Assembly (NCBI GenBank): GCA_963977015.1 | Contig: CAXBMO010000002.1 | Coordinates: forward strand, 192,001-256,000 | Source of the DNA: an uncultured bacterium | GTDB lineage: Bacteria; Verrucomicrobiota; Verrucomicrobiia; Verrucomicrobiales; DEV007 | DNA length: 64,000 bases | Direction of reading: 5' to 3' | Shown: positions 1-64,000 of the stretch, piece after piece | Numbering within the stretch: position 1 is the stretch's first letter | Layout: every line of letters starts with the position of its first letter | Notes under the pieces: model-generated | The model's database searches: none | The model's input: only the letters and a program-made list of their open reading frames with translations | What the model was told of the DNA's origin: nothing | Position numbers and translations under genes: made by a program

Positions 1-195
1 GGCATTCTCCAGAGTTTCCTGAATCGAATGGAGGCTTACGACATGATCGATAAATTGCCGGAGATGCGCAACGTCTTCCGCCAATTCCAAGCCGAGGGAA
101 ACAAGTATGAGCAAGTCCTGCACGAGATCATCGAAGAAGAGCGCCCCCCGATGATCGAGATTGAAGAATACCGGAAGAAGTTTGGGCGCGATTAG
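1..195 (+). CDS. 3' end of a glycosyltransferase, probably glucosyl-3-phosphoglycerate synthase (GpgS-like); partial
   Basis: Frame 1 is open from the window edge: GILQSFLNRMEAYDMIDKLPEMRNVFRQFQAEGNKYEQVLHEIIEEERPPMIEIEEYRKKFGRD*. The ERPPM motif resembles the GpgS C-terminus, and a GT4 and a HAD phosphatase gene follow. Confidence 0.55.
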   Translation, partial: GILQSFLNRMEAYDMIDKLPEMRNVFRQFQAEGNKYEQVLHEIIEEERPPMIEIEEYRKKFGRD

Positions 196-206
196 ATGCT
201 GAAAGC

Positions 207-1646
207 GTGAAGATCGCCATCGTTCACTACCATTTGCGCCGTGGCGGAGTCACCCGCGTCATTGAAGACGCCGTCGCCAGCCTGGAGGGGCACGGAGTCG
301 AAACGGTGGTGCTCGCGGGCGAATCTTATCTCGGCGACCGCCTGCCGAACGTCCGCGTAATCGAGGGGCTGGGCTACCGCAACACGGCGACGGAACAAGA
401 TGCCCGCCACCTGGCTCGCGAGATGCAAAGCGCGGTAACCGATGCGTTGGGAACCGATCCTGACCTGTGGCACATTCACAATCATAGCCTCGCCAAAAAC
501 GTCGCGTTTCCCGAAGCCGTTCATCATCTCCTCCTCGATGGCGCAAAGCTCCTTCTTCAAGTTCACGACTTTGCTGAAGACGGTCGCCCGGCCAACTACG
601 AGCGCCAAACCGCCTACTACGCCGGTCGCGAAGACAGCCGCGCCGAGCAACTCTATCCCCGGGGCACCCAAATTCACTACGCCACGCTCAATCAGCGCGA
701 TTCCCTCCATCTCTGCAATGCCGGAATCGATGCTGGCCACCTGCATTGGCTCCCCAATTCGGTGACGCCACCTCCCTGCAGCCAGCCTCGAACCGATCCC
801 TTTCCTGGCAAGCGCTTCATCCTTTACCCGGTCCGCGGCATCCGACGCAAAAATCTGGGCGAACTCATGCTCCTGAGCTTGCTCAATCCCGACGCCGTTT
901 TCGGGGTGACACTGGAACCCGAGAATCCGGAATGGCGGCAGATCCACGACGAATGGGCGAAGTTTTCACGGCAACATCGACTGCCCGTTCACCTCGCCTA
1001 CGGGCGCCACGGTCCCCTCTCCTACCCGGAATTGATTCACCGCGCAGATGTCATGATTTCCACGTCCGTCGCGGAAGGTTTTGGCTTGGCCTTCCTCGAA
1101 CCGTGGCTCGCCGACAAAGCCGTCGTCGGTCGCGACCTTCCGAAGATCACGCGCGATTTCGTCAAACAGGGAGTCAAACTGGATCACCTCTATCAGCGAC
1201 TCGAAATCCCCATGAAATGGATCGACGAACCCGACCTCCATGCGGCCCTCGCTGACGGACTGTTCGAATCCTACCAAAGCTACAATCGCGAACCTCCGGC
1301 AGACGCCGTCGACCGAGCCTGGGCCACCACGGTACGAGCCCATCGAGTGGACTTTGGCCGGCTAAGTGAATCCTTTCAACGCCAGGCCCTGGAGCGCTGC
1401 CTTTCCGAACCGAACCTTCGCCATTCCATTTCCGCACCCACGTTGGCTCTGGAGGAGGAGGATCGAATCGCCGAGAATCGTGAGCTCATTGAGCAGAGTT
1501 ACAGTCTCTCGCAATACGGCCCGCGACTGCTCGAAATCTATCGCGAAATTGCCGCCAGTCCCTTGGGCGAACTCTCGAGCTATGATGCCGACGCCGTGCT
1601 CGACGCCTTCCTCGCCCCAGAAAATTTCAACCTCCTCCGTGCATGA
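207..1646 (+). CDS. GT4 glycosyltransferase, putative mannosylglucosyl-3-phosphoglycerate synthase (MggA-like)
   Basis: N-terminal HYHLRRGGVTRVI; YPVRGIRRKNLGE and EGFGLAFLEPW GT-B motifs; GTG start; ATGA overlap with the next gene. Confidence 0.8.
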   Translation: MKIAIVHYHLRRGGVTRVIEDAVASLEGHGVETVVLAGESYLGDRLPNVRVIEGLGYRNTATEQDARHLAREMQSAVTDALGTDPDLWHIHNHSLAKNVAFPEAVHHLLLDGAKLLLQVHDFAEDGRPANYERQTAYYAGREDSRAEQLYPRGTQIHYATLNQRDSLHLCNAGIDAGHLHWLPNSVTPPPCSQPRTDPFPGKRFILYPVRGIRRKNLGELMLLSLLNPDAVFGVTLEPENPEWRQIHDEWAKFSRQHRLPVHLAYGRHGPLSYPELIHRADVMISTSVAEGFGLAFLEPWLADKAVVGRDLPKITRDFVKQGVKLDHLYQRLEIPMKWIDEPDLHAALADGLFESYQSYNREPPADAVDRAWATTVRAHRVDFGRLSESFQRQALERCLSEPNLRHSISAPTLALEEEDRIAENRELIEQSYSLSQYGPRLLEIYREIAASPLGELSSYDADAVLDAFLAPENFNLLRA

Positions 1647-2452
1647 CCCACGCCGAACGCTTTCGCCGCCTTTCCTCTCCACTTGAGCCCATTCCCACCA
1701 AAGAGACGCCACAGCTTGATGCGCTGGAAGGAATCGAGGCTGTCGTCTTCGACATTTACGGGACCCTCGTCATTTCCGGATCGGGCGATATTGGCCTGAT
1801 CGACGAATCCAACCGCGAGAACGCGATGCGCGAAGCATTCGAAGCTGTCGGAGCAACCATGCCCGAGGGAGCAAGCACGCGGTTTTACCAACTCATCCGC
1901 GAAGATCGCGAGGCCAGCCATGTCGAGCATCCGGAAGTCGAAATTCGCGAGATCTGGCGCAAACTGGCGGGCGACGACGTCGGCGTGGAAGCTCTCGCCA
2001 TCGAGTATGAATGCCGCACCAATGTGGTTTGGCCCATGCCCAACCTCGTCGAAACTCTGGGACAATTGCGGGAACGCGGACTTCGACTCGGCATCGTCTC
2101 CAACGCCCAGTTTTACACGCCGCACCTCTTCGAGGCGTTTTGCAATGCAACGCTGGACGAACTCGGTTTCGATCCCGAGCTTCAGGTTTTTTCGTTCGAC
2201 CTGCGCGAAGGCAAGCCTTCCACACTGCTTTACGCCGAGATCGCCAAAAGCCAGGATCCCAAGCGGGCCCTTTTCGTCGGCAATGACATGCTGAAAGACA
2301 TCTGGCCGGCTCAAACGGTCGGATTCAAAACCGCACTTTTCGCCGGCGATCAACGCTCTCTCCGCAACCGCGAAGATGATCCCCGTGTTGCCGAAACGCA
2401 CCCAGATCTCGTCATCACGGATCTCGCGCAATTGCCGGGCGCGATCAAATAA
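1643..2452 (+). CDS. HAD-family phosphatase, putative mannosylglucosyl-3-phosphoglycerate phosphatase (MggB-like)
   Basis: HAD motifs VFDIYGTL, IVSN, KP and VGNDMLKDI; translationally coupled to the GT4 gene. Confidence 0.8.
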   Translation: MTHAERFRRLSSPLEPIPTKETPQLDALEGIEAVVFDIYGTLVISGSGDIGLIDESNRENAMREAFEAVGATMPEGASTRFYQLIREDREASHVEHPEVEIREIWRKLAGDDVGVEALAIEYECRTNVVWPMPNLVETLGQLRERGLRLGIVSNAQFYTPHLFEAFCNATLDELGFDPELQVFSFDLREGKPSTLLYAEIAKSQDPKRALFVGNDMLKDIWPAQTVGFKTALFAGDQRSLRNREDDPRVAETHPDLVITDLAQLPGAIK

Positions 2453-2466
2453 CCGCAGTTGTTTGA

Positions 2467-4074
2467 TCAGCGGTATTTCCGCAGCGGATCTTCGTTCCAC
2501 TCCGGCAATCGGGAAACTTCATCGACCACGCCCGGACTGAGCGGGAGCCCAAGTGTCTGGTAATGGGGCGCAAGGTTCTTCCCAACGGCTTGGGAAAAGC
2601 GCCGAACCCATTCATCGTTGCGGCGCTGTTTCGAAGCGGGCATCTCCCAGACCTCAAGGCGATTGTATTCGTCAAAAATGCGTTGGAAAGGCTTCCAGCC
2701 AAATGCGTCCTGAATGCAGAGATAGGAATCAAGCGCAGTCCAACTGTTCCAATTTTTGGCGAAGTCAGGAACTCCGCTGAAATAGGCATTGCGGAGTTGC
2801 TGGCGGCGGAGGGGATGAAAATTCGGGTGGAGTTGGTCGCGAGGAATCTGCAGGAGTTCATCGGCAAGGTAGGCTCCCCAGAGATTGCAGGTCGCCTCGG
2901 TCGTTCCCGGCAGATGCCAGAAGTTGTGTTGATGGTTGTGACCGAGTTCGTGAAAAAAGCGGTAGCTGCCGCGTTTGCGCAGTTCTGTCGCGTTCACAGC
3001 CAGGGCGGCATCAGGTCCGGCATGAGCAGCAAACGGGTAGCCGGAATGCGCGGATCCGGAGAGGAGTTGGCGATCAAAGACAATGCGTTCCGCGCGATAG
3101 TTGGAGCGGTCGATCTTGACCAGTTCGGCGGACGTATCGACGATCTGATTCCACAGGGTCATGACTTCGTCCGGGTTTTCCAGATTGCGGACATAGTTGC
3201 TGGGTAAGGCGAGAATCATGCGATCGGAAACGAGTTCCGCCCACGGAGCTGGAGCGTGGCGGAGCATCGTTTTCCATTCATCGAGAGTGGTTTGGCCATG
3301 GACGTAGAGCGGCGCAGCGACCGCGCCCGAGATGGTAACATCGAAACTTCCAAGTCTGGCATCTCGCGGAATCCCAATGGTAATGAGACCGCCCAGCCCG
3401 TTGGCAACACGGCGTTCCGGTTGGCTCATGACAAATGACCGGAGAAGACGTGGGTAGCGCCACCACTCCGCTTTGTCCGTGATGTTTCCCCAGTAGGCGC
3501 CGATGCTGACCGTGACGCCCTTTCGGACGAACTCAGGAGGAACAGAAACGGTGACAACTTTGCCCGGCGGCGCATAAAGGCCGGTGGAACGTTTTTCCCC
3601 GATGAACCAATGTCCGCTAACGCGCCCGCCAAGCCAACCCCGGTAGTTTCCGTCGATCTTGATGGTTCGAGTGATTCGCGGAGCCTCTTCGGGAACCAAA
3701 CCGGGATAATCCCCGGCCGCGTCGATGGGCCAGAGTTGTTCCGGTGGAAGAATCTGGTTGAAGTGATCCTCAAGGCGGATGATGGCGGCCGGCAAAATCT
3801 GCTCCGCCGGACGAATGGGAAACTCCTTGGTCGGAATGATGGGCCCCAGTTCGCCCCGAAGCTCGTGAAAGGCGGTCAGAAAGTCGGCGAGTTCTCGACC
3901 GTTGAGCGTTGCGCCCCTGGAGAGCGCGGAAACGCGTTGAGGTTCGGCGCGGTTCGCCGGATCAAGAAGTTCGCGTGCTGCTACAAGCGGTTCAGAGGCC
4001 TCCGCCCCGGAATGCCCCATCACGACGCCGACGATCAAGCAAACCGGAACTGTAATCCACGCACCAATAAACAC
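2467..4074 (-). CDS. M60-like metallopeptidase (short paralog)
   Basis: STGLYAPPG, APWAEL and HELGHNHQ...TEATCN (HExxH plus downstream E); hydrophobic N-terminus. Confidence 0.85.
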   Translation of the reverse strand: MFIGAWITVPVCLIVGVVMGHSGAEASEPLVAARELLDPANRAEPQRVSALSRGATLNGRELADFLTAFHELRGELGPIIPTKEFPIRPAEQILPAAIIRLEDHFNQILPPEQLWPIDAAGDYPGLVPEEAPRITRTIKIDGNYRGWLGGRVSGHWFIGEKRSTGLYAPPGKVVTVSVPPEFVRKGVTVSIGAYWGNITDKAEWWRYPRLLRSFVMSQPERRVANGLGGLITIGIPRDARLGSFDVTISGAVAAPLYVHGQTTLDEWKTMLRHAPAPWAELVSDRMILALPSNYVRNLENPDEVMTLWNQIVDTSAELVKIDRSNYRAERIVFDRQLLSGSAHSGYPFAAHAGPDAALAVNATELRKRGSYRFFHELGHNHQHNFWHLPGTTEATCNLWGAYLADELLQIPRDQLHPNFHPLRRQQLRNAYFSGVPDFAKNWNSWTALDSYLCIQDAFGWKPFQRIFDEYNRLEVWEMPASKQRRNDEWVRRFSQAVGKNLAPHYQTLGLPLSPGVVDEVSRLPEWNEDPLRKYR

Positions 4075-6315
4075 CTACTTGATGTAGCGCTTTACCGGAT
4101 GGTCATCCCACGCCGGCAACTGGCTGGTTTTCTGGCTTACGAACTCGCTCATCGGAAGGTTCCAGGCGGCATAGTAGGGAGCCAGGTTCGCGTTGCAGGC
4201 TTTGGAAAGGCGGATGACCCATTGGTCATTCTTCTCCTGCTGCGACTTGGGCCATTCATCTTGCGGAAGGTTGTTGTATTCATCGAACACGGCTTTGAAG
4301 GGCTCCCAGCCAAACTCCTCTTGAATCAACAGGTAGCAGTCGAGCGCGGTCCACACGGCCCATTCGTCCTGAAAATTTCGACCGCCATTGAAGTAGGCAT
4401 TCCGCAATTGCTGGCGCTTGAGGGGATTGACACCGCCATGCGTTTTGTCGCGATGTTTCCCAACATACTCTTCGAAGATGTAGACGCTCCAGAGATTGCA
4501 GGTGGTTTCCCCGGTGCCGGGAAGAGACCAGAGATTGTGTTGATGATTGTGCCCATATTCGTGAAAGAAGCCCCAATTCCCGTCACGCTTGAGCGATGAG
4601 GCATCGACAGCTTGTTCCGCGCCTTTGCCGAGATGAGCCGCGACCGGGTAACCACTGTGCATGGAACCCGCAGCGGTCTGCCGGTCAAAAACGATGCGTT
4701 CGGCCCGGTAGTCGTCGCGGTCGACAACGACCAGTTCAGCCGCAGTATCGATATAGGCGTTCCAGACTTCCATGACTTCATCCGGGTTGTTGAGATTGCG
4801 AATATATTCGCAGGGAAGCGCGATAATCATCCGTTCGCTCGCCAGTTCAGCCCAGGGGGCCGGATGCTTGCGAAGCGTGGACTTCCAGTCGCTCACGGAG
4901 GTTTGACCATGAACGTAAAGCGGCGCCTCGATGGCTCCTTCGATCTGGATTTCCTGTTCCCCAAACTCGGCACCGCGGGGGACACGAATGGTGATGAGCC
5001 CACCCAAGCCATTGGCCGCCGTGGTTTCTCTGCTTTTGATCTCCACACTGCGCTGAAGCCGAGGCCAGCGTTGCCATTTGTCCCGATTGTTCAAACCACC
5101 TCGATACGCACCGATCACAATCTCGAATCCGCTCCCGGCGATACGCCCGGGAACGGTGACCCGAACAGTCTCGCCGGGAACCGCATAAAGACCGGTTGGC
5201 CGCATTTCCTTCGCATTGTTGGCTCCAGCCCCCCGTCCGCTGAGCCAGCCCTTGTAGTTGCAATCAACAGCCAGGGTTCGCGTGACGCGGGGAGCGTCCT
5301 CCGGAACTGCGCCAGGGTAATCCTGCGCGGCAGCAATCGGGCGAACTTTCTCAGCGGGAAGCGTTTGGTTCAATTGATCGATCAGTTCGATGACCGTGTC
5401 GATCAGTTCGTTCTGGCCCGGAATGACGGGATTCTCTTTCGTCGGAACGATGGGTCCGATCGCGTTGTCGAGTTCAGCCAACGCTTCAAGAAAGCCATCC
5501 AGCTCCTCCCCTTTCAGCCGGTAGCCATTCTTGAGTTCCTTGATGAGCTGTGGCGTTGCGGATTTCCCACCATTCTGAGCCAGCTTTTTCGAAGCCGCGA
5601 TTGGGAGAGGAACTCCGGAGCTATCGACCGGCGGAGGACCAAATGCGATGGAATTGCGAACGCTGGCGTAGCCGCTGGATTGAAAGGTAATGCCTGCGAG
5701 GCTGCCGACCTGGTTTCCCGGAAACGTGGCAAAATCAGGAAATTTGTCCCCAAAAGGCCACGGCGTTGCCGCAATGATCACCCCGCTTCCTTTGAGGGCG
5801 AAGCGACGCACACTCTCAACTCCTTTTTCGGACAGGGCCTCGTGGCCAATGAAGCAGTAAACATCAACCTGGTTGATCAGGTCTTCGGGCTCGACTTCCC
5901 TCACCGTCATTCCTAGTTCGGTCAAAACCGGCTCCAATTGGGAAAGGCTGGGCGAAAGCCCGACACTTGGTCTCGTCGATCTTCCAGCCCAGCGAATCGT
6001 GTTCGCGACGAGCAATTTTACGCCGGCCTGATCCATCAACGCTCCGGGCTTGAGAAACGAACCATGAGCGAAAGCGGCGACCCGTCCCTTCGTTCCGGTA
6101 AGCCCGATAGCGCCAAAAACCTTGCCGTCTTCATTCGTGAGAAGTTCCCGAGAACTGGCCGCCTGGAGCTCGAGAACTCCCGGAATGCTCTTGCCGAGCG
6201 AAAACTCGTCAACCTTTGAGGTGATCAGATCAATATCTTTCCGGCTTGGACTCGCCGCGAATGTTGAAACCACCAGCAAGAAGGAGACGACACCAACATG
6301 GATTGTGGGCTTCAT
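4075..6315 (-). CDS. Secreted M60-like metallopeptidase with N-terminal extension
   Basis: Signal peptide; PTGLYAVPG, APWAEL and HEYGHNHQ...GETTCN motifs; its stop codon abuts the start of the paralog. Confidence 0.88.
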   Translation of the reverse strand: MKPTIHVGVVSFLLVVSTFAASPSRKDIDLITSKVDEFSLGKSIPGVLELQAASSRELLTNEDGKVFGAIGLTGTKGRVAAFAHGSFLKPGALMDQAGVKLLVANTIRWAGRSTRPSVGLSPSLSQLEPVLTELGMTVREVEPEDLINQVDVYCFIGHEALSEKGVESVRRFALKGSGVIIAATPWPFGDKFPDFATFPGNQVGSLAGITFQSSGYASVRNSIAFGPPPVDSSGVPLPIAASKKLAQNGGKSATPQLIKELKNGYRLKGEELDGFLEALAELDNAIGPIVPTKENPVIPGQNELIDTVIELIDQLNQTLPAEKVRPIAAAQDYPGAVPEDAPRVTRTLAVDCNYKGWLSGRGAGANNAKEMRPTGLYAVPGETVRVTVPGRIAGSGFEIVIGAYRGGLNNRDKWQRWPRLQRSVEIKSRETTAANGLGGLITIRVPRGAEFGEQEIQIEGAIEAPLYVHGQTSVSDWKSTLRKHPAPWAELASERMIIALPCEYIRNLNNPDEVMEVWNAYIDTAAELVVVDRDDYRAERIVFDRQTAAGSMHSGYPVAAHLGKGAEQAVDASSLKRDGNWGFFHEYGHNHQHNLWSLPGTGETTCNLWSVYIFEEYVGKHRDKTHGGVNPLKRQQLRNAYFNGGRNFQDEWAVWTALDCYLLIQEEFGWEPFKAVFDEYNNLPQDEWPKSQQEKNDQWVIRLSKACNANLAPYYAAWNLPMSEFVSQKTSQLPAWDDHPVKRYIK

Positions 6316-7499
6316 GATTCGTCAGAAGGTGCAGTGTAGGAGAACTCCAGCTTGGCATCGGGAGAGATCTCGACCAACGAAGGGTGAGATACCGAAACGG
6401 TGCCGTGCCGAGGGTCTTTCGTTGCCTCATAAATGGATCCGTAGAATTCAACCCGGCTCAGGCCTGCAATCGGCCCATCTTTCTCGGTCGCACGAAATTT
6501 CCCATTCCGAACGCGAAGCGTCGTGATTGGCAACCATTTGCCTTCCGGATAGAAGGAAACGGATCCCCAACTCACCGGAGTGGAATTGAGCATGACCGTT
6601 CCCGAAACGGGAACCCGTTTCCCTTTCCCGAGAAACTGATTGGTGCTGAGCCACCCCCGGAGATGCCCTCCCCAGGTCTCCAGAATCGGATCGCCCGGCA
6701 TCAGCCCAACGCCATGTGGCCCTTTTTGGTAGATGTGCATTTCCGCCGGGATCCCATGCTTTCGCAATCCTAGGTAAAAAAGCACGCTGTTCTCCACAGG
6801 GACGACCGGGTCTTCCCCTGTATGAAAGAGAAACGTCGGAGGTGTGTCCGCCTTAATCTGCAGTTCGGTGGAAACGAGGCGAACCTGGTAAGATTCCGGA
6901 TCGACGTTTTCCCCGAAAAGGTTGCGGCGAGTTCCGCCATGAGCGTATTCGGTGGACAGCGAGATGACGGGATAACAAAGCACGAGGAAGTCGGGACGCG
7001 AACTGGAACGTTCCACCGGGTCGACCGCATTCGGCATGCCGGAATCAAACATCGTGCCGGTCATGGAACAGAGGTGCCCGCCTGCCGAGAATCCCATCGA
7101 GCCAATTCTTTGAGGATCGACACCAAACTCTTTCGCGTTTGCCCTCACGGAGCGGATTGCCCGGCGGGCATCGTTGATTTGGGTTGGATGATGATAGCCG
7201 TTGCTTCCAAGCCGGTAGTAGACCACAAACGCAGCAACCCCAAAATCATTGAAGTAGCGAGCAATCTGGTGCCCCTCGTGATCGGCGGCCAATCCACCAT
7301 AACCTCCCCCAGGAAAGATCACCACGCCGCAGCCATTCGCATCTTGGGCGTCCGGCAAATAGACGTCCATGAAGGGTTGATCGATGGCCTCGAGCCCTTT
7401 GGCTCCCGGCGCTCCATCGGGCCACAATTTCTGCCGTTCCTGAGACACGGCCGACGAAGCCAGGGCAACTGTCAGCAGCCCGTAAAAGAGGATTTTCAT
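6312..7499 (-). CDS. Secreted alpha/beta hydrolase (esterase) with C-terminal beta-sandwich domain
   Basis: Signal peptide; PGGGY oxyanion loop, GFSAGG nucleophile, DPVV and HGVG catalytic motifs. Confidence 0.85.
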   Translation of the reverse strand: MKILFYGLLTVALASSAVSQERQKLWPDGAPGAKGLEAIDQPFMDVYLPDAQDANGCGVVIFPGGGYGGLAADHEGHQIARYFNDFGVAAFVVYYRLGSNGYHHPTQINDARRAIRSVRANAKEFGVDPQRIGSMGFSAGGHLCSMTGTMFDSGMPNAVDPVERSSSRPDFLVLCYPVISLSTEYAHGGTRRNLFGENVDPESYQVRLVSTELQIKADTPPTFLFHTGEDPVVPVENSVLFYLGLRKHGIPAEMHIYQKGPHGVGLMPGDPILETWGGHLRGWLSTNQFLGKGKRVPVSGTVMLNSTPVSWGSVSFYPEGKWLPITTLRVRNGKFRATEKDGPIAGLSRVEFYGSIYEATKDPRHGTVSVSHPSLVEISPDAKLEFSYTAPSDES

Positions 7500-7511
7500 G
7501 AATGGAAGCGA

Positions 7512-8576
7512 TTAGGATTCCGCCGTGTTCGAACCGCCAACGATTCCTTCCAATTCGGAAATCCAGCCTTCGGCTTCATCATGCCCGATGTTGGCTTGAA
7601 TGATGTCGAGCATTGACTTTGCAGCCAACGCCCGATTTCCGAATTCATATTGGTCGCGCGCTTGAGCCCACTTCAGTTCAGGAAGCCGCTCCTTCTCAAA
7701 CTGCAACGCAGCCTTGGCCCGCCCCCGAACAAAGCCAGCCATTTGCCCGATCTGACGACGAACGGCACCGGCTTCTCCTTCGTTTCGCTCCTGATACCGC
7801 TCCATTTTATCCTCAAACTCGATAAAGAGCTTCGCCATGGCAACTTCCTGTTTAATCCGAGAAGACCAGGCATTGTCCAAACTCGCCGGCATTTTTTCGC
7901 GGAGATAAGGCAAAATCGTCTTTTCATACACACCACCAATATTCAGGGGATTGCCCTCCCACCGTTCCGCGTTCCGGGCCAACGCCTCATCCAATTCATA
8001 AACCTCCGCGAAAATGGTGGAAGCAATATTCCGATTGAGCTCAGGGTGAGGTGGCTCACTCAGCGTCGAGAGTTTCGCCATGAAACTTGTCAGCGGCGTG
8101 AACACTGTGGAAATTTCCTCGGTTTGAGCCGACCGGGTTGCGAGCGCCAGATACTCCAATTGGAGCTGAAGCGCCGTGAGAAAGGGCTCAAACTCATGCT
8201 GCTCCTCGTTGGCATTTCTCCATTCCCGAAAATCACTGTCGCTCTTGTTCATCCGGGTGAAATTGATTTCCTGATGACAGCGCAAATACAATTCCAGCGC
8301 AGCTTTGGGACTACCGGAAGCAGAGCGAAAAACCTGCTCCGCACTGGAATTCTTGCTCAGCGTCTTGGTCCTGGCAGCCGTTTTGAGCTCCTCCAACTGT
8401 TTTTTGATCGCCTGAATCTGGGATTCAGTCAGTGGAGAAGGTTCTGATTGAGCGACAATCGTCGCGCTGGAAAAGGCGCAAAGGAAGGTAATTTGCAATG
8501 CAGCAACGAGCCGACGCCATGACATGGATTGAAGGGGTTTCGTCATAAGAGAAGAAGATTTGGGTAGACTTAACAT
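7512..8576 (-). CDS. Secreted helical hypothetical protein (start may be 8546 or later)
   Basis: 354-aa ORF with a signal-peptide-like segment ending TIVAQ; first gene of the minus-strand run. Confidence 0.7.
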   Translation of the reverse strand: MLSLPKSSSLMTKPLQSMSWRRLVAALQITFLCAFSSATIVAQSEPSPLTESQIQAIKKQLEELKTAARTKTLSKNSSAEQVFRSASGSPKAALELYLRCHQEINFTRMNKSDSDFREWRNANEEQHEFEPFLTALQLQLEYLALATRSAQTEEISTVFTPLTSFMAKLSTLSEPPHPELNRNIASTIFAEVYELDEALARNAERWEGNPLNIGGVYEKTILPYLREKMPASLDNAWSSRIKQEVAMAKLFIEFEDKMERYQERNEGEAGAVRRQIGQMAGFVRGRAKAALQFEKERLPELKWAQARDQYEFGNRALAAKSMLDIIQANIGHDEAEGWISELEGIVGGSNTAES

Positions 8577-8651
8577 GAGTTGAAACGATGGATCAAGATC
8601 TGTCCTTTGAACTTTCCGCCCAGGAGAGCATCAAATCAGATGAATCTGCGT

Positions 8652-8680
8652 TTGACAGGGGGATAGCTGCCAATTAAGGT
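8652..8680 (+). promoter_or_regulatory. Sigma70-type promoter of rplM-rpsI
   Basis: TTGACA (8652-8657), 17-nt spacer, TAAGGT (8675-8680); 53 nt upstream of rplM. Confidence 0.7.
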
Positions 8681-8733
8681 CGCGACCCCTCTTCGACCGG
8701 GAGAGTTTTGTCGTAATCGACACCAATATCGAG

Positions 8734-9183
8734 ATGAAAACATTTTCAGCCAAGGCGGAAGAAGTAGACCGCAAGTGGTGGATCATTGACGCCAAGGATC
8801 AAGTCCTTGGAGACGTGGCCGTCCAAGCTGCGCGTTTGTTGCGTGGAAAGAACAAGCCCATCTTCACCCCACACTGCGATACGGGAGATTTCGTCATCGT
8901 GATCAACGCCAAGGATGTGAAGTTGACCGGGAAGAAGGAAAGCCAGAAAATTTACACCCGCTACAGCGGATACGTCGGTGGTCAAAAAGCCGAAACGCCT
9001 CGTCAAGTGCGCGAAAACCATCCGGAAAGACTCGTGGAGCGTGCCGTTCGCGGAATGGTGCCCCACAACCGTTTGGGACGAGCAATCTTTAAGAAGCTGA
9101 GAGTTTATTCCGGTTCAGAGCATCCGCACGAAGCCCAGCAACCGGCGGTTTACGATCTCAAAACCAAGAAAGCTGCTGCTTAA
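8734..9183 (+). CDS. rplM: 50S ribosomal protein L13
   Basis: [36 protein letters not shown] and HPHEAQQP. Confidence 0.99.
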
Positions 9184-9197
9184 CCCTTTTTAAAATC

Positions 9198-9587
9198 ATG
9201 GCTGAAGTATACCAAGCAACAGGACGACGCAAAACGGCGGTAGCCCGCGTCCGAATGACTGAAGGCAAAGGCGAAATCGTCATCAACGGACGTAGCTTCG
9301 AAGACTATTTCCCAACCGTCGCCTTGCAAAACAACCTTTTGCAGCCGTTTCAGATCGCCAACCTGATCAACAAGTTCGATCTCAAGGTCAACGCCAACGG
9401 CGGTGGCCCAAATGGACAAGTCGGAGCCATTCGCCTCGGAATCGCTCGCGCCCTGATCAAAGCAGATCCTGAGTTGCGCGGTGCTCTGAAAGAAGAAGGA
9501 ATGCTTCGCCGAGATCCCCGCGCCAAAGAGCGTAAGAAGGCGGGTCAACCTGGTGCGCGGAAGCGTTTCCAGTTCTCCAAGCGTTAA
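9198..9587 (+). CDS. rpsI: 30S ribosomal protein S9
   Basis: ATGRRKTAVARV and C-terminal ERKKAGQPGARKRFQFSKR. Confidence 0.99.
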   Translation: MAEVYQATGRRKTAVARVRMTEGKGEIVINGRSFEDYFPTVALQNNLLQPFQIANLINKFDLKVNANGGGPNGQVGAIRLGIARALIKADPELRGALKEEGMLRRDPRAKERKKAGQPGARKRFQFSKR

Positions 9588-9600
9588 TCTGCGTTCTTTC

Positions 9601-9679
9601 TCCTCCTTTCCAAGGAGGATCAGTGTAGGTTTGTGACGTCCAAAATTTTGGGGCAAGGGTGAAAACCCTTTCATGTTTT
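9601..9679 (+). terminator. Hairpins downstream of rpsI; candidate terminator
   Basis: TCCTCCTT-TCC-AAGGAGGA (9601-9619) and AAGGGT-GAAA-ACCCTT followed by TCATGTTTT (9655-9679). The U-tract is imperfect. Confidence 0.4.
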
Positions 9680-10006
9680 GCTCCCGGATTGGATACGGTC
9701 ACCTGCATTCGTTGCCCGGTTTTCTTGAAAGCAGCATCGCTCAGGAAGCCAATCAGGGCAGAATGCCGTGCGGCGGCGAGACATATTCCAGTGCTCTGAT
9801 ATCGGCGCTAGATTGGAACTCGATTTGGGAGGCTCCGCGTTCACGATCGGAGAATCCCTCGCGATCGATTTCGATACACAGGGCGACTCAGGGGCATGGA
9901 GGCGTTGAGTTTTAGGGAGGTTTTCAAGATGCGCCGGTCCCGGGATGCGCAGAAGTTCAGGAGAAGTTCCAAAACCTGAGCTGCCTGCGCCAAAAGAAAC
10001 CGCCCC

Positions 10007-11038
10007 ATGAATCGTCGCCAATTTCTCGCACTCTCAGCCGCATCCGCCGCGTCCGTGGCTCAACTTTCTGCCGCTTTAGGGAAACCCATGGGAATCTCGA
10101 TCGCGTCTTATGGAATTCGCTGGCGAGCCCGAAAGACTCCCGCTGGCGCCGGTTGGAAAAACGCCCTGGACGTCATCGCGCACTGCGAATCCCTCGGCAT
10201 CGGGTGCCTGCAGATCGGGGTTCGGGGCTGGCAGGAGGATTTTGCGGGAAAAGTGCGGTCGGCAAGGGAATCAGCAGGACTGATCCTGGAAGGCCAAATC
10301 GCCCTCCCGAAAGATGAAACGGACATTTCCCGCTTCGAAAACGAAGCCAAGCGGGCGAAAGAAGCCGGCGCGAAGATCCTTCGCACGGTTTGCCTTGGGG
10401 GGAGACGCTATGAAACCTTCCCGAATCACGAGCGTTGGGCTGAATTTCGATCCAATTCGATGAAGCGGCTAACTCTCGCCGAGCCCATCATGAGGAAACT
10501 CGGGCTGATTCTTGCGGTCGAGAATCACAAAGACTGGCGCACCGACGAGTTTCTTTCCATCCTTCGTCATTTTGACAGCGAATTCATCCAGGTGAATTTT
10601 GATTTTGGAAACAACCTTTCACTCTTGGAAAATCCATTGGAAGTCGCTGGAGCACTGGCCCCATGGATCGTGACCACCCATCTCAAGGACATGGCGGGCA
10701 AGGCTACAGACGAAGGCTTTCTGCTCAGTGAAGTTCCGCTGGGAACAGGAGTGCTCGACCTGGACGCGCTGATCCAAACGTGTTCTTCCCATCATCCCTC
10801 AGTTCAATTCAACTTGGAAATGATCACCAGGGATCCACTTGTGATCCCCTGTTTGAAACCGCAATACTGGGCAACCATGGATACGGTGGAAAATCGAGAA
10901 TTGGCAATGGCAAACACTCTTGCGATTCTCAAGTCCAATCCTGTCGAACTTCCAACCCTATCCGGACTCGATCAGACGCAGCAAATCACGTTCGAAGAGG
11001 AGAATGTCCGCAAGAGCCTCGCTTGGCCCCACACTTAA
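10007..11038 (+). CDS. Tat-exported sugar phosphate isomerase/epimerase (xylose isomerase-like TIM barrel)
   Basis: MNRRQFL Tat motif; AVENHKD, DFGN, THLKD and LEMIT metal-ligand motifs. Confidence 0.88.
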   Translation: MNRRQFLALSAASAASVAQLSAALGKPMGISIASYGIRWRARKTPAGAGWKNALDVIAHCESLGIGCLQIGVRGWQEDFAGKVRSARESAGLILEGQIALPKDETDISRFENEAKRAKEAGAKILRTVCLGGRRYETFPNHERWAEFRSNSMKRLTLAEPIMRKLGLILAVENHKDWRTDEFLSILRHFDSEFIQVNFDFGNNLSLLENPLEVAGALAPWIVTTHLKDMAGKATDEGFLLSEVPLGTGVLDLDALIQTCSSHHPSVQFNLEMITRDPLVIPCLKPQYWATMDTVENRELAMANTLAILKSNPVELPTLSGLDQTQQITFEEENVRKSLAWPHT

Positions 11039-12948
11039 GAGTGCGGTGGATCAAACCGGACTTCGGCAGGATTATCGCTGGCGAACGCTGAGGCACTGGT
11101 CTTTTTCGGATTCTCCTCGGCAGCGAGTTGTCCCTGAGCCATCAAGGCAATACCAGCAGCAGCGGCTCCGCTTTTCTTGAGCATTTCCATCTTTCGCTTG
11201 TTGGAATGCCCGTAACGCTCGCGGCGAATCTTGAGGGAATTCTTCTCGTGGATTCGGTAGACAACGTTGCGCACCTCATCGTCGCGATAGAACTCCGCTC
11301 CAACCTTGTAGAGACGATCCCAAAGATGATAATCATCAGCCCCAAGTCCTACGGCGCGCTCCTGATAGTTGCCCGCCTGCAACACCATCTTGGTGCGGAG
11401 CAGAACCGATGAATGCGGCAGCATGTTGTCGTCGCTATTCCCCGTAAACATGGTCTCCAATCCTTTGTTGGGCCAATGCAGCCGAGGCATGATTTCACCG
11501 TTCTCAAGGGTCATCAAAAGGCATCCATACACGTCGAGATTCTTCTGATCCATCGTCGCAACAGCGCGCTCCAAATATTCGGGCACGAGCTGGTCGTCGT
11601 AGTCCAGCGGCTTGTAAAATTCCGTATCGCACTGAGCAACCGCCTGGCGATGCAACCAACTGCAATGTTCAATATCCGCCGTCACCCCGGTGCAGATGAG
11701 GGGGAGGCCGAAACGCTTGGCAAGCCGTTCGCCCATCGCCCAGGGACCGTCCACGAGTAGAATGACCTTGAAGTTCTGGTAGGTCTGGCAGCAGATACTG
11801 TTGATCGCATCCTCAAGGAGTTCTTCATCGACTCCCTGATGAATTCGAACCCCAACGGTCACGCGGGCACTCTCATGGCGCAGGCTCGTGTGAGTCAGTT
11901 TCCCGAGAACCAGGCTGTGTGCCGACGAGTAACCGGCCGCTGTCGAAAGATCTGCGACACTTGCCAAACAGTTCATGGGATCGAGCTTCGCCGCCTTGAG
12001 AATGGCGCCGTAGGCAACCTTGGCGAGAGCCTTGGGATTGTCGTTCCAGTCGATGAGATACCCGTTGTATCCGCGCTTGATGTAGTCAGCGATTCCGCAT
12101 GAACGCGTCACCACAACCGGCACCCCGCAACTCAAGGCCTCAGCTGCGGTCAGGAGAAATCCTTCCTTCTTGCTGTTTCCAAGCAGGACATGGCAGCCTT
12201 CCAACCGGTGACGGTAGTTGAAGGGATCAAAATCAAGCGGACGGAGATCAATGCGATCGGCCACTCCAAGCTTCTGCGCAAGCCCCATGAAATTCTCCAT
12301 AGCCTCCCCCTGAACCTTCAAGGTGTAGGCCAAACCCGCGGTCTCGGCGCCGGTCCAGATTCGGAGGATGATGCGGGGATCTTCCTTCAACAGATAGGGA
12401 AGCGACATCAAGCCCTTGTCCTCGAGCGGACGTCCCATCCACGCGACAACGATGCGGTCGCGATGATTGTAGGCGCCCTTGGCCGGGGTGAATTCCGTGA
12501 CCGGAGGCGGGAGAATACCGGCGCTGATGTGGCCGTTGTCCTTCATCCAGTCTTCGTAGCGGTCGAGAACCTTTTGGGAAACGCCGGCAACGGTCAATCC
12601 GCGGTATTCCTTGTAGGCCTTGCTGAAGTAGCGCCACCCGGCCTCGTCCCAGCTGTGAAGAACCAACGAAGTGGGTCGCTCCGCCAAACCGGTCAGGTTG
12701 CCGTAGCTGAGGAACCAACTCGAAGGATTTCCCGGAGCTTCTCTCGTGATGTCACCACATTCAAATCCGGCATCAACCGCCTTGTCGAGCAGCGGCATGT
12801 CGTCACTTTGGCAGTATAGAGTGGTGCGATCACGAACCCATTCGGGGAGAGCCTTGATATAGCGTAAAACTGCAGTTTGAGCGCCTCCGAGAGCCATATT
12901 GTGGGTCACGAAGCAAGGTGCTGTCTGAGGCAGTAGGGAATGGGCCAT
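11035..12948 (-). CDS. Bifunctional GT4 + GT2 glycosyltransferase
   Basis: N-terminal LGGAQ, GRPLEDKG and EGFLLTAAEALSCGVPVV (GT4); C-terminal SICCQTY, LDYDD and ADDYHLW (GT2). Confidence 0.88.
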   Translation of the reverse strand: MAHSLLPQTAPCFVTHNMALGGAQTAVLRYIKALPEWVRDRTTLYCQSDDMPLLDKAVDAGFECGDITREAPGNPSSWFLSYGNLTGLAERPTSLVLHSWDEAGWRYFSKAYKEYRGLTVAGVSQKVLDRYEDWMKDNGHISAGILPPPVTEFTPAKGAYNHRDRIVVAWMGRPLEDKGLMSLPYLLKEDPRIILRIWTGAETAGLAYTLKVQGEAMENFMGLAQKLGVADRIDLRPLDFDPFNYRHRLEGCHVLLGNSKKEGFLLTAAEALSCGVPVVVTRSCGIADYIKRGYNGYLIDWNDNPKALAKVAYGAILKAAKLDPMNCLASVADLSTAAGYSSAHSLVLGKLTHTSLRHESARVTVGVRIHQGVDEELLEDAINSICCQTYQNFKVILLVDGPWAMGERLAKRFGLPLICTGVTADIEHCSWLHRQAVAQCDTEFYKPLDYDDQLVPEYLERAVATMDQKNLDVYGCLLMTLENGEIMPRLHWPNKGLETMFTGNSDDNMLPHSSVLLRTKMVLQAGNYQERAVGLGADDYHLWDRLYKVGAEFYRDDEVRNVVYRIHEKNSLKIRRERYGHSNKRKMEMLKKSGAAAAGIALMAQGQLAAEENPKKTSASAFASDNPAEVRFDPPHS

Positions 12949-13147
12949 GGTCGATACTTTGGGTGTCTACAATTGTTAAGGCTGCTAAAGATTTACCACA
13001 ATCCTCATCTGGAGCAAGGGGCAACGTCGTGGTGGACGCTGCGAAGTGGAGCGATGTTCGAGAAAAGTGGTCACTTTTCTCGAAAGCGGCCTCGCAGTCG
13101 CATACACGGGCCCTGACTTGCGAAACTTCAGGAAATTTCTGCGAAAA

Positions 13148-14344
13148 TCAGCCCAGAGTCTCGACCCACCAAGTCAGCAGTCCCGCTTCCCAAAGGGTCA
13201 GCCCAGTCCAGAAAAACCCCATGCCCAGCAAAATCCAACTGGCAGGAACAACCAGGAGACTGCGGTACCAATTTTTCTTCCAGAAGGCTCCCAAAACGAT
13301 CCAGGTAACAAGAAATACCGCAAACAACGCAGCAATCTCGCCGAGCAAAAACCCCTGAAGTTCCTGAAGCGATCCCGAAGTCTCTGGTTGGGTACAAAAA
13401 CCGAGAAGCATTCCGACGAGCACCACCAAGGCGAACCGAATCGAGGTGACTTTCGATTGAGCGATATTACTCCAGGCCATCAGGATAATCGCGCCCCCCA
13501 ATACCAATTCCCCCAAGTAGGCCCAATCAGGAACGCGACCGACCAGTGCCAGCATTTGACCAAACACGAGCCCCAACACCAAAGCCAGAACTTGGGAAAA
13601 CCCACGAAAAAATCCCGTGGCCAATAGAAAAATCGCCACCGCCAACACCGCTCGTTTCGCATCATTGGAGAACAGCAATTTGGCTCCCGACAAGAGGTGA
13701 TCAACCATGGTGGGTTCCGATTCAGCGACGTCAACGTCCAGGAACGGGTCACCATCAACAGGTTCGCTTCCAACAAATCCCAGATCAATGGGCCGGCTGA
13801 ACTCGCCAGCAAACAGTGTGTGCGCCCGCTTCTGCATCTCGCCATCAATGATGACGACCATGACCAACGCGACATCCGTTTCCTCCGAGAGGCGCACCAT
13901 GAACTTCTCCGCATTTTCGGGAACGCGCCCCTTTGTCTCAGTGTAGAGCTGGGTGACGATGTCCAACCCCGGGAGCGGGTTGTCCTGTTCGACCGGTTCC
14001 AGTGGACTGAATTCCGCCTTCAGTTCGTCTTCATCGAAATGAAGCGTCACCGCGTTTCTCAGATAGTCCATCGCGGCTTCTTCAGGCGAGATCGTGTCAT
14101 TCAGAAGTGGATCTTCAGAAGCTTGAATCTCGAGGCTTAACGCAAACGTGTAGGAGCCATCACGCTCAAAACTCGCCTTTGCCGCGACTGCCTTGATTTG
14201 ATGAGCTTCCGACACACCGGGCACAAGAAGAAAAATCCCAACTTGCACGATCAAAAACGGGAGGAGAAAAGGTAGGCGGCCAAGCTGAATCACGGAGAAC
14301 ATTCTACAACGGTTGAAATCTCCCGCAAATGAAGCACAGATCAT
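13148..14344 (-). CDS. Membrane protein with periplasmic N-domain and HupE/UreJ-like TM C-domain (true start likely downstream)
   Basis: Signal-like segment ending SEAH; about 6 C-terminal TM helices ending WYRSLLVVPASWILLGMGFFW. Confidence 0.65.
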   Translation of the reverse strand: MICASFAGDFNRCRMFSVIQLGRLPFLLPFLIVQVGIFLLVPGVSEAHQIKAVAAKASFERDGSYTFALSLEIQASEDPLLNDTISPEEAAMDYLRNAVTLHFDEDELKAEFSPLEPVEQDNPLPGLDIVTQLYTETKGRVPENAEKFMVRLSEETDVALVMVVIIDGEMQKRAHTLFAGEFSRPIDLGFVGSEPVDGDPFLDVDVAESEPTMVDHLLSGAKLLFSNDAKRAVLAVAIFLLATGFFRGFSQVLALVLGLVFGQMLALVGRVPDWAYLGELVLGGAIILMAWSNIAQSKVTSIRFALVVLVGMLLGFCTQPETSGSLQELQGFLLGEIAALFAVFLVTWIVLGAFWKKNWYRSLLVVPASWILLGMGFFWTGLTLWEAGLLTWWVETLG

Positions 14345-14443
14345 ATGCGTGAACAGTTAAATTTGCTTAAAAATACAGTAATTATAAACTTTTAACCTCA
14401 AGCTTGACCCATAGGTTAAAATCAACCAACCATTCCCCAAAAC

Positions 14444-15226
14444 ATGCGCTTTCTCCCCATTTTCTTAAGCATGGTTTTGCTTGATATCGCCGGGCTGTCT
14501 TTGACAGACGCCAAGGCTGTTGTGTATCTCGAAATCATCGAAGTTCCAGCGTCCGCCCCTTCCACTCCCAAAAAGAATCCGTTCGCGTTTGGGAAGAAAA
14601 GCGAGGCGCAGATCAAACCTGCCGTAACCTTGAGTGAACGCTTTGCCCTTACGGCGGAGGGGAAACGAAAAGCCAAGCAATGGGCCAACTCGAAAAGCCC
14701 GAACGAGACCCACCGCATCGTCGTCTACAAGTGTCCGGAGGTTCTGAAAATTGCGGGTACTCACAATACGGAAGTCGTAATCGACATTGGCAGACAAGCT
14801 GCATTTCTTCTGGTTGGTGGGGCGATCGGCCTCGAAACGGAAATTTCCACGGCCCGATCGGGGAAGGTCACCCCCAAAGGATCGTTCCAAATGACGGAAC
14901 GCGTTCGCAATGGGAAGATCTCCAACCTCTACGACGTCGAAATGCCCTATTGGATGCGCCTCGACAATACTCCCTACGGCGTTCATGCCGGGTATCTTCC
15001 CGGATATCCGGCATCCGCGGGATGCATTCGACTTCCCCATGTCGCTGCCGAGGTCATCTATCGCTACACGGCCCGTGGTTCGACCGTCGTCATCACCAAC
15101 TCGTGGCGTCCTTCTCCCAATTTGCCCAAAACCCCGAGCAATCATTCCCAGCCGCCCAAAGCAGGGCGCTTCAGTTCGGATTTGATGAATCCAACCATTC
15201 CGAAGTATCCGGAAATCGGTGGGTAG
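14444..15226 (+). CDS. L,D-transpeptidase (YkuD family)
   Basis: ISTARSGKVTPKGSF, MPYWMRL and HAGYLPGYPASAGCIRLP. Confidence 0.9.
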   Translation: MRFLPIFLSMVLLDIAGLSLTDAKAVVYLEIIEVPASAPSTPKKNPFAFGKKSEAQIKPAVTLSERFALTAEGKRKAKQWANSKSPNETHRIVVYKCPEVLKIAGTHNTEVVIDIGRQAAFLLVGGAIGLETEISTARSGKVTPKGSFQMTERVRNGKISNLYDVEMPYWMRLDNTPYGVHAGYLPGYPASAGCIRLPHVAAEVIYRYTARGSTVVITNSWRPSPNLPKTPSNHSQPPKAGRFSSDLMNPTIPKYPEIGG

Positions 15227-15330
15227 AAGTTAAGGGTTGAGCGATTCAGGCCTTTCGAGGTTCATCTCCAAATCGAACTGCCCACTGAGTTCTGGTTTGC
15301 GCCCCGGTTCAGGCGAGTTACTGCTAGGAC

Positions 15331-16683
15331 ATGAAACCTCTCGCTCTTTTTTGCTGCTGGTTGACCATCGCTAGTTTCGGATTCGCCGCAAAGCGTCCCA
15401 ACATCATCCTCATCATGGCCGATGACATGGGGTACGAATGCGTCTCGGCAAATGGCAGCAGGATGTATCAAACGCCTCATATTGATGCGCTCGCTGCAAG
15501 CGGAATGCGATTCGAGAATGCCCATTCCCAACCCATTTGTACTCCGTCGCGCGTTCAGATCATGACGGGAATCTACAACAACAAAAACTACATCAAATTC
15601 GGCCTCCTCGATCCCGAAGCCACCACCTTTGGCAATCTGCTTCGCGACGCCGGATACAAGACCTGCATCGCTGGCAAGTGGCAGTTGCAGGGAGGATTCG
15701 AAGGCGTCAAAAATTTCGGTTTTGATCGCCATTGTCTCTGGCAGCTGACCCGACGGCCAAGTCGTTACCCCAACCCTGGTTTGGAAATCGATGGCGAGGA
15801 GAAGGATTTCAAGAATGGAGAATTCGGCCCTCACCTGGTTTCCGACTACATCTGCGATTTCCTGACGGAGCACAAAAGCTCGGAGGATCCGTTCTTCGTT
15901 TACTATCCGATGATTGAGCCCCACTGGCCGTTTTTGCCAACTCCCGGCAGTGAGGATTGGGACCCCACGATGTGGCGCAACCAAAAGAATGAGCCGGGTG
16001 GATACAAGGATCAGAAATACTGGGATCTCATGGTGACGTTGACCGACAACATGGTCGGCAAGGTCGTCGCAAAACTCGACGAATTGGGACTGCGCGAAAA
16101 CACCCTGGTAATCTTCACCTGCGACAATGGCACTTATACCGGCGTGAAATCGACCTTTGCCGACGGGGAGTATCCCGGAGGAAAGGGAACCCCAAAAGAC
16201 AATGGCACCCACGTTCCTTTTGTCGTGAGCTGGCCTGGAACGACGGGCGCCAATCAAGTCCGAGAGGAGCTGGTCGATTTCAGCGATCTCCTTCCCACAC
16301 TGGTTGATGCGGCGGGCGCTGAAATTCCAGGCAACCTCGATGGGCACAGCCTCATTCCTCTCTTCAAAGGTGATTCAAACTACACGGCTCGGGAAACAAT
16401 CTATTGCTGGTATGAGCGGAACGGAGACCGAACGAAGGCGACTCAACATGTGCGGGATCAACGCTACAAGCTTTATGCAACCGGCAAATTTTACGATACC
16501 CAGACGGATCTTTTGGAAAAAACCAACTTGGCGGCAAACGGCGTCCCGGAAGAACTCAGTTCAGTTCACGCGAAACTCAAGGCTGCTTTGGAACCTCATC
16601 TCGCGGCAACGAAACTCGCCGATCCAATCCAGTCGGCCAAACGCGGTGACGACAAGAAAAAGAAGAAACCAAAGAAGGGCTGA
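15331..16683 (+). CDS. Secreted sulfatase (arylsulfatase A family)
   Basis: PNIILIMADDMG, CTPSR formylglycine motif, GKWQL and DNG. Confidence 0.93.
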   Translation: MKPLALFCCWLTIASFGFAAKRPNIILIMADDMGYECVSANGSRMYQTPHIDALAASGMRFENAHSQPICTPSRVQIMTGIYNNKNYIKFGLLDPEATTFGNLLRDAGYKTCIAGKWQLQGGFEGVKNFGFDRHCLWQLTRRPSRYPNPGLEIDGEEKDFKNGEFGPHLVSDYICDFLTEHKSSEDPFFVYYPMIEPHWPFLPTPGSEDWDPTMWRNQKNEPGGYKDQKYWDLMVTLTDNMVGKVVAKLDELGLRENTLVIFTCDNGTYTGVKSTFADGEYPGGKGTPKDNGTHVPFVVSWPGTTGANQVREELVDFSDLLPTLVDAAGAEIPGNLDGHSLIPLFKGDSNYTARETIYCWYERNGDRTKATQHVRDQRYKLYATGKFYDTQTDLLEKTNLAANGVPEELSSVHAKLKAALEPHLAATKLADPIQSAKRGDDKKKKKPKKG

Positions 16684-16691
16684 GCTCTAGA

Positions 16692-17687
16692 TTAGAACTT
16701 CATCGAGATCATTCCACGGCCGCCGGTCAGCTTCTTCAGATTCGCTTTGTAGATGTCCGGATCAACAATCGTCTTTTCGACTTCCCATGGCCTCGCGATG
16801 ATCACGCCTGCGTGACCCTTGAATTGATTCAGATAGTCCGATATCGATTTATCAATGATCACCCTGCGATACTGCTTCTGAGACGAGGCGTGCATGAGGC
16901 GCAAGACGCCGTCATTGGTTCGAATCGCAAGTCCCACATGCGAGCAAAACCCGCCCTGGTGCGTCGTCGCAATTCCCAGAATATCGCCATTCTGTAGTTT
17001 GGGCTCAATCAGCTTTACCTTGTTTTTCGGAATGTAGTAGACGGGAAGCTGGCTTACCTTCCCCTCTAACTTCGCCATCGTGGGTCGCAGGTCAGGGTTG
17101 TTTTTCAGATAGCGGTAACTCTTCCAGAGAATCGTCATTTCCTGACACTTCCGTTCCGTCATGGGCATCGCGTATTCGAAATCCCTGGTGATGTCATCAG
17201 CAACGCCACGAGCTTCGTTTTCAAAGAACCACTCGCTGAGGTAATGAATTCGCTGCAGATAATTCCCCGTGCAAACGCCTCCGCGATAGCGGGTCAGGAG
17301 AATTTGATCGAGAAGATCCTCCGGTTCAAAGCGGTCTTTCTCCTCAACAATCATTCGACTGAAACCCAAGCTGATTTCAAAGAAGCTCCAACAATCGAGG
17401 CCGTTCAGGTTCACCGAAGGAGCCTCAATGTGATCGTCGATTTCAAGGGTAAAACTCGTGTAGGGAAGCCCATGAAGCTCTCTTCCAAATTTGATCATCC
17501 GCTCTCCAATCGGAAGTTTAGCCCATCCTTCCGCTCGCGCCTTCGCGACAATTTGATCAAATTTCTTCTCGCCCTTGAAACGAACACTCAGGGGCAATTC
17601 TTTCCCAGCTCCCAGCGACGAAATTGGTGCCCAACCAAGGAAACTTGCGAGAAGCAAGAGCAGGATAGTCTTTTGCATGATTAACAT
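16692..17687 (-). CDS. DUF1460 / NlpC-P60-like N-acetylmuramoyl-L-alanine amidase
   Basis: NLNGLDCWSFFE, RYRGG, RIHY, SHVGLA and MHASS; signal peptide. Confidence 0.85.
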   Translation of the reverse strand: MLIMQKTILLLLLASFLGWAPISSLGAGKELPLSVRFKGEKKFDQIVAKARAEGWAKLPIGERMIKFGRELHGLPYTSFTLEIDDHIEAPSVNLNGLDCWSFFEISLGFSRMIVEEKDRFEPEDLLDQILLTRYRGGVCTGNYLQRIHYLSEWFFENEARGVADDITRDFEYAMPMTERKCQEMTILWKSYRYLKNNPDLRPTMAKLEGKVSQLPVYYIPKNKVKLIEPKLQNGDILGIATTHQGGFCSHVGLAIRTNDGVLRLMHASSQKQYRRVIIDKSISDYLNQFKGHAGVIIARPWEVEKTIVDPDIYKANLKKLTGGRGMISMKF

Positions 17688-17755
17688 TAGCAGATTTTTA
17701 AGAAGTTAAAAGTTTTCTACCCTCTGCACGTCGCGTGCCCGCCTCGGCGCTGGTT

Positions 17756-18529
17756 CTATTCCGGCAATTTCGGAAGGTTCCAAAGGGACTCCACTTTGAG
17801 ATACTCGGACTTTGGAAGGGCTACGTAATGAGGATTTTGATTCTCTTCGAGCCAACGAATAACCCGAACCAGATTGCTCTCAGTCATCGTGGTGCAGCCA
17901 TGCGTGGTTCGGTCTGCGCCGCGGCGAACGTGGAAAAAAATCGCGCTGCCAAATCCTGGCACCGGCGGATCGGAATTGTGACGCACCTCGATTTTATAGC
18001 GATAGGCATAGTCTCCAAGGCGCATTCGTTGCGACTCGAACCACGAAGGCTTGTTGGAAGGACTCGCCTCAAAGTGTTGATTGTAATACTTGTTGGTCGG
18101 GTCGTCGATCCACGCGTCCCAACGATCCACCTGATTGTAGGGGTAGGCACCACCACCCGGAATCGTCGCCCCGTAACCAAACACCGTTCCTAGCTCAAAG
18201 AGCCCAGCCGGGGTGCGCCGATCACCTTCCCGCTTCATTCTCCCTTCAGGTTCAACCGGCAAAACACCTCGCCCCCAAGCCATGCCATTCTTTCCAAAGA
18301 GCACAGGGATCGGTTCCGCCCGCGTTGTTTGCCACCCTTCGTTCGTCTTGTAGAAACACCACATTTTGGCCCGATTACTGTCCCAACTATCGGCAATGCT
18401 GACAAGGAGCTGCCCGCAATCATTCGGCAGCTTTTTGGGAGGTTTGGCCTCGCACAGAGCGGAAAGTCCGAAGGAACATGCGATCGATAGCAGGACCGTC
18501 GCAGTGAACAATGAACGGGAAGAGATCAT
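17756..18529 (-). CDS. L,D-transpeptidase-family secreted protein
   Basis: KREGDRRTPAGLF and GSAIFFHV...THGCTTM. Confidence 0.88.
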   Translation of the reverse strand: MISSRSLFTATVLLSIACSFGLSALCEAKPPKKLPNDCGQLLVSIADSWDSNRAKMWCFYKTNEGWQTTRAEPIPVLFGKNGMAWGRGVLPVEPEGRMKREGDRRTPAGLFELGTVFGYGATIPGGGAYPYNQVDRWDAWIDDPTNKYYNQHFEASPSNKPSWFESQRMRLGDYAYRYKIEVRHNSDPPVPGFGSAIFFHVRRGADRTTHGCTTMTESNLVRVIRWLEENQNPHYVALPKSEYLKVESLWNLPKLPE

Positions 18530-18589
18530 GTCATGTTAGAGACGGTTCGTTTCTGAACCGCATTCATCATAGACGATCTCTCTGAAAAC

Positions 18590-20044
18590 TCAATCAGCAG
18601 GCACCGGGGGCAACAGACCGTGGCCGAGTGGAAGGTCGCTGTTGTTGGGACGGCGGGGCAATTTCGGCAATTCCACATCCGTGGGTGCCTGATAGCGGTT
18701 TCTGGGAGTCTGTGAGTCTCCGCCGCCGCGCAGCCCGGATAGAATGCCGCCGGAACTACTGCTTGGAACCGTAAGAGAAGGCGGCGTCCGAAACCCGGCG
18801 TCGTAGGAAGACCGTCCAGCTTCGTTTTCGCGAGCCCGGCGCAAATCCTTGGTTTTCATCAATCCCTTCTTCCCGTTGGGGAGTCGAACAGAGCTCCACT
18901 CATCACCTGCTTTGTCCATCGTGAGGAGCAGTCCATTCGGAATTGGAGTGTGCCCTGAAGCGAGGGCATCGCCAAAGGGATGAAATTCCGCTGTTCCATT
19001 GGCCGAAACGACATATTGGGACGGGTCGGAAGACAGCGGCACATTGGAAACCTCAGCTTTTTCTGAAGCCCGAAAGCGCTTGATTCCATTGCTTGAACTA
19101 CCGGACTCATCGATCAGATCCACCTGACCAACTTCCATATCGTCCTGGCTACGACCAGCAAACGAAGGCAATGAAGGGAGGCTGAAATTGCGTTGTTTGG
19201 ATGGAGAACCAACGGTGGCGTCTTCTTCCGCACTACGCTGAACCGATTGATCCATACCAGCCGCCATTTCAGCCGGATTGTCGTTGCCACGGCGAACGCC
19301 ATCCATCAGCCTTGAAAGTCGCCCCGGAGAATCTTCTGCCACGGCGGGTTCCGTCAGGTTGGATGCCGGAGCATTCGATGGTTGAACGAGATACTGATTG
19401 AGCGAAGAATTTGCCTGAGCCAACGTCTGATCCGGAGCTCTCGATTCACCGCCGCCGGGAAGCATTTTGCCGGCAACACCGACGACCCCCTGCGTTACAT
19501 TACTGGCGAGCCCACGTGATTCTCCGCCCATGTTTCCGGCGGCATTACTCAGGCGCTGAAGTGGCCCCGCGTCTTCATCAATCAATCCGGCCCGGCGACG
19601 CTCAATGTAGGATTCATTGGTCATCACGGAATCCAATCCGTCACCAATGCTCTCCAGGAGCCCCCTTCGCTCACGAACCGGCTCGTAAGTCGTGCCTTGG
19701 CGCATTTTCTGGAGACGTTGGGTTTGCCAGGTTCCATCGGTAATTCCGGTCGATGCGGGATACTTTCTCCTCCGCGAATCTGCACTCTCCGGCTTTGAAA
19801 AGCTCGAAGTCGCATCCTTCATGATGCTTCTCAACTTCCGCGAACGTTCCAAGGCCATTTCTTCCTGGCGACGCTCATAGGTGCGGAGATCCTGCTGAAA
19901 TACGGGACCGGTCCCCGGGCCCATTTGTGACTCGAGTCGCGCTTGACTCGATGCCCGAAGAAGGTCATCCCGAGATTGCGCCGCTGAAGTTGCAATCCCG
20001 ACAGAAAGGAGCATCGGAATCGCAAAAAAAAGTTGTTTGTTCAT
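18590..20044 (-). CDS. Secreted, largely low-complexity protein with SH3b-like domain near the C-terminus
   Basis: Signal peptide; GDEWSSVRLPNGKKGLMKTKDL resembles a bacterial SH3; Pro-rich tail. Confidence 0.65.
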   Translation of the reverse strand: MNKQLFFAIPMLLSVGIATSAAQSRDDLLRASSQARLESQMGPGTGPVFQQDLRTYERRQEEMALERSRKLRSIMKDATSSFSKPESADSRRRKYPASTGITDGTWQTQRLQKMRQGTTYEPVRERRGLLESIGDGLDSVMTNESYIERRRAGLIDEDAGPLQRLSNAAGNMGGESRGLASNVTQGVVGVAGKMLPGGGESRAPDQTLAQANSSLNQYLVQPSNAPASNLTEPAVAEDSPGRLSRLMDGVRRGNDNPAEMAAGMDQSVQRSAEEDATVGSPSKQRNFSLPSLPSFAGRSQDDMEVGQVDLIDESGSSSNGIKRFRASEKAEVSNVPLSSDPSQYVVSANGTAEFHPFGDALASGHTPIPNGLLLTMDKAGDEWSSVRLPNGKKGLMKTKDLRRARENEAGRSSYDAGFRTPPSLTVPSSSSGGILSGLRGGGDSQTPRNRYQAPTDVELPKLPRRPNNSDLPLGHGLLPPVPAD

Positions 20045-20225
20045 GTTGGTAGGGGAAGTGAGCGGCGATCATAACGTAAAGGGGATCAGGCGTCCATCCT
20101 TTCTTCCCCCTTCGGAACACCGGTTTTTTTCTTTCTTTCACGGTGGATTTGGGCAGTATTCAGGCGAACCCACATTTGGCCTTTTTCGCGAAAGGTAGGG
20201 GGCGGGTTCTCGACCAACTGCAAAC

Positions 20226-21200
20226 ATGGCCACCACTTTCAACGACTTTGATCGCGCACTCACGGACAACCAGCTCACGCTGAACCGCGACCGGCCCGAG
20301 ATCCTTCAACTCAACGTTGGCAAACTCTGCAACCTGACCTGCGTGCATTGTCACGTCAACGCCGGCCCCAAGCGGAAGGAGATCGTATCCGGCGAGACCA
20401 TCGACAAGATATTGGATTGGTTTGGCCAAACGGAGATTGGGACATTGGATATGACCGGAGGAACGCCGGAGATGGTCCCCGATTTCCGGCGGTTGGTAAC
20501 CACCGTGCGAAATTTCGACCAACCACGCCGGGTGATGGATCGGCTGAACGCGACCATCGTGAACGAACCAGGGTATGAATGGGTGGCGGAGTTTCTGGCC
20601 GAAAACCAGGTCGAGATTATCGCGTCGATGCCGTGTTACCAACCCGACAACGTAAACGAACAACGGGGTGACGGCGTTTTTGATTCCAGCATCAAGGCCT
20701 TCCAAATTCTCAACGAGCTGGGTTACGGTAAAGATCCCAATCTGGTGCTCAACTTCGTTTACAATCCGAACGGCGCCTTTCTGCCCCCGGAGCAGGAACA
20801 GCTGGAAGCGGATTATCGCCGCGAGATGAAGGCGCATTTTGGAATTGAGTTCAATCGCCTCTATTGTATCGCCAACATGCCGATTGCCAGATTCTCGGCC
20901 TATCTGAAGCGGAATGGCCAACTCAAGGAATACATGGAAGTCTTGAAGGACGCATTCAATCCATCAACAGTGGATGGCTTAATGTGCCGGAACACGATCA
21001 ACGTCAGCTACGAGGGCGAAGTCTTTGATTGCGACTTCAACCAAATGCTGAAGATGCACACGAAGAACGGTCACCCCGGCCCAATCAACGTTTGGGATAT
21101 TGATCCGCTGACCTTCTCCGATATCCCGATTCGCACCGGCTCCCATTGTTTTGGATGCACCGCCGGAAGCGGCAGTTCCTGCGGTGGCGCGTTGACCTAG
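20226..21200 (+). CDS. arsS: Radical SAM protein, ArsS/DUF3641 family
   Basis: LQLNVGKLCNLTCVHCHVNAGP, DCDFNQM and HCFGCTAGSGSSCGGAL. Confidence 0.9.
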   Translation: MATTFNDFDRALTDNQLTLNRDRPEILQLNVGKLCNLTCVHCHVNAGPKRKEIVSGETIDKILDWFGQTEIGTLDMTGGTPEMVPDFRRLVTTVRNFDQPRRVMDRLNATIVNEPGYEWVAEFLAENQVEIIASMPCYQPDNVNEQRGDGVFDSSIKAFQILNELGYGKDPNLVLNFVYNPNGAFLPPEQEQLEADYRREMKAHFGIEFNRLYCIANMPIARFSAYLKRNGQLKEYMEVLKDAFNPSTVDGLMCRNTINVSYEGEVFDCDFNQMLKMHTKNGHPGPINVWDIDPLTFSDIPIRTGSHCFGCTAGSGSSCGGALT

Positions 21201-21216
21201 TCACGGGATTCCACCC

Positions 21217-21498
21217 CTAACCGTTTTTCTCATCGCCCAGCCCGCTATTGTCTTTCTGACTCTCAGGCAGATAGCCGGGAACGTATTGAGCCTTGTCGGC
21301 AAACCTGTCAAAACGATTGGAGAGGATCAATAACGTCGGAGCCCAAAGCCCGATGAAAATGCCAAATCGCTCGGCATGCGCTCGTTGTTCCGGAGTGTCG
21401 CCGTTCAGGAACCACCAAACTGCGATCGACAAGACAATCGAGATCATTCCCGACTGAAAGCAAATTGCGCTGAGAACTCGACACGTGTTGGGGTTCAT
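21217..21498 (-). CDS. Small two-TM membrane protein
   Basis: Two hydrophobic helices, including AERFGIFIGLWAPTL; fills the intergenic gap. Confidence 0.7.
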   Translation of the reverse strand: MNPNTCRVLSAICFQSGMISIVLSIAVWWFLNGDTPEQRAHAERFGIFIGLWAPTLLILSNRFDRFADKAQYVPGYLPESQKDNSGLGDEKNG

Positions 21499-21583
21499 TG
21501 GCGAATCGTCGTCCTAAAGATGAAAATGCCTACGCCTGTGTTGGCAATGGCTGCGCATCATTTTGACCAGCCACGCGATCCAT

Positions 21584-23362
21584 TTACCGGATCACCATTT
21601 CATCCAGATAAAAGGTCATCGGTTCGCCATTCGCGGCGAGCGACCACGCAAAAGGAGTCTTGATCCGGCTCAAATCCTGTCCGCTGAGAAGGAAGCCGTA
21701 TCGCGTCCATTCCGTCTTCAATTTCAGCTCCATTTCCAGTTTGGCAGAATCATGAAAAGGCTTGTCTTCACCGATCAATCCGAAGCAGAACTTCACCTTT
21801 TCTCCCCCCTTTGCCCCGCGCGCCCAAAAGGTCATTTCCTTCGCTCCCGCCAAATTCAGGCCGCCAGGCGCATCGCCCCAGTCGTTGGGCGGATCCTGCC
21901 AGACAACGCCGCCCCAGCCATCGCCTTTGGTGAATCGAACCTCGAGGCAGTGATCCCCCACCTTTGGAGAATCCGTGCAATCTTCCCGCATCTGAATCGA
22001 ACCGCCGTCCCCCATGTAGCCCGAGGGATAGTAGATCGGTGAAGCGGTTGGCTCATCAAAGACCGTCAACGGAAGCTTTGCCGTCGCGGCAACCGGGGGA
22101 CGGCGAGGTGCGTCCACTTTGAGAGACAAGTTCGCCACGGCCGCTCCCCCCGCATTGTCATAGACATAGGCGTAGAGCCGGTAAAATCCGCCGTTGGACG
22201 GCATTTGGAATTCGGCGCCGCTCAAATCCCCCCGAATCAAGGCTTCCGGATATTCCCTTGGGCGCTGCTGGGCATAGCCCCCGAATCCATAGTCCAGCGC
22301 GTCATCCATCAATACCCATTTCATCCGCAGCGGATCGCCCTCGGGATCGCTTGCCGAAAGGGTCGGCTTCACGATCGCCCCCGGTTTCAGTGAGGCATCG
22401 CCGGCCCATTTGAGCGCTTCGATTTGCGGCACGCGATTCTTGACCGGTGCCCCCCAAAGCTCCGCCATGGTATCGACCGCCGCAGTTCGTTCGCCAGATT
22501 CCAGGAGCATCCCAAACCACGTCGCGGTTGCCTCCTGCTTGTTCCCCCAAAGAAATGCGTAGGAGCCCAGCCCCATTGGGTCCGATGCAATTCCCTGGTA
22601 AGCGGAACCGTAAAATTTCGCCTTCTCGCCACTCTTCATCTCATCCGCAGCTCCAATTCCATTCCGGCCAACTTCCCAGAATCCCAGCGGCCCAAACTCC
22701 GTCAACACGACCGGCTTCGTCCCGCCCAGTTCGCGGTATCGCTTCATCAGGCTGGAAGCTCCTCCATAAGCGTTGATTCCCAACAAATCGAGATCCGGAC
22801 AGTGAGCTTCAATCGACGGCACTTTTTTACCCCCCACCTCCGCGATCACGGTCATCGTCGGATGGTTGGGATCCAGCTCCTTCACCAGCTTTGCCAGGCT
22901 GTTGATTTGCCGCCACAGAGCCACATTGGTATCACCACCCTCCCCGACTTCCATCTCATTACCGAGCCCCCACACCAAAACGGCGGGATGATCTTTGAAC
23001 TTCTCCACCGCTTCCCGAACCTGAGTTCTCTGGCGCTCGAGCAATGCCGCGTCCTCGTAGTTGGCTCCGTGATTCAGGTGATCCAGCCAAATCCCAACCG
23101 CCACCGTCAAACCTTGCTCATGGGCGGCGTCCAGGAGATCTCCGGTTTTCGCGTCCACGCCCCAGGTCCGGATCGAATTCGCCCCACACGTCTTCAACAA
23201 CTCCAACGCGGAACTTCCTCCTCCACCTTTGATTTCATAGGGCTTTCCCGCTCGAACCAATCGCCACGTTCCCTCCCCTTCTTCCAATTTCACCGGGACC
23301 GGCGCAGCCTGACTTGCCAGCACGGAAGAGAGAAGAACTAGGAGCGCAATCAAGGGGGTCAT
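21584..23362 (-). CDS. Secreted GH2-like TIM-barrel glycoside hydrolase with C-terminal CBM-like domain
   Basis: GANSIRTW, HPAVLVWGLGNE (acid/base) and VLTEFGP (nucleophile); C-terminal PSGYMGD...WGGVVW domain. Confidence 0.85.
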   Translation of the reverse strand: MTPLIALLVLLSSVLASQAAPVPVKLEEGEGTWRLVRAGKPYEIKGGGGSSALELLKTCGANSIRTWGVDAKTGDLLDAAHEQGLTVAVGIWLDHLNHGANYEDAALLERQRTQVREAVEKFKDHPAVLVWGLGNEMEVGEGGDTNVALWRQINSLAKLVKELDPNHPTMTVIAEVGGKKVPSIEAHCPDLDLLGINAYGGASSLMKRYRELGGTKPVVLTEFGPLGFWEVGRNGIGAADEMKSGEKAKFYGSAYQGIASDPMGLGSYAFLWGNKQEATATWFGMLLESGERTAAVDTMAELWGAPVKNRVPQIEALKWAGDASLKPGAIVKPTLSASDPEGDPLRMKWVLMDDALDYGFGGYAQQRPREYPEALIRGDLSGAEFQMPSNGGFYRLYAYVYDNAGGAAVANLSLKVDAPRRPPVAATAKLPLTVFDEPTASPIYYPSGYMGDGGSIQMREDCTDSPKVGDHCLEVRFTKGDGWGGVVWQDPPNDWGDAPGGLNLAGAKEMTFWARGAKGGEKVKFCFGLIGEDKPFHDSAKLEMELKLKTEWTRYGFLLSGQDLSRIKTPFAWSLAANGEPMTFYLDEMVIR

Positions 23363-23477
23363 TGATCAGCGTTTCACAAACCCACAGGGATGCAAGCTGC
23401 GAAGTTTTCCAACAAAAGACGGCAAGAGCAAAAACTATTGACGACGCCCCACCTGTTCGTTCAGGGTTTTCGACACT

Positions 23478-24089
23478 ATGCGTTTAGGATGCTTTGGGAT
23501 CTTTTTGGCGATTGCCTTACTTTGGGGTGGCGGTCAGATGACTTATGTCGGTTTCACCAATCGAGAACCGACGGAAGTAACGATTGATGAACTCATCCAA
23601 GAGAAGCCGTCAGCCAAATGGCTTAAGGTTACCGACGGCAGAATCGATTTCTTAAACTGCGTTTATCAGGAGTCCATCACCGGCGAAGCCAAGGAGTTGT
23701 ACATCCCAATTGTTTCAAAGGAATCCGAGGACGAGCAGATCCACGTGATTTATCACACCCAGGAACCGGAGTATTTTGAGACGTTCAAGAAGCTGCAAGC
23801 CATTGGAGACAATGAGGAAATGTCGGAAGGCGAGGTGATTCTCAAGATCGCCGAGATGAGCGAACAACTCTTTGAAGAGAAAGACGTGATGGGGCTGGTT
23901 GAATTTGGTATCGACTCCGACAGCGGCGATGACAAAGCCCGGGGCCTGTTCGAGAATCTGGCTGAGGGAGCCATCATGATCCAGGCAGAAGAGAAGCCAT
24001 CACTCGGTGCTGGTGTTGCGATGCTCGTGGTCGGAATTGGGATCGCAGCCTTTATGGGCCGGGGAATGCTGTCGAAAGAATCGGAATAG
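23478..24089 (+). CDS. Hypothetical membrane protein
   Basis: N- and C-terminal TM helices flank an acidic soluble domain. Confidence 0.75.
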   Translation: MRLGCFGIFLAIALLWGGGQMTYVGFTNREPTEVTIDELIQEKPSAKWLKVTDGRIDFLNCVYQESITGEAKELYIPIVSKESEDEQIHVIYHTQEPEYFETFKKLQAIGDNEEMSEGEVILKIAEMSEQLFEEKDVMGLVEFGIDSDSGDDKARGLFENLAEGAIMIQAEEKPSLGAGVAMLVVGIGIAAFMGRGMLSKESE

Positions 24090-24126
24090 TTTGCGACCCG
24101 CGTCCAAAACAGAAACTACGGCCACT

Positions 24127-25764
24127 CTACAGCGCCATCAAGCCGGTGATCTTCCCATCCGCGTCAATGTCGATCCCTTCGGCCGCGGGAACTCTGGGTA
24201 ACGCCGGCATGCGAAGAATATCTCCCGTCAGTGCGACGAGAAACCCGGCGCCATTGGCAATTTCAAAATCGCGAACCGTGATGTCGAAATTTCGGGGACG
24301 CCCCAGAACGGATGGATCATCGGAAATGGAGTTCTGAGTTTTGGCCATGCAAATGGGAAGCTTGTCGAGCCCGAGCTTCTCAAATCGATTCAACTTTTTC
24401 CGGGCAGCAGGAGCCAAAACAACCCCGTTTGCTCCATAAATCTCGCGAGCAATCGTTTCGATCTTCTCCGGAACGCTGGCGCTCACCGGATAGAGAGGTT
24501 CCAAAGCGGGACTCTCCTGCCTCGCGGCTTCAACCACGATATCTGCCAGATCAGCACTCCCCGGACCTCCATCTGCAAATCCCTTGGAAACCGCACAAGG
24601 AATCGATCGGGAATCGCAATAACGGCGAACCCGTTCAAACTCTTCGTCCGTGTCGGCCGGGAACGCATTGATCGCCACCACAAGTGGACGCTTGAACTTG
24701 GCCGCCGCTTCCAGATGAGCCGCGAGATTCTCGAGGCCGCGATCAACGGCATCGGGATCGGAATTGGTTAAATCGGCCAGCGCGACACCGCCATGCATCT
24801 TGAGCGCACGAATCGTTGCAACGAGAACGACTGCATCCGGCGAAATTCCTGCCGAGCGGCATTTGATGTCGAAAAACTTTTCCCCGCCAAGATCAAAGGC
24901 AAATCCCGCTTCGGTGATCGTGTAATCCGATCCACCAAGCGCCGTCCGCGTCGCAAGCACCGAGTTGCAACCATGGGCAATGTTCGCGAAGGGCCCACCG
25001 TGGACAACCGCCGGAACTCCTTCCAAGGATTGCACCAAATTCGGACGCAGCGCATCGTGCAAAATGGCAAGCAGGGCCCCGGTGATCCTGAGGCTGGAAG
25101 CAAACACGGGGTTCCACTCCGCATCGTAGCCGAGCAAAATTCGGTTGAGCCGTTCACGCAAATCTTCCATCGACTCGGCCAGACAAAAAATCGCCATGAC
25201 TTCACTGGCCGCAGTGATGTCGAACCCGCATTCCCGAGGAACACCATGTCCTCCAAGCCCGGGGTTGATTGCGCGCAACGAACGATCATTCGCGTCCAGC
25301 ACCCGTTTCCAAAGCACTCGTCGAGGATCCAGTGTGGTGGATCGAAAGTGGAGTTGATTGTCCAGCGTGGAAGCAATCAGATTATGGGCGGTAGTGATGG
25401 CGTGAAAATCGCCGTTGAAGTGGAGATTGATCTTCTCCGACGGCGTCAATGAAGCCAAACCGCCTCCAGTTGCCCCACCTTTCCGTCCAAAAACAGGCCC
25501 CATCGAAGGTTCACGCAGAGCCAACGCAACATTGTGACCGCGGTGACGCATTCCCTGAGCCAACGCAATCGAAGTCGTGGTTTTCCCTTCTCCCGCAGGT
25601 GTCGGCGTAATCGCACTGACGAGGATGAGCTTTCCGCGGGCGGGACGCGAAGTCACGAAATCCAGGTCGATTTTCGCACGATCCTTGCCATAGCATTCCA
25701 AATGCTCTGCGGGAATCTCTAAGTCGCTTGCGACATCCTGGATCTCTCGAATCACCATGAGCAT
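24127..25764 (-). CDS. fhs: Formate--tetrahydrofolate ligase (start 25764 or 25758)
   Basis: TPTPAGEGKTT, INLHFNGDFHAIT, HGGPFANIAHG and ICMAKT. Confidence 0.97.
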   Translation of the reverse strand: MLMVIREIQDVASDLEIPAEHLECYGKDRAKIDLDFVTSRPARGKLILVSAITPTPAGEGKTTTSIALAQGMRHRGHNVALALREPSMGPVFGRKGGATGGGLASLTPSEKINLHFNGDFHAITTAHNLIASTLDNQLHFRSTTLDPRRVLWKRVLDANDRSLRAINPGLGGHGVPRECGFDITAASEVMAIFCLAESMEDLRERLNRILLGYDAEWNPVFASSLRITGALLAILHDALRPNLVQSLEGVPAVVHGGPFANIAHGCNSVLATRTALGGSDYTITEAGFAFDLGGEKFFDIKCRSAGISPDAVVLVATIRALKMHGGVALADLTNSDPDAVDRGLENLAAHLEAAAKFKRPLVVAINAFPADTDEEFERVRRYCDSRSIPCAVSKGFADGGPGSADLADIVVEAARQESPALEPLYPVSASVPEKIETIAREIYGANGVVLAPAARKKLNRFEKLGLDKLPICMAKTQNSISDDPSVLGRPRNFDITVRDFEIANGAGFLVALTGDILRMPALPRVPAAEGIDIDADGKITGLMAL

Positions 25765-25908
25765 CCCTTCAAACGCGAGCCCCTCGGTTTCAAGCTTTTT
25801 GTTTGTCATCAGGGACTGCGATGATACGGAACCTAGATCGAAGGAAATTGCCTAACAGAGTAATCGTCGTTTGCATATTGGCAGGGTCATCCGACCATCT
25901 GCCCCATC

Positions 25909-27159
25909 ATGGAACGCCGCGTTGTCATCACCGGCCTTGGAGTCGTTACGTCTCTTGGCTGGGATCTTACCACCTTTTGGAATCATTTAGTCACCGGCCG
26001 AAGTGGGATTCGTCGCGTTCAGGGATTCGAGACTTCGGGTTTGCGCTGCCAAATCGGAGCGGAACTTCTCGATTTTGATGCCAGCCCCTATTTCGCCAAT
26101 TCTCGCGATGCGAAACGCGCGGATCGCTTCATTCAATATTCCGTTGCGGCTTCCAAAATGGCCGTCGCCGAATCGGGGCTCGACCTCGAAAATTTGGCAG
26201 ACCCCGGCAAAGCTGGAGTCTTTCTCGGGACCGGCGTTGGCGGTTTGAGGACCACGGAAATCAGCCAACACGTTCTGGATGAAAAGGGGCCCGGCAAAGT
26301 TTCCGCCTTTGCGATTCCCATGATGATTGGAAATGCGGCGGGCGGTCTGGTCGCGATGGATTTTGGAATCACCGGTCCCAATTTCTGTGTCACGTCAGCC
26401 TGTGCAACGGGGTGCCATGCGATGGGCGAAGCGTGGAAAACGATCAAATTCGGCGATGCCGACGTAATGATTGCTGGTGGGTCCGAGTCCGCCGTGACGC
26501 GACTGGCTTTTGCGGGTTTCGGGAATATGCGGGCTCTCAGCCGGCGGAACGACGAACCGGAACGCGCCTCACGCCCCTTCGATTTGGACCGTGATGGCTT
26601 TGTCATGGGCGAAGGAGCCGGCGTCGTGATCCTCGAAGAATTGGAAAGCGCGAAGAAACGTGGCGCGACCATTTTTGCCGAATTGGTCGGCTACGGAACG
26701 TCGGCCGATGCCTTTCACCCGACCATGCCACATCCCGAGGGACGTGGAGCCAGCCAATGCATGGAACGAGCCCTCGCTCGCGCAAAGCTGAATCCAAACC
26801 AAGTCGAATACATCAACGCCCACGGCACCTCGACCCCTCACGGCGACATTGCCGAAACCATGGCCATCAAACAAACCTTTGGCGACTACGCCCAAAATGG
26901 TCTCGCGGTCAGTTCCACCAAATCAATGACGGGCCATCTCCTCGGAGCAGCTGGCGGAGTCGAACTGGCAACCTGCGTGCTCGCGATCAAAAACCAGGTC
27001 GCACCGCCAACGATCAATCTGGAAACTCCCGACCCCAAATGCGACTTGGACTACGTGCCCAACGAAGCCAGGGAAATGCCGATCACTTCCGCATTGAACA
27101 ACTCGTTTGGATTCGGAGGAACCAACGCGACGCTGATCGTCTCAAAATTCCTCGGCTAA
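25909..27159 (+). CDS. fabF: Beta-ketoacyl-ACP synthase II
   Basis: RRVVITGLG, SACATG, NAHGTST, KSMTGHLLGAAG and NSFGFGG. Confidence 0.97.
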   Translation: MERRVVITGLGVVTSLGWDLTTFWNHLVTGRSGIRRVQGFETSGLRCQIGAELLDFDASPYFANSRDAKRADRFIQYSVAASKMAVAESGLDLENLADPGKAGVFLGTGVGGLRTTEISQHVLDEKGPGKVSAFAIPMMIGNAAGGLVAMDFGITGPNFCVTSACATGCHAMGEAWKTIKFGDADVMIAGGSESAVTRLAFAGFGNMRALSRRNDEPERASRPFDLDRDGFVMGEGAGVVILEELESAKKRGATIFAELVGYGTSADAFHPTMPHPEGRGASQCMERALARAKLNPNQVEYINAHGTSTPHGDIAETMAIKQTFGDYAQNGLAVSSTKSMTGHLLGAAGGVELATCVLAIKNQVAPPTINLETPDPKCDLDYVPNEAREMPITSALNNSFGFGGTNATLIVSKFLG

Positions 27160-27277
27160 GGGGAACTGGGACCTGGGAAATTGAAAACTGCGATCTCAAG
27201 TAGTTGAAGTGAACCTGTAGCCAACGGCTATGACGAGGATCAGGAAAGAGTGCGGCTAGGCCAAAAGAAGAGGATCA

Positions 27278-27322
27278 GCGGTATCTTTGGCCACCTGCAT
27301 CGTTCGTGATCGGTCTCAGAGC
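27278..27322. repeat. Left arm of a ~92-bp palindromic element split by the cassette
   Basis: TTTGGC, CCTGCA, CGTT, GTGA and CAGAGC blocks pair in order with blocks in 28141-28187. Confidence 0.8.
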
Positions 27323-27375
27323 GTCTTCGCTGTGCCGTCCGCGATCAGCGGATCGGAACCAGCGTTTTGTTCTGA
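27316..27375 (-). mobile_element. attC site (60 bp)
   Basis: Minus strand: R'' TCAGAAC, 5 nt, L'' GCTGGTTC, 20-nt hairpin, L' GCACAGC, 6 nt, R' G|CTCTGA. Two extrahelical bases; begins about 22 nt after the stop codon. Confidence 0.85.
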
Positions 27376-28139
27376 CTTCTTGTGTTCTACCATGGCGTTT
27401 ATCGATACTTTGAAACGATCTCCGTGTCCCCAATAAAACAATGCTTTAGCGTTCTCATAGACCGAGCTACGCGCTCTCCATCGTCCAGGCGACCACAATC
27501 TTCCGTCATGAATTCCTCGAGTTTCGGCGCAATTGAAGGCAGCGCACCCACAGATGTGAGATTTCGGCATCGGGCCAGCTCAAGCTGTTTCAACTTGGGC
27601 ATCGAGGAAAGCCCATCAAGCCTGTGAGGATTTGCCCAACAGACCATCATCTTCTGGACCGACGGAGGAACCAACAATCGCTCAAAGGTTGCCTTCTTCG
27701 GGTTGAAATGCCAAACGTGGTAGCGCTTCACGTTTGTCAGGGAATCGATTCCGATGTCCCTCTTGTTGAAGTGAATGATCAATTCCTCAAGATCAGGGAG
27801 CTTTGAAAAGTCGATACCGGGCCTCTTGGGGAACACTCCAAAGAACTTCAGCTTTGCCACGGAGTAGAGTCCATCGATATCCCTAACCTTGACGTCGTTG
27901 AACCACATCCGCTCCACAAAGGGAATTTGCCTAAGGAAATCCAACGTATCCTCCTCAAACCCCAGATAGGGGGCCCCAAAAATGCTCTTCACCCTTCGGC
28001 GTTGGATCTCCGCAACACATTCGTCGATTCTCGAAGATTCGATCCCAATTGAGTCAGCGCCTGCTGGACCCCATCCCGTCAGGAAGCCATTCTCCCGGTC
28101 GCAAACCATTCTTCTTTGTTGAATTCTTCTCGGTCAGAA
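27322..28139 (-). mobile_element. Solitary integron gene cassette (818 bp)
   Basis: Starts G|TTCTGAC (28140-28133), the exact complement of GTCAGAAC (27376-27369). About 30 nt of leader, a single ORF, then the attC. Confidence 0.82.
27399..28109 (-). CDS. Leucine-rich-repeat-like protein (cassette cargo)
   Basis: LxxLPxLxxL-type units: FSKLPDLEELII, LSSMPKLKQLELARCRNLTSV and APKLEEFMTEDCGRL. Confidence 0.75.
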   Translation of the reverse strand: MVCDRENGFLTGWGPAGADSIGIESSRIDECVAEIQRRRVKSIFGAPYLGFEEDTLDFLRQIPFVERMWFNDVKVRDIDGLYSVAKLKFFGVFPKRPGIDFSKLPDLEELIIHFNKRDIGIDSLTNVKRYHVWHFNPKKATFERLLVPPSVQKMMVCWANPHRLDGLSSMPKLKQLELARCRNLTSVGALPSIAPKLEEFMTEDCGRLDDGERVARSMRTLKHCFIGDTEIVSKYR

Positions 28140-28140
28140 C

Positions 28141-28187
28141 TTGCTCCGCTCCCTCACAACGCCTTGCAGGAAGCCAAATCTCTTCGC
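28141..28187. repeat. Right arm of the split palindromic element
   Basis: GCTCCG, TCAC, AACG, TGCAGG and GCCAAA blocks are complementary to 27278-27322. Confidence 0.8.
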
Positions 28188-28217
28188 GGCATTGGCAACA
28201 CCTCCACTTCAAACGCT

Positions 28218-29159
28218 CTAACGCATTTTCTCGAAGCGATTCGTCAACAGCTCAACGCTGGACTTGTTGCCGGTTGCATCCAGCGCCTTGTCCGTGAGCT
28301 GCTGCTCGAGAGCGTTCTTTGTCGGACGTTCAACCTCGTAAAAGACGCCAAACTTGCCCGGCCAAGGTTCATCAGCCAACTTGAAAGCTTTGTTCTGATC
28401 GGTGATGTCATGGCGCTTCCAGTCATCTTCGCTGTCGTCCCACTTCTTCTCTTCGATCAACTCAAACTTCCCGTCTTTGCGAGGATTCGCCTCATCAAAG
28501 GAACCTTTGTAGAACACAACGCACTCGGAAAGGACCTCAACGACGCTAAAGCCGGGATGCTTGATCGCGCGCTCGAACATCTCCATCATGTGCTTCACTT
28601 GAGCAGCATGGGTGCGAGCCACAAAGGACGCGCCACTGGAAACCAGCTTCTTCATGGGGTTGATCGGTTGATCAACCGCGCCCGTTGGATCGGTTTTCGA
28701 CTTGAAACCAATCGGCGAAGTCGGGGAAGTCTGCTTCTTGGTCAATCCATAGACAAAGTTGTCCATGATGACGTAGGTCAGGTTGACGTTCTTCCGAGCG
28801 CAATGCTCAAGGTGATTCCCACCAATCGAAAATCCATCACCGTCCCCACCAAAAACGAACACGTTGAGATCCGGACGCGAAAGGCTAACGCCGGTCGCAA
28901 ACGGAAGAGCCCTGCCATGAATGAAGTGAACTCCGTGACCATTCACGAAATACGGAAACCGTGACGAGCACCCAATCCCGGCAATCGTCGCGATTTTCTC
29001 ATGGGGGATCTGGAGTTTCTCCACAATCTTGAAGAAGGAAGCAAGGACAGCGAAGTCGCCACAGCCCGGACACCAGGTTGGGTGATCCGCCGTTAAATCC
29101 TTTTTCGTCAACTTTGGAGCCTCGAACGGTGGAGCTTCTTTGATGTCGATGGTTGCCAT
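28218..29159 (-). CDS. korB: 2-oxoacid:ferredoxin oxidoreductase beta subunit
   Basis: PTWCPGCGD, GIGCSSR, GGDGD and DNFVYGLTKKQTSPT. Substrate specificity was not determined. Confidence 0.93.
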   Translation of the reverse strand: MATIDIKEAPPFEAPKLTKKDLTADHPTWCPGCGDFAVLASFFKIVEKLQIPHEKIATIAGIGCSSRFPYFVNGHGVHFIHGRALPFATGVSLSRPDLNVFVFGGDGDGFSIGGNHLEHCARKNVNLTYVIMDNFVYGLTKKQTSPTSPIGFKSKTDPTGAVDQPINPMKKLVSSGASFVARTHAAQVKHMMEMFERAIKHPGFSVVEVLSECVVFYKGSFDEANPRKDGKFELIEEKKWDDSEDDWKRHDITDQNKAFKLADEPWPGKFGVFYEVERPTKNALEQQLTDKALDATGNKSSVELLTNRFEKMR

Positions 29160-29185
29160 GATAATAGGAAAAAATAAGGTAACTA

Positions 29186-31015
29186 CTAAACTTCTTCGAT
29201 CGCCAGATACTCGTCAATCCCGTCGATGATCTCCCGAATCTTGAAGGTCAGGCCATCTGTCTTGCAGATGCTCTGAATCTTCGGATTGCAGAATCGCGAA
29301 CGCAACAACGTCGCCAACTGGCCCTGGCCGTAAAGGCCCTCGTCGTTCATCTCGACAACGAAAATGTGATTGAAGCGATCGAAAATATCACCGAGACCGG
29401 GAGCCATCGGATTCAGGTGCCGAAGGTGGACTGCACCGACTTTGTGATCATCCTTTCTCAAGCGATCAACCGCCTCGCGGACGGGACCGTAGGTCGATCC
29501 CCAACCGACCAACAGGACTTCACCATCGTTCACGCCGTAGACCTCAGGCGGAGACAGTTCCTTCTCCAAATCCCGCAATTTATTGCGGCGTCGAGCAACC
29601 ATTTGCACGTGCAGTTCGGGCTTCGCGGTGGGATGGCCCCACTCGTCATGCTCCAAACCGGTAACGACCGGGTATTTGCCACCGTCAATTCGCTTTCCTG
29701 GAGGCGCGTGCTTTGTCACTCCATCCAGCGGATACGGCTTGAATTCGTCCTCAATCGGCGTCAGATCCAAAACGGGATCAACCGTCAATTTCGCAATGTC
29801 GGGTTGCTCAAACGCTTCAATCCGGGATGCCAGAGCCTGGTCCGAAAGCACAATCACGGGAACGCTGTATTTTTTCGCAATCCGAGCGGCTTCCAGCGCG
29901 ATGTAGAAGCAATCCTCAACATCTTTCGGCGCCAAAACCACACGCGGAGTGTCGCCATGGCTGCCGTAGATCGCCTGCATCAAATCACTTTGCTCTACAC
30001 TGGTCGGAAGGCCGGTCGACGGACCGCCACGTTGCACGTTGATCACAATCAGAGGCAACTCAGCCATGGTTCCCCAACTCAAAGCTTCCATTTTGAGAGA
30101 GAGACCGGGGCCGGAACTTCCCGTGACGGCGAGGTGCCCGGAATAGGCGAATCCCAAAGCCATCGAAACTGCCGCCAACTCATCCTCGGCCTGAATAAAG
30201 GTTCCTCCATAACGAGGCAGCTCCACCCTCAACCCTTCCATGATGGAAGACCAGGGAGTAATTGGGTAACCGGCACCGTAGCGAACGCCAGCTGCGATCA
30301 GCCCTTGCGTTAGCGCCGTGTTACCGTCCGTTGCCACCCGATGTTCATCTTTCGAGTGGCCAACCTTCATGTCGAAGGCCAACTTGAGAACGTCGCCAAG
30401 CGGATAGGAAAAACCGGCATCGAAGGCCAATTCAGCGTTGCGAAGCACGGACTCATGCTTGGAACCAAACTGACGGCGAATGATCTCGAGCAACTTCGAG
30501 CGATCGAGATTGAAAATGCTGCAGATCAATCCCAGCGCGAACATGTTCTTGCCACGATCTTTGGCGGAACCTCCGATAGCCTCAACCGTCGCACTGGTAA
30601 GCGGAACGCCGACAAACGTGAACCGGGGGTCATTCTCCTTGGGCTCGACATGATCGGAATCGTAAAGACAGATGCCACCCTCACGAAGCGAATCGATGTG
30701 GTTGTCAAAGCTGTGCTGATAAAAGGCGACCAGGAAATCCGCGCGATCGCCGGAACTGAGCACTTCACCGGAAGCAAGGCGAACCTGGAAGATCGACGCG
30801 CCACCCGAAATCGTTGCCGGAATGGTCATGTAGGTCATGACATCGCGGTCGCTGCGACCGGCCAGTTTTGCGAGCATCCCGCCGATACTTTGAATCCCAT
30901 CCTGGGAATCGCCGGCAAAGCGGATTACTGCATCTTCAACTTGCTCGGTCTTGAGACCGGTGTTGCCCGCGACGATCTGCTTCGTCGGAGCTGGAGGGGT
31001 GGCGACATCGCTCAT
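29186..31015 (-). CDS. korA: 2-oxoacid:ferredoxin oxidoreductase alpha subunit
   Basis: IRFAGDSQDGIQ, GYPITP, QAEDELAA and QRGGPSTGLPT. Confidence 0.93.
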   Translation of the reverse strand: MSDVATPPAPTKQIVAGNTGLKTEQVEDAVIRFAGDSQDGIQSIGGMLAKLAGRSDRDVMTYMTIPATISGGASIFQVRLASGEVLSSGDRADFLVAFYQHSFDNHIDSLREGGICLYDSDHVEPKENDPRFTFVGVPLTSATVEAIGGSAKDRGKNMFALGLICSIFNLDRSKLLEIIRRQFGSKHESVLRNAELAFDAGFSYPLGDVLKLAFDMKVGHSKDEHRVATDGNTALTQGLIAAGVRYGAGYPITPWSSIMEGLRVELPRYGGTFIQAEDELAAVSMALGFAYSGHLAVTGSSGPGLSLKMEALSWGTMAELPLIVINVQRGGPSTGLPTSVEQSDLMQAIYGSHGDTPRVVLAPKDVEDCFYIALEAARIAKKYSVPVIVLSDQALASRIEAFEQPDIAKLTVDPVLDLTPIEDEFKPYPLDGVTKHAPPGKRIDGGKYPVVTGLEHDEWGHPTAKPELHVQMVARRRNKLRDLEKELSPPEVYGVNDGEVLLVGWGSTYGPVREAVDRLRKDDHKVGAVHLRHLNPMAPGLGDIFDRFNHIFVVEMNDEGLYGQGQLATLLRSRFCNPKIQSICKTDGLTFKIREIIDGIDEYLAIEEV

Positions 31016-31256
31016 GGGCGGGAATCAGCGTTTGATTACGAAAATTTACGAAAAAGTTACGGGAGGGACGGGATTCATCTGCCAGCTTTTAAAATTTGGC
31101 AAGACGTTTTGGAGGCTTTTGACAGACCATTAGACGTTGCTCCGCGTTCGATATTACTTTGGCAACGTTGAAGTGCCCAAATCACCGCCGAACTGGTCCG
31201 TGGAGAAAACGCCTGAACTGGGATAACAGCTCTATCATCGGCACCAGATCAGCGCC

Positions 31257-32045
31257 TTAAGGAGTCTTTTTCGCCTCCAGTATTCGGCGAATCCGGCTTT
31301 GGTTATCTGGATGCGACGAGAACATGTAAGCCCAATTCGGCATCGAGCCATTCTCTTCCAGAACCTCAAACAAAGCTTCCGCGCCCTCGGTCTCACCATA
31401 CACTGACAACACACAGCGAAGTCCGAATTCGTCAGCGCCGGACTCCTGACCTCGGGAATACTTTGCCAACACCAAATCGGTTGGCCCCCGAGTGAACGAC
31501 TGGAGATCCGCTCCAAAAATCAGTTGAACCCCAATTCCGAATCCCAGCTTTCGCCCCAGCCCGCGCAGATGATCCCGCTGCGCAAAATGTCCCAACTCGT
31601 GAGCGAGCACAAAGGCGATGGCGATTTCTTCATCGAGAGAATTCAGCAACCCACGCGTAACTCCGATGCTGCCACCCGGAACAGCAAACGCGTTGGGAGA
31701 TAGATCGTCCAGATAGATCAACGTGTAGTCGATCTGAGGAACCTCTTCGTAACTTTGCAGCTTTTCGAGAACGGCCTCACAACGGGCGAATTTTTCTTTC
31801 TGCGAATCGGGAATCTTCGCGCCTGCCACGATTCCATTTTCGGAGCCCCCAAACAATTGCTGTTCGCGTTGCGGCGAAACCTTGGACACCACGACTTCCG
31901 TGATTCCGACAACGAGGAAATAGATGATCGTAAGCGCAAGCGCCACAAGCACGGCCAACGTGCCGATCTCTTTGACGAGTCCCCGGTCTCCGCCCCCACT
32001 ACTCGCCTCTGCCGCATCCCCAAGGTCCTTCTGGATGAACTTCAT
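31257..32045 (-). CDS. M48-family metallopeptidase
   Basis: PNAFAVPGG, LAHELGH, YSRGQESGAD and SSHP; N-terminal TM helix. Confidence 0.9.
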   Translation of the reverse strand: MKFIQKDLGDAAEASSGGGDRGLVKEIGTLAVLVALALTIIYFLVVGITEVVVSKVSPQREQQLFGGSENGIVAGAKIPDSQKEKFARCEAVLEKLQSYEEVPQIDYTLIYLDDLSPNAFAVPGGSIGVTRGLLNSLDEEIAIAFVLAHELGHFAQRDHLRGLGRKLGFGIGVQLIFGADLQSFTRGPTDLVLAKYSRGQESGADEFGLRCVLSVYGETEGAEALFEVLEENGSMPNWAYMFSSHPDNQSRIRRILEAKKTP

Positions 32046-32551
32046 GCCGCAGCAGATTGAGGTTGGTAGGAAACGGCATATTTGATCGCCGTTCCAAACG
32101 CGAGAACCTCAACGCCGCCCACCCCGTTCTTCCGATCGTGAACCGAGGCGATATTGGACGTGACAATGCGAAGATTGACAATGATGTGGCAATCCGGGGC
32201 CTGCTCCTTCAATCGCAGGATCGCCTCCCGTTTGCCCCGATCGAGCAAGCTTTCGTAGGACCTGATATTCCCACCAAAGATGTTCCGAAACCCCGCCAGG
32301 ATGCGTTTGAAGTGATCAAGCGAAACGACCACGGAAGAGGAGACCAGACGTGAGTCCAAAACAGTTGCCGCGGGATCCCACGTTGAGGTCGGCACCGCCG
32401 GATAATGATTCATCGCCGCCTCGCGATCGCGGATCGAGCGGAAATGCTGTTGCTCCAGATACCGGCCAATGAACATCGCACCGATCGCAAAGATGACCGG
32501 AAACGAGTAGGCGACCAAGATAAATATCAGCTCTGCAGTTGAGTCATCCAT
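32042..32551 (-). CDS. Membrane-anchored YbjQ-family protein
   Basis: AGFRNIFGGNIRSYESLLDRGKREA and EVLAFGTA; N-terminal TM helix. Confidence 0.88.
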   Translation of the reverse strand: MDDSTAELIFILVAYSFPVIFAIGAMFIGRYLEQQHFRSIRDREAAMNHYPAVPTSTWDPAATVLDSRLVSSSVVVSLDHFKRILAGFRNIFGGNIRSYESLLDRGKREAILRLKEQAPDCHIIVNLRIVTSNIASVHDRKNGVGGVEVLAFGTAIKYAVSYQPQSAAA

Positions 32552-32569
32552 GGCAAGAGTCGGTCTGGA

Positions 32570-32935
32570 TTAACCCATTGCAGGTGGAACCGGAATTGCA
32601 GGAACCGAAGCGCCGCCGGCAGACTGGACCTGAACTGCGGTCCCATAAACGTAGAGTTCGGCAGCTCCCTGCGTAACCGCTGACGTCGAAAATCGCACAT
32701 TGACGATGGCATTGGCTCCGAGTGTTTGAGCCTGTTGGATCATGCGCTCGACCGCCTGCTTCCGCGCGTCTTCAAGGAGTTCGGTATAACCTTTCAACTC
32801 ACCGCCAACGATGTTCTTAAGCCCGGCGGCGATGTCTCTCCCGACGTGCTTCGCTCGAACGGTGTTTCCCGAGACCAACCCGAAGTGGGCCACGATTTGC
32901 TGTCCGGGGATGGTTTCAATATTGGAAATAAGCAT
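32570..32935 (-). CDS. YbjQ-family (UPF0145) protein
   Basis: GRDIAAGLKNIVGGELKGYTELL, GANAIVNVRF and ELYVYGTAV. Confidence 0.93.
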   Translation of the reverse strand: MLISNIETIPGQQIVAHFGLVSGNTVRAKHVGRDIAAGLKNIVGGELKGYTELLEDARKQAVERMIQQAQTLGANAIVNVRFSTSAVTQGAAELYVYGTAVQVQSAGGASVPAIPVPPAMG

Positions 32936-33081
32936 GGCAGTGGTTTTCTACAGGAATCGAGGCTGGACTTTATTGTCCGGTTAGGCAAGCGGCATTTTAT
33001 TTTCACCGGGCGATCGACCAACGCTGGCTTCGGAACAAATTTTTCGCTTCGCATCTGGTTTAAACTTGTTAGCTTTCAAGC

Positions 33082-34332
33082 ATGAGTCGTTTTCTGGTTT
33101 TTGCCCTTTTTTCCCTTTTGGGCTCGGCATTCGGGCAGAGGGATTTCGAGTTCGAATGCTCGCTGGATGCGCTGGTCAACATTCCCGAGAACTGGGAGAT
33201 GACGCCGAAGGATCTCGACGAGGCGTTTTCGAAGCCGGAAAGCATGAAGGAAAACGTGTATTTCACGTGGCTGACCAAAAATCGTGACCGCGCTCACTTC
33301 ATCCGTCAGCCCTATTCGAACGTGACGGTCGATTTGAGCCTGTTCGGGGGAGAAGTTCCGGTGGAGGAGGCGGTTGCCGATTTCGACGATGGCAAGCTTC
33401 TCGGAGTCACGTTTTCCGTTTACAACCGGGGTGATTCCGGTCCTGAAGGAATTGATCTGGAGGAGTTTCAGCGTCGATTCAAGCTCTGCGGACAGATGCT
33501 GGGCAAGAACCTGGAAGTCCGCCCCTTCCAACGCAAGGCCAACCCAACCCAGGGACTGCTGACGGAAGGTTGGACGTTCATTTCCAGTCACGGAATGGCC
33601 GTGGTTGAACACAATCCCGAGGCAATGACCGGCCAGGCCGAATTTCTCCGCATGCGAATCATGCGACGGGATGCCAAGGGAGCGATGGCGGCGGCGATGC
33701 AAAGCCGAAGTGGCGCGTCCGTGCGGTTGAGTGACTTGCCAGCAAATGTGACACGAAATCCGGACGGCGATATCTACATCGCAGGCATTCCGATGGTGGA
33801 TCAGGGACCAAAGGGATACTGCGTCGTGGCGTCGGCACAGCGACTCTTCGAGTATTACGGAATTCCCTGCGATCAGCATCAACTGGCCCAGATTGCAGGA
33901 ACGACCGCCTCAGGCGGAACGAGCACCCTTGCGATGAGCGAGGCGCTGGGAAAGATCGACCATCGCTTCAAAACGCGGTTCAAAGCGTTGGGAATGCTCG
34001 CGACGAACGGGAAACTCTACGAACCGGACCGCGATATGCGGCTGAAAAATGACTTTGAAGCGAACGACTTTGAGAAGGCAATCCAGCGTTACGTGGACGA
34101 CGGCATTCCTCTCCTGTGGGCGCTGACATTGGGCCGTTTTCCCGAGGAGCCTTCCATTTCCCTGCAAGCCACCGGTGGTCACATGCGAATGATCATCGGT
34201 TACAACCCCGAAAGCGGAGATGTGCTCTTCTCCGACTCATGGGGCGCTGGGCACGAGGTCAAACGGATGAAGCTGGATCACGCTTTTCAGGCAACACACG
34301 GGCTTTTCGTGATGCATCCCACCACGCGCTGA
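33082..34332 (+). CDS. Secreted C39-like cysteine peptidase
   Basis: Signal peptide; VDQGPKGYCVVAS (Q..C), GHMRMIIGY (H) and SDSWG (D). Confidence 0.85.
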   Translation: MSRFLVFALFSLLGSAFGQRDFEFECSLDALVNIPENWEMTPKDLDEAFSKPESMKENVYFTWLTKNRDRAHFIRQPYSNVTVDLSLFGGEVPVEEAVADFDDGKLLGVTFSVYNRGDSGPEGIDLEEFQRRFKLCGQMLGKNLEVRPFQRKANPTQGLLTEGWTFISSHGMAVVEHNPEAMTGQAEFLRMRIMRRDAKGAMAAAMQSRSGASVRLSDLPANVTRNPDGDIYIAGIPMVDQGPKGYCVVASAQRLFEYYGIPCDQHQLAQIAGTTASGGTSTLAMSEALGKIDHRFKTRFKALGMLATNGKLYEPDRDMRLKNDFEANDFEKAIQRYVDDGIPLLWALTLGRFPEEPSISLQATGGHMRMIIGYNPESGDVLFSDSWGAGHEVKRMKLDHAFQATHGLFVMHPTTR

Positions 34333-34552
34333 CCAGGTCGAGCGGAAGCTCGATCCCACGGAAAAATCAGGCCGAAGTCAGGCCCGCCTGAAGCCCGCAA
34401 GGAAGGCGCTCCCGGTTGAATCCGAGAACCGCAGCATCACACTAGCATTACGAGAAGGAATTTTTCATAATTTTCGCAATTTGGATCTTTCATAAAATAT
34501 CAAGTGATGTTAATATTCATACCGGTTCCTTTTCCTTTTTGCTGCTTCTCCT

Positions 34553-35281
34553 ATGACTTTCACTCCATCCATCGGCCAGAGTCCGGATGACGACGAAGAA
34601 CATGACGACTGTTTTTTGCCCAGTCACCCTCAAACTCAATCCCAGCCCCAGTTCCAACCTGAAATCCACACCTTCCACGCCAATGCGGCCGCGGCACCTT
34701 CAGGGTTCTATCAGGGGGATACCGGCTACCACGCGGAGCAAGACTCCACCACGTCCTTCGAACGCAAGGTTCACCATGCCCAACACGAACTGAACACCCT
34801 GCGCCAACAGCGCGACCACGTGATTCAGCAAAAGCAGGCGTGGCAGCAAATCCACGAGCGTCGATCAAAGTTTCAGGAGGAGCGCCGCGACCTCATGGAC
34901 CGGCTCTCCCGTTCCATCGTCGAGTATGAAGAAGGAGCGGCCCAAGCAGTTCGTCAGGCCGACGCCATGAATTTGGCCGCCGATTCGTTTCGGCGCCACT
35001 TGGCGGTGATCGAGACAATTCACCCGGAAAATTGGAATGATGACGAGATCCATCTCGAGTTGAGCCGCGCCCAATCCATCATGGATGAAGCACTGGACGA
35101 CTACAGTTCCGCGGTGACCAAAATTTCGAGTCTGGGTGTCAAGGGACGCAGCTCACTCGCCAAATCCAAGCTGGCGGGCAACTACGTTCAATCACTTCGC
35201 TCAGGTCTACTCTCGTGGCTGCCGTTGCTCATTCTCGGCATCGTTGCCGCCGTCTTGATCGCCACGGCACTCAGTCGATGA
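34553..35281 (+). CDS. Coiled-coil protein with C-terminal TM anchor
   Basis: Acidic disordered N-terminus, long heptad-rich helix, hydrophobic C-terminus. Confidence 0.75.
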   Translation: MTFTPSIGQSPDDDEEHDDCFLPSHPQTQSQPQFQPEIHTFHANAAAAPSGFYQGDTGYHAEQDSTTSFERKVHHAQHELNTLRQQRDHVIQQKQAWQQIHERRSKFQEERRDLMDRLSRSIVEYEEGAAQAVRQADAMNLAADSFRRHLAVIETIHPENWNDDEIHLELSRAQSIMDEALDDYSSAVTKISSLGVKGRSSLAKSKLAGNYVQSLRSGLLSWLPLLILGIVAAVLIATALSR

Positions 35282-35508
35282 ATTCGCGCAAGAAGCTCAA
35301 CGAGTTGAACCAGGTGGAGCATCGACTGAATGCCCGTATTGAAGCCCTGGAACAAGTCGTTTCGCGATCCGCGAAGCCAACTCAACGCAACTCGCCGCTT
35401 CGCAGGAAGCCTGTGAACCCTTCCGAGCGCGAGCACTTCCGCCAGTTTCTCATGCTGCTCGGCATCCTGATCGGCGTTGCACTCTGGATGCTTTATCTGG
35501 CGACCTGA
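35278..35508 (+). CDS. Small coiled-coil protein with C-terminal TM helix
   Basis: ATG overlaps the upstream TGA (ATGA); MNSRKKLNELNQVEHRLNARIEALE...; terminal TM helix. Confidence 0.7.
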   Translation: MNSRKKLNELNQVEHRLNARIEALEQVVSRSAKPTQRNSPLRRKPVNPSEREHFRQFLMLLGILIGVALWMLYLAT

Positions 35509-35552
35509 GTCTGATAGATTTCCGACTCTCTGCGGGTGTATGGGGCTTGAAA

Positions 35553-36794
35553 ATGCCCAACTTGCCCTTCACCACCGCCCTCGCCTTTTTCGCCACGCTT
35601 TTCACAACTTCCGGTGCGGAGAATTGGCCCGGCTGGCGCGGCCCTCGCGGTGACGGATCGGCGAACGCACCAAATCTTCCGGTCGAGTGGTCGGTTGAGT
35701 CCGATGTGCGTTGGAAGGTCGAACTTCCAGGCAAGGGCCATTCCTCCCCCATCATCTGGGAAGATCGCATTTTTGTGGTGACCGGGATCGAGGAATCCAG
35801 TGAGCGGATCCTTCAATGCCTGGATCGCACGAGCGGAAAAGAGATCTGGCGAAAAACGGTTTTGAAGTCGCCGTTCGAAGGCATTCATCGCCTCAACAGC
35901 CGGGCCTCCAGCACTCCCTCCACCGATGGCGAACTCGTTTTTGTGAGCTTCCTCGACGGGGAAAACATGTTCATCGCGGCTTACGACTTTGAGGGCACCC
36001 AGATCTGGACGAAGCGACCGGGAGTCTTCTCCAGCAAACATGGATACTGCTCCAGCCCGATACTTTGGAACGACAAGGTCATCATCAACGGGGATCACGA
36101 CGGCAACGCCTACCTCGTGGCGCTCGATCGCAAGACCGGGGAAACGATTTGGAAGACGGACCGCCCCAACAAGACGCGGAGCTATTGCACGCCGATCATC
36201 CGCCGAATCGGAGGTCGCAACCAGATGATCCTGAGCGGGAGCAAATCCGTCGCCAGTTTTGATCCGGACACCGGCAGGCAACACTGGGTCATGGACGGTC
36301 CCACCGAGCAGTTCGTCGCTTCGCTCGTTTACAACGGCAAGTATCTGTTCCTGACCTGCGGATTCCCAGAACGCCACATGATGGCGATTCGCCCCGATGG
36401 AAGCGGGAACGTCACGGATTCCGCCATCGTCTGGCGAACGACCAAGGGCGCGAGTTATGTCCCGAGCCCCGTCGCAATCGGCGACTACTTTCTCGTGGTC
36501 GCAGACAATGGCGTTGCCAGTTGCTTTGCCGCAGAATCCGGTGAGCGACTCTGGCAGGATCGCCTGATCTCCACGAGCGGCCTCTCGCCCAAACACAGTG
36601 CATCGATGCTCGCCGCAAACGGTCTCGCCTATTTTCTTTCCGATTCCGGAGTGATGACGGTCGTAAAACCCGGGCCGAACCTGGAAATCGTCGGCCAAAG
36701 CTTCCTCGGCGAAGAAACGTATGCGTCTCCGGCGGTTTATGGCGACCACCTCTTCATTCGTGGGGACAAGCACCTGTATTGCATCGGCAAATAA
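35553..36794 (+). CDS. PQQ-like beta-propeller repeat protein
   Basis: ENWPGWRGPRGDG, repeated SSP/STP and ALDRKTGETIW blades, and terminal HLYCIG. Confidence 0.9.
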   Translation: MPNLPFTTALAFFATLFTTSGAENWPGWRGPRGDGSANAPNLPVEWSVESDVRWKVELPGKGHSSPIIWEDRIFVVTGIEESSERILQCLDRTSGKEIWRKTVLKSPFEGIHRLNSRASSTPSTDGELVFVSFLDGENMFIAAYDFEGTQIWTKRPGVFSSKHGYCSSPILWNDKVIINGDHDGNAYLVALDRKTGETIWKTDRPNKTRSYCTPIIRRIGGRNQMILSGSKSVASFDPDTGRQHWVMDGPTEQFVASLVYNGKYLFLTCGFPERHMMAIRPDGSGNVTDSAIVWRTTKGASYVPSPVAIGDYFLVVADNGVASCFAAESGERLWQDRLISTSGLSPKHSASMLAANGLAYFLSDSGVMTVVKPGPNLEIVGQSFLGEETYASPAVYGDHLFIRGDKHLYCIGK

Positions 36795-36866
36795 GCCTGC
36801 GGGCTTCTGGGGGAGATCCGAAGGAATTGGGCTTCCAAATCCCGGGATTCTTGATTCAATGGCACC

Positions 36867-38369
36867 GTGTCAGCCCACTCGCCAACTCCGCTGCTCGCGA
36901 TGCGCGGAATTTCGAAAAGCTTCCCGGGAGTTCAGGCACTACGAGACGTCGATCTGACCTTGGAAGCGGGGGAGGTTTTGGCGCTTTCCGGCGAGAATGG
37001 CGCAGGAAAGAGCACGCTCATCAAAGTGCTCGGCGGCGCGCATTTGCCCACTTCTGGCGAGGTTATGCTCAAGGGAAAAACCATCACCCTTTCCTCTCCA
37101 ACGATTTCTCAGGAAGCGGGAATCGCGATCATTTACCAGGAATTCAATCTGATCCCGGACATGACGGTTCGGGAGAACCTCTTTCTCGGCCGCGAAATCA
37201 TCGGAAGATTCGGACTGATTGATGAAGAGGCGGAACGCACCCAAGCAAAGGCGTTGTTTCACCGCATCGGAATCAAGATCGATCCGGAAACGCGCTGTCG
37301 TGACCTTACCGTTGCCCAGCAACAGATGGTTGAAATCGCCAAAGCCCTGTTGGTCGATGCGAAAATCCTGGTGATGGACGAACCCTCCGCAGCGCTGACC
37401 GAACAGGAGGTAACCCGGCTGTTGGAAATCATCGGTGAGCTACGCCGCGACGGAATCGGAATGATCTACATCAGCCATCGCCTCGACGAGATTTACCAAA
37501 TTGCCGACCGGGTCACGATTTTGCGCGATGGTGCGACGGTCGGAGGCGGCACGACAGGGGAAATCGACCGCAACCAACTCATCGAGTTGATGGTCGGTCG
37601 CAGCCTCGAAAAGGAATTTCCGCCCCGAAGCTCAACTCCCGGGAACGAGAAGCTGCGGGTCGAAAACCTGAGCCGCCGTCCTTCCGTTCAAGATGTCAGC
37701 TTTGCCGTTCGAACCGGGGAAGTATTGGGACTGGCCGGCCTGGTCGGCGCGGGGCGAACCGAAACCGCACGCCTCATTTTCGGAGCAGACACTCCCGATG
37801 CCGGACGCATTTTTCTCGATGGAAAAGAGATCCCCGTCAAATCGCCGCGCGATGCGATTCGGCAACGGATCTGCCTGCTCACCGAAGACCGCAAGGGGCA
37901 GGGACTCGTGCTCTCCCACAACGTGCGGGAAAACTTTGGCCTGCCCAATCTTCAAGAATTTGAAAACCGGCTGTTCATCGATGGGAAAGCCGAAGCAGCA
38001 GCGTTGACAGCTTACGTCGAAAAGCTCCGAATCAAGATTTCCGGCCATGGTCAATCGGCGGGGAACCTGTCCGGCGGCAACCAACAGAAGGTCGTTCTGG
38101 CGAAGTGGCTGCAACGCAACGCAGACGTCCTCATTTTCGACGAACCGACTCGCGGAATTGACGTCGGCGCGAAGTTTGAAATTTACCGCCTGATCAACGC
38201 GCTGGTCGAAGCGGGCAAAGCGATCATTCTCATCAGCAGCGAACTTCCCGAAATCCTTGGCATGAGTGACCGCATCCTCGTCATGCACGAAGGCAAGATT
38301 CGGGGTGAAGTGACCGATGTGCCAAACGCGACTCAACACGACATTCTCAGCCTCGCGATCCATTCATGA
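36867..38369 (+). CDS. Sugar ABC transporter ATP-binding protein (RbsA-like)
   Basis: Two NBDs; GENGAGKST, LSGGNQQK and DEPTRGIDVGAK. Confidence 0.95.
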   Translation: MSAHSPTPLLAMRGISKSFPGVQALRDVDLTLEAGEVLALSGENGAGKSTLIKVLGGAHLPTSGEVMLKGKTITLSSPTISQEAGIAIIYQEFNLIPDMTVRENLFLGREIIGRFGLIDEEAERTQAKALFHRIGIKIDPETRCRDLTVAQQQMVEIAKALLVDAKILVMDEPSAALTEQEVTRLLEIIGELRRDGIGMIYISHRLDEIYQIADRVTILRDGATVGGGTTGEIDRNQLIELMVGRSLEKEFPPRSSTPGNEKLRVENLSRRPSVQDVSFAVRTGEVLGLAGLVGAGRTETARLIFGADTPDAGRIFLDGKEIPVKSPRDAIRQRICLLTEDRKGQGLVLSHNVRENFGLPNLQEFENRLFIDGKAEAAALTAYVEKLRIKISGHGQSAGNLSGGNQQKVVLAKWLQRNADVLIFDEPTRGIDVGAKFEIYRLINALVEAGKAIILISSELPEILGMSDRILVMHEGKIRGEVTDVPNATQHDILSLAIHS

Positions 38370-39700
38370 AGCAGAAACTCCTCAACGACTACGGCATGGT
38401 TCTGGTGCTGATGGCGCTTTGCCTCCTTTTCAGTCTGGCGACGATTCGCAGGGAATCGGGAAATGGACCCGCCGCAGTCAAAGAACTCGTCTCCGGGCTT
38501 GAGCGACATTCCAAGGCTCATCAAATCGCGATCATTGCCGGTGCGGCGAATTCGGCTTCGGAAGCTCTCGCCCGGAAAGTTGCCAAGGAGATGGAGAGCA
38601 AAGGGAATCTCCAGACTCAGCTCGTGATTGGCAGTCCACGCGATCTCAAACTCGCAGTCGAAGGCATCCAGGCGGCGAACCAGGATCTTGGCGCCATCGC
38701 CATTGGTGGAGATGCCGCAAAGTGGCGGGTTCTGGAGCAAATCCCGGAGAACTTCCCCCGATTCGCCGATGCCAGGATCCTCATTCCCAGCGAGGGCTGG
38801 CAATCCAGTTTTCTCAAAGGCAGCAATCTCATCGCGGTGGTCGATCGCATTGTGGTGATCGCCGTTATCGCCATTGGCATGACGTTCGTCATCATCACGG
38901 GCGGGATTGATCTTTCGGTCGGCAGCTTGATCGCATTCTCGGCCGTGATCAGCACGCTGGTCATGAAAAAACTGGGCGGGCTCGACGCATCGGCCGGGGT
39001 CGTGCTTCTGGGCTTCGCGGCCGGAACCGTGGCATGCGGATTGGTCGGGGCCGGCACGGGCGCCCTGATCGCGAGATTCAAGGTTGCCCCGTTTATCGTC
39101 ACTCTGGGAGTGATGATGATTGCCAGTGGCCTGGCCTTTAAGGTCACCGGTGGGTTTTCGATCTATCAGGTTCCCAAAACCCTCCCCTGGCTGGGGCAGG
39201 CTCGAACCCTGGGCCTGCCAAATACGGTTCTGGTATTGATCTTCCTCTACGTAACCGCCCACATTTTCATGACCCACACGCGGTTGGGCCGCTACATTTA
39301 CGCAGTGGGCGGAAATGCCGAAGCCGCGCGCCTCTCCGGAGTTCCCGTCAAATGGGTCACCGCATTTGTCTATGTCGTCAGCGGAATCATGGCCGGAATT
39401 GGTGGATGCATCCAAGCCTCTCAGGTCAATACCGGAACCCCTACCATGGGCGAAATGTATGAGCTCTACGTCATCGCCGCGGTCGTGGTCGGCGGCACCA
39501 GCCTCTCCGGCGGGTCCGGAAGGATCATCGGCACCCTGATCGGCGCGTTCATCATCGCCGTGATTCAAAACGGCATGAACCTGCTCGGGATTGACGCCTA
39601 CACGCAGAAGGTGGTGCTCGGCTCCGTCATTATCGGAGCCGTGCTGCTCGATCGCGCCCGGCAGGAAGGCGGACTCGCAAATCTGTTTTTATCAACGTGA
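38366..39700 (+). CDS. Sugar ABC transporter permease (RbsC-like) with large periplasmic insertion
   Basis: GGIDLSVGS, GRYIYAVGGNAEAARLSGV and YELYVIAAVVVGGTSLSGG. Confidence 0.92.
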   Translation: MKQKLLNDYGMVLVLMALCLLFSLATIRRESGNGPAAVKELVSGLERHSKAHQIAIIAGAANSASEALARKVAKEMESKGNLQTQLVIGSPRDLKLAVEGIQAANQDLGAIAIGGDAAKWRVLEQIPENFPRFADARILIPSEGWQSSFLKGSNLIAVVDRIVVIAVIAIGMTFVIITGGIDLSVGSLIAFSAVISTLVMKKLGGLDASAGVVLLGFAAGTVACGLVGAGTGALIARFKVAPFIVTLGVMMIASGLAFKVTGGFSIYQVPKTLPWLGQARTLGLPNTVLVLIFLYVTAHIFMTHTRLGRYIYAVGGNAEAARLSGVPVKWVTAFVYVVSGIMAGIGGCIQASQVNTGTPTMGEMYELYVIAAVVVGGTSLSGGSGRIIGTLIGAFIIAVIQNGMNLLGIDAYTQKVVLGSVIIGAVLLDRARQEGGLANLFLST

Positions 39701-39767
39701 GCGAGTCCTCGACAGGTTGACACCGGGCATTGTTGAACCACGATGGGGACATCACCCATCCCACCTT

Positions 39768-40574
39768 ATGCAAACCAGCGGCTCCCTTCGCCCTCCCCAA
39801 TTCCTGATCATCGGAGCCCAGAAATGCGGCAGCTCCTGGTTGTTCTTTCAACTCAATCAGAGCCCTCAGATCTCGATGAATCCGTTGAAGGAAACGCACT
39901 TTTTCATCAAATACGAGGATCCTACCGATGAAGAGTTTGAGGATTATCTGCGCTCCTTTGAGGGGCCGCCAGACTCCATGCTCGGCGAAGCAACCCCGTC
40001 CTACCTGGTTTCTCCTCCGACGGAGGCAACTGAGAAATATCTCCCCTACCTCGGCCAGTTCTTTTTTACGCCGGCGAAGTCCATCAAGAAACGGCTGGGT
40101 CCCAATGTGAAACTGATCGTCACGGTGAAGGATCCGGTGGAGAGAGCGGCTTCCGCCTTCTTTCATCACGTGAATCAGGGACGAATTGAACCCGGCAAAA
40201 CCCTGACCGATCTCGGCAACTTTGGCGGCATCCTTTACCTTGGGTTCTATGGCCAGCATCTCAGTTACTGGCTCCAGCACTTTCCCATCGAGAACTTCCT
40301 CTTCACCTCGCTCTCCGAGATCAAGGAAGACCCCGCTTCCGTGTTGGAAAGGATCGGTGAATTTCTCGAAATCCCCTCCTATCAGGCGCCCCCAACGCTT
40401 CAGCATGGGAAGTACACCAATCCCATGAAAAAGGTCAAAACCGATGAGGGAATTGTGATCGAGGGCATGGAAAACTCCCCACGAATCACGAAGGAGGAAT
40501 TGACCTTCCTCCGCGATCTCTATGCTGAAGACTCCGCCAGGTTCAATGAACTGGTGGGACGCAAACTGCTCTAG
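39768..40574 (+). CDS. Sulfotransferase family protein
   Basis: PQFLIIGAQKCGSS (5'-PSB), KETHFF, GEATPSY and KDPVERAAS (3'-PB). Confidence 0.88.
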   Translation: MQTSGSLRPPQFLIIGAQKCGSSWLFFQLNQSPQISMNPLKETHFFIKYEDPTDEEFEDYLRSFEGPPDSMLGEATPSYLVSPPTEATEKYLPYLGQFFFTPAKSIKKRLGPNVKLIVTVKDPVERAASAFFHHVNQGRIEPGKTLTDLGNFGGILYLGFYGQHLSYWLQHFPIENFLFTSLSEIKEDPASVLERIGEFLEIPSYQAPPTLQHGKYTNPMKKVKTDEGIVIEGMENSPRITKEELTFLRDLYAEDSARFNELVGRKLL

Positions 40575-40581
40575 GCGATCG

Positions 40582-41769
40582 TTACTCGCCTGCGGTGGTT
40601 GCTCGAATGGGATCTGTCTCCGCGTCGTAATCGACACCTTTCAGCCCAAATCCGAACAGGCGGAGAAACTCCGATTGATACCCGGCAAAGTCGGAAATCT
40701 CGTTGAGGTTCTCGGTGTTGACGTCGTTCCAGAGCTTCTCGACGGCGGACTGAACGTCGTCGCGCATTTCCCAATCATCGATCCGAATCCGTCCTTTCTC
40801 GTCGAGCTTCGGCGCATCTCCGCTGGCCAAATGATCGGCAAAGAGACGTTCAATCTGCTCGATGCAACCTTCGTGAATTCCACGCTCTTTCATGTCCTTG
40901 TAAAGGAGGGAAATGTAGAGAGGAACAACCGGAATCGCTGAACTCGCCTGGGTGACGAGCGCTTTGTTGACGGAAACGTAAGCGGTTCCTTCGCCGAGTT
41001 TCTGATTGAGTCGCGCGCAGGATTCTTCCAGGTGCTCCTTCGCTTTGCCGATCGTTCCGTTGGTGTAGATCGGGTAGGTGAGATCCGGCCCAATGTAGGA
41101 ATAGGCTACGGTTTTGACTCCATCGGCAAGAAGATCGGCATCGGCGAGGGCTTCCATCCAGAGTTCCCAGTCTTCGCCACCCATGACTTTGACGGTGTTT
41201 GCGACATCCTCGTCGGTGGCCGGCTCGATCGACACCTGCTCCACTTCGCCCTTATCGGTATTGAGCGTTTTCTGCGTATAGGTCTGGCCGATCGGCTTGA
41301 GGCAGGATTTGTAAACCTGGCCATCGCTCGGATCCACCCGGCGGGGAGATGCCAGGCTGTAGACCACCATGTCGACTTTTCCGAGATCTTCGCGAATCGC
41401 GGCCAACACCTGCTCCTTCATCTCGTTGGAAAAGGCGTCCCCGTTGAAGCTGCGCGCATACAGGCCCTCTTCTTTGGCGGCTTCCTCAAAACCGGCGGTA
41501 TTGTACCAACCCGCGCTTCCCGTTTTTCTCTCCGTGCCAGGTTTTTCGAAGAAAACGCCGATCGTCTTGGCGCCCCCGCCAAAGGCAGGAACGATTCGAG
41601 AGGCGAGTCCATATCCGGTCGAACTTCCGATCACGAGCACGTTTTTCGGCGGATTTTTCAGCTTAGGCTGGGATTTTACGTAGTCAATCTGCTCGCGCAC
41701 ATTGGCGGCACATCCTTCAGGATGGGCCGTCGTGCAGATGAATCCTCGAATTTTGGGCTGGATGATCAT
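40582..41769 (-). CDS. fabV: Enoyl-ACP reductase FabV / trans-2-enoyl-CoA reductase
   Basis: IIQPKIRGFICTTAHPEGC, GSSTGYGLASRI, YSLASP and KALVTQASSAIP. Confidence 0.95.
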   Translation of the reverse strand: MIIQPKIRGFICTTAHPEGCAANVREQIDYVKSQPKLKNPPKNVLVIGSSTGYGLASRIVPAFGGGAKTIGVFFEKPGTERKTGSAGWYNTAGFEEAAKEEGLYARSFNGDAFSNEMKEQVLAAIREDLGKVDMVVYSLASPRRVDPSDGQVYKSCLKPIGQTYTQKTLNTDKGEVEQVSIEPATDEDVANTVKVMGGEDWELWMEALADADLLADGVKTVAYSYIGPDLTYPIYTNGTIGKAKEHLEESCARLNQKLGEGTAYVSVNKALVTQASSAIPVVPLYISLLYKDMKERGIHEGCIEQIERLFADHLASGDAPKLDEKGRIRIDDWEMRDDVQSAVEKLWNDVNTENLNEISDFAGYQSEFLRLFGFGLKGVDYDAETDPIRATTAGE

Positions 41770-41861
41770 TGCTCAAATCTCTAATCCTGAGATGTCGCTA
41801 GTGCAAGACCGTCGGTTTGCGAAATCCGATTTTCCTGTGCCAACCTCAGTCCCCCACCCCC

Positions 41862-42815
41862 ATGAAAATTCTCCTTTCAGTCCTAGCCGCCATTTTCACG
41901 GTCTCGTTCCTCTCCTCCTGCAACGACTCCGGTCCGGAGATGAAGGGAAAGATCGGCGTGACCTGCATGGATCTGACCAATCCCTTCTTCAAGCTGATCG
42001 CCAATGTGATGACGGAAGAAGCCGCGAAGTATGGTTATGAGGTGGTTGCCCTGGATGGAGCGAATGAACCCGGCAAACAAAACTCCCAACTGAAAGATTT
42101 CGCGGCACAGGGATACGATGCCGTTTTCCTGAATCCCGTCGATTCCCGGGCGGTTGGAGAAGGCGTGAAAGGCCTTCACGAGGTCGGAATTCCCGTCTTC
42201 ACATTCGATATTCAAGTGGAGGATCCCACAGCCAAGGATCTGGTTGTCCATCATATCGGCAGCGATAATTTTCAGGGAGGTCAACTTGCCGGAGCCAGCA
42301 TGATGCAAGCAACGGATGATTCCGGGAAAATCGCGATCCTCGGACTGCCGGAAGTTTCCAGCTGCATCCTTCGAGTCCAGGGATTCAAGGATCACCTCGC
42401 CAAAAACAACAGCAAGCTTGAGATCGTGACCGAGCTCAGCGGCGGAGGCAATCGCAATGACGGATTTGCCGTCGCCAACGACATTCTTCAGGCTCATCCC
42501 GACATTGTCGGCATTTTCGCGATCAATGACCCTTCTGCACTGGGAGCTCATGCCGCCGTGACCAAGGCGGGGCGGGCCGACTCCATCAAGATTGTCGCGT
42601 TTGATGCGTCGCCTGCCGGCAAGCAGGGTGTCTTTGAGAAAAAACTGGTGGATACCCCACAGCAATTCCCTCGAAAGATGGCTTTGGGAACGGTCAACGC
42701 CTTCATCAAACACCTTGAAGGTGAGGACCTTCCCAAGAGTGTTTTCATCCCTTGCGAGCACTACCTCTACGAGACTTCATTGACGGACGACAGCCGGATC
42801 AACGAGCAGTGGTAA
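41862..42815 (+). CDS. Sugar ABC transporter substrate-binding lipoprotein (RbsB-like)
   Basis: Lipobox LSSC; LTNPFF, IGSDNFQGG and FAINDPSALGA. Confidence 0.92.
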   Translation: MKILLSVLAAIFTVSFLSSCNDSGPEMKGKIGVTCMDLTNPFFKLIANVMTEEAAKYGYEVVALDGANEPGKQNSQLKDFAAQGYDAVFLNPVDSRAVGEGVKGLHEVGIPVFTFDIQVEDPTAKDLVVHHIGSDNFQGGQLAGASMMQATDDSGKIAILGLPEVSSCILRVQGFKDHLAKNNSKLEIVTELSGGGNRNDGFAVANDILQAHPDIVGIFAINDPSALGAHAAVTKAGRADSIKIVAFDASPAGKQGVFEKKLVDTPQQFPRKMALGTVNAFIKHLEGEDLPKSVFIPCEHYLYETSLTDDSRINEQW

Positions 42816-43076
42816 GCTCAGGGAGCCCTTGCGACAGCCTCCGGCACCGTCAATTTCTTTCCGAGCTTTCGTTCTCCGATGAGGGATGAGGCCCCTCCCC
42901 CAAACTACCTTTCACCTTTATCAAACCGGCATCCCTTTCGGCCTTTTCATTACAGTTTTCCAAATAATTAAGTTTTTCTAATTGTTTGGGCTTGCGAAAT
43001 AGATTCAAGATGGCATCGTTCGACGCCACGTGTCTAACGAGCACGCCCACAAAACTAACTTAATACACTACTCGTA

Positions 43077-43829
43077 ATGAAAATAACCTTCATCTGTCTG
43101 TCCAGCGCCTTGGTCGGTTTCGCCCTCGGTAGCACCGCCTTCGGTGGTGAATACGACAAAGCTCCCATCGTTGATCCTGAGTGCGCCGTTCCTTTCTACG
43201 GAAGCCTTAGCATGGGTTACGACTCCTCCTACCTGTTCCGCGGCGGTCGCTACGGCGATCACGCTCCATGGGCTGGTCTTGATCTGAACTATGACGTAAG
43301 CGACAATCTTACGTGGAATATCGGAACTTGGTATATCAACCCAACTGATGGTCCCTTCGTTGTTAACGATGAGCTGGATGTCTACTCCTACGCTTATTTC
43401 TCCATGTTCGGTCTTGATGCCGCTCTTGGTGGAACCTGGTTCTACTTCCCAGAAGACGGCGGAGACGCCGGTGAAGTGAATCTGGCCCTTACCAAGTCAA
43501 TCGGTAACCTGTTCGATTTCACCTTCGACTATGTCTATGACATTACTTTTGAAGGTCACTACTTCGGATATTATCTCGACAAGACCATCCCTCTTGCCAA
43601 TTGCCTTGATCTGAACTTGGGAACTGGAATCAGCCACGCTAACGACAACTACAACTTTGACGTTCTCGCCGGCGACCACATCTACGTTCAGGCAGGATTG
43701 ACTTTCCACCTCACGGAGTCTGCAGACTTCTCGACCTATATTCTTGGGAACTTCCCTTACTCAGGTCTTGAGGATGCCGGTGAAGAAGACGATGTCTACG
43801 GCGGTGCCAGCATCAGTGTTTCTTTCTAA
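43077..43829 (+). CDS. Outer-membrane beta-barrel protein (putative porin)
   Basis: Signal peptide; GYDSSYLFRG, aromatic-rich amphipathic strands and C-terminal Phe (SISVSF). Confidence 0.82.
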   Translation: MKITFICLSSALVGFALGSTAFGGEYDKAPIVDPECAVPFYGSLSMGYDSSYLFRGGRYGDHAPWAGLDLNYDVSDNLTWNIGTWYINPTDGPFVVNDELDVYSYAYFSMFGLDAALGGTWFYFPEDGGDAGEVNLALTKSIGNLFDFTFDYVYDITFEGHYFGYYLDKTIPLANCLDLNLGTGISHANDNYNFDVLAGDHIYVQAGLTFHLTESADFSTYILGNFPYSGLEDAGEEDDVYGGASISVSF

Positions 43830-43862
43830 AGTATAGCTGACCTAATACTCGAATCGTTGACT

Positions 43863-43898
43863 AGGGTCGATCTCTTCTTGAGATCGGCCCTTTTCTTT
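43863..43898 (+). terminator. Rho-independent terminator
   Basis: AGGGTCGATCTC-TTCTT-GAGATCGGCCCT followed by TTTCTTT. Confidence 0.85.
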
Positions 43899-43907
43899 GT
43901 CCCTTTC

Positions 43908-46283
43908 TCACTGGCGAGGCCGGCCTTGCAGGAGAGCTTCCTGCCAGCTCGCATATTGTCGATTGCCCGGCTGCAACGTCATCAGTCGCTGATTATAAAA
44001 CGCAGCTTGCTCAAAGTCAGCGGCATCCCAACAGATGAGGACAATGCCCGTAAGATACTCGACATTGCTGGGATCCAGTTCGACCGCTTTCTTCAGTTGA
44101 GGAAAAGCCTCCTTGTAGCCGGAAGTTTGATTGAGCCCGACCCCCAGGAAGTAGCGGAGATCAGCACGATCCGGCAGCAATTCGGCGGCGGTCGCAATAT
44201 GGTTCATGCCTTCCTCATATTGCTGAACTCGAACGAGAAAGCGGCCCAACGCCTCATGCGCAAACCCATCTTTCGGCTGTCGCTCAACGCCTTCCCGCAG
44301 AATCGGAGCGGCTTCTTCCGTTCGACCCGTTTGGAAATAGTGTTCCGCCAGGTTGATTCGAGCCGGGATGTACAAGGGATCAATTCGAATCGCAGTCTTG
44401 TAAGCAGCCTCAACTTTGCCCGGCTTATTCTGCTTCTGATAGAGCAGAGCCAACGACATATGTCCCTCCGGCACATCGGCAACCGCCATTTGCGCTTCAA
44501 TGTATTCATCAACCGCTGAATCCAGCGCTTTCAGATCTTCCAATTGAAACTGACGGCGATCAATATCAGCCAACGCTCTGCCAGCTTCAACCCGAACCGC
44601 ACGAATCGGATCGCGAAGCAGAGGAGCTCCCAACTCAATTCTCCGCAGTGGCTGCATCCCCGCAAATTCAATTCCGGAAACGGCATGATGCCGAACAATC
44701 GGATCCTTATCCTGTAACCGGCTCTCGATCGTTTTGAGCGTCAGTTGCGTCGGGTTGTCGACCATGAGATCGAGTGCGCTCGCTCGTGCGATTGCCGGAA
44801 ATTCCTGATTGTTGGCCAAGCGGGCCAATTCCTTCTCCCAAACTTGAGGATCACGATGCCCTTTCACCAGGTGCTCACTGAAATGCGGGCGCGCCTTCTT
44901 ACCCCACCAACCATGAAAGGCATTTGCCGCCCAAGCCGCGTCTTTGTCGGTATGGCAGGTATTACAAGCATTTGGCGTCCCGTAGGTCTTGCTTAAATCC
45001 GGACGCGGAATTCGGATGCTGTGATCACGCCGTTTATCAACCCCCATATAATACTTGGGAGGCATATGGCATTCAATACAGGACGCGCCAGTCGAACCGG
45101 CCTGATGGAAATGGTGCGCAGGTGTATCGTACGTCGCCGGAGTATGGCAGCGACTACAGAGGCTGTTATCCTGAGCATAGGTCTGCATCGTGTGGGGATG
45201 ATGGCAGTCCGAGCATTTTACACTGTTGTGATACATTTTGCTCTGAACGAAGGATCCATAGACGTAGACTTCCTCATCAATCTGGCCATCGCCATGGTAG
45301 TGCAAAGGCGTTAGCACGGTCGGAATATAGGAGTCCAATAACGTCTGGCCATAAAGACGCTTTTCCTGCAATGGTTGCCGGTGCGCGTGACATGGCGCGC
45401 AGGTCTCCACCTGGTTCTGGTTTTCGAGCGGCTTGGTCCGTTTCGGCTGACCGGACTCCGGATCGATGGCCCAAACTCCACCATCCTTCCGCAGATCAAC
45501 CAACAAGCCAAAATTCCCATCCATTCCCGTTGTTGGTGTGGTTCCTTCCTTCAACGCATTAGCCCATTTGAGATGTTCGGACGCCGGGCCGTGACAAGCT
45601 TCACATGAAACGTTCATCTCCGACCAACTCGTATCGTAAGAATTCGTCTCGACGTCGAAGTTCTTCGCCAGATTCGTCGAATGACAATCCGCACACATGT
45701 AGTTCCAGTTAAAGTGTCGCCTCGTCCAATGAAGGACGTCATCCGGCGGAATCTCCTCGTCCTGATAGAGGTGATACCATCGCTGCCCTCCCTCCCCCTT
45801 CGGGCGGGTGTCCCAACAAATGTTCAACGCCTGCAATCGCCCTCCAGGAAACGGGATGAGGTATTGCTGCAACGGCGTAATGCCAAACGTGTAAGTGACC
45901 TGAAAGTCTTTTCGCTCGCCATCCCCGTCCTCAGTATTGACCCAGAATTCGTCCCCCTTCCGGAAAAAACGGGTGGTCCTCCCAAAATGCTCAAACGTGG
46001 CGTCGTCAAAATCGGCCAGGACGGTTTCCGGGGTCGCTTCCTGCATGGCGGCATGGTGATGGGATTTTGACCAATCATCATAGGCCTGGGCATGGCATTC
46101 GCGGCAGGAATTCGCTCCAACAAACTCGTGCCCGACCGATGGATCACGTACCGGAGGCTCAAAAAGGGCATTGAGGACTGCTTTTTCCTCGGAAGTTCTT
46201 ACGACCTCGGGAGGCTCATCTTCTCGGCATGAAACAACGAAAACGCAGCAAAATAGCGTAGCAATTCGGAACAGTGAAGACAT
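43908..46283 (-). CDS. Octaheme c-type cytochrome lipoprotein with HEAT/TPR repeats
   Basis: Eight CxxCH motifs (CRECH, CADCH, CEACH, CAPCH, CSDCH, CSRCH, CIECH, CNTCH); VVSC lipobox; C-terminal TPRs. Confidence 0.92.
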   Translation of the reverse strand: MSSLFRIATLFCCVFVVSCREDEPPEVVRTSEEKAVLNALFEPPVRDPSVGHEFVGANSCRECHAQAYDDWSKSHHHAAMQEATPETVLADFDDATFEHFGRTTRFFRKGDEFWVNTEDGDGERKDFQVTYTFGITPLQQYLIPFPGGRLQALNICWDTRPKGEGGQRWYHLYQDEEIPPDDVLHWTRRHFNWNYMCADCHSTNLAKNFDVETNSYDTSWSEMNVSCEACHGPASEHLKWANALKEGTTPTTGMDGNFGLLVDLRKDGGVWAIDPESGQPKRTKPLENQNQVETCAPCHAHRQPLQEKRLYGQTLLDSYIPTVLTPLHYHGDGQIDEEVYVYGSFVQSKMYHNSVKCSDCHHPHTMQTYAQDNSLCSRCHTPATYDTPAHHFHQAGSTGASCIECHMPPKYYMGVDKRRDHSIRIPRPDLSKTYGTPNACNTCHTDKDAAWAANAFHGWWGKKARPHFSEHLVKGHRDPQVWEKELARLANNQEFPAIARASALDLMVDNPTQLTLKTIESRLQDKDPIVRHHAVSGIEFAGMQPLRRIELGAPLLRDPIRAVRVEAGRALADIDRRQFQLEDLKALDSAVDEYIEAQMAVADVPEGHMSLALLYQKQNKPGKVEAAYKTAIRIDPLYIPARINLAEHYFQTGRTEEAAPILREGVERQPKDGFAHEALGRFLVRVQQYEEGMNHIATAAELLPDRADLRYFLGVGLNQTSGYKEAFPQLKKAVELDPSNVEYLTGIVLICWDAADFEQAAFYNQRLMTLQPGNRQYASWQEALLQGRPRQ

Positions 46284-46326
46284 TGGAAGAACTCTAGCCG
46301 GGCCTCTCTTTCAGGCAAACGACAGT

Positions 46327-48429
46327 TCAATCCCCAAAAGCTTCTTTTTCGAGAACGACGCGGAACCCGGTCTCGTAGTTGTGGTGGGCATTCGGGTCGG
46401 CCAACAGGCGATACCCCAGGGCGAGATTCGCATCTTGTGCCCGATTCCAACTTCCACCTCGAAGAATTTTGAAACGGGTGCCAATGCGATCAGGCTTTGC
46501 CGTCGCATTTTCCTGCTGTTCCCGATTAAATACATCCTGGGTGTACCAATCGCGACACCATTCCCAGACATTGCCTCGAACATCATGCAACCCCAGCCGA
46601 TTGGGCTCCAGGCTGCCGATTGGCGCCAGGGATTGAAGCTGCCCCTGCTTACTCGTAACGCCCTGTTCTAGCGGAGTCCCTTCCGCAAAAAACGTCCACT
46701 GATGGTCCATGGGGAGCTGATAATGATAGCCTTGGGGGACAAAACCGGCCCCTTTTTCCGCAATCGTGAGTTGGTCGCAAAACTTCACGGCTTCGATCCA
46801 CGTCACATTGTTGACGGGCAAATCGGGCCCGGTGAATTGACTCGGATTATTCTGGGCGACCAGCTCGAAAGCTCGTTGAGGCGTTTCCGTTGCTTCAACC
46901 CAACACTCCAGTCCATCAATCCAAATCATCCGTTGGCCCATTCCGTTCGTGAAATCGCTTCCGGGAGTCGGAACGGGGTCATACTGAAGCTCGGCGCTGA
47001 GATCCAGGCGATGGCCAGACCGAACCAAGCCACTCATTTCCTTGGGCGCGTAACGTTCCCTCCACAGCTGGAAAACGTGCTTTCCCGGGGAGATATTGGT
47101 CACCAAAAGGGGCGTGACTCCGATCATTTTGCCATCCAACGTCACCTGCGCCCGGTCTGGCTCACTCGTAATCTGGACGGATCCATACTGAAACGAAAAA
47201 TGCGGCTCGATGGGCATTCCCCCCACCAGATCAAAGGTCAGATGCACATCCTTGAGCCCCGGTTTGACGGCATACATGGCGTGATTTCCCTCTGGAAGCT
47301 TCGCCGTGAGCGGCGTTACCGGATTGTCTTCTCCAATGATCCGCTTCGAACCGCTGAACACCGACGCTCCGGGAGGATCACTCGTGATTCTCACGGTTTG
47401 GAGCGACCAGTTCGAGTGCTTCTCGACCGTTTTGTTCGGAACGACACGAAGGAGATGGCGCTGATCCAAACCTGCGTCGTGACGCAAAACAACCTCGTAT
47501 GCACCGACCGGAAGCTTCTCGATCCGCAATGGAGTTAATCCGGCTGAACTCGAAACCTCCTGATGCTGGCCTTTCAGCCAAACCTCGGCGCCCTCTGGAT
47601 CGGAAGTCAGCAACAGGCTTCCCTCGGGAAAGTCCTGCTCCACCTCGGTCACCATGTCAGCCGCCAACGTGATATCGCGGGACACCGTCGGCCAGCCGTC
47701 TCGCGTTAGCGAAAGCTGGTAGATGCTGACGGGAAGATTTGGGACCTTTGCCGGCGCATCACCACTAATGATGAGTTCAAAACTGTCGTCTCCCGTCTTC
47801 GCAAACAATTCAAACTTGGCGGGTTGCGTCGTATTGATCTCAAGAGTTCCCCGGCTTCGCGCAAGCCGGATCGTTTCAATTTCACGAATCCGGTTTGCGA
47901 CCACTTCAATCGTTGAACGCTCGGTCTGGTATCCCAAACGACTGATCAGCACCTCATAAAATCCCTGTTCCAAGTCGGTCAGCGTTAGGGGGGCGGCCCC
48001 TTCCGCCACCACTTCGTTCCCCAGATCCCTTACCTTCACGCTCGCGCCAGTCGGTTCGGTGACGATCGAAAAACCTCCAAGCCCCCCCGCCGAAGTCGCG
48101 ATTGCCTCCTCCATCGCAGATTCTTCTACTGCGGTCGCAGGATCGGTCGCCTCAATCCGTTGGTCGGGTTTCGAAATCGTTGCGGGCGAGACGGCTGCAG
48201 TTTCTTCCCTAGTCTCTGAAAGCGATAAGGGCGCGACAATCGTCCCTTCGTCAGAAACCAGCACCACATCTTCCTTCTGACTTGGGCCAGACATTCTCCC
48301 AACCACCCAACTCCCCACAGCCACCAGCAAAATCAGTCCAATCAAGGGCAACCTTGGCTGCAGCCTCGCCAACAAGCTAGGCTTTCCACCCTTTGGCGGA
48401 AGCATCACATAGTCTGATTTCCCTTTCAT
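46327..48429 (-). CDS. Membrane-anchored PEGA-repeat protein with C-terminal FGE/SUMF1-type domain
   Basis: Repeated TSDPEGA/TSDPPGA/TSEPDRA units; PNRLGLHDVRGNVWEWCRDWY, RGGSW and GFRVV. Confidence 0.88.
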   Translation of the reverse strand: MKGKSDYVMLPPKGGKPSLLARLQPRLPLIGLILLVAVGSWVVGRMSGPSQKEDVVLVSDEGTIVAPLSLSETREETAAVSPATISKPDQRIEATDPATAVEESAMEEAIATSAGGLGGFSIVTEPTGASVKVRDLGNEVVAEGAAPLTLTDLEQGFYEVLISRLGYQTERSTIEVVANRIREIETIRLARSRGTLEINTTQPAKFELFAKTGDDSFELIISGDAPAKVPNLPVSIYQLSLTRDGWPTVSRDITLAADMVTEVEQDFPEGSLLLTSDPEGAEVWLKGQHQEVSSSAGLTPLRIEKLPVGAYEVVLRHDAGLDQRHLLRVVPNKTVEKHSNWSLQTVRITSDPPGASVFSGSKRIIGEDNPVTPLTAKLPEGNHAMYAVKPGLKDVHLTFDLVGGMPIEPHFSFQYGSVQITSEPDRAQVTLDGKMIGVTPLLVTNISPGKHVFQLWRERYAPKEMSGLVRSGHRLDLSAELQYDPVPTPGSDFTNGMGQRMIWIDGLECWVEATETPQRAFELVAQNNPSQFTGPDLPVNNVTWIEAVKFCDQLTIAEKGAGFVPQGYHYQLPMDHQWTFFAEGTPLEQGVTSKQGQLQSLAPIGSLEPNRLGLHDVRGNVWEWCRDWYTQDVFNREQQENATAKPDRIGTRFKILRGGSWNRAQDANLALGYRLLADPNAHHNYETGFRVVLEKEAFGD

Positions 48430-48677
48430 GGTGTGTTTGCTTTGTATTTACATTGCACCAACAATTCTGGCAATCAAAATTGAGGCTATCTACCATTTGC
48501 TTGTCGTCAGGGTGGCAAATAGTGACATCTATTTGCCTACCAAAGAGCAACTCCCCGAAGGCTACAGAGGCTCAGTAGGAAAACACGACCATTTTCAACA
48601 TTCCAAAATGCCATCCTGTCAGCCTCCATGGGAATGGTGAAGGCGGCAAAAACTACAGCGCCGCCCCAAAAAAGAAG

Positions 48678-48761
48678 TGCTCTCGAGAGGAGTCGAACCT
48701 CCACGAACTTGCGTTCACTAGAACCTGAATCTAGCGCGTCTACCAATTCCGCCACGAGAGC
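48678..48761 (-). tRNA. tRNA-Leu (anticodon CAG)
   Basis: GCTCTCG acceptor stem, D-loop GGAATTGGTAGAC, anticodon arm CTAGA-TTCAGGT-TCTAG, long variable arm and GTTCGA T-loop. CCA is not encoded. Confidence 0.97.
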
Positions 48762-48848
48762 TTTTCGCTGGTAGCTAAGGAGAAGCGTGTTCCCCTCATA
48801 TTCCGGCTACCTCAGTTGCCTGAAGTAGATAATCGGAGCGAAGGCTGC

Positions 48849-48876
48849 AGCTTATTCACCTTCCCCACGAGCGCAA
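48849..48876 (-). promoter_or_regulatory. Candidate sigma70 promoter for the tRNA transcript
   Basis: Minus strand TTGCGC, 16-nt spacer, TAAGCT. Confidence 0.45.
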
Positions 48877-48934
48877 CGAAAAATCTATTTTCCTGATGCT
48901 CGCCTACTTGATTTCGAAAACGAGCCAAAGTCGC

Positions 48935-50119
48935 TTATTCCCGGCCCAGCCGATCGTTGATTTGCTCGGTGATGCCGGTCAGGGGATTCCTTTTTGGGAG
49001 GGGATTGACGAGGAGTGGTTGGTGAAGCGGTTTGATCCGATACACTGCGAACGGAGCACTCGTGACATCTTCTCCCTGGTTAAACGCGGATGAACGGCTC
49101 AACTGGTTGCAGTAAAAGTAGAGGCGCCCATCCCCGCCAAAGGTGAGTCCATCCGGCCAGCAGAGTTTGGGGTCCTTGACGAAGGTCTCCATACGCCGGG
49201 TTTTCGGCTGGATGATGCGGATCGCATTGAGGGACAAATCGCCAACATAAATGTTGTCTCTGGCGTCGATCGCGATGGAGTCACAGTCCGGCTTGGATGA
49301 GTAGAGTTCCACCCCTTCTTCCAATTCCGTCGGAGTGGCGGCTTCATTGCGGAGCAGAGATGTGGAGATTCGATAGAGCTGCCGACCTTTCATCGGTCCG
49401 TAATACAGCCATCGCCCTCGGCGATCGATCGTAATGGGATTTACCCCGGCAAGCGGCTCAGCCTCGGTTCCATCAGGCCGTTTTACCTGCAACTTCTTGC
49501 CGTTGACGATCATGAGTTGCTTTTCCGGCACCACGCTGTCGTGGCTCTGCAAAACCCGGCGGGCGAGACCATTTCTCAGATCGAGAACGATCAATGCGGC
49601 ATCCGTTCCAGACGCCGGATCAGCAATGTAGATAAAGGGTTCCGACGGATCGACGGCGAAATCGACGAGAAACGACGTCGGGAGAGTGGCGGGTGCGGGC
49701 AGATAGTGAACCTGATGCAGCCGATCGCCGCCCACGTTCCAACCAATCAGCTTCGGAAGACTTTCTCCCCGACGACCATTGTCGAGCATCCATATGATAC
49801 CGCCCTCCGCGTCGCGAACCCCCATGACGGAATCCAGCACCGGAAGAGCCGACTTGGACTGCCCCGTGCTGACTTCGTCATTTGGAAAAGCGGTGACGTC
49901 ACCAAGCCGGTCTACTTTCACCACCCGCTCCCGCGTCTCGAAGAACTGGTGGAGACTGATAAACATGGTGCCATCCGGAGTGACGGCCATCCCTCCCGGC
50001 CCCTGCATCAACTCTGCGGCGACATCTATCGAAGTGCCATCACCGGCTGCCGTTGCCAAGCGCAACGCGATCAATAGTGAGCCGGTAAGAAGCGACTTCG
50101 ATCGAAGAGCGTACTTCAT
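48935..50119 (-). CDS. Major royal jelly / yellow-like beta-propeller protein
   Basis: LDSVMGV...IWMLDNG, YIAD, LYYGPM and LCWPDGLTF; signal peptide. Confidence 0.85.
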   Translation of the reverse strand: MKYALRSKSLLTGSLLIALRLATAAGDGTSIDVAAELMQGPGGMAVTPDGTMFISLHQFFETRERVVKVDRLGDVTAFPNDEVSTGQSKSALPVLDSVMGVRDAEGGIIWMLDNGRRGESLPKLIGWNVGGDRLHQVHYLPAPATLPTSFLVDFAVDPSEPFIYIADPASGTDAALIVLDLRNGLARRVLQSHDSVVPEKQLMIVNGKKLQVKRPDGTEAEPLAGVNPITIDRRGRWLYYGPMKGRQLYRISTSLLRNEAATPTELEEGVELYSSKPDCDSIAIDARDNIYVGDLSLNAIRIIQPKTRRMETFVKDPKLCWPDGLTFGGDGRLYFYCNQLSRSSAFNQGEDVTSAPFAVYRIKPLHQPLLVNPLPKRNPLTGITEQINDRLGRE

Positions 50120-50358
50120 ACGATGGGTGGAGAAGAGATGAACGATTCTGGCCATTGAAACTGTGAGGGGGGAGCGACAACTAACGAAGGAAAAACCCGA
50201 AACGAGGTTCTGTATCCAACAGGTATTTCCACCTCGACGTCAATGAATTGCCGAAAGAAAATGATGCAAATTTCTTCGCAAACTTGTTAGAGCATTTTGA
50301 TCACTGAATTCCTTGCTGACGTCAATGCGCTTTTTTGTTATGGTGTCCGCTTAGGGCC

Positions 50359-52440
50359 ATGAAATTCAGCATCAAGACAAGACTTGTTGCCATCCTTGTC
50401 CTTGCTGTGGCGCTGCCGAGCTTGGTTGGGCTCTTATTCATATGGCACCTGGGCACCCGTCAATTTCAGGTTCAAAAGGCGAATTTGTTTCGCACGAAAG
50501 CAGAATATTTGGCCGCAGATGTTCGAAACAAGATCGATCTTGAAGCCAGGCAGCTGAGCGACTGGATTGCGTTTTCTAATTTGGGAACCGAAGTCGTATC
50601 GTTGTCTGCAGCCGCCCCTGGTGTATTGATCGATGATCCGGAGTTTGTCGGGCAAATGGCCCAGATCGAAGAAGATTGGCCGAATTTACCGCTCGACTCG
50701 CCCCTCGTCGCTCGCGCACTGGGTTCGGAAAACCCCATTGCAAGGAAGATTCAAGCATTCCAGGCGCGTCACCCTCTGGTTGCCGAGATTTTGGTAACAG
50801 ACGCGATGGGCAGACTGGTTGCTGCATCGAATAAAAGTACGGATTACTGGCAGGCAGACGAGCAGTGGTGGCGCCAGGGGATGAAACTGCCGCCGGACAA
50901 GACCTGGGCGGAAGGAATCAATCTGGACGAAAGCGCCGGCAGCGTTCTGTCGCTGGACTTTTCGATCCCATTGCGACCATCTCCATCCACGGAGCCGGTT
51001 GGAGTTTTAAAGGCAGTTGTCGATGCATCTTCCCTCATTCGTTCGATATCGGGCCTGATTTCGAATTCAGACGAGAATTGGGATATTGTGATGGGCGACG
51101 GCAAAGTCTTGCAACGCCTCACATCGGATCAATTTTCGCCCTTTACACAGACTCTCGACGTGACTGAAATGTGGGAAATTCTGAACAACCCGGAACGCTG
51201 TCGGGTGGCCGCCTTAACGGCGGGAACCGTCGATTTGGCAGGGATTGCCCCGGTTTTTGCCGATTTTGAATCTGCGGAACAGCAGATGCCCGGACTGAAA
51301 CCCATGTTTGTCATCGTTCATCAAGAGTTGAACGAAGTGCTCAAGCCGATTCGAAATCACTTGAATGGCTATGTTCAGGCCGGGTTTGTGGTCGCGTTTG
51401 GTTTTATTCTTTTTGGTACGTGTCTTGCCAAATCTCGAATCGTCCGGCCCATCCACATGCTCCAAACTGCGGCGAGAGGTTTGGCGGCGGCGGCCCAACG
51501 GGAGGAACAAGTTCAGAATCCAGCCACCAACAACCCGGTTTCCGAAACGGAAACGTACCTTTCCCGGCTCGAAAGCATCAATAGCGGTGACGAAATTGAG
51601 AAGCTGGCTCACGATTTCTCGGTGATGGCGCGTCGCGTTCTCAACTATCACAGTCAGCTTCAGCAGGAAATTGAGGCACAGACTCACGAACTGATCGTCG
51701 CCAAAGACGCCGCAGAGGGCGCGAACCAAGCCAAAAGCACCTTTCTCGCGAACATGAGTCACGAGCTTCGTACGCCATTGAATGCGGTAATTGGTTATAG
51801 CGAAATGCTGGAAGAGGATGCGACGGAACAGAACCGGGAGAGTGATGTTCGGGATCTGCGGCGAATTCAGGACGCCGGGCATCACCTTCTTACCTTGATC
51901 AATGAAGTTCTTGATCTCTCCAAGGTTGAATCCGGGAGCATTCCGTTTCAGGCAGAAGTCTTTGAATTGGCCCCATTCATTCGCGACATCCTCTCTCAGT
52001 TGGAATCCGGTGCGAAGAAGAACGGAAATCGTCTGATTGCGGATTATCCCGAAGACATCGGCACCCTCAACACCGATCCAACGCGCCTTAAGCAGGTAAT
52101 TTTGAATCTTCTCTCCAATTCCATCAAATTTACGGAAAAAGGAACGGTGAAGCTTCAGGTGCAGCGTCTTGCGGCAATCGGCGAAGAAAGTGAACGGATT
52201 GCGTTCCGCGTTGAAGATACTGGTATCGGGATGACTCCCGATCAATTGGCGGTGGTCTTTGAGCCCTTCAGACAAGCGGATGTTTCAACCACTCGCAAAT
52301 ACGGAGGAACGGGTTTAGGATTGACAATCGCACAGCGATTCACCAAACTTTTGGGAGGAGAGATTGTGGCAACCAGTACCGAACATGATGGGTCTGTCTT
52401 CAGCTTTTCGATTCCGGTTGAAATGCCCGAGCAGAAATAA
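50359..52440 (+). CDS. Sensor histidine kinase (periplasmic Cache-like domain, HAMP, HisKA, HATPase)
   Basis: Two TM helices; [29 protein letters not shown] and GGTGLGL. Confidence 0.95.
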
Positions 52441-52490
52441 ATAACTCCTGGCAAATTCAATCGGCATTTTCATTTTAACACCATTTAACA

Positions 52491-52862
52491 ATGGCCCGTA
52501 TCCTGCTAATCGAAGACAATCCAGATAACCTCGATATGTTGAAACGGCGGCTTGAGAAGCGGGGTTACGAAGTGCTTTGCGAAACGGACGGTCAGCAAGG
52601 CCTTCGTGTCGCTCAAACCGGGAATCCCGATTTGGTACTTCTCGACCTGAACCTTCCCGAACTGGATGGCTGGAAAGTCGTCGAAACCCTGAAAGCGGCC
52701 GATGAGACCAAATCGATTCCCGTGATCGCCGTTACCGCGTTCTGTCAGCCCGGTGATCGCGAAAACGCGCTCAGATCCGGCTGCGACGAATTCACCAGCA
52801 AGCCCGTTTTCATTGACGATTTGTTGCCAAAAATCGAACGTCTTCTGAGTGGTTCGCAGTAG
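52491..52862 (+). CDS. Single-domain response regulator (DivK/CheY-like)
   Basis: ILLIEDN, LVLLDLNLP, IAVTA and SKPV. Confidence 0.95.
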   Translation: MARILLIEDNPDNLDMLKRRLEKRGYEVLCETDGQQGLRVAQTGNPDLVLLDLNLPELDGWKVVETLKAADETKSIPVIAVTAFCQPGDRENALRSGCDEFTSKPVFIDDLLPKIERLLSGSQ

Positions 52863-52930
52863 CAATCCACGAAACGGAGTCGCAGGCACGCGCTGTTGAC
52901 GTTGAAGTTCTCCCGGGCGAAGGGTTTTCC

Positions 52931-54139
52931 ATGCTCCTCGAAATGTCATCGCGCATTTTGCGCACGGTGGATCCCAAGATTCTTCGCAACTTCAATTGGA
53001 ATTTTGGAGTGAAAGGGATTCGATCCATCCAACTTTTCAAAAAACGCCTTAAGGAGGGAATCCATTTCCCGCCCTTTCTCTACATTTCGATTTTGAATAG
53101 CTGCAACCTGCGCTGCCAGGGCTGTTGGGTCGATGTCGACAAACCCCAGGTCAAAATCAACCTGGATGAGTTGAACCGAATCGTGAACGACGCCAGAGAG
53201 CACGGCAACAGCTTCTTCGGAATCCTGGGTGGCGAGCCATTCATGCACCCAGAATTGTTCGACTTTCTCGCCCAACACCCGGATTGCTTCTTTCAGGTCT
53301 TTACCAACGGCCAGTTGATCACGCCAAAGAATGCACGCCTCTTGCGCAAAGTCGCCAACGCGACCCCGCTGATTAGCATCGAAGGCAACGAGATTGTGTC
53401 GAACGAACGCCGCGGAAAGAACGACGTTTACAAGCGAACGTTGAAAGGATTGCAGAATTGCCTCGACGAGAAAATCATGACCGGAGTGGCGACCAGCGTC
53501 TGCCAAACGAACATCGATGAGTTGGTCACCGAAAGTTGGCTACGCCGCTTGATCGATATGGGCGTTCACTATGCGTGGTACCACACCTACCGCCCCGTCG
53601 GTCCACAAATTCACGAGGAACTGGCCCTGAGTGAGGAGCAGGCTCGCCGCGTTCGCGAATTTGTCGTGAACATGCGATGCAAACTTCCGATCGGAATCAT
53701 CGACGCTTACTATGATGGTGAGGGTCGGGCGGTATGCCCAATGGCAACCGGCATCAGCCACCACATCGGACCAACCGGCGGGATTGAACCCTGCCCGATC
53801 ATCCAATTTGCAACGGAGAGCGTTCGCGACCACGACGGAATTTATGACGCGCTGACAAAAAGCGAGTTCATGCGGGATTTCCGGGAAACCGCCGCAAAGA
53901 CGACGCGAGGATGCCTTGTGCTGGAGCGGCCTGACATTGTGAGCGACCTGGCCAAAAAGCACGGTGCCAAGGACACCACGATTCGACAGACAGCCCATGC
54001 CGAGCTCGCTAACATGTCCCCCAAGGGCAGCCAGCATCAGCCCGGCAAAGAGATCCCCGAGAAGCACTGGATGTATCGAATCGCCAAGCACTTCTGGTTC
54101 AACGATTTCGGAGTCTACTCAGACCAGAATACAGGTTAG
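52931..54139 (+). CDS. Radical SAM protein with SPASM/twitch-like C-terminal region
   Basis: CNLRCQGC, GGEPF, FTNG and CPM...IEPCP. Confidence 0.9.
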   Translation: MLLEMSSRILRTVDPKILRNFNWNFGVKGIRSIQLFKKRLKEGIHFPPFLYISILNSCNLRCQGCWVDVDKPQVKINLDELNRIVNDAREHGNSFFGILGGEPFMHPELFDFLAQHPDCFFQVFTNGQLITPKNARLLRKVANATPLISIEGNEIVSNERRGKNDVYKRTLKGLQNCLDEKIMTGVATSVCQTNIDELVTESWLRRLIDMGVHYAWYHTYRPVGPQIHEELALSEEQARRVREFVVNMRCKLPIGIIDAYYDGEGRAVCPMATGISHHIGPTGGIEPCPIIQFATESVRDHDGIYDALTKSEFMRDFRETAAKTTRGCLVLERPDIVSDLAKKHGAKDTTIRQTAHAELANMSPKGSQHQPGKEIPEKHWMYRIAKHFWFNDFGVYSDQNTG

Positions 54140-54220
54140 GACTGAGCCTGACTTTTTGCCATTCGGGAAGTGAAGGAGTTGCAATGACGTTGCGTCAAAA
54201 TTGCAACCCCCAATCCTCTC

Positions 54221-54946
54221 ATGGCAACTCAGACCTTCTCTCAATTTGTCGGAATCACTGCACCTTTAGATTTTCACCGGAGTCGTACCTTCCAGCGCCC
54301 CCGTCATGGCCAATCGGTCGACCTCCACCAGCTCAGCGAAAAATTCTTTGATCGAACGAAACCGTCCGAACTGCGAATTGAAAAAAATGGCCAAACATTT
54401 GGGTTGGCACGTTTTGAGACTGAGTATATGGCGAAGGATACTCCGGCAGGTTTTCGATACCTCCATGGCTTATCCTATGAACTAACCTTCAGTCCGGGAA
54501 TTGAGTTTTCAATCCTCCCCTTGGCGGCCAAGCTTTTTTTCGATGACTATTTCGGCCTGCGCGCTGTGAAGTTCGATGTGGCCCGGGATTTTGAGAAGGA
54601 ACATTTTGAAGCTGTGTTCGACCAACCCGCCCGGTTTCACCACATTCGAATGCGGATGCCCGAGCGGTCAAAAACAACGACTACTGGCAATGAACCTTGG
54701 CGGACGTGGTTTGCGTTGGCTTCGCAGGCAAGCCCAAGGTCGCTTGAAACCATCCTGCACAACATTCGGCCGGATATCCAGGCGCACTACGATCAAACGT
54801 ATGCAGGAACGATCGTCTCTGCAAAGCTCGGCCTGTTCCCGGTTCCCCTCAGTTTCTTTCTCGATGAGACTGGTGAGTTGATTCGGATTGACCAAATTCC
54901 TTCCCGTTCGGAAATCGTCCTCAACGCCCCTCCTTCGCCCCTGTAA
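54221..54946 (+). CDS. Hypothetical protein
   Basis: 241-aa ATG ORF filling the gap; no recognisable motif. Confidence 0.6.
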   Translation: MATQTFSQFVGITAPLDFHRSRTFQRPRHGQSVDLHQLSEKFFDRTKPSELRIEKNGQTFGLARFETEYMAKDTPAGFRYLHGLSYELTFSPGIEFSILPLAAKLFFDDYFGLRAVKFDVARDFEKEHFEAVFDQPARFHHIRMRMPERSKTTTTGNEPWRTWFALASQASPRSLETILHNIRPDIQAHYDQTYAGTIVSAKLGLFPVPLSFFLDETGELIRIDQIPSRSEIVLNAPPSPL

Positions 54947-55052
54947 CGACGTCGGTTGAAAGCAATAGTGGAACAAACCAGAGAAATAAGCTCAGATTGA
55001 CACGCATCGTGGAGCGGGGCGAAGGCAACGCATGGGACCGCTCCTCGTAAAT

Positions 55053-55874
55053 TCAAATCTGCCCACGCATCTTTGCCCAGGCCAGCCCCATGTATTCGTA
55101 AAACGCCCCTTCACTTCGCCCAAATTTCGAGGCCTTGGGGAGAAGGCTTTTGGGGCCAAGCCGAAACCCCGCACCACTTGCCTCAAACATCACGGGAGCT
55201 GCAACCGGGCGTAGTCCAGCCTTGCGGAACAGTCCCGCCGCTCGTGGCATGTGAGATGCCGAGGTCACTAACAAAAACGGCTCTTCGCCCAACGTCTCTT
55301 TCAGAAACGCAACATGGTCCTTGGTATCTCGAGACTGGTTCTCCACAATCATGGACTCGCGCGAAACGCCCCAGGATTCCGCCACCTCAGCCATATCATC
55401 CGCGATGGCGATGAGCTGATTTTTGTTGGTCTTACCGCCGGTCACGATCAGTTTGGTATTCGGATAGAGCCGGTGCATCCGTAACCCCTCATTAAGCCTC
55501 GCCGTGGTTTTGGGACCAAGCCGTGAAGTCACGGGAAGATTGGGGTTCGCGGTGTGATCGCCACCTAGCACAACGACGTAGGCAGGCTTCCAACCCGCGA
55601 CGAATTGAGCCTCCGCGACTTCGGGCCCAAACGGCGGGTAATCGTTCTCCAACGAATGCAACATCATGTCCGGAAATGGTCCCGTTCCAAACACGAAAAA
55701 CATGACAACTCCCAAGGTTAGGCAAATCCTCCCCACCAAGCGGCGGCGCCAAGTCCGTGCAAACCACATCAACAAGACACCAGCCAGCAAAAAGTAGCCC
55801 ACCAGTGGCAACGGGAAGAGAAGCCTGGAGACGATTTTTTTGAAAGCAAAGACAAAGTCCATCAGCGTTATCAT
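55053..55874 (-). CDS. ElyC/SanA/YdcF (DUF218) envelope biogenesis protein
   Basis: VVVLGG, IVENQSRDT, LVTSASHMPRA and YEYMGL; two N-terminal TM helices. Confidence 0.9.
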   Translation of the reverse strand: MITLMDFVFAFKKIVSRLLFPLPLVGYFLLAGVLLMWFARTWRRRLVGRICLTLGVVMFFVFGTGPFPDMMLHSLENDYPPFGPEVAEAQFVAGWKPAYVVVLGGDHTANPNLPVTSRLGPKTTARLNEGLRMHRLYPNTKLIVTGGKTNKNQLIAIADDMAEVAESWGVSRESMIVENQSRDTKDHVAFLKETLGEEPFLLVTSASHMPRAAGLFRKAGLRPVAAPVMFEASGAGFRLGPKSLLPKASKFGRSEGAFYEYMGLAWAKMRGQI

Positions 55875-56065
55875 GCCCGAGAGGTCGGCTAACGTCACCC
55901 AAAAACCTCGCCAACAATCAATTCCGCAGTTCACCAATCGGCACTCCCTTCATGAGGCAATGGTGATGGCGCCCCCACTTCCCGGCATCTGAATAAGAGC
56001 CCTCCAACTCCGCTCTCTCGCAGTCCTCTTCGAACGCTCTTCCCTTGGCGAAAACGGGTTTACAA

Positions 56066-57457
56066 CTATTGAGCGCCACTCCCCCTGAGAACCACGGGAA
56101 TGGTTTTCCAAAGTATCCTCAGGTCCATCCAGAGCGACCAATTGTCGATGTATTTGAGGTCCAAAGCGACCCAGTCATCAAATTTGGTGATCTTACTGCG
56201 CCCGCTAACTTGCCAAAGGCAGGTCAAACCGGGTTTGACACTGAGGCGGCGGCGCTGAGCTGACTTTTCGATTTTCTCCACTTCGTAAATCGGCAGGGGG
56301 CGAGGTCCGACGAGACTCATTTCGCCCTTTAGGATGTTGATGAGTTGAGGCAGCTCGTCGATGCTCATTTTCCGGAGGAATTTCCCAAACGAGAAGACTC
56401 TCGGATCATCCTCCATCTTGAATGCCGGGCCATCCTGCTCGTTCTGCTGGCTCATGGCTTTTTGCTGCAGTTCCGCATCCAGGCACATCGTCCGAAACTT
56501 GTACATCATAAACGGCTTGCCGTATCTGCCCCCCCGCTCCTGCTTGAAAATGACGGGTCCGGGAGAGGCCCGGCGAATGCCGACAGCGGCGATGAGCCAA
56601 ACGGGAGAGGTCAGGATCAACAAGACGAAGGCCACAACACGATCCAGCAGATTCTTTGCGAGCAGGGCCCAATAGTCTTCCGGAGTCATTCGAAAAACGA
56701 GCATCGGCAATCCACCAAGCACATCGAATCTGGGTTTGGCGTGCTCGGTGCGAAGAAACTCGGTCGAAAGCCAGGCTTCGACACCTTCCGTTTCGCAGGC
56801 TCGGACCGCTTCCTCCACCAGCTTGAAGCGCATGTGTTCCGCAGCAAGAATCACCCGTTCCACGTTTCGTTCACGGAAGAGTTCGGCCAATCGCTCCGCG
56901 GGTTTTTCCTCCAGATCCACCCGGCCCACCACGTCCATTTGATCGCGGCTGATTTCGGGAAGTTGATTCCAGACCGCATCAACATCACCATCTGATCCCG
57001 CCAAAACCACTCGAATCCGCAAATTCCCGAGTTGAACCTGCCGACGCATCCACGCTTTGAGCAACGCCTCCTTCATGAGAAGCAGAGCGGCGGAAATGGA
57101 CGCGAAGAGAAGCAACACGGCTCGGCTGTCAGCCACCCACTTGAAGAATATGATGCATCCGCCGACCACCAATCCCATCCAAACTCCGCTCTGGATCAGC
57201 TGGCGAAGCGAATCGGATGGTTTCTTCTGAAGCGGGTGATTGTAAAAACCGTGCAGCTCGAGCACGACCGGGGTAAAAGGAACCACGATTGCGATGACCC
57301 AGAGAAATTCGTGGAAGGGCCGAATGGGTTGGGTAATTTCGAACCAACCCGTCGCGTGCCAGCGGATGGAATGGCTAATCGCAAACGCACAAAAAAGAAG
57401 CAAGCTGTCCAAGAGCTGATGCAATTGCAGATTGAATTCCTGGCGTCGACCTAGCAT
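56066..57457 (-). CDS. Polyprenyl-phosphate sugar phosphotransferase (WcaJ-like)
   Basis: N-terminal TM helices; YKFRTM, SIDELPQLINILKGEMSLVGPRP and KPGLTCLWQVSGR. Confidence 0.93.
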   Translation of the reverse strand: MLGRRQEFNLQLHQLLDSLLLFCAFAISHSIRWHATGWFEITQPIRPFHEFLWVIAIVVPFTPVVLELHGFYNHPLQKKPSDSLRQLIQSGVWMGLVVGGCIIFFKWVADSRAVLLLFASISAALLLMKEALLKAWMRRQVQLGNLRIRVVLAGSDGDVDAVWNQLPEISRDQMDVVGRVDLEEKPAERLAELFRERNVERVILAAEHMRFKLVEEAVRACETEGVEAWLSTEFLRTEHAKPRFDVLGGLPMLVFRMTPEDYWALLAKNLLDRVVAFVLLILTSPVWLIAAVGIRRASPGPVIFKQERGGRYGKPFMMYKFRTMCLDAELQQKAMSQQNEQDGPAFKMEDDPRVFSFGKFLRKMSIDELPQLINILKGEMSLVGPRPLPIYEVEKIEKSAQRRRLSVKPGLTCLWQVSGRSKITKFDDWVALDLKYIDNWSLWMDLRILWKTIPVVLRGSGAQ

Positions 57458-57524
57458 GAAAAATTCCCGATGTATTTCGGGTATATTAAATAAATCCTCT
57501 ATTCTTGTTTTTACAATTTTTATT

Positions 57525-58208
57525 ATGTTTTCAATCCAGCCATCAGGAAATGTGGTCGCAACCATCACGACCAGCGAAGATCTGGAGATTTTGGCAACCG
57601 GGCAGCTTCCCTCCGGCATCGACGTGTTGGAGTTTCGTCTGGACAATTTGTTTGCGGATCTGGATGCCGCGGAAGAGATCGCCAAGAACTGCGAATTACC
57701 GATTCTGATCACGGCCCGAAATCCGAATGAAGGCGGCGTAAACGATTTGTCGGAGCCCCAGCGCTTGGAACTGCTGCAGCGATTCCTGCCCTGCGCCAAA
57801 CTGATCGATGTTGAAATTCAAACGCTTCAAGCGTCAGAACCAGCTCGAAACCTGGTTCAGGCTGCCCGGAAATCCGGAATCATCGCGGTGGGCTCGTTTC
57901 ATGACTTTGAGAAGACGCCTCCCCTTCCCGTTATTCAGGAGACCTTGCGAAAAGGACGCGATTTGGGCGTCGACGTCTCCAAGCTTGCTCTCTTCCTCGA
58001 CAAGATGGGAGACCTGTTCGAGCTCGCTGCAATCGTCGAACAGAGTCCCGCCCCGGTCAGCGCGATGGGGATGGGGCCTCTGGGCAAACTCTCGCGCTTG
58101 GTATTGGCAAAAGCGGGTTCGTGCCTAAATTACGGTTACTTTCGCAATCCGAATGCTCCAGGCCAGTGGTCAGCCGAGGATCTGAAGCGGCTGATTGACG
58201 ATCTTTAG
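57525..58208 (+). CDS. aroD: Type I 3-dehydroquinate dehydratase
   Basis: DVLEFRLD, ITARNPNEGG, IDVE, SFHDFEKTP, MGMGPLGKLSR and APGQ. Confidence 0.92.
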   Translation: MFSIQPSGNVVATITTSEDLEILATGQLPSGIDVLEFRLDNLFADLDAAEEIAKNCELPILITARNPNEGGVNDLSEPQRLELLQRFLPCAKLIDVEIQTLQASEPARNLVQAARKSGIIAVGSFHDFEKTPPLPVIQETLRKGRDLGVDVSKLALFLDKMGDLFELAAIVEQSPAPVSAMGMGPLGKLSRLVLAKAGSCLNYGYFRNPNAPGQWSAEDLKRLIDDL

Positions 58209-58214
58209 GAGCAA

Positions 58215-58484
58215 TCAGTCCTTCAACTCCTGCTCCAGCCTCTCGCTCAACCATTGCTTCATCATGCTCTGGTAGTTCAAGTAGCGGGAACGGGCAATCC
58301 GCTTGATCCTTGCGAGCATTCGCGGATCAAAGCGAAGCGTAATCGTCGTCGACTCACGAACTGTTTGCTTGTGCACCGCCGTGTTCATGAGCCGGGTGTC
58401 GAGCGAGTGCTCGCTCCAGTAGGAAGCTTCGTCGGTTTCCTCGTCAAATTCGGGAATTTCTTCCCAATGTTCCAAAACTTTCAT
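58215..58484 (-). CDS. BrnA/CopG-like antitoxin (ribbon-helix-helix)
   Basis: EIPEFDEETDEASYW...TITLRFD...YQSMMKQWLSERL. Confidence 0.85.
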   Translation of the reverse strand: MKVLEHWEEIPEFDEETDEASYWSEHSLDTRLMNTAVHKQTVRESTTITLRFDPRMLARIKRIARSRYLNYQSMMKQWLSERLEQELKD

Positions 58485-58762
58485 TACTGCATCTCCGCGT
58501 TTTTACGCTCGTAGAAGTTAAGTTCCGTTTCCGTCATTTCCCGGGAAAAGATGACCCGATAGTGTTTCCCGTCGGTCCAGAACACACTGAAAATCGGGCG
58601 ATTACCGAGCGTTTTCCCCAGGCAGAAATAACGGGCGTCACGGGCATCGTCAGCAAATTCCGGCAACAACCGAATCGAGAAGGGATCCTCGAAGGATTCT
58701 TCAATATCTCGCTCGGTGATTTCACTGAGGTCAAATGGGAGGTCTAGCCAATCAAATTCCAT
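58484..58762 (-). CDS. BrnT-like toxin
   Basis: MEFDW, FEDP, RYFCLGKT and RVIFSREMTETE..FY; 1-nt overlap with the antitoxin gene. Confidence 0.8.
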   Translation of the reverse strand: MEFDWLDLPFDLSEITERDIEESFEDPFSIRLLPEFADDARDARYFCLGKTLGNRPIFSVFWTDGKHYRVIFSREMTETELNFYERKNAEMQ

Positions 58763-58846
58763 TTCGGAAGTCTAAGAAATCTCGGTTTCCAAGCGGTTTC
58801 TCTAACTATCCGGGCGATCAGCCCCGAAAGCAAGTGATCCTCCTTC

Positions 58847-59587
58847 TCAACGCCCAGAAGAAAAGAATCCGACCAGAATTTTCGGCAAGGTCGAAAATCC
58901 TGAGGACAGAAACCCGGCAGCCACCGCGAAACCGGTCAGCACCAGGGTGGAGAGCGTGACGACGATCACTCCGACGTGGGACAGAAACGTGGGCTTCTCA
59001 AACTCAAGATCGATTTTCTCCAATGCCGGGTCCCAGGGATTGAAGAAAATCCCCTGATTGAGGGACGCAAAAACAACAATCAACCCGAGAAATACCAAGT
59101 GTCCGCGTCCCTTTGCCCGGTGCCACTCATTCAATGTGTGATGAGCCGTTCCGGCGATAAAGGCGACAGCCAGCGCTCCAATCACGGCAATCAGGGCCCG
59201 CTCCCAATGAATCACCTCGGCGTAGCGGGAGTTCGTTAATCCGAGCAGATAAAAACCAGCAACATAGCCGGCAAACAGCAGGAACAGCGTCGTATAGCGA
59301 ATCACCGTGATCCGCTGGCGCTTGCCTTGATGCACTTTCAGATTTGAGGCCGCTGAAAGCTCGTTTGCCCCAGCTTGCTCTTTGGCGATCTCTCCACTGA
59401 CTTCGGGATACTTTGAAATAATCAGCAACCGCTCCTTCACGAACTCCTCATCCGAAACTTTACCGGCCTTGTGGGCAGTCTCCAGCTTTTGAAGCTGAAA
59501 CGCCATGTATTCACCCAATTCGGGGGTGTAGGAGCCTGGAGCTTCCACGAGAGATGTCATTTCTTCAGAGATGCCTGAAATTCCCAA
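58847..59587 (-). CDS. Membrane protein with SHOCT-like N-terminal motif (start may be 59560)
   Basis: LQKLETAHKAGKVSDEEFVKERLLI followed by 4 TM helices. Confidence 0.65.
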   Translation of the reverse strand: MGISGISEEMTSLVEAPGSYTPELGEYMAFQLQKLETAHKAGKVSDEEFVKERLLIISKYPEVSGEIAKEQAGANELSAASNLKVHQGKRQRITVIRYTTLFLLFAGYVAGFYLLGLTNSRYAEVIHWERALIAVIGALAVAFIAGTAHHTLNEWHRAKGRGHLVFLGLIVVFASLNQGIFFNPWDPALEKIDLEFEKPTFLSHVGVIVVTLSTLVLTGFAVAAGFLSSGFSTLPKILVGFFSSGR

Positions 59588-59637
59588 AACTCACCGACCT
59601 CGGCAAGCCTAATTCCACATCAATCAGAGCACAATTC

Positions 59638-61407
59638 TTACTCAATCGTTGTCAGGGAACCGCCAGTCTCGTCGGCAATGAACTGGAGGTTTTCAGTGGC
59701 CCAATCATCCAACTCCAAACCGATGGCATCGACCTTGATCCCAAGACTCACGAGCGTTTCCAACTCACCATGCCATGAAGTCGCGTGATTTGGGCGTCCA
59801 TCCGAAAGGAAAATCACTTGGTCGGGAAGTGGCGAATACTGCGTCGGCAAACTCAGTCCAGCATCGTAATTGGTTCCACGATCGTTGTTCAAGAGCTCCA
59901 GAGCGTCGATCATCATCTGTTTGTTAACGCTGGTGGCCGGTTTGAGTTCACCCCCAAACCCCATCCAGTGATATCCGGCATCAAACATGGCGACTCCAAA
60001 TTCCACATTGCTGGGCAAATTCCCAATCGTCTCCATCAGGTGCTGCTTGACGGTTTCATAACGTGAGTAGCCGGAATCGAGAAACTCATTGTTCATCGAA
60101 CCCGAAGCATCAACCACGAACAGAAGCCGTTCATCGGTGATCGGCACATCAAAGAAATCCGCCGTTGTCGCGGCATTGGCAAAAGGGCTGTCGGTCCAGC
60201 GCAATGAGTCTTCCGATTTGGCAAACGCCTGAATATCAAATCCATCCGGAAAACTGGAAGATGCGAGGGTGATTGGACCGGAATACTCCGTATAAAGTTC
60301 GACTGCCGGGAAATCTCCCGAAGGAATCTTCACCGTGTAAAAAAGCTGAGATGAACCGGTTGGATTCGGATTCACCAAGGTGACGTCAATCGTCTCCGTC
60401 TCGCTATCAAACGTGGTTGCACTAAGCTCAATTTCCGGAGGCAGGAGTTGATCCGCACCAGCGGCATAGGATTCAATCGCAGTCGTACTGCGATTCCAAA
60501 AGGCGGGATTCCCGTCGACATAGGCGCTAACATAACTGTTGGGACCAACTGAAACAGAACCAGTATAGGTTTGGAAAGTGCCTCCATTCATGGAAACCAT
60601 GATCCAGCTGTCTTCCGGTGGATTCGGATTCGCGAGGGTGACCTGAAGATCAAACGAACTGTAAGGAAACTGGCCTCCCGCCGGCGAAAAGATGGGTGGT
60701 TGCAACTCGGCTGGAGGGTCATTCCCCGTTCCATATCCGTCTTCGCCGTCACTTCCGCCCGAACCGCTGGCAGCAGATCCTGCGCCGCTGCCACCGCCAG
60801 ACGCAGCTCCACTTCCACTTGCCGTCAAGGGAACCTCCGTTGGATTGGGACCTCCCAACGGATCAGAATCCTGGTGGTTCCAAATCCAGCCATCTCCCGT
60901 ATTCAAGGCAATGGCAGAACCGGTTCGTTCCTCCGAACCAAAATCCACCGTCGCCAAGTTGGAGTTCAAATAAAAGTCGTGAACTCCTGCTCCCGAGGTC
61001 GAGATCACAAATTGCTTCTTCGCCAAATCCCAGATTGCCCGGCGTTGATCCGAAGAAACCTGCTCCGCAGTTTGGAGACGAGCCGCCAGACGTTTGTCAA
61101 TCATCGAGCCTCGCAGGCCAGCATATTCCTTTGCGTTGTTGCCCGACCGCACCGTCTTCAGCTTATCGAGAACCGCTTGAGGGCTATTGACTCCATCGAG
61201 ACTACCCCCGCTCGAAAGGTAAACTTTGATGGCTTGATTGATTTCGAGCACATCGGTCTCCAGTTTGGACGCCGAAGTGCCGTTGACGACAATCGAGTAG
61301 GAGGGAATGGCAATCGCTGCGATGATCGCGATTACGGCAACAGTTACCAGCACTTCAACCATGCTGATCGCGGAGTCTTTCGGACAAAAACGCAGAACTG
61401 ATTTCAT
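59638..61407 (-). CDS. Type IV pilin-like protein with Ig/Fn3-like domains and C-terminal vWA domain
   Basis: Class III signal KDSA|ISMVEVLVTVAVIAIIAAIAIP; Gly/Ser linker; two LxPPxx..V.L.NPNP repeats; MIDAS VVDASGSM...FLSDG. Confidence 0.85.
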   Translation of the reverse strand: MKSVLRFCPKDSAISMVEVLVTVAVIAIIAAIAIPSYSIVVNGTSASKLETDVLEINQAIKVYLSSGGSLDGVNSPQAVLDKLKTVRSGNNAKEYAGLRGSMIDKRLAARLQTAEQVSSDQRRAIWDLAKKQFVISTSGAGVHDFYLNSNLATVDFGSEERTGSAIALNTGDGWIWNHQDSDPLGGPNPTEVPLTASGSGAASGGGSGAGSAASGSGGSDGEDGYGTGNDPPAELQPPIFSPAGGQFPYSSFDLQVTLANPNPPEDSWIMVSMNGGTFQTYTGSVSVGPNSYVSAYVDGNPAFWNRSTTAIESYAAGADQLLPPEIELSATTFDSETETIDVTLVNPNPTGSSQLFYTVKIPSGDFPAVELYTEYSGPITLASSSFPDGFDIQAFAKSEDSLRWTDSPFANAATTADFFDVPITDERLLFVVDASGSMNNEFLDSGYSRYETVKQHLMETIGNLPSNVEFGVAMFDAGYHWMGFGGELKPATSVNKQMMIDALELLNNDRGTNYDAGLSLPTQYSPLPDQVIFLSDGRPNHATSWHGELETLVSLGIKVDAIGLELDDWATENLQFIADETGGSLTTIE

Positions 61408-61536
61408 ATTTTCTATAAAATCAATGTTTTCCAATAATAAGCAACCAAATACTGCACAGCTGAAGGCTCTCCAGCTTCAAGCCTGTCTCACCAAATCCCA
61501 AGTTGACCTACAAACCGCCCAAGCCAAGTTTCTCCC

Positions 61537-62661
61537 ATGAATTTAACCACGACAGCTTTTGGAACTTGGAGCGGCGGACGCTTCATGCATTTTGGGGAAC
61601 AACTGGAAGAAGAGCGGATCGAAAAGCTGGTGCAGCAGAGCTGGGAACTTGGCGTGCGCACCTTCGCCACATCGGATGTCTATGGAGTTGGCCGCGCAGA
61701 CGAACTTCTCGGACGCGCCCTGAAGGGAATCGATCGCAGCAGCTACTGCATCGCAGCAATGCTCGGCCACGATATTTACGACGGGGTTCGCCAAGGTTCA
61801 AAAGGTTACCCACGGTTCACCGATCCTGAGCTCCGCGGCGAGGATGGCTATGAAGCCTATCTCAAAAAAGCCGCCGAAAAGAGCCTTGAGCGCTGCCAGA
61901 CGGACTACTTTGATTTGGTAATGCTCCACAACCCTGATTCGACTGGCTACACAAGCCCGGCGGTATGGGATGCGATGGACGCGTTGAAGAGTTCCAAACT
62001 GACAGAGATGATCGGGATTGCTCCGGGACCGGCAAACGGCTTCGTTCTGGACCTGATCGACTGCTTCGAAAAATTTGGCGACCGAATCGATTGGGCGATG
62101 CTGATTCTAAATCCCCTTGAGCCTTGGCCGCAATGCCACGTGCTGCCGACTGCGGAAAGGCAAGGCATTGATGTCATCACCCGCGTGGTCGACTACGGTG
62201 GAATGTTTCACGATGTGATGCGCCCCGGACACCAGTTCAAGGACGGGGATCACCGCGCCTATCGCCCCGCGGGCTGGGTGGATGCCGCGAGCGAGAAGAT
62301 TGAGAAGTTTCGCGCCATCGGCGAACGCCATGGCCTCACCCTTCTGCAGTTGGCCTGCCAGTGGAACCTCGCTCAACCGGCAGTGAAGTCCGTAGTTCCA
62401 ACCTTGATTCAGGAAGCTCATGAGGGTGCAAAATCGGTGGAAGAGGAATTGGTGGAACTGTCCAAAGTTACCGGTGAAGTGGTGCTGTCAGCCGCCGAAA
62501 TTGCAGAGATCCAACAAATTGGAGACAACACCGGCTGCATGGCGTTGAAAGGAGCGAGCGAACGCTACGCAGAACTGGAAGCGCCCTTGCCTGACCAATG
62601 GCCCGTTCGCCCGGAATTGCTGGAAGTCGCATCTCGATTCCAGATTAATCCAGCTTGGTAG
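61537..62661 (+). CDS. Aldo/keto reductase
   Basis: FGTW, DVYG, SLERCQTDYFDLVMLHNP and LACQWNL. Confidence 0.9.
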   Translation: MNLTTTAFGTWSGGRFMHFGEQLEEERIEKLVQQSWELGVRTFATSDVYGVGRADELLGRALKGIDRSSYCIAAMLGHDIYDGVRQGSKGYPRFTDPELRGEDGYEAYLKKAAEKSLERCQTDYFDLVMLHNPDSTGYTSPAVWDAMDALKSSKLTEMIGIAPGPANGFVLDLIDCFEKFGDRIDWAMLILNPLEPWPQCHVLPTAERQGIDVITRVVDYGGMFHDVMRPGHQFKDGDHRAYRPAGWVDAASEKIEKFRAIGERHGLTLLQLACQWNLAQPAVKSVVPTLIQEAHEGAKSVEEELVELSKVTGEVVLSAAEIAEIQQIGDNTGCMALKGASERYAELEAPLPDQWPVRPELLEVASRFQINPAW

Positions 62662-62673
62662 CAGAACCGATTC

Positions 62674-62700
62674 TTGACTTTGAAACTCTAGCTTTATAAT
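62674..62700 (+). promoter_or_regulatory. Candidate sigma70 promoter for the small lipoprotein
   Basis: TTGACT (62674-62679), 15-nt spacer (short), TATAAT (62695-62700); 9 nt before the ATG. Confidence 0.45.
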
Positions 62701-62709
62701 CAAACTATC

Positions 62710-62895
62710 ATGAAGCCAACTCTCTTACTCACTCTCATTGCCATCGGCTTGGCCGGTTGTGCTGCCCCCCCTGACTCAGAAGACGGATCAACCGGCCAAA
62801 GCTCCGACAATGCTGGTTTCATCTCTGGCGGAGGCTTTTCCAAGGAAAGCGATCCCATCAGCAAACACCAGGAATACATCGGTCAGGGATACTGA
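62710..62895 (+). CDS. Small lipoprotein
   Basis: MKPTLLLTLIAIGLAGC is a canonical lipobox. Confidence 0.8.
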   Translation: MKPTLLLTLIAIGLAGCAAPPDSEDGSTGQSSDNAGFISGGGFSKESDPISKHQEYIGQGY

Positions 62896-63101
62896 TTCTC
62901 CGCCCCTTCCCGGCGCAAGGTAACGTGGGAATGGTCAATGGAGGACGTGAACTTTTGAAGTTCGTCGGGATTGAGTTTGAGTGCCGCCGGGCTCGCTTGA
63001 CTCCCGATTCGCGCCTTCAGAAAATGGGCAGCCCAGACGCTTGCCGCCAGGGTCAGGACCAGCCCTACGCCGAGGAGAAAGTAGACAATTGATCGTATCA
63101 T
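62883..63101 (-). CDS. Small single-TM hypothetical protein
   Basis: MIRSIVYFLLGVGLVLTLAASVWAAHFLK...; the 3' part of the longer listed ORF that does not overlap the App1 gene. Confidence 0.5.
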   Translation of the reverse strand: MIRSIVYFLLGVGLVLTLAASVWAAHFLKARIGSQASPAALKLNPDELQKFTSSIDHSHVTLRREGAENQYP

Positions 63102-63218
63102 GATGACGATCTTGTCCCCGGCACATGAACTCAGGATGAAGTCCGGGTGAAATTGCGTCGAAAAGTCGGCAAGACAAGCATTGCATCCCCATGAGCCTTC
63201 GCCCATGGTGCCCGCCCC

Positions 63219-64000
63219 ATGCGTCCAATCTTGGAAGTCATTGAGCTGCTTGTCGACCAAATAAAAAGTCGGTTGCGTCACCGGTATGCAATCAACCGAC
63301 TGCAAATCATGGCCTACCCGGGTTTCTGCAATGACACGGAGGCGTTTGTCCGGGGCCGAATTCTCGTCGGAAAAGACATCGAGCTTGGGGGCAAGGATCA
63401 CGGGGCATGGCGTAATTTCGGAAACATGCTCAAGCGGTTCCTCAGTGCGGAGATTCCTCACGCCGTAATCGAGGTGAGCTGGCAGGGCCAGACCAAACGG
63501 ATTACCTGCAATCACGAGGGGTTTTTCTTTGAGCGGCTGCCGATCAATCCCGCTGATGAGCTGGATGTTCACATTCGGACGATTGAGCCAAAGACCGAAG
63601 AACCCGTGGAACTGGTCGAAAAAATCTTCCCGCCCGCTCCAACGGCTGACTTGGTCGTAATCAGCGACATCGACGACACGGTGTTGCTGACCATGGCGAG
63701 CCGAGCCGCACGAATGGTTCTGCTGACCTTATTTGGAAACGCCCACACCCGAAAAATGTTTGTCGGAGTTTCGGATTGGTATCGCGCTCTCCAGCGTGGC
63801 CATGACGGCAAGCGGAACAATCTGTTCTTCTATGTCTCAACCAGCCCATGGAACCTTTACGACTTTCTCGACGAATTTCTTGAGGTGAACGAAATTCCTC
63901 GTGGCCCCCTGTTCCTGAAGGATCATGGTTTGGAGGGGGGGCGCATCACGATCAGCGATCACCGCACCCATAAAATTAATGCGATCGAAAAGCTCTTGGA
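63219..64000 (+). CDS. App1 / DUF2183 phosphatidate-phosphatase-like protein; partial, runs off the window
   Basis: Manually translated (absent from the ORF track): MRPILEVIELL...AYPGF...VRGRIL...VISDIDDTV...FYVSTSPWNLY...PRGPLFLKD. Confidence 0.88.
   Translation, partial: MRPILEVIELLVDQIKSRLRHRYAINRLQIMAYPGFCNDTEAFVRGRILVGKDIELGGKDHGAWRNFGNMLKRFLSAEIPHAVIEVSWQGQTKRITCNHEGFFFERLPINPADELDVHIRTIEPKTEEPVELVEKIFPPAPTADLVVISDIDDTVLLTMASRAARMVLLTLFGNAHTRKMFVGVSDWYRALQRGHDGKRNNLFFYVSTSPWNLYDFLDEFLEVNEIPRGPLFLKDHGLEGGRITISDHRTHKINAIEKLL

Follow-up and report, generated by a model that had tools for sequence, protein, structure and literature searches.

Solitary integron cassettes lodged at non-att genomic sites (SALINs) are a kind of element described in 2022–23, and cassette insertion at such sites, termed attG, is shown experimentally for IntI1–3 in E. 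coli (bioRxiv 10.1101/2022.09.11.507474). The attG target consensus given there for these three enzymes is 5′-GWT-3′, which is to be read as a tendency and not as a definition (bioRxiv 10.1101/2022.09.11.507474). A second category, CALIN, comprises attC sites without an adjacent integrase, according to the IntegronFinder 2.0 article (PMC9024848). Here we analyse a window of DNA (the whole stretch under study, 64,000 nt) in which positions 27323–28140, read on the minus strand, very probably constitute a single integron gene cassette that was recombined into the chromosome at a non-att site, that is, a SALIN.

The locus, which lies between korB and fabF, resembles SALIN and attG insertions in several respects. 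It comprises one ORF and one attC, with no intI or other att site nearby; its flanks run together without a break in the empty state, which is represented by five paralogous repeat copies and by an interval in a relative that holds neither repeat nor cassette; and the crossover falls after the G at the G|TT position of attC. Expression of such cassettes relies on a host promoter, as would also be the case here. Moreover, cleavage bisects a short, symmetric target, and the preprint likens attG to dif-like core sites (bioRxiv 10.1101/2022.09.11.507474). In contrast to the attG consensus of that preprint, the target triplet at this locus is GCT rather than GWT, and the CRGM motif placed there at +6 to +9 is missing, the target reading AGAC. 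Unlike the E. coli attG assays, this is a natural case. The korB–fabF cassette is, as a SALIN, of a known kind; its unusual features are the G|CT crossover and the choice of target, namely the tip of a long hairpin-forming repeat similar to the R box of the cassette itself.

Comparison with other integron-derived arrangements places the locus apart from them. It shares with CALINs an attC without an adjacent integrase but has a single attC site. The flanks are two halves of one repeat, and therefore the cassette represents an insertion rather than what is left of a decayed array; it qualifies neither as a complete nor as a decayed chromosomal integron, with no intI or attI adjacent and no second attC within a few kilobases. 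The sedentary chromosomal integron cassettes of the bacterial family, which form arrays beside intI (loci L050, L051 and L053), share with it AACAA, two bulges on the 5′ arm, ACG|TT, the GAAC/GTTC flavour of the R boxes, and the ORF-then-attC order and polarity. Unlike those cassettes, it has an attC of 60 rather than 124–131 nt and no array, attI or intI alongside. Elements of the IS1111-attC group, group IIC-attC introns and REP-targeting IS insert at attC or REP hairpins. As in these systems, mobile DNA at the korB–fabF locus has landed at one specific position within a palindromic, folded repeat; in contrast to them, the incoming DNA is a cassette without a mobility enzyme, and the structured repeat is the target and not an attC.

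On the minus strand, the cassette begins with G 28140 and TTCTGAC (28139–28133), followed by the start codon ATG at 28109 and the stop codon TAA at 27401–27399. The ORF is followed by 22 nt, GTCAGAAC (27376–27369), AAAAC, GCTGGTTC, a 20-nt centre, GCACAGC, GAAGAC and G 27322. The non-coding ends are short, with a 30-nt leader before the ORF and 22 nt between the ORF and attC, and the ORF reads toward the attC. An initial annotation had proposed this order of a G|TTCTGAC end, leader, 236-aa ORF, 22-nt spacer and attC boxes, with 818 bp between two crossover Gs, and each element was read at its place. The 5′ end, (G)TTCTGAC (28133–28140, minus), complements GTCAGAAC at 27369–27376 exactly, and this boundary is backed by the repeat-copy alignment described below. 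When the two ends of the insert are joined (the G end to the TTCTGAC start), they form GTTCTGAC, the exact complement of the R″ box GTCAGAAC, and 5′-G|TT-3′ is restored. The perfect 8-bp complementarity of R′ and R″ that had been predicted for the circle is thus present only with the ends joined. Because the target supplied CT, the box at the end of the linear copy in the genome is GCTCTGA and not GTTCTGA; the R′ box of the resident attC is accordingly a hybrid, with G 27322 from the cassette and CTCTGA from the target.

The ends of the insert were defined by comparison with a dispersed repeat of about 205 nt that carries terminal inverted repeats. Its left half (27196–27322, plus; nhmmer profile positions 5–134) ends at the insertion point and is 87% identical to C10:175050–175170, which continues unbroken into the other half. 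The right half (28141–28217, plus; profile up to position 208), whose terminal inverted repeat lies directly against the korB stop codon, is 92% identical to C10:175172–175231. Uninterrupted copies of the repeat were found at no fewer than five places elsewhere in the genome (contigs C10, C5, C9, C29 and C15). Alignment with five of these copies places the breakpoints between 27322/27323 and 28140/28141, which are the two crossover Gs of the initial annotation, and delimits an insert of 818 bp at 27323–28140. Because a G stands at each end, the insert may equally be given as 27322–28139. In addition, the korB–fabF interval in the closest relative, the same-genus genome G003, measures only about 75 nt and contains neither the repeat nor the cassette. 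The proposed insertion between korB and fabF is therefore borne out by the empty repeat copies, but the target was not plain intergenic DNA; it was the centre of a resident copy of the ~205-nt repeat. Contigs from four metagenome runs of one study, with a depth of about 2–5 at the locus, contained only the occupied state and no circle or empty-site joint. Among these contigs, the 28140/28141 junction is bridged in three of the four runs, and the 27322/27323 junction is bridged by one contig (X3) that extends 31 nt or more to either side.

The repeat itself is MITE-like, being ~205 nt long, non-coding and multi-copy, with terminal inverted repeats of about 30 nt. Nine full-length copies were present among 38 nhmmer matches, and Rfam returned no family for it. 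The repeat folds into a hairpin of −44.4 kcal/mol (z −4.8). At its centre, the left arm ends in CAGAGC and, after two bases, the right arm starts with GCTCTG, so that a perfect 6+6 palindrome lies at the junction and forms the hairpin apex. The repeat also occurs in G003 and G010; its multiple copies and its presence in both genomes indicate that it has been mobile. The left terminal repeat of the korB–fabF copy has diverged. A search for further cassette junctions at the centre of repeat half-copies yielded none that was convincing.

Evidence that the hairpin at the cassette's 3′ end is an attC came from a covariance model, R1, which was built from 25 attC sites adjoining intI in three related genomes (G001, G091 and G042), with the candidate outside the training set; 15 of the 16 pairs of the R1 stem covary. 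In the window, R1 gave 23 matches, headed by a 60-nt site at 27316–27375 on the minus strand (26.2 bits, E 1.4e-4, model positions 1–125), which was the sole match below E 0.4; the runner-up scored 10.5 bits. The attC proposed in the initial annotation was thus recovered with a clade-specific model. For comparison, the best R1 score in the integron-poor control genome G041 was 13.4 bits, genuine foreign attC sites adjoining homologues of the cassette gene scored 17–27 bits, and the long sites of the same genome scored 43–103 bits. At the scale of the whole genome, 26 bits is borderline, corresponding to E of about 0.02 (scaled from the window and genome searches). The candidate, at 60 nt, is about half the usual length in the clade (124–131 nt), the central 70 model positions being replaced by a 5-nt apical loop. 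It nevertheless has all of the clade's attC invariants, namely AACAA, the bulged G16, the bulged A24 and ACG. The R″ box is TCAGAAC, and the stem carries two extra bases on its 5′ arm. These are the extra L″ base and the second bulged base noted initially; on the coding strand both belong to the 5′ arm, the arrangement also found in the 25 training sites, and they align with G16 and A24. Unpaired L″ bases of this sort set strand choice, and their polarity relative to the ORF is correct. The core had also been described as keeping AAC/GTT without the RYYY/RRRY pattern. This is indeed seen, but the departure is the norm for the clade and is not odd: R boxes there are mostly GCCGAAC/GTTCGGC, and several training sites have GCAGAAC or GTTCTGC.

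Taken alone, the attC hairpin is weak evidence. The 65-nt fold has −14.2 kcal/mol and z −2.3 on the minus strand (3 of 200 shuffles as good) and z −3.25 on the plus strand (0 of 200), the z-scores in a 101-nt context are only −1.0 and −1.6, and we roughly estimate that two flanks of about 100 and 230 nt would share an 8-bp inverted repeat by chance in one case out of three. The reading as an attC stands above chance because of the independent covariance-model match at 27316–27375 and the breakpoints provided by the uninterrupted repeat copies, both of which also back the IntI-type cassette architecture claimed in the initial annotation. Rfam returned no relevant family in the attC and cassette region. 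Simpler scans for AAC...GTT hairpins demanded either that the outer R boxes be complementary or that the minimum-energy fold have a single stem. They were discarded, having missed real arrays as well as real attC sites adjoining homologues (4 of 35 loci flagged). An apparent cluster downstream of intI on contig C1 that came from such a scan was not confirmed by the covariance model.

The cassette ORF (27399–28109, minus) encodes a stand-alone leucine-rich-repeat (LRR) solenoid protein of 236 aa. Its match to LRR_4 (23.4 bits) lies below the cut-off of 27; its AlphaFold2 model has a pLDDT of 92.7, and the best fold matches are LRR proteins. The gene is single-copy in the genome and was not found in relatives (0 of 40). 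Fifteen homologues measure 213–283 aa, and homologues are scattered over several phyla; the homologue loci were found with an alignment query, a single-protein query having returned none. Members of this gene family occur as cassettes. At L058, the homologue lies between two of nine arrayed attC sites; at L101, L072 and L074, it likewise lies directly between attC sites; and at L076, an attC ends 14 nt upstream of it. Most of the other 50 loci lack a recognisable attC beside the homologue. A tblastn search with the genome's IntI against 51 homologue loci gave no match, and therefore none of these 51 stretches shows an integrase adjoining the homologue.

These results bear on whether an insertion took place at all. 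The window copy could instead be an ancestral long repeat, the short copies deletion derivatives of it, and the hairpin a terminator-like structure behind a resident gene. Short non-autonomous elements often arise from longer ones by internal deletion, and the folding z-score of the hairpin is unimpressive by itself. However, deletion would not create the perfect 6+6 palindrome that the short copies show exactly at the junction, at the tip of their −44 kcal/mol hairpin. Moreover, the single-copy ORF is not a transposase and has cassette genes in other phyla as its relatives, and the hairpin is matched by an attC model derived from other genomes and is followed by no T run. We consider this explanation scarcely credible and treat the 818 bp as an insertion.

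The genome contains one integron integrase gene above the NCBIfam cut-off, at G000:C1:216518–217420 (TIGR02249, 291 bits versus a cut-off of 265). Family-wide, TIGR02249 matched 50 of 81 genomes at E ≤ 1e-40 and exceeded the cut-off in 46 of 81. The description of the cassette as solitary and without an integrase in the window holds, the sole intI being on contig C1 and no second attC-model match in the window falling below E 0.4. The whole-genome attC search with R1 scored 150 of the 1753 initial candidates and yielded at least 26 further attC matches on 16 contigs, 13 of them solitary; the site at 27316–27375 was not among the matches listed. Among those listed, none lies on contig C1, and no array adjoins the genome's sole intI. 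Four sibling sites in the genome, of 58–59 nt, have the same fold and architecture and are 36–57% identical; one of them has an 11-nt apical stretch in common with the candidate. The siblings came from the covariance model, a blastn-short search of the candidate hairpin against the genome having found none. The two bases after the crossover G in the genome's attC matches are AT in four, CT in two (including the candidate), GA in one and TT in most others. CALIN-type clusters are also present, for example six attC matches on contig C36 (38209–44670). Separately, one or two cassettes at each of seven loci are directly preceded by a conserved non-coding module whose end is CCCCA-G|TT, with no integrase there, which suggests dispersed orphan attI-like docking sites. 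The module is absent before the korB–fabF cassette and was not found next to intI among 36 integrase loci.

The genome also encodes other tyrosine recombinases, which fall below the integron-integrase cut-off. One of these, acting at a shared core, could have integrated the DNA, or homology-assisted illegitimate recombination could have done so after DNA uptake, with a likeness of about 20 nt as the anchor. Over its initial ~20 nt, the cassette is similar to the adjacent repeat arm even past the R box, a likeness that an integron crossover does not need. In addition, the two junctions form an imperfect direct repeat (TCGGTCTCAGAGC versus TCGGTCAGAAC, plus strand), and the nhmmer repeat profile (positions 105–134) runs into the end of the insert. 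An unrelated mechanism, however, would not predict junctions located precisely at the G of the R′ box and at the TT by which that box is completed. The insert is a complete cassette, the kind of DNA that integron integrases move, and its ORF list contains no recombinase gene. Integration by such a route appears highly improbable, and integron-type recombination is the preferred explanation.

In the pathway that we favour, the cassette was most likely once circular, with G 27322 joined to T 28139, so that R″ GTCAGAAC would have paired with R′ GTTCTGAC. This circle would then have been recombined into the chromosome by an integron integrase acting in trans; the enzyme on contig C1, or one since lost, could have acted. 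The partner would have been neither attI nor attC, but the palindromic centre of the ~205-nt repeat already in place between korB and fabF, and the crossover would have occurred after the G, at the G|CT found in the target. The repeat centre may have been used because its arm, TCAGAGC, differs by one base from the cassette R box, TCAGAAC. The integrase might even have used the folded apex of the hairpin repeat in place of a partner attC, CAGAGC/GCTCTG mimicking the R-box duplex CAGAAC/GTTCTG, an idea that we regard as tentative and rather unlikely. If it were true, hairpin repeats would be preferred cassette landing pads in this lineage. A cassette situated in a repeat with both terminal inverted repeats would then also be open to mobilisation, as a passenger, by the transposase of the repeat, a second and integrase-independent means of spread.

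The order of these events could also have been different, with the integron-type crossover into the repeat having taken place elsewhere and the resulting composite of ~1.02 kb having reached the korB–fabF interval later, either transposed whole by the repeat's transposase or copied in through exchange between repeat copies (gene conversion or homologous recombination). The cassette has a terminal inverted repeat of the element on either side, the repeat is multi-copy and common to G003 and G010, hence mobile, and the G003 interval lacks repeat and cassette alike, so that both came after the split. However, cassette and composite each occur only once in the genome, no autonomous partner element is present among the nhmmer matches, and the left terminal repeat of the korB–fabF copy is diverged. 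Arrival as a composite thus seems improbable, and insertion of the cassette directly into the resident repeat is the more probable course.

The position of the cassette also bears on its expression. Its attC-side neighbour (25909–27159, plus) is a fabF-type β-ketoacyl-ACP synthase gene (Pfam ketoacyl-synt, 188 bits; Ketoacyl-synt_C, 138 bits). Upstream of the cassette ORF and co-oriented with it is a korB-type gene for the beta subunit of a 2-oxoacid:ferredoxin oxidoreductase (28218–29159, minus; TPP_enzyme_C, 105.6 bits), preceded by the korA-type alpha-subunit gene (29186–31015, minus; POR_N, 178 bits; POR, 100 bits), the first gene of a presumed korAB transcript. A consensus scan, which is of limited value in the host phylum, found no σ70-like promoter in 27100–28400. 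The sole terminator-like site in the scan (28362–28347) lies inside the korB coding region, upstream of the korB stop codon, and none lies between that stop and the cassette ORF. If the cassette ORF is expressed, the gene arrangement suggests that this would occur by read-through from korAB.

SALINs have been catalogued by software and insertion at non-att sites has been shown in E. coli; natural insertions with base-exact empty sites tie the catalogue to the mechanism. The korB–fabF case contributes an environmental host from an integron-rich family, a half-length attC, a non-GWT crossover and a target that mimics the R box. Its cargo belongs to an uncharacterised family of stand-alone LRR proteins that travels as cassettes in several phyla and provides a defined target for functional work; cassettes are reported often to carry genes with roles in defence. 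The genome, which has a single integrase and no array beside intI among the matches listed, contains over two dozen attC sites, many of which stand alone. In this host group, integron cassettes may therefore supply accessory genes generally, at positions throughout the chromosome.

On the minus strand of the window, direct reading places a G at 28140 followed by TTCTGAC, a 30-nt leader up to an ATG at 28109 and an ORF of 236 amino acids that ends in TAA (27401–27399). The first box of the candidate attC, GTCAGAAC (27376–27369), begins 22 nt past the stop codon and is followed by AAAAC, an imperfect stem-loop, GAAGAC and a G at 27322; the initial annotation, which proposed a solitary integron cassette from the sequence alone, had described these elements correctly. 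The bases past G 27322 are CTCTGAG, and the last box of the resident copy thus has GCT, not GTT. The neighbouring genes encode a fabF-type synthase (25909–27159, plus strand) and the korB-type (28218–29159) and korA-type (29186–31015) subunits of an oxidoreductase, both on the minus strand. Folding by itself is not a persuasive argument for an attC: the 65-nt hairpin gave z-scores of −2.3 (coding strand) and −3.25 (opposite strand), and the 101-nt context gave −1.0 and −1.6.

The whole korB–fabF spacer was compared with its own genome (G000; 6.9 Mb in 51 contigs) by short-word BLAST, in which both cassette flanks matched single uninterrupted stretches elsewhere. On contig C10, positions 27202–27322 correspond to 175050–175170 (87%) and positions 28142–28201 to 175172–175231 (92%); further uninterrupted matches are on C5, C9, C29 and C15. 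When the window was aligned with five uninterrupted copies, a single block of difference was observed, 27323–28140, or equally 27322–28139, as either end carries a G. This 818-bp block is an insertion whose ends are exact to the base, and the proposed pair of crossover Gs coincides with its breakpoints.

The interrupted sequence is a repeat of about 205 nt with terminal inverted repeats of about 30 nt, whose profile gave 38 nhmmer hits in G000 at E ≤ 1e-3, including nine full-length copies (for example, C10:175042–175248). Its single-stranded form is predicted to fold as one long hairpin (−44.4 kcal/mol, z −4.8). It has no match in Rfam, and of 30 relatives searched only two gave matches, G003 with 8 and G010 with 11. 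The window copy is split by the cassette into 27196–27322 and 28141–28217, and the insertion point is the hairpin apex, where two variable bases separate the CAGAGC arm from the GCTCTG arm. The cassette is indeed inserted between korB and fabF, as first suggested, with the correction that its target is the centre of a repeat. About 20 partial copies of the repeat are present in G000, its terminal inverted repeats begin with TAGAGCA, and an end of the window copy adjoins the korB stop codon.

The identity of the attC was assessed with a covariance model, R1, trained on the cassette coding strand of 25 attCs, the candidate being left out. These were taken from arrays of 124–131-nt repeats with attC layout that adjoin intI in three related genomes, G001 (same genus), G091 and G042. 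Their alignment shows compensatory changes in 15 of 16 stem pairs, and its invariants are AACAA past the first box, two bulged bases (G in column 16 and A in column 24) and a terminal ACGTT, all of which are present in the candidate. Run over the whole window without filters, R1 gave its best match at 27316–27375 on the minus strand (26.2 bits, E 1.4e-4, E-values being rough owing to a shortened calibration), which bears out the proposed attC; the second-best of 23 matches at E ≤ 10 scored 10.5 bits (E 0.48). The best score in G041, from a genus with intI in none of nine genomes, was 13.4 bits, and genuine attCs of foreign type adjoining homologues of the cassette protein scored 17–27 bits. 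The candidate spans model positions 1–125 with 5 nt in place of the central 70 positions, and, like those of the training sites, its two extra bases belong to the 5′ arm of the coding strand. Its boxes, TCAGAAC and GTTCTGAC, had been noted as departing from the RYYY/RRRY pattern; they do, but the 25 training sites show this to be normal for the clade. The clade's boxes are mostly GCCGAAC and GTTCGGC, with GCAGAAC and GTTCTGC in several training sites, one of which has the 11-nt stretch CAGAACAAAAC in common with the candidate. The candidate boxes fit the clade's flavour.

The window contains no integrase, as reported initially, but the genome does: its sole integron integrase, at C1:216518–217420, scores 291 bits with the NCBIfam model TIGR02249 (cut-off 265) and has an intact frame of 431 amino acids. 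Across the bacterial family, integron integrases were matched at E ≤ 1e-40 in 50 of 81 genomes and above the cut-off in 46. The suggested search for sibling attCs was also positive: R1 gave at least 28 matches in G000 at E ≤ 10, at least 26 of them below 0.01, on 16 contigs, counts that are lower bounds because 150 of 1,753 first-look candidates were scored (the window's candidate is not among the matches listed, and none listed is on C1). Among the matches listed, 13 below E 0.01 are solitary, with no other within 4 kb, which makes 14 with the candidate. Four siblings of 58–59 nt (C36:43316, C6:271830, C6:342018 and C35:30387; 29.5–46.8 bits) fold like the candidate, with a stem whose 5′ arm has single-base bulges and with a 3–5-nt loop at the apex, at 36–57% overall identity to it; the C6:342018 site shares with it the apical stretch CGCTGATCGCG. 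At seven G000 sites, the candidate included, the crossover G is followed by AT, CT or GA rather than TT. Several attC matches lie at contig ends, and arrays may have been broken by assembly.

A search for the ORF's protein in 40 relatives, three of the same genus included, found it in none, and its gene is single-copy in G000. In G003, whose korB is 92% identical, fabF and korB end about 75 nt apart, and the interval contains neither repeat nor cassette. This spacer (L017:316–390) is almost wholly one long near-perfect palindrome that overlaps the fabF end, probably a bidirectional terminator. The G002 interval (L016:1143–1940) represents a third state, a 265-residue thioredoxin-domain ORF with a CGPC motif and a helical C-terminal part, which begins 36 nt downstream of korB and stops 6 nt short of the fabF stop codon. 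In G001, G005 and G008, fabF was not found within about 6 kb downstream of korB. The interval is therefore variable. The comparison of relatives advised at the outset turned up an interval without the cassette in G003; in the G000 lineage the interval gained both repeat and cassette, in either order.

The cargo gene family travels as a cassette elsewhere. Fifteen homologues (213–283 amino acids, 38–45% identity), all on short contigs, were aligned, and the alignment used as query retrieved 30 metagenome loci, including that of the window itself, and 21 loci from genomes. The latter are mainly from Planctomycetota and Verrucomicrobiota, with single loci in a Cyanobium MAG, Geopseudomonas aromaticivorans, a Mycobacteriales MAG and an unclassified bacterial MAG, and two weak matches in clostridial MAGs. 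Locus L058 has nine classical-form attCs of 76–77 nt each, and the homologue (3944–4642) is flanked by the sixth and the seventh; 10 nt separate the end of the upstream attC from the start codon, and the stop codon overlaps the next R″. Homologues likewise lie between attCs at L072, L074 and L101 (the Geopseudomonas record, with a disrupted gene), and at L076 an attC ends 14 nt ahead of the homologue. No attC was recognized adjoining the homologue at most other fetched loci, and no integrase was seen in any fetched homologue stretch. At three planctomycete loci (L086, L089 and L091), GTTATCCAC is common just before the start codon and no attC was recognized behind the gene; these stretches may be old cassette 5′ ends whose attC was lost. 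The Pfam model LRR_4 scores 23.4 on the cassette protein, below its cut-off of 27, and matches 8 of 16 family members. The AlphaFold2 model (pLDDT 92.7) resembles LRR binders of a generic kind, internalins and SDS22 among them (top E 3e-5, TM 0.54). The protein is an LRR solenoid that stands alone, presumably with a binding role.

The cassette follows korB after 77 nt and has the same orientation, and no promoter-like site was detected in 27100–28400. Because the scan's only terminator-like site is inside korB, none separates the korB stop from the cassette ORF; expression, if any, would occur by read-through. A look through RNA sequencing runs found none that contains this stretch. Contigs from four metagenome runs of one study cover the locus without differences, bridging junction 28140/28141 in three runs. 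In one run a contig bridges junction 27322/27323, with at least 31 nt on each side of it. No empty-site or circle joint was seen in these contigs at a depth of about 2–5.

These observations most probably reflect an integron-type insertion, in which a complete cassette would have entered the centre of a hairpin repeat with crossover after a G. The preprint by Loot and co-workers (bioRxiv 10.1101/2022.09.11.507474) defines SALINs, single cassettes at non-att genomic sites, and counts 3,400 in 2,469 genomes. It shows that IntI1–3 insert circles bearing an attC throughout the E. coli chromosome, into sites named attG, which are used as duplexes with only the bottom strand cleaved, and which have a GWT consensus and a cleavage point in the middle of a short core. 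The present case fits that scheme in having a complete cassette with neither an integrase nor an att site in its vicinity, a crossover that follows G and a cleavage point central in a symmetric sequence. It differs in its GCT triplet, in lacking the right-hand CRGM motif and in having a hairpin repeat, at its apex, as the target. On the presumed cut strand, target (TCAGAG↓C) and cassette (TCAGAA↓C) differ by one base, and this likeness could plausibly explain why the site was used. The resemblance extends for about 20 nt, such that the nhmmer match to the repeat profile continues into the insert; this longer resemblance leaves a small probability for a homology-assisted, non-integron route. 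Integron cassette insertion, as interpreted initially, is the supported reading, once target, intI and boxes are corrected. The kind, a SALIN or attG-type insertion, is already known, and the present case is an unusually clean natural example.

Other elements were also noticed. A conserved non-coding module of G000, ending in CCTGCAAATCTGCAGGATAGCCCCA-G↓TT, has a core of about 75 nt, and up to about 290 nt are common to three copies. It occurs at seven loci (C6:19130–19414, C6:340569–340644, C19:19543–19829, C28:80755–80852, C30:31954–32026, C31:29436–29780 and C36:21718–21795), at six of which it directly precedes one or two cassettes with R1-type attCs; at C6:19130 there is no R1 match within several kilobases. 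It contains TTGACA-like boxes and a short palindrome. None of the seven has an integrase nearby, and the core was not found adjoining intI in 36 fetched integrase loci. The core recurs in G001 (three copies) and G002 (one copy) and is absent from the other 78 family genomes searched. The modules look like dispersed orphan attI-like docking sites. Four genomes of the family in which no integron integrase was matched at E ≤ 1e-40 have R1 matches at E ≤ 10 (G020, 32; G021, 25; G004, 6; G011, 5), some tightly clustered (for example, G020:C98:108888–116496), examples of attC clusters for which no integrase was detected. Contig C41 of G000 has two copies of an 89-nt near-perfect palindrome (about −45 kcal/mol), 1.2 kb apart in opposite orientation (C41:22882–22970 and 24129–24217), and the pair may form the ends of another element. 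The many solitary attCs in G000, the attC-rich genomes without intI and the module at seven loci may merit separate study.

Follow-up and report, generated by a model that had tools for sequence, protein, structure and literature searches.

In the 64,000-nucleotide stretch of DNA analysed here (the window), a gene for a predicted leucine-rich-repeat (LRR) protein interrupts a palindromic repeat exactly at the tip of the hairpin that the repeat could form. This raises the question of what the interrupting unit is, how it came to that position, and whether such repeats serve as docking sites that spread single cassettes around the chromosome, as a sequence-only reading of the locus had proposed. 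Our answer, to which we give a probability of roughly 60%, is that an integron integrase inserted an integron cassette a single time and off target, the repeat tip serving as a secondary site of non-att type. The genome containing the window is referred to as G000 and its contigs as C1, C2 and so on; the window lies on C2. The features on which the analysis is based are listed in Table 1, where, as in the text, a caret marks the crossover point.

Table 1. Features of the locus, the integron integrase gene, and alignments of the joined flanks with intact repeat copies (window positions unless a contig is given)
Feature	Position or extent	Strand	Evidence or details
Beta-ketoacyl-ACP synthase (FabF-like)	25909..27159	+	Pfam ketoacyl-synt, Ketoacyl-synt_C
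Repeat copy, left part, tip arm CAGAGC at its end	27194..27322	.	nhmmer with six-copy profile: C2:219196-219325, model positions 3-132
Target heptamer G^CTCTGA at repeat tip	27316..27322	-	matches cassette R' G^TTCTGA at 6/7 positions
Integron gene cassette, 818 bp	27323..28140 (or 27322-28139)	-	single copy: BLAST of genome gives the self-match only
attC, 55 nt	27322..27376	-	R'' GTCAGAAC 27376-27369; spacer AAAA; L'' CGCTG 27364-27360; inner stem and 5-nt loop; L' CAGCG 27332-27328; spacer AAGAC; crossover G 27322
Cassette ORF, 236 aa, predicted stand-alone LRR solenoid	27399..28109	-	Pfam LRR_4, AlphaFold2, Foldseek
R' half G^TTCTGAC opening the integrated cassette	28133..28140	-	23 nt, then ATG
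Repeat copy, right part: 2-nt loop TT, tip arm GCTCCG, outward to terminal GCTCTA	28141..28221	.	nhmmer: C2:220141-220220, model positions ~130-209
TPP-binding subunit, 2-oxoacid:ferredoxin oxidoreductase	28218..29159	-	Pfam TPP_enzyme_C
Next gene of oxidoreductase operon	29186-31015		Pfam POR_N and POR
IntI gene, intact	C1:216518-217420		TIGR02249, 291 bits against a 265-bit cut-off
Joined flanks against C10	201 nt, 87%		gap-free BLAST over junction
Joined flanks against C29	201 nt, 86%		gap-free BLAST over junction
Joined flanks against C5	196 nt, 86%		gap-free BLAST over junction
Joined flanks against C9	201 nt, 85%		gap-free BLAST over junction
Joined flanks against C15	185 nt, 83%		gap-free BLAST over junction

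When window positions 27323-28140 were deleted and the flanks were joined by coordinates, a complete hairpin-forming repeat of about 205 bp was restored without any gap, as judged by genome-wide BLAST. The limits of the insert are ambiguous by one base, because a G is common to both ends. The palindromic element described by the sequence-only reading is real, but it is larger than the ~92 bp given there. The nested pairing blocks described with it are all present in the sequence: TTTGGC/GCCAAA, CCTGCA/TGCAGG, CGTT/AACG and GTGA/TCAC are exact pairs in the joined flanks, and the innermost block CAGAGC/GCTCCG has one mismatch. A repeat search also recovered the inverted arms (one pair of 14 nt, 86%), together with further outer arms at 27204-27224 and 28192-28212 (21 nt, 81%). 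The alignments showed that in all five intact copies (C10, C29, C5, C9 and C15) the tip reads CAGAGC-NN-GCTCTG without interruption; therefore the insertion junction flanks the 2-nt apical loop, and the non-canonical C of the target is the repeat's own and older than the insertion, in agreement with what had been claimed on both points. The left part of the split copy (27194..27322) corresponds to profile positions 3-129, and by eye the terminal bases of the right part share sequence with the stop codon of the oxidoreductase subunit gene (28218-29159). The ends of the repeat are inverted (TAGAGC.. / ..GCTCTA) and, to judge from its sequence, the repeat is MITE-like, being multi-copy, short, non-coding and bounded by terminal inverted repeats.

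Because the insert has one ORF, complementary ends, an attC fold and a match to a covariance model of attC sites, we consider it confirmed on these sequence features as an IntI-type integron gene cassette, which is what the earlier reading had taken it for. On the minus strand, the start of the cassette, GTTCTGAC, is the exact complement (8/8) of the R'' box, GTCAGAAC, near the opposite end; such 8-bp end complementarity occurred by chance in 456 of 200000 random 818-nt segments of the genome (0.23%). In the closed circle, R'' and R' form a perfect 8-bp pair with AAC and GTT triplets. The attC site lies on the same strand as the ORF, 22 nt past the stop codon, and its architecture is that expected of an integron cassette, with spacers of 4 and 5 nt, L boxes CGCTG/CAGCG and a terminal loop. 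In DNA folding, the bottom strand of the site gave -15.4 kcal/mol (z -3.1; 1 of 200 shuffles equally good) and the top strand gave a z of -2.75. Canonical attC sites carry extrahelical bases on the R''/L'' arm, and one bulged base is found on this arm here.

The covariance model, R1, was made from six attCs, all of them from arrays adjoining intI in the related genomes G001 and G091. With filters off over the 4 kb of window 26000-30000, the top match of R1 was at 27312-27379 on the minus strand (24.3 bits, E 2.5e-4) and the runner-up scored 10.1 bits; with this one match, the region holds a single attC. The site was absent from the genome-wide R1 list, for which 150 of 739 candidates were scored, and was recovered by the 4-kb search with filters off; we count this absence against our reading. 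It aligned with the model from end to end, 5 nt standing in place of the model's 70-nt variable loop; other short attCs (67-69 nt) are present within arrays. The motifs AACAA and ACGTT, which are invariant columns of the six R1 attCs, are both present in the closed cassette circle. The insert had no match in 40 relatives, and none of the attC, the repeat and the 272-nt platform described below could be assigned to an Rfam family.

The cargo of the cassette is, we are confident, an LRR solenoid by its predicted structure, for which the mean pLDDT of the AlphaFold2 model was 92.7 and the best Foldseek matches were LRR proteins (E 3e-5 to 1e-3); the score of Pfam LRR_4 was 23.4 bits, less than the 27-bit cut-off. 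PADLOC gave no family for this protein. Its relatives (15 in the database and 21 genomic loci) are spread over Planctomycetota, Verrucomicrobiota, one cyanobacterium and one pseudomonad, and in the pseudomonad locus the homologue sits between classical attC-like hairpins. By a regular-expression scan, clear attC-like hairpins were found in this homologue locus and not in the 18 others, a negative to which we give no weight. Regular-expression attC scans detected no array and missed nearly all sites that were later recovered by the covariance model, and these false negatives were not used.

A single integron integrase of the genome scores above the curated cut-off, and its gene is intact. The protein has the Arg, His-x-x-Arg, His and Tyr columns, which align with those of the IntIs of G001 and G003, and a stretch which we take to be the IntI-specific segment aligns with these two proteins without a long gap. 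The intI gene, on C1 and not on the contig of the window, has thiD-, lptA-, ruvB- and bamA-type genes as its neighbours, and no array was found beside it; the IntI gene of G001 adjoins an attC array.

The window insertion is most likely a new example of a known process. In the preprint by Loot et al., lone cassettes at non-att sites are termed SALINs, of which 3400 are reported in RefSeq genomes, and their targets, termed attG, have the consensus 5'-GWT-3' with CRGM at positions 6-9 (IntI1 in E. coli) and recombine as duplex DNA. Like a SALIN, the window unit consists of one ORF and one attC remote from intI or attI, and sits precisely at G^NT of ordinary chromosomal DNA with an empty site that can be reconstructed. 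Its ORF also appears to be positioned for expression from a host promoter: the gene at 28218-29159 lies upstream in the same direction, so that the ORF might be read by read-through from that operon, and no promoter-like site was found in 27100-28300. Unlike attG, the target reads G^CTCTGAGAC, with CT in place of WT and without CRGM, a departure that we count against the one-off reading, and the IntI1 consensus may not fit the present integrase. A further difference is that the target is the apex of a palindromic repeat, a setting on which the preprint is silent, 'hairpin' and 'palindrom' having no occurrence in its text; moreover, the host is not a proteobacterium, and its IntI shares just 34-35% identity even with those of G001 and G003.

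In the off-target insertion that we favour, a circular cassette composed of the LRR gene and its short attC would have been inserted once, by some integron integrase, into the apical stem of one copy of the MITE-like repeat, which itself would have been inserted earlier between fabF and the 2-oxoacid oxidoreductase operon. IntI would cut the attC R' after the G that precedes TT, and the tip heptamer after the G that precedes CT. The reaction would be one of attC with an attG-like genome site and would involve no dedicated docking. As duplex DNA the tip would offer a pair of R-like half-sites in inverted orientation, separated by 2 bp, on which an IntI dimer might sit.

The similarity of the minus-strand target to the cassette R', pointed out by the sequence-only reading, holds on the sequence (Table 1). 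By alignment, the same tip position in other copies reads GCTCTGT, GCTCTGC or GCTCTTT, which match the cassette R' at no more than 5 of 7 positions, and the heptamer GCTCTGA is found in the window copy only. This restriction fits a sequence-driven off-target use, although it is a single case. IntI1 is said to insert cassettes at secondary GNT/GWT sites. According to Frumerie et al. 2010 (PMC2811028), IntI1 tolerates another base in the middle of GTT if this concerns one of the two partners. The window case is like these insertions in that the crossover follows the G and one partner may have a different second base in its triplet, and unlike them in that they concern the class 1 integrase, plasmids and E. 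coli. The genome holds 782 perfect GTTCTGA-like sites and 11852 with six of seven matches; thus, sequence alone does not single out the tip, and a landing at the apex would be an unlikely coincidence.

Such a landing, exactly at the apex and despite about 12,600 sites that are as R'-like, would be accounted for if the insertion had been directed by structure, that is, if an extruded or single-stranded hairpin offered the R-box-like duplex CAGAGC/GCTCTG to IntI and so formed a genuine, rarely used landing pad. We consider this unlikely, although several observations speak for it. The hairpin has been kept by compensatory changes: among 26 copies drawn from four genomes, 8 of its 28 predicted pairs show double changes. 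Members of the repeat family contain, adjoin or come within 200 nt of three cassette loci: besides the window cassette, a lone cassette on C5 (689 nt, with both of its boundaries determined) begins 8-9 nt beyond the end of a core-deleted family member, and about 200 nt separate a family fragment from one copy of the 272-nt platform. Furthermore, five right-half fragments break close to the tip, starting 2-15 model positions beyond it. The C5 cassette, the fragment near the platform and these five fragments are an uncomfortable fit to a one-off insertion and were counted against it. On the other side, the C5 cassette stands outside the repeat end, at a copy without the central hairpin, and no cassette-type junction was found in the 120 nt upstream of the five fragments.

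The occupancy of the other tips weighs against docking directed by structure. By profile search, the repeat family has 11 near-full copies and about 20 fragments in G000. Besides the window copy, the tip is crossed in the 11 near-full and 5 partial copies, and it is uninterrupted in 16 of these 16, so that the window copy is the only split one in this genome. The family is present in 5 of 121 genomes of the taxonomic family. Using a right-arm pattern, we retrieved 30 loci from G001, G002, G003, G010 and G023; the repeat was found in 24 of them, none from G001, and the tip was uninterrupted in all 24 copies. A metagenome scan with the right-arm pattern gave at least 80 stretches, and seven of the matches listed contained the repeat; six of these seven are G000's own copies, the split copy among them, and the seventh is a weak partial match, so that no independent copies were obtained. 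No ORF+attC unit was found in any other tip in G000, G002, G003, G010 and G023. The sequence-only reading had proposed to count interrupted against intact copies, and had said that a lack of other occupied tips would make this a one-off insertion; the count gave one split copy and all others intact. With 16/16 and 24/24 tips empty, the hairpin family is unsupported as a cassette docking system, and so is the idea of the repeat as a structural att site.

The shape of the tip likewise argues against such docking. The crossover abuts the 2-nt apical loop and neither a spacer nor an L box lies beyond it, so that the geometry is not that of a folded attC, and in the Loot et al. preprint genome sites recombine as duplex DNA. 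The joined 92-mer, folded as single-stranded DNA, gave -16.2 kcal/mol (z -2.5), which is modest, 4 of 200 shuffles being equally good; the intact repeat copies fold at z values from -5.4 to about 0, and several of them, at about 0, are no better than shuffles. Insertion sequences of the IS1397 type target the loops of REP or palindromic units, and the window insertion resembles them in that a mobile element occupies the very tip of a dispersed palindromic repeat; they carry a transposase and have hit many copies, whereas here a tyrosine-recombinase cassette is found in one copy. In a search of titles and abstracts, no description of cassettes in REP/MITE hairpins was found.

Comparison with sister genomes bears on the order of events. 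In G003, the two flanking genes are separated by 76 nt that contain a small hairpin but lack both the repeat and the cassette; in G002 other DNA lies between the genes. Because G003 has neither, two orders of arrival can be drawn: the repeat would have come to the fabF locus before the cassette, or both together. In the latter case the cassette would have entered a repeat copy elsewhere, and the composite would then have transposed to the fabF/oxidoreductase locus. The state of G003, the terminal inverted repeats and the many copies of the repeat would suit this, but no second composite and no donor copy were found, the insert is single-copy in the genome, and one insertion at a tip is required all the same; we regard the composite route as improbable.

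There is very little chance that the 818-bp unit is a transposable element of non-integron type flanked by a 7-bp target duplication. Near-identical heptamers (TCAGAGC / TCAGAAC) do occur, one at the junction on the left and the other where the insert ends on the right, and the alignment extends into the insert for 7 nt with a single mismatch. They are unequal at that one base, however; the unit has neither terminal inverted repeats nor a transposase, its sole ORF encoding the LRR protein; and the integron reading accounts for the complementary ends, for the fold of the attC and for the match to the model. The transposon reading was rejected on these grounds. Short contigs from four public runs bridge the left junction (one contig) and the right junction (three contigs), with at least 31 nt on each side and zero differences; the runs belong to one study and possibly to the source sample, so that their independence is not assured. 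No contig that skips the insert was seen in these runs, at a depth of 2-5, which is no evidence that empty-site alleles are absent. That the assembly fused unrelated DNA within the repeat, as a draft genome of 51 contigs and repetitive flanks might suggest, is hardly credible given these bridging contigs and repeat copies that are merely 83-87% alike.

Taken as a one-off insertion, the locus gives a clean natural before-and-after case of cassette insertion outside an integron, in a phylum with few integron studies, the empty site being preserved in paralogous repeat copies; a triplet with C at its second position would here have served as a target in nature.

The window cassette is not the only one away from the integrase. 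Genome-wide, R1 detected at least 21 attC sites at E <= 0.011 among the 150 of 739 candidates that were scored, comprising an array on C36, sites at the starts of contigs C16 and C17, and a dozen dispersed sites. The dispersed integron suggested by the sequence-only reading thus stands as far as the scattering of cassettes over many contigs is concerned, but the repeat family is unsupported as their docking site. For four other lone attCs (C6:220281, C11:159559, C18:47535 and C16:125057), cassette boundaries were sought and none could be set. Several first cassettes are preceded by one common sequence, a 272-nt element, of which a profile search found exactly seven full copies in G000, in seven different gene contexts and none adjoining the intI gene.

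All seven copies of the element have the crossover-like end ..AG^TT. In five of the seven, the heptanucleotide that follows the G is fully complementary to an ..AAC-AA site located 495-1376 nt downstream, and four of these five downstream sites are R1 hits. The element contains a promoter-like sequence, TTGACA-16-TAGAAT (11/12 matches), aimed at the cassette, a 12-bp hairpin 4 nt ahead of the crossover, and a leader ORF of 22-24 codons, which ends 39-42 nt before the junction and whose frame is kept in 10 of the 11 copies compared, which come from three genomes. From this sequence organisation, it looks like a multi-copy attI-plus-promoter platform that would be used in trans. Compared by eye, the repeat flank and the crossover region of the platform have in common the CCTGCA hexamer and AG^TT, and nothing more. 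We regard the element as a better lead than the repeat tip for recurrent cassette capture.

In Cury et al. 2016 (PMC4889954), an intI without attC is termed In0 and attC clusters without intI are termed CALINs. As with Pc and attI of a classical integron, the 272-nt element has a cassette-directed, promoter-like sequence and a fixed G^TT crossover; unlike there, the promoter-plus-site unit is present seven times and never next to intI, and intI has no array of its own. It is conceivable, at somewhat less than even odds, that the genus runs a dispersed integron, in which an intact, array-less IntI gene among housekeeping genes would serve seven attI-like platforms, each with a different cassette, and the same trans-acting enzyme would cause off-platform spill-over, for example into the repeat tip. 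That palindrome apexes would be favoured spill-over sites is a weaker addition to this proposal. If the seven platforms were recombination sites served in trans by the lone IntI, capture would not be bound to an integrase-adjacent locus, and many CALIN or SALIN calls in other genomes might hide similar platforms. No description of a multi-copy attI-plus-promoter platform was found in titles and abstracts.

The element is genus-restricted, with seven copies in G000, five hits in G001, one in G002 and none in the 118 other genomes, and in the relatives an attC lies within 700 nt of two of four full platform copies. The first genes after six of the G000 copies, the C36 copy being left out of this comparison, are all different: their products belong to DUF2971, TIR with DUF2513, no family, DUF4145, DMP19-like and TIR/SEFIR, respectively.

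Seven copies of a 272-nt element were found in the source genome, G000 (fetched loci L179-L185; table below). Every copy carries a promoter-like site, a conserved leader ORF of 22-24 codons and a 12-bp hairpin, and all copies end at a common G|TT, at which a different cassette starts in each case. By the search of 121 genomes, the element is restricted to the source genus. We regard it as a candidate multi-copy attI-like platform. No intI gene adjoins the element at any of the seven G000 copies.

Coordinates of features in G000, by contig
Feature	Position	Strand	Remark
272-nt element	C6:19144-19413	+	
272-nt element	C31:29460-29729	-	
272-nt element	C19:19546-19812	-	
272-nt element	C6:340369-340641	+	
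272-nt element	C30:31955-32226	-	
272-nt element	C36:21720-21984	-	
272-nt element	C28:80607-80873	+	
Integron integrase gene	C1:216518-217420		L007:18132-19427; intact
attCs	C16:232-362	+	contig start
attCs	C17:266-2845	+	contig start
Second lone cassette	C5:241634-242417		L186:2135-2918; 689 nt; hybrid R' G|GA
Right-half repeat fragment	C4:424444-424521		
Right-half repeat fragment	C22:66709-66784		
Right-half repeat fragment	C8:224517-224596		
Right-half repeat fragment	C11:25074-25147		
Right-half repeat fragment	C16:35767-35831		
Near-perfect palindrome	C1:601625-601713		
Near-perfect palindrome	C6:249198-249276		
Near-perfect palindrome	C11:50991-51065		
Near-perfect palindrome	C13:136589-136678		
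Near-perfect palindrome	C27:26841-26928		
Near-perfect palindrome	C41:22882-22970		
Near-perfect palindrome	C41:24129-24217		
Group II intron	C6:343048-345022		L180:5549-7523; begins directly after attC G|TT

The sole integron integrase gene of G000 lies on C1 among housekeeping genes and has no attC array at its locus, which is In0-like. Matches of equal score (about 291 bits) and equal model span are present in the related genomes G001 and G002, and these are the genomes that, besides G000, hold the platform. A cassette array with at least six attCs on the minus strand of C36 (38213-44674) heads to the contig end, and attCs also stand at the starts of C16 and C17; the main cassette array has probably been split by the assembly.

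The start of the second lone cassette lies 8-9 nt beyond the end of a MITE-like hairpin family member whose core is deleted, and a platform copy has a fragment of this family (C28:80278-80409) at a distance of about 200 nt. Such co-occurrence of cassette or platform with the family exceeds chance for 31 members in 6.9 Mb. Five right-half fragments of the repeat have their start beyond the hairpin tip, by 2-15 positions of the profile, and the tip may be a preferred breakpoint. A hairpin scan also showed a further family of near-perfect palindromes of 75-90 nt, with the ends GTAAAACGGGAC...GTCCCGTTTTAC; being symmetrical, they are not attC-like.

At the window locus, the oxidoreductase subunit gene shares bases of its stop codon with the terminal GCTCTA of the repeat (window 28215-28223); this codon is TAG, inside the repeat end, in G000 versus TAA in the sister genome G003. 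Insertion of the repeat seems to have taken place exactly where the gene ends. The corresponding fabF/oxidoreductase spacer of G002 (L014:1995-2740, G002:C69) contains about 860 nt and, in them, a different minus-strand ORF, indicating that this intergenic spot has been struck more than once in the genus.

The intron on C6 matches Rfam group-II-D1D4-6 at 55.1 bits (gathering score 49), and its ORF has a reverse-transcriptase domain. An identical 205-nt sequence lies behind a second attC, on C28 below 64151. There is a class of group IIC introns that targets attC sites, and the placement on C6 and C28 would fit introns of this type.
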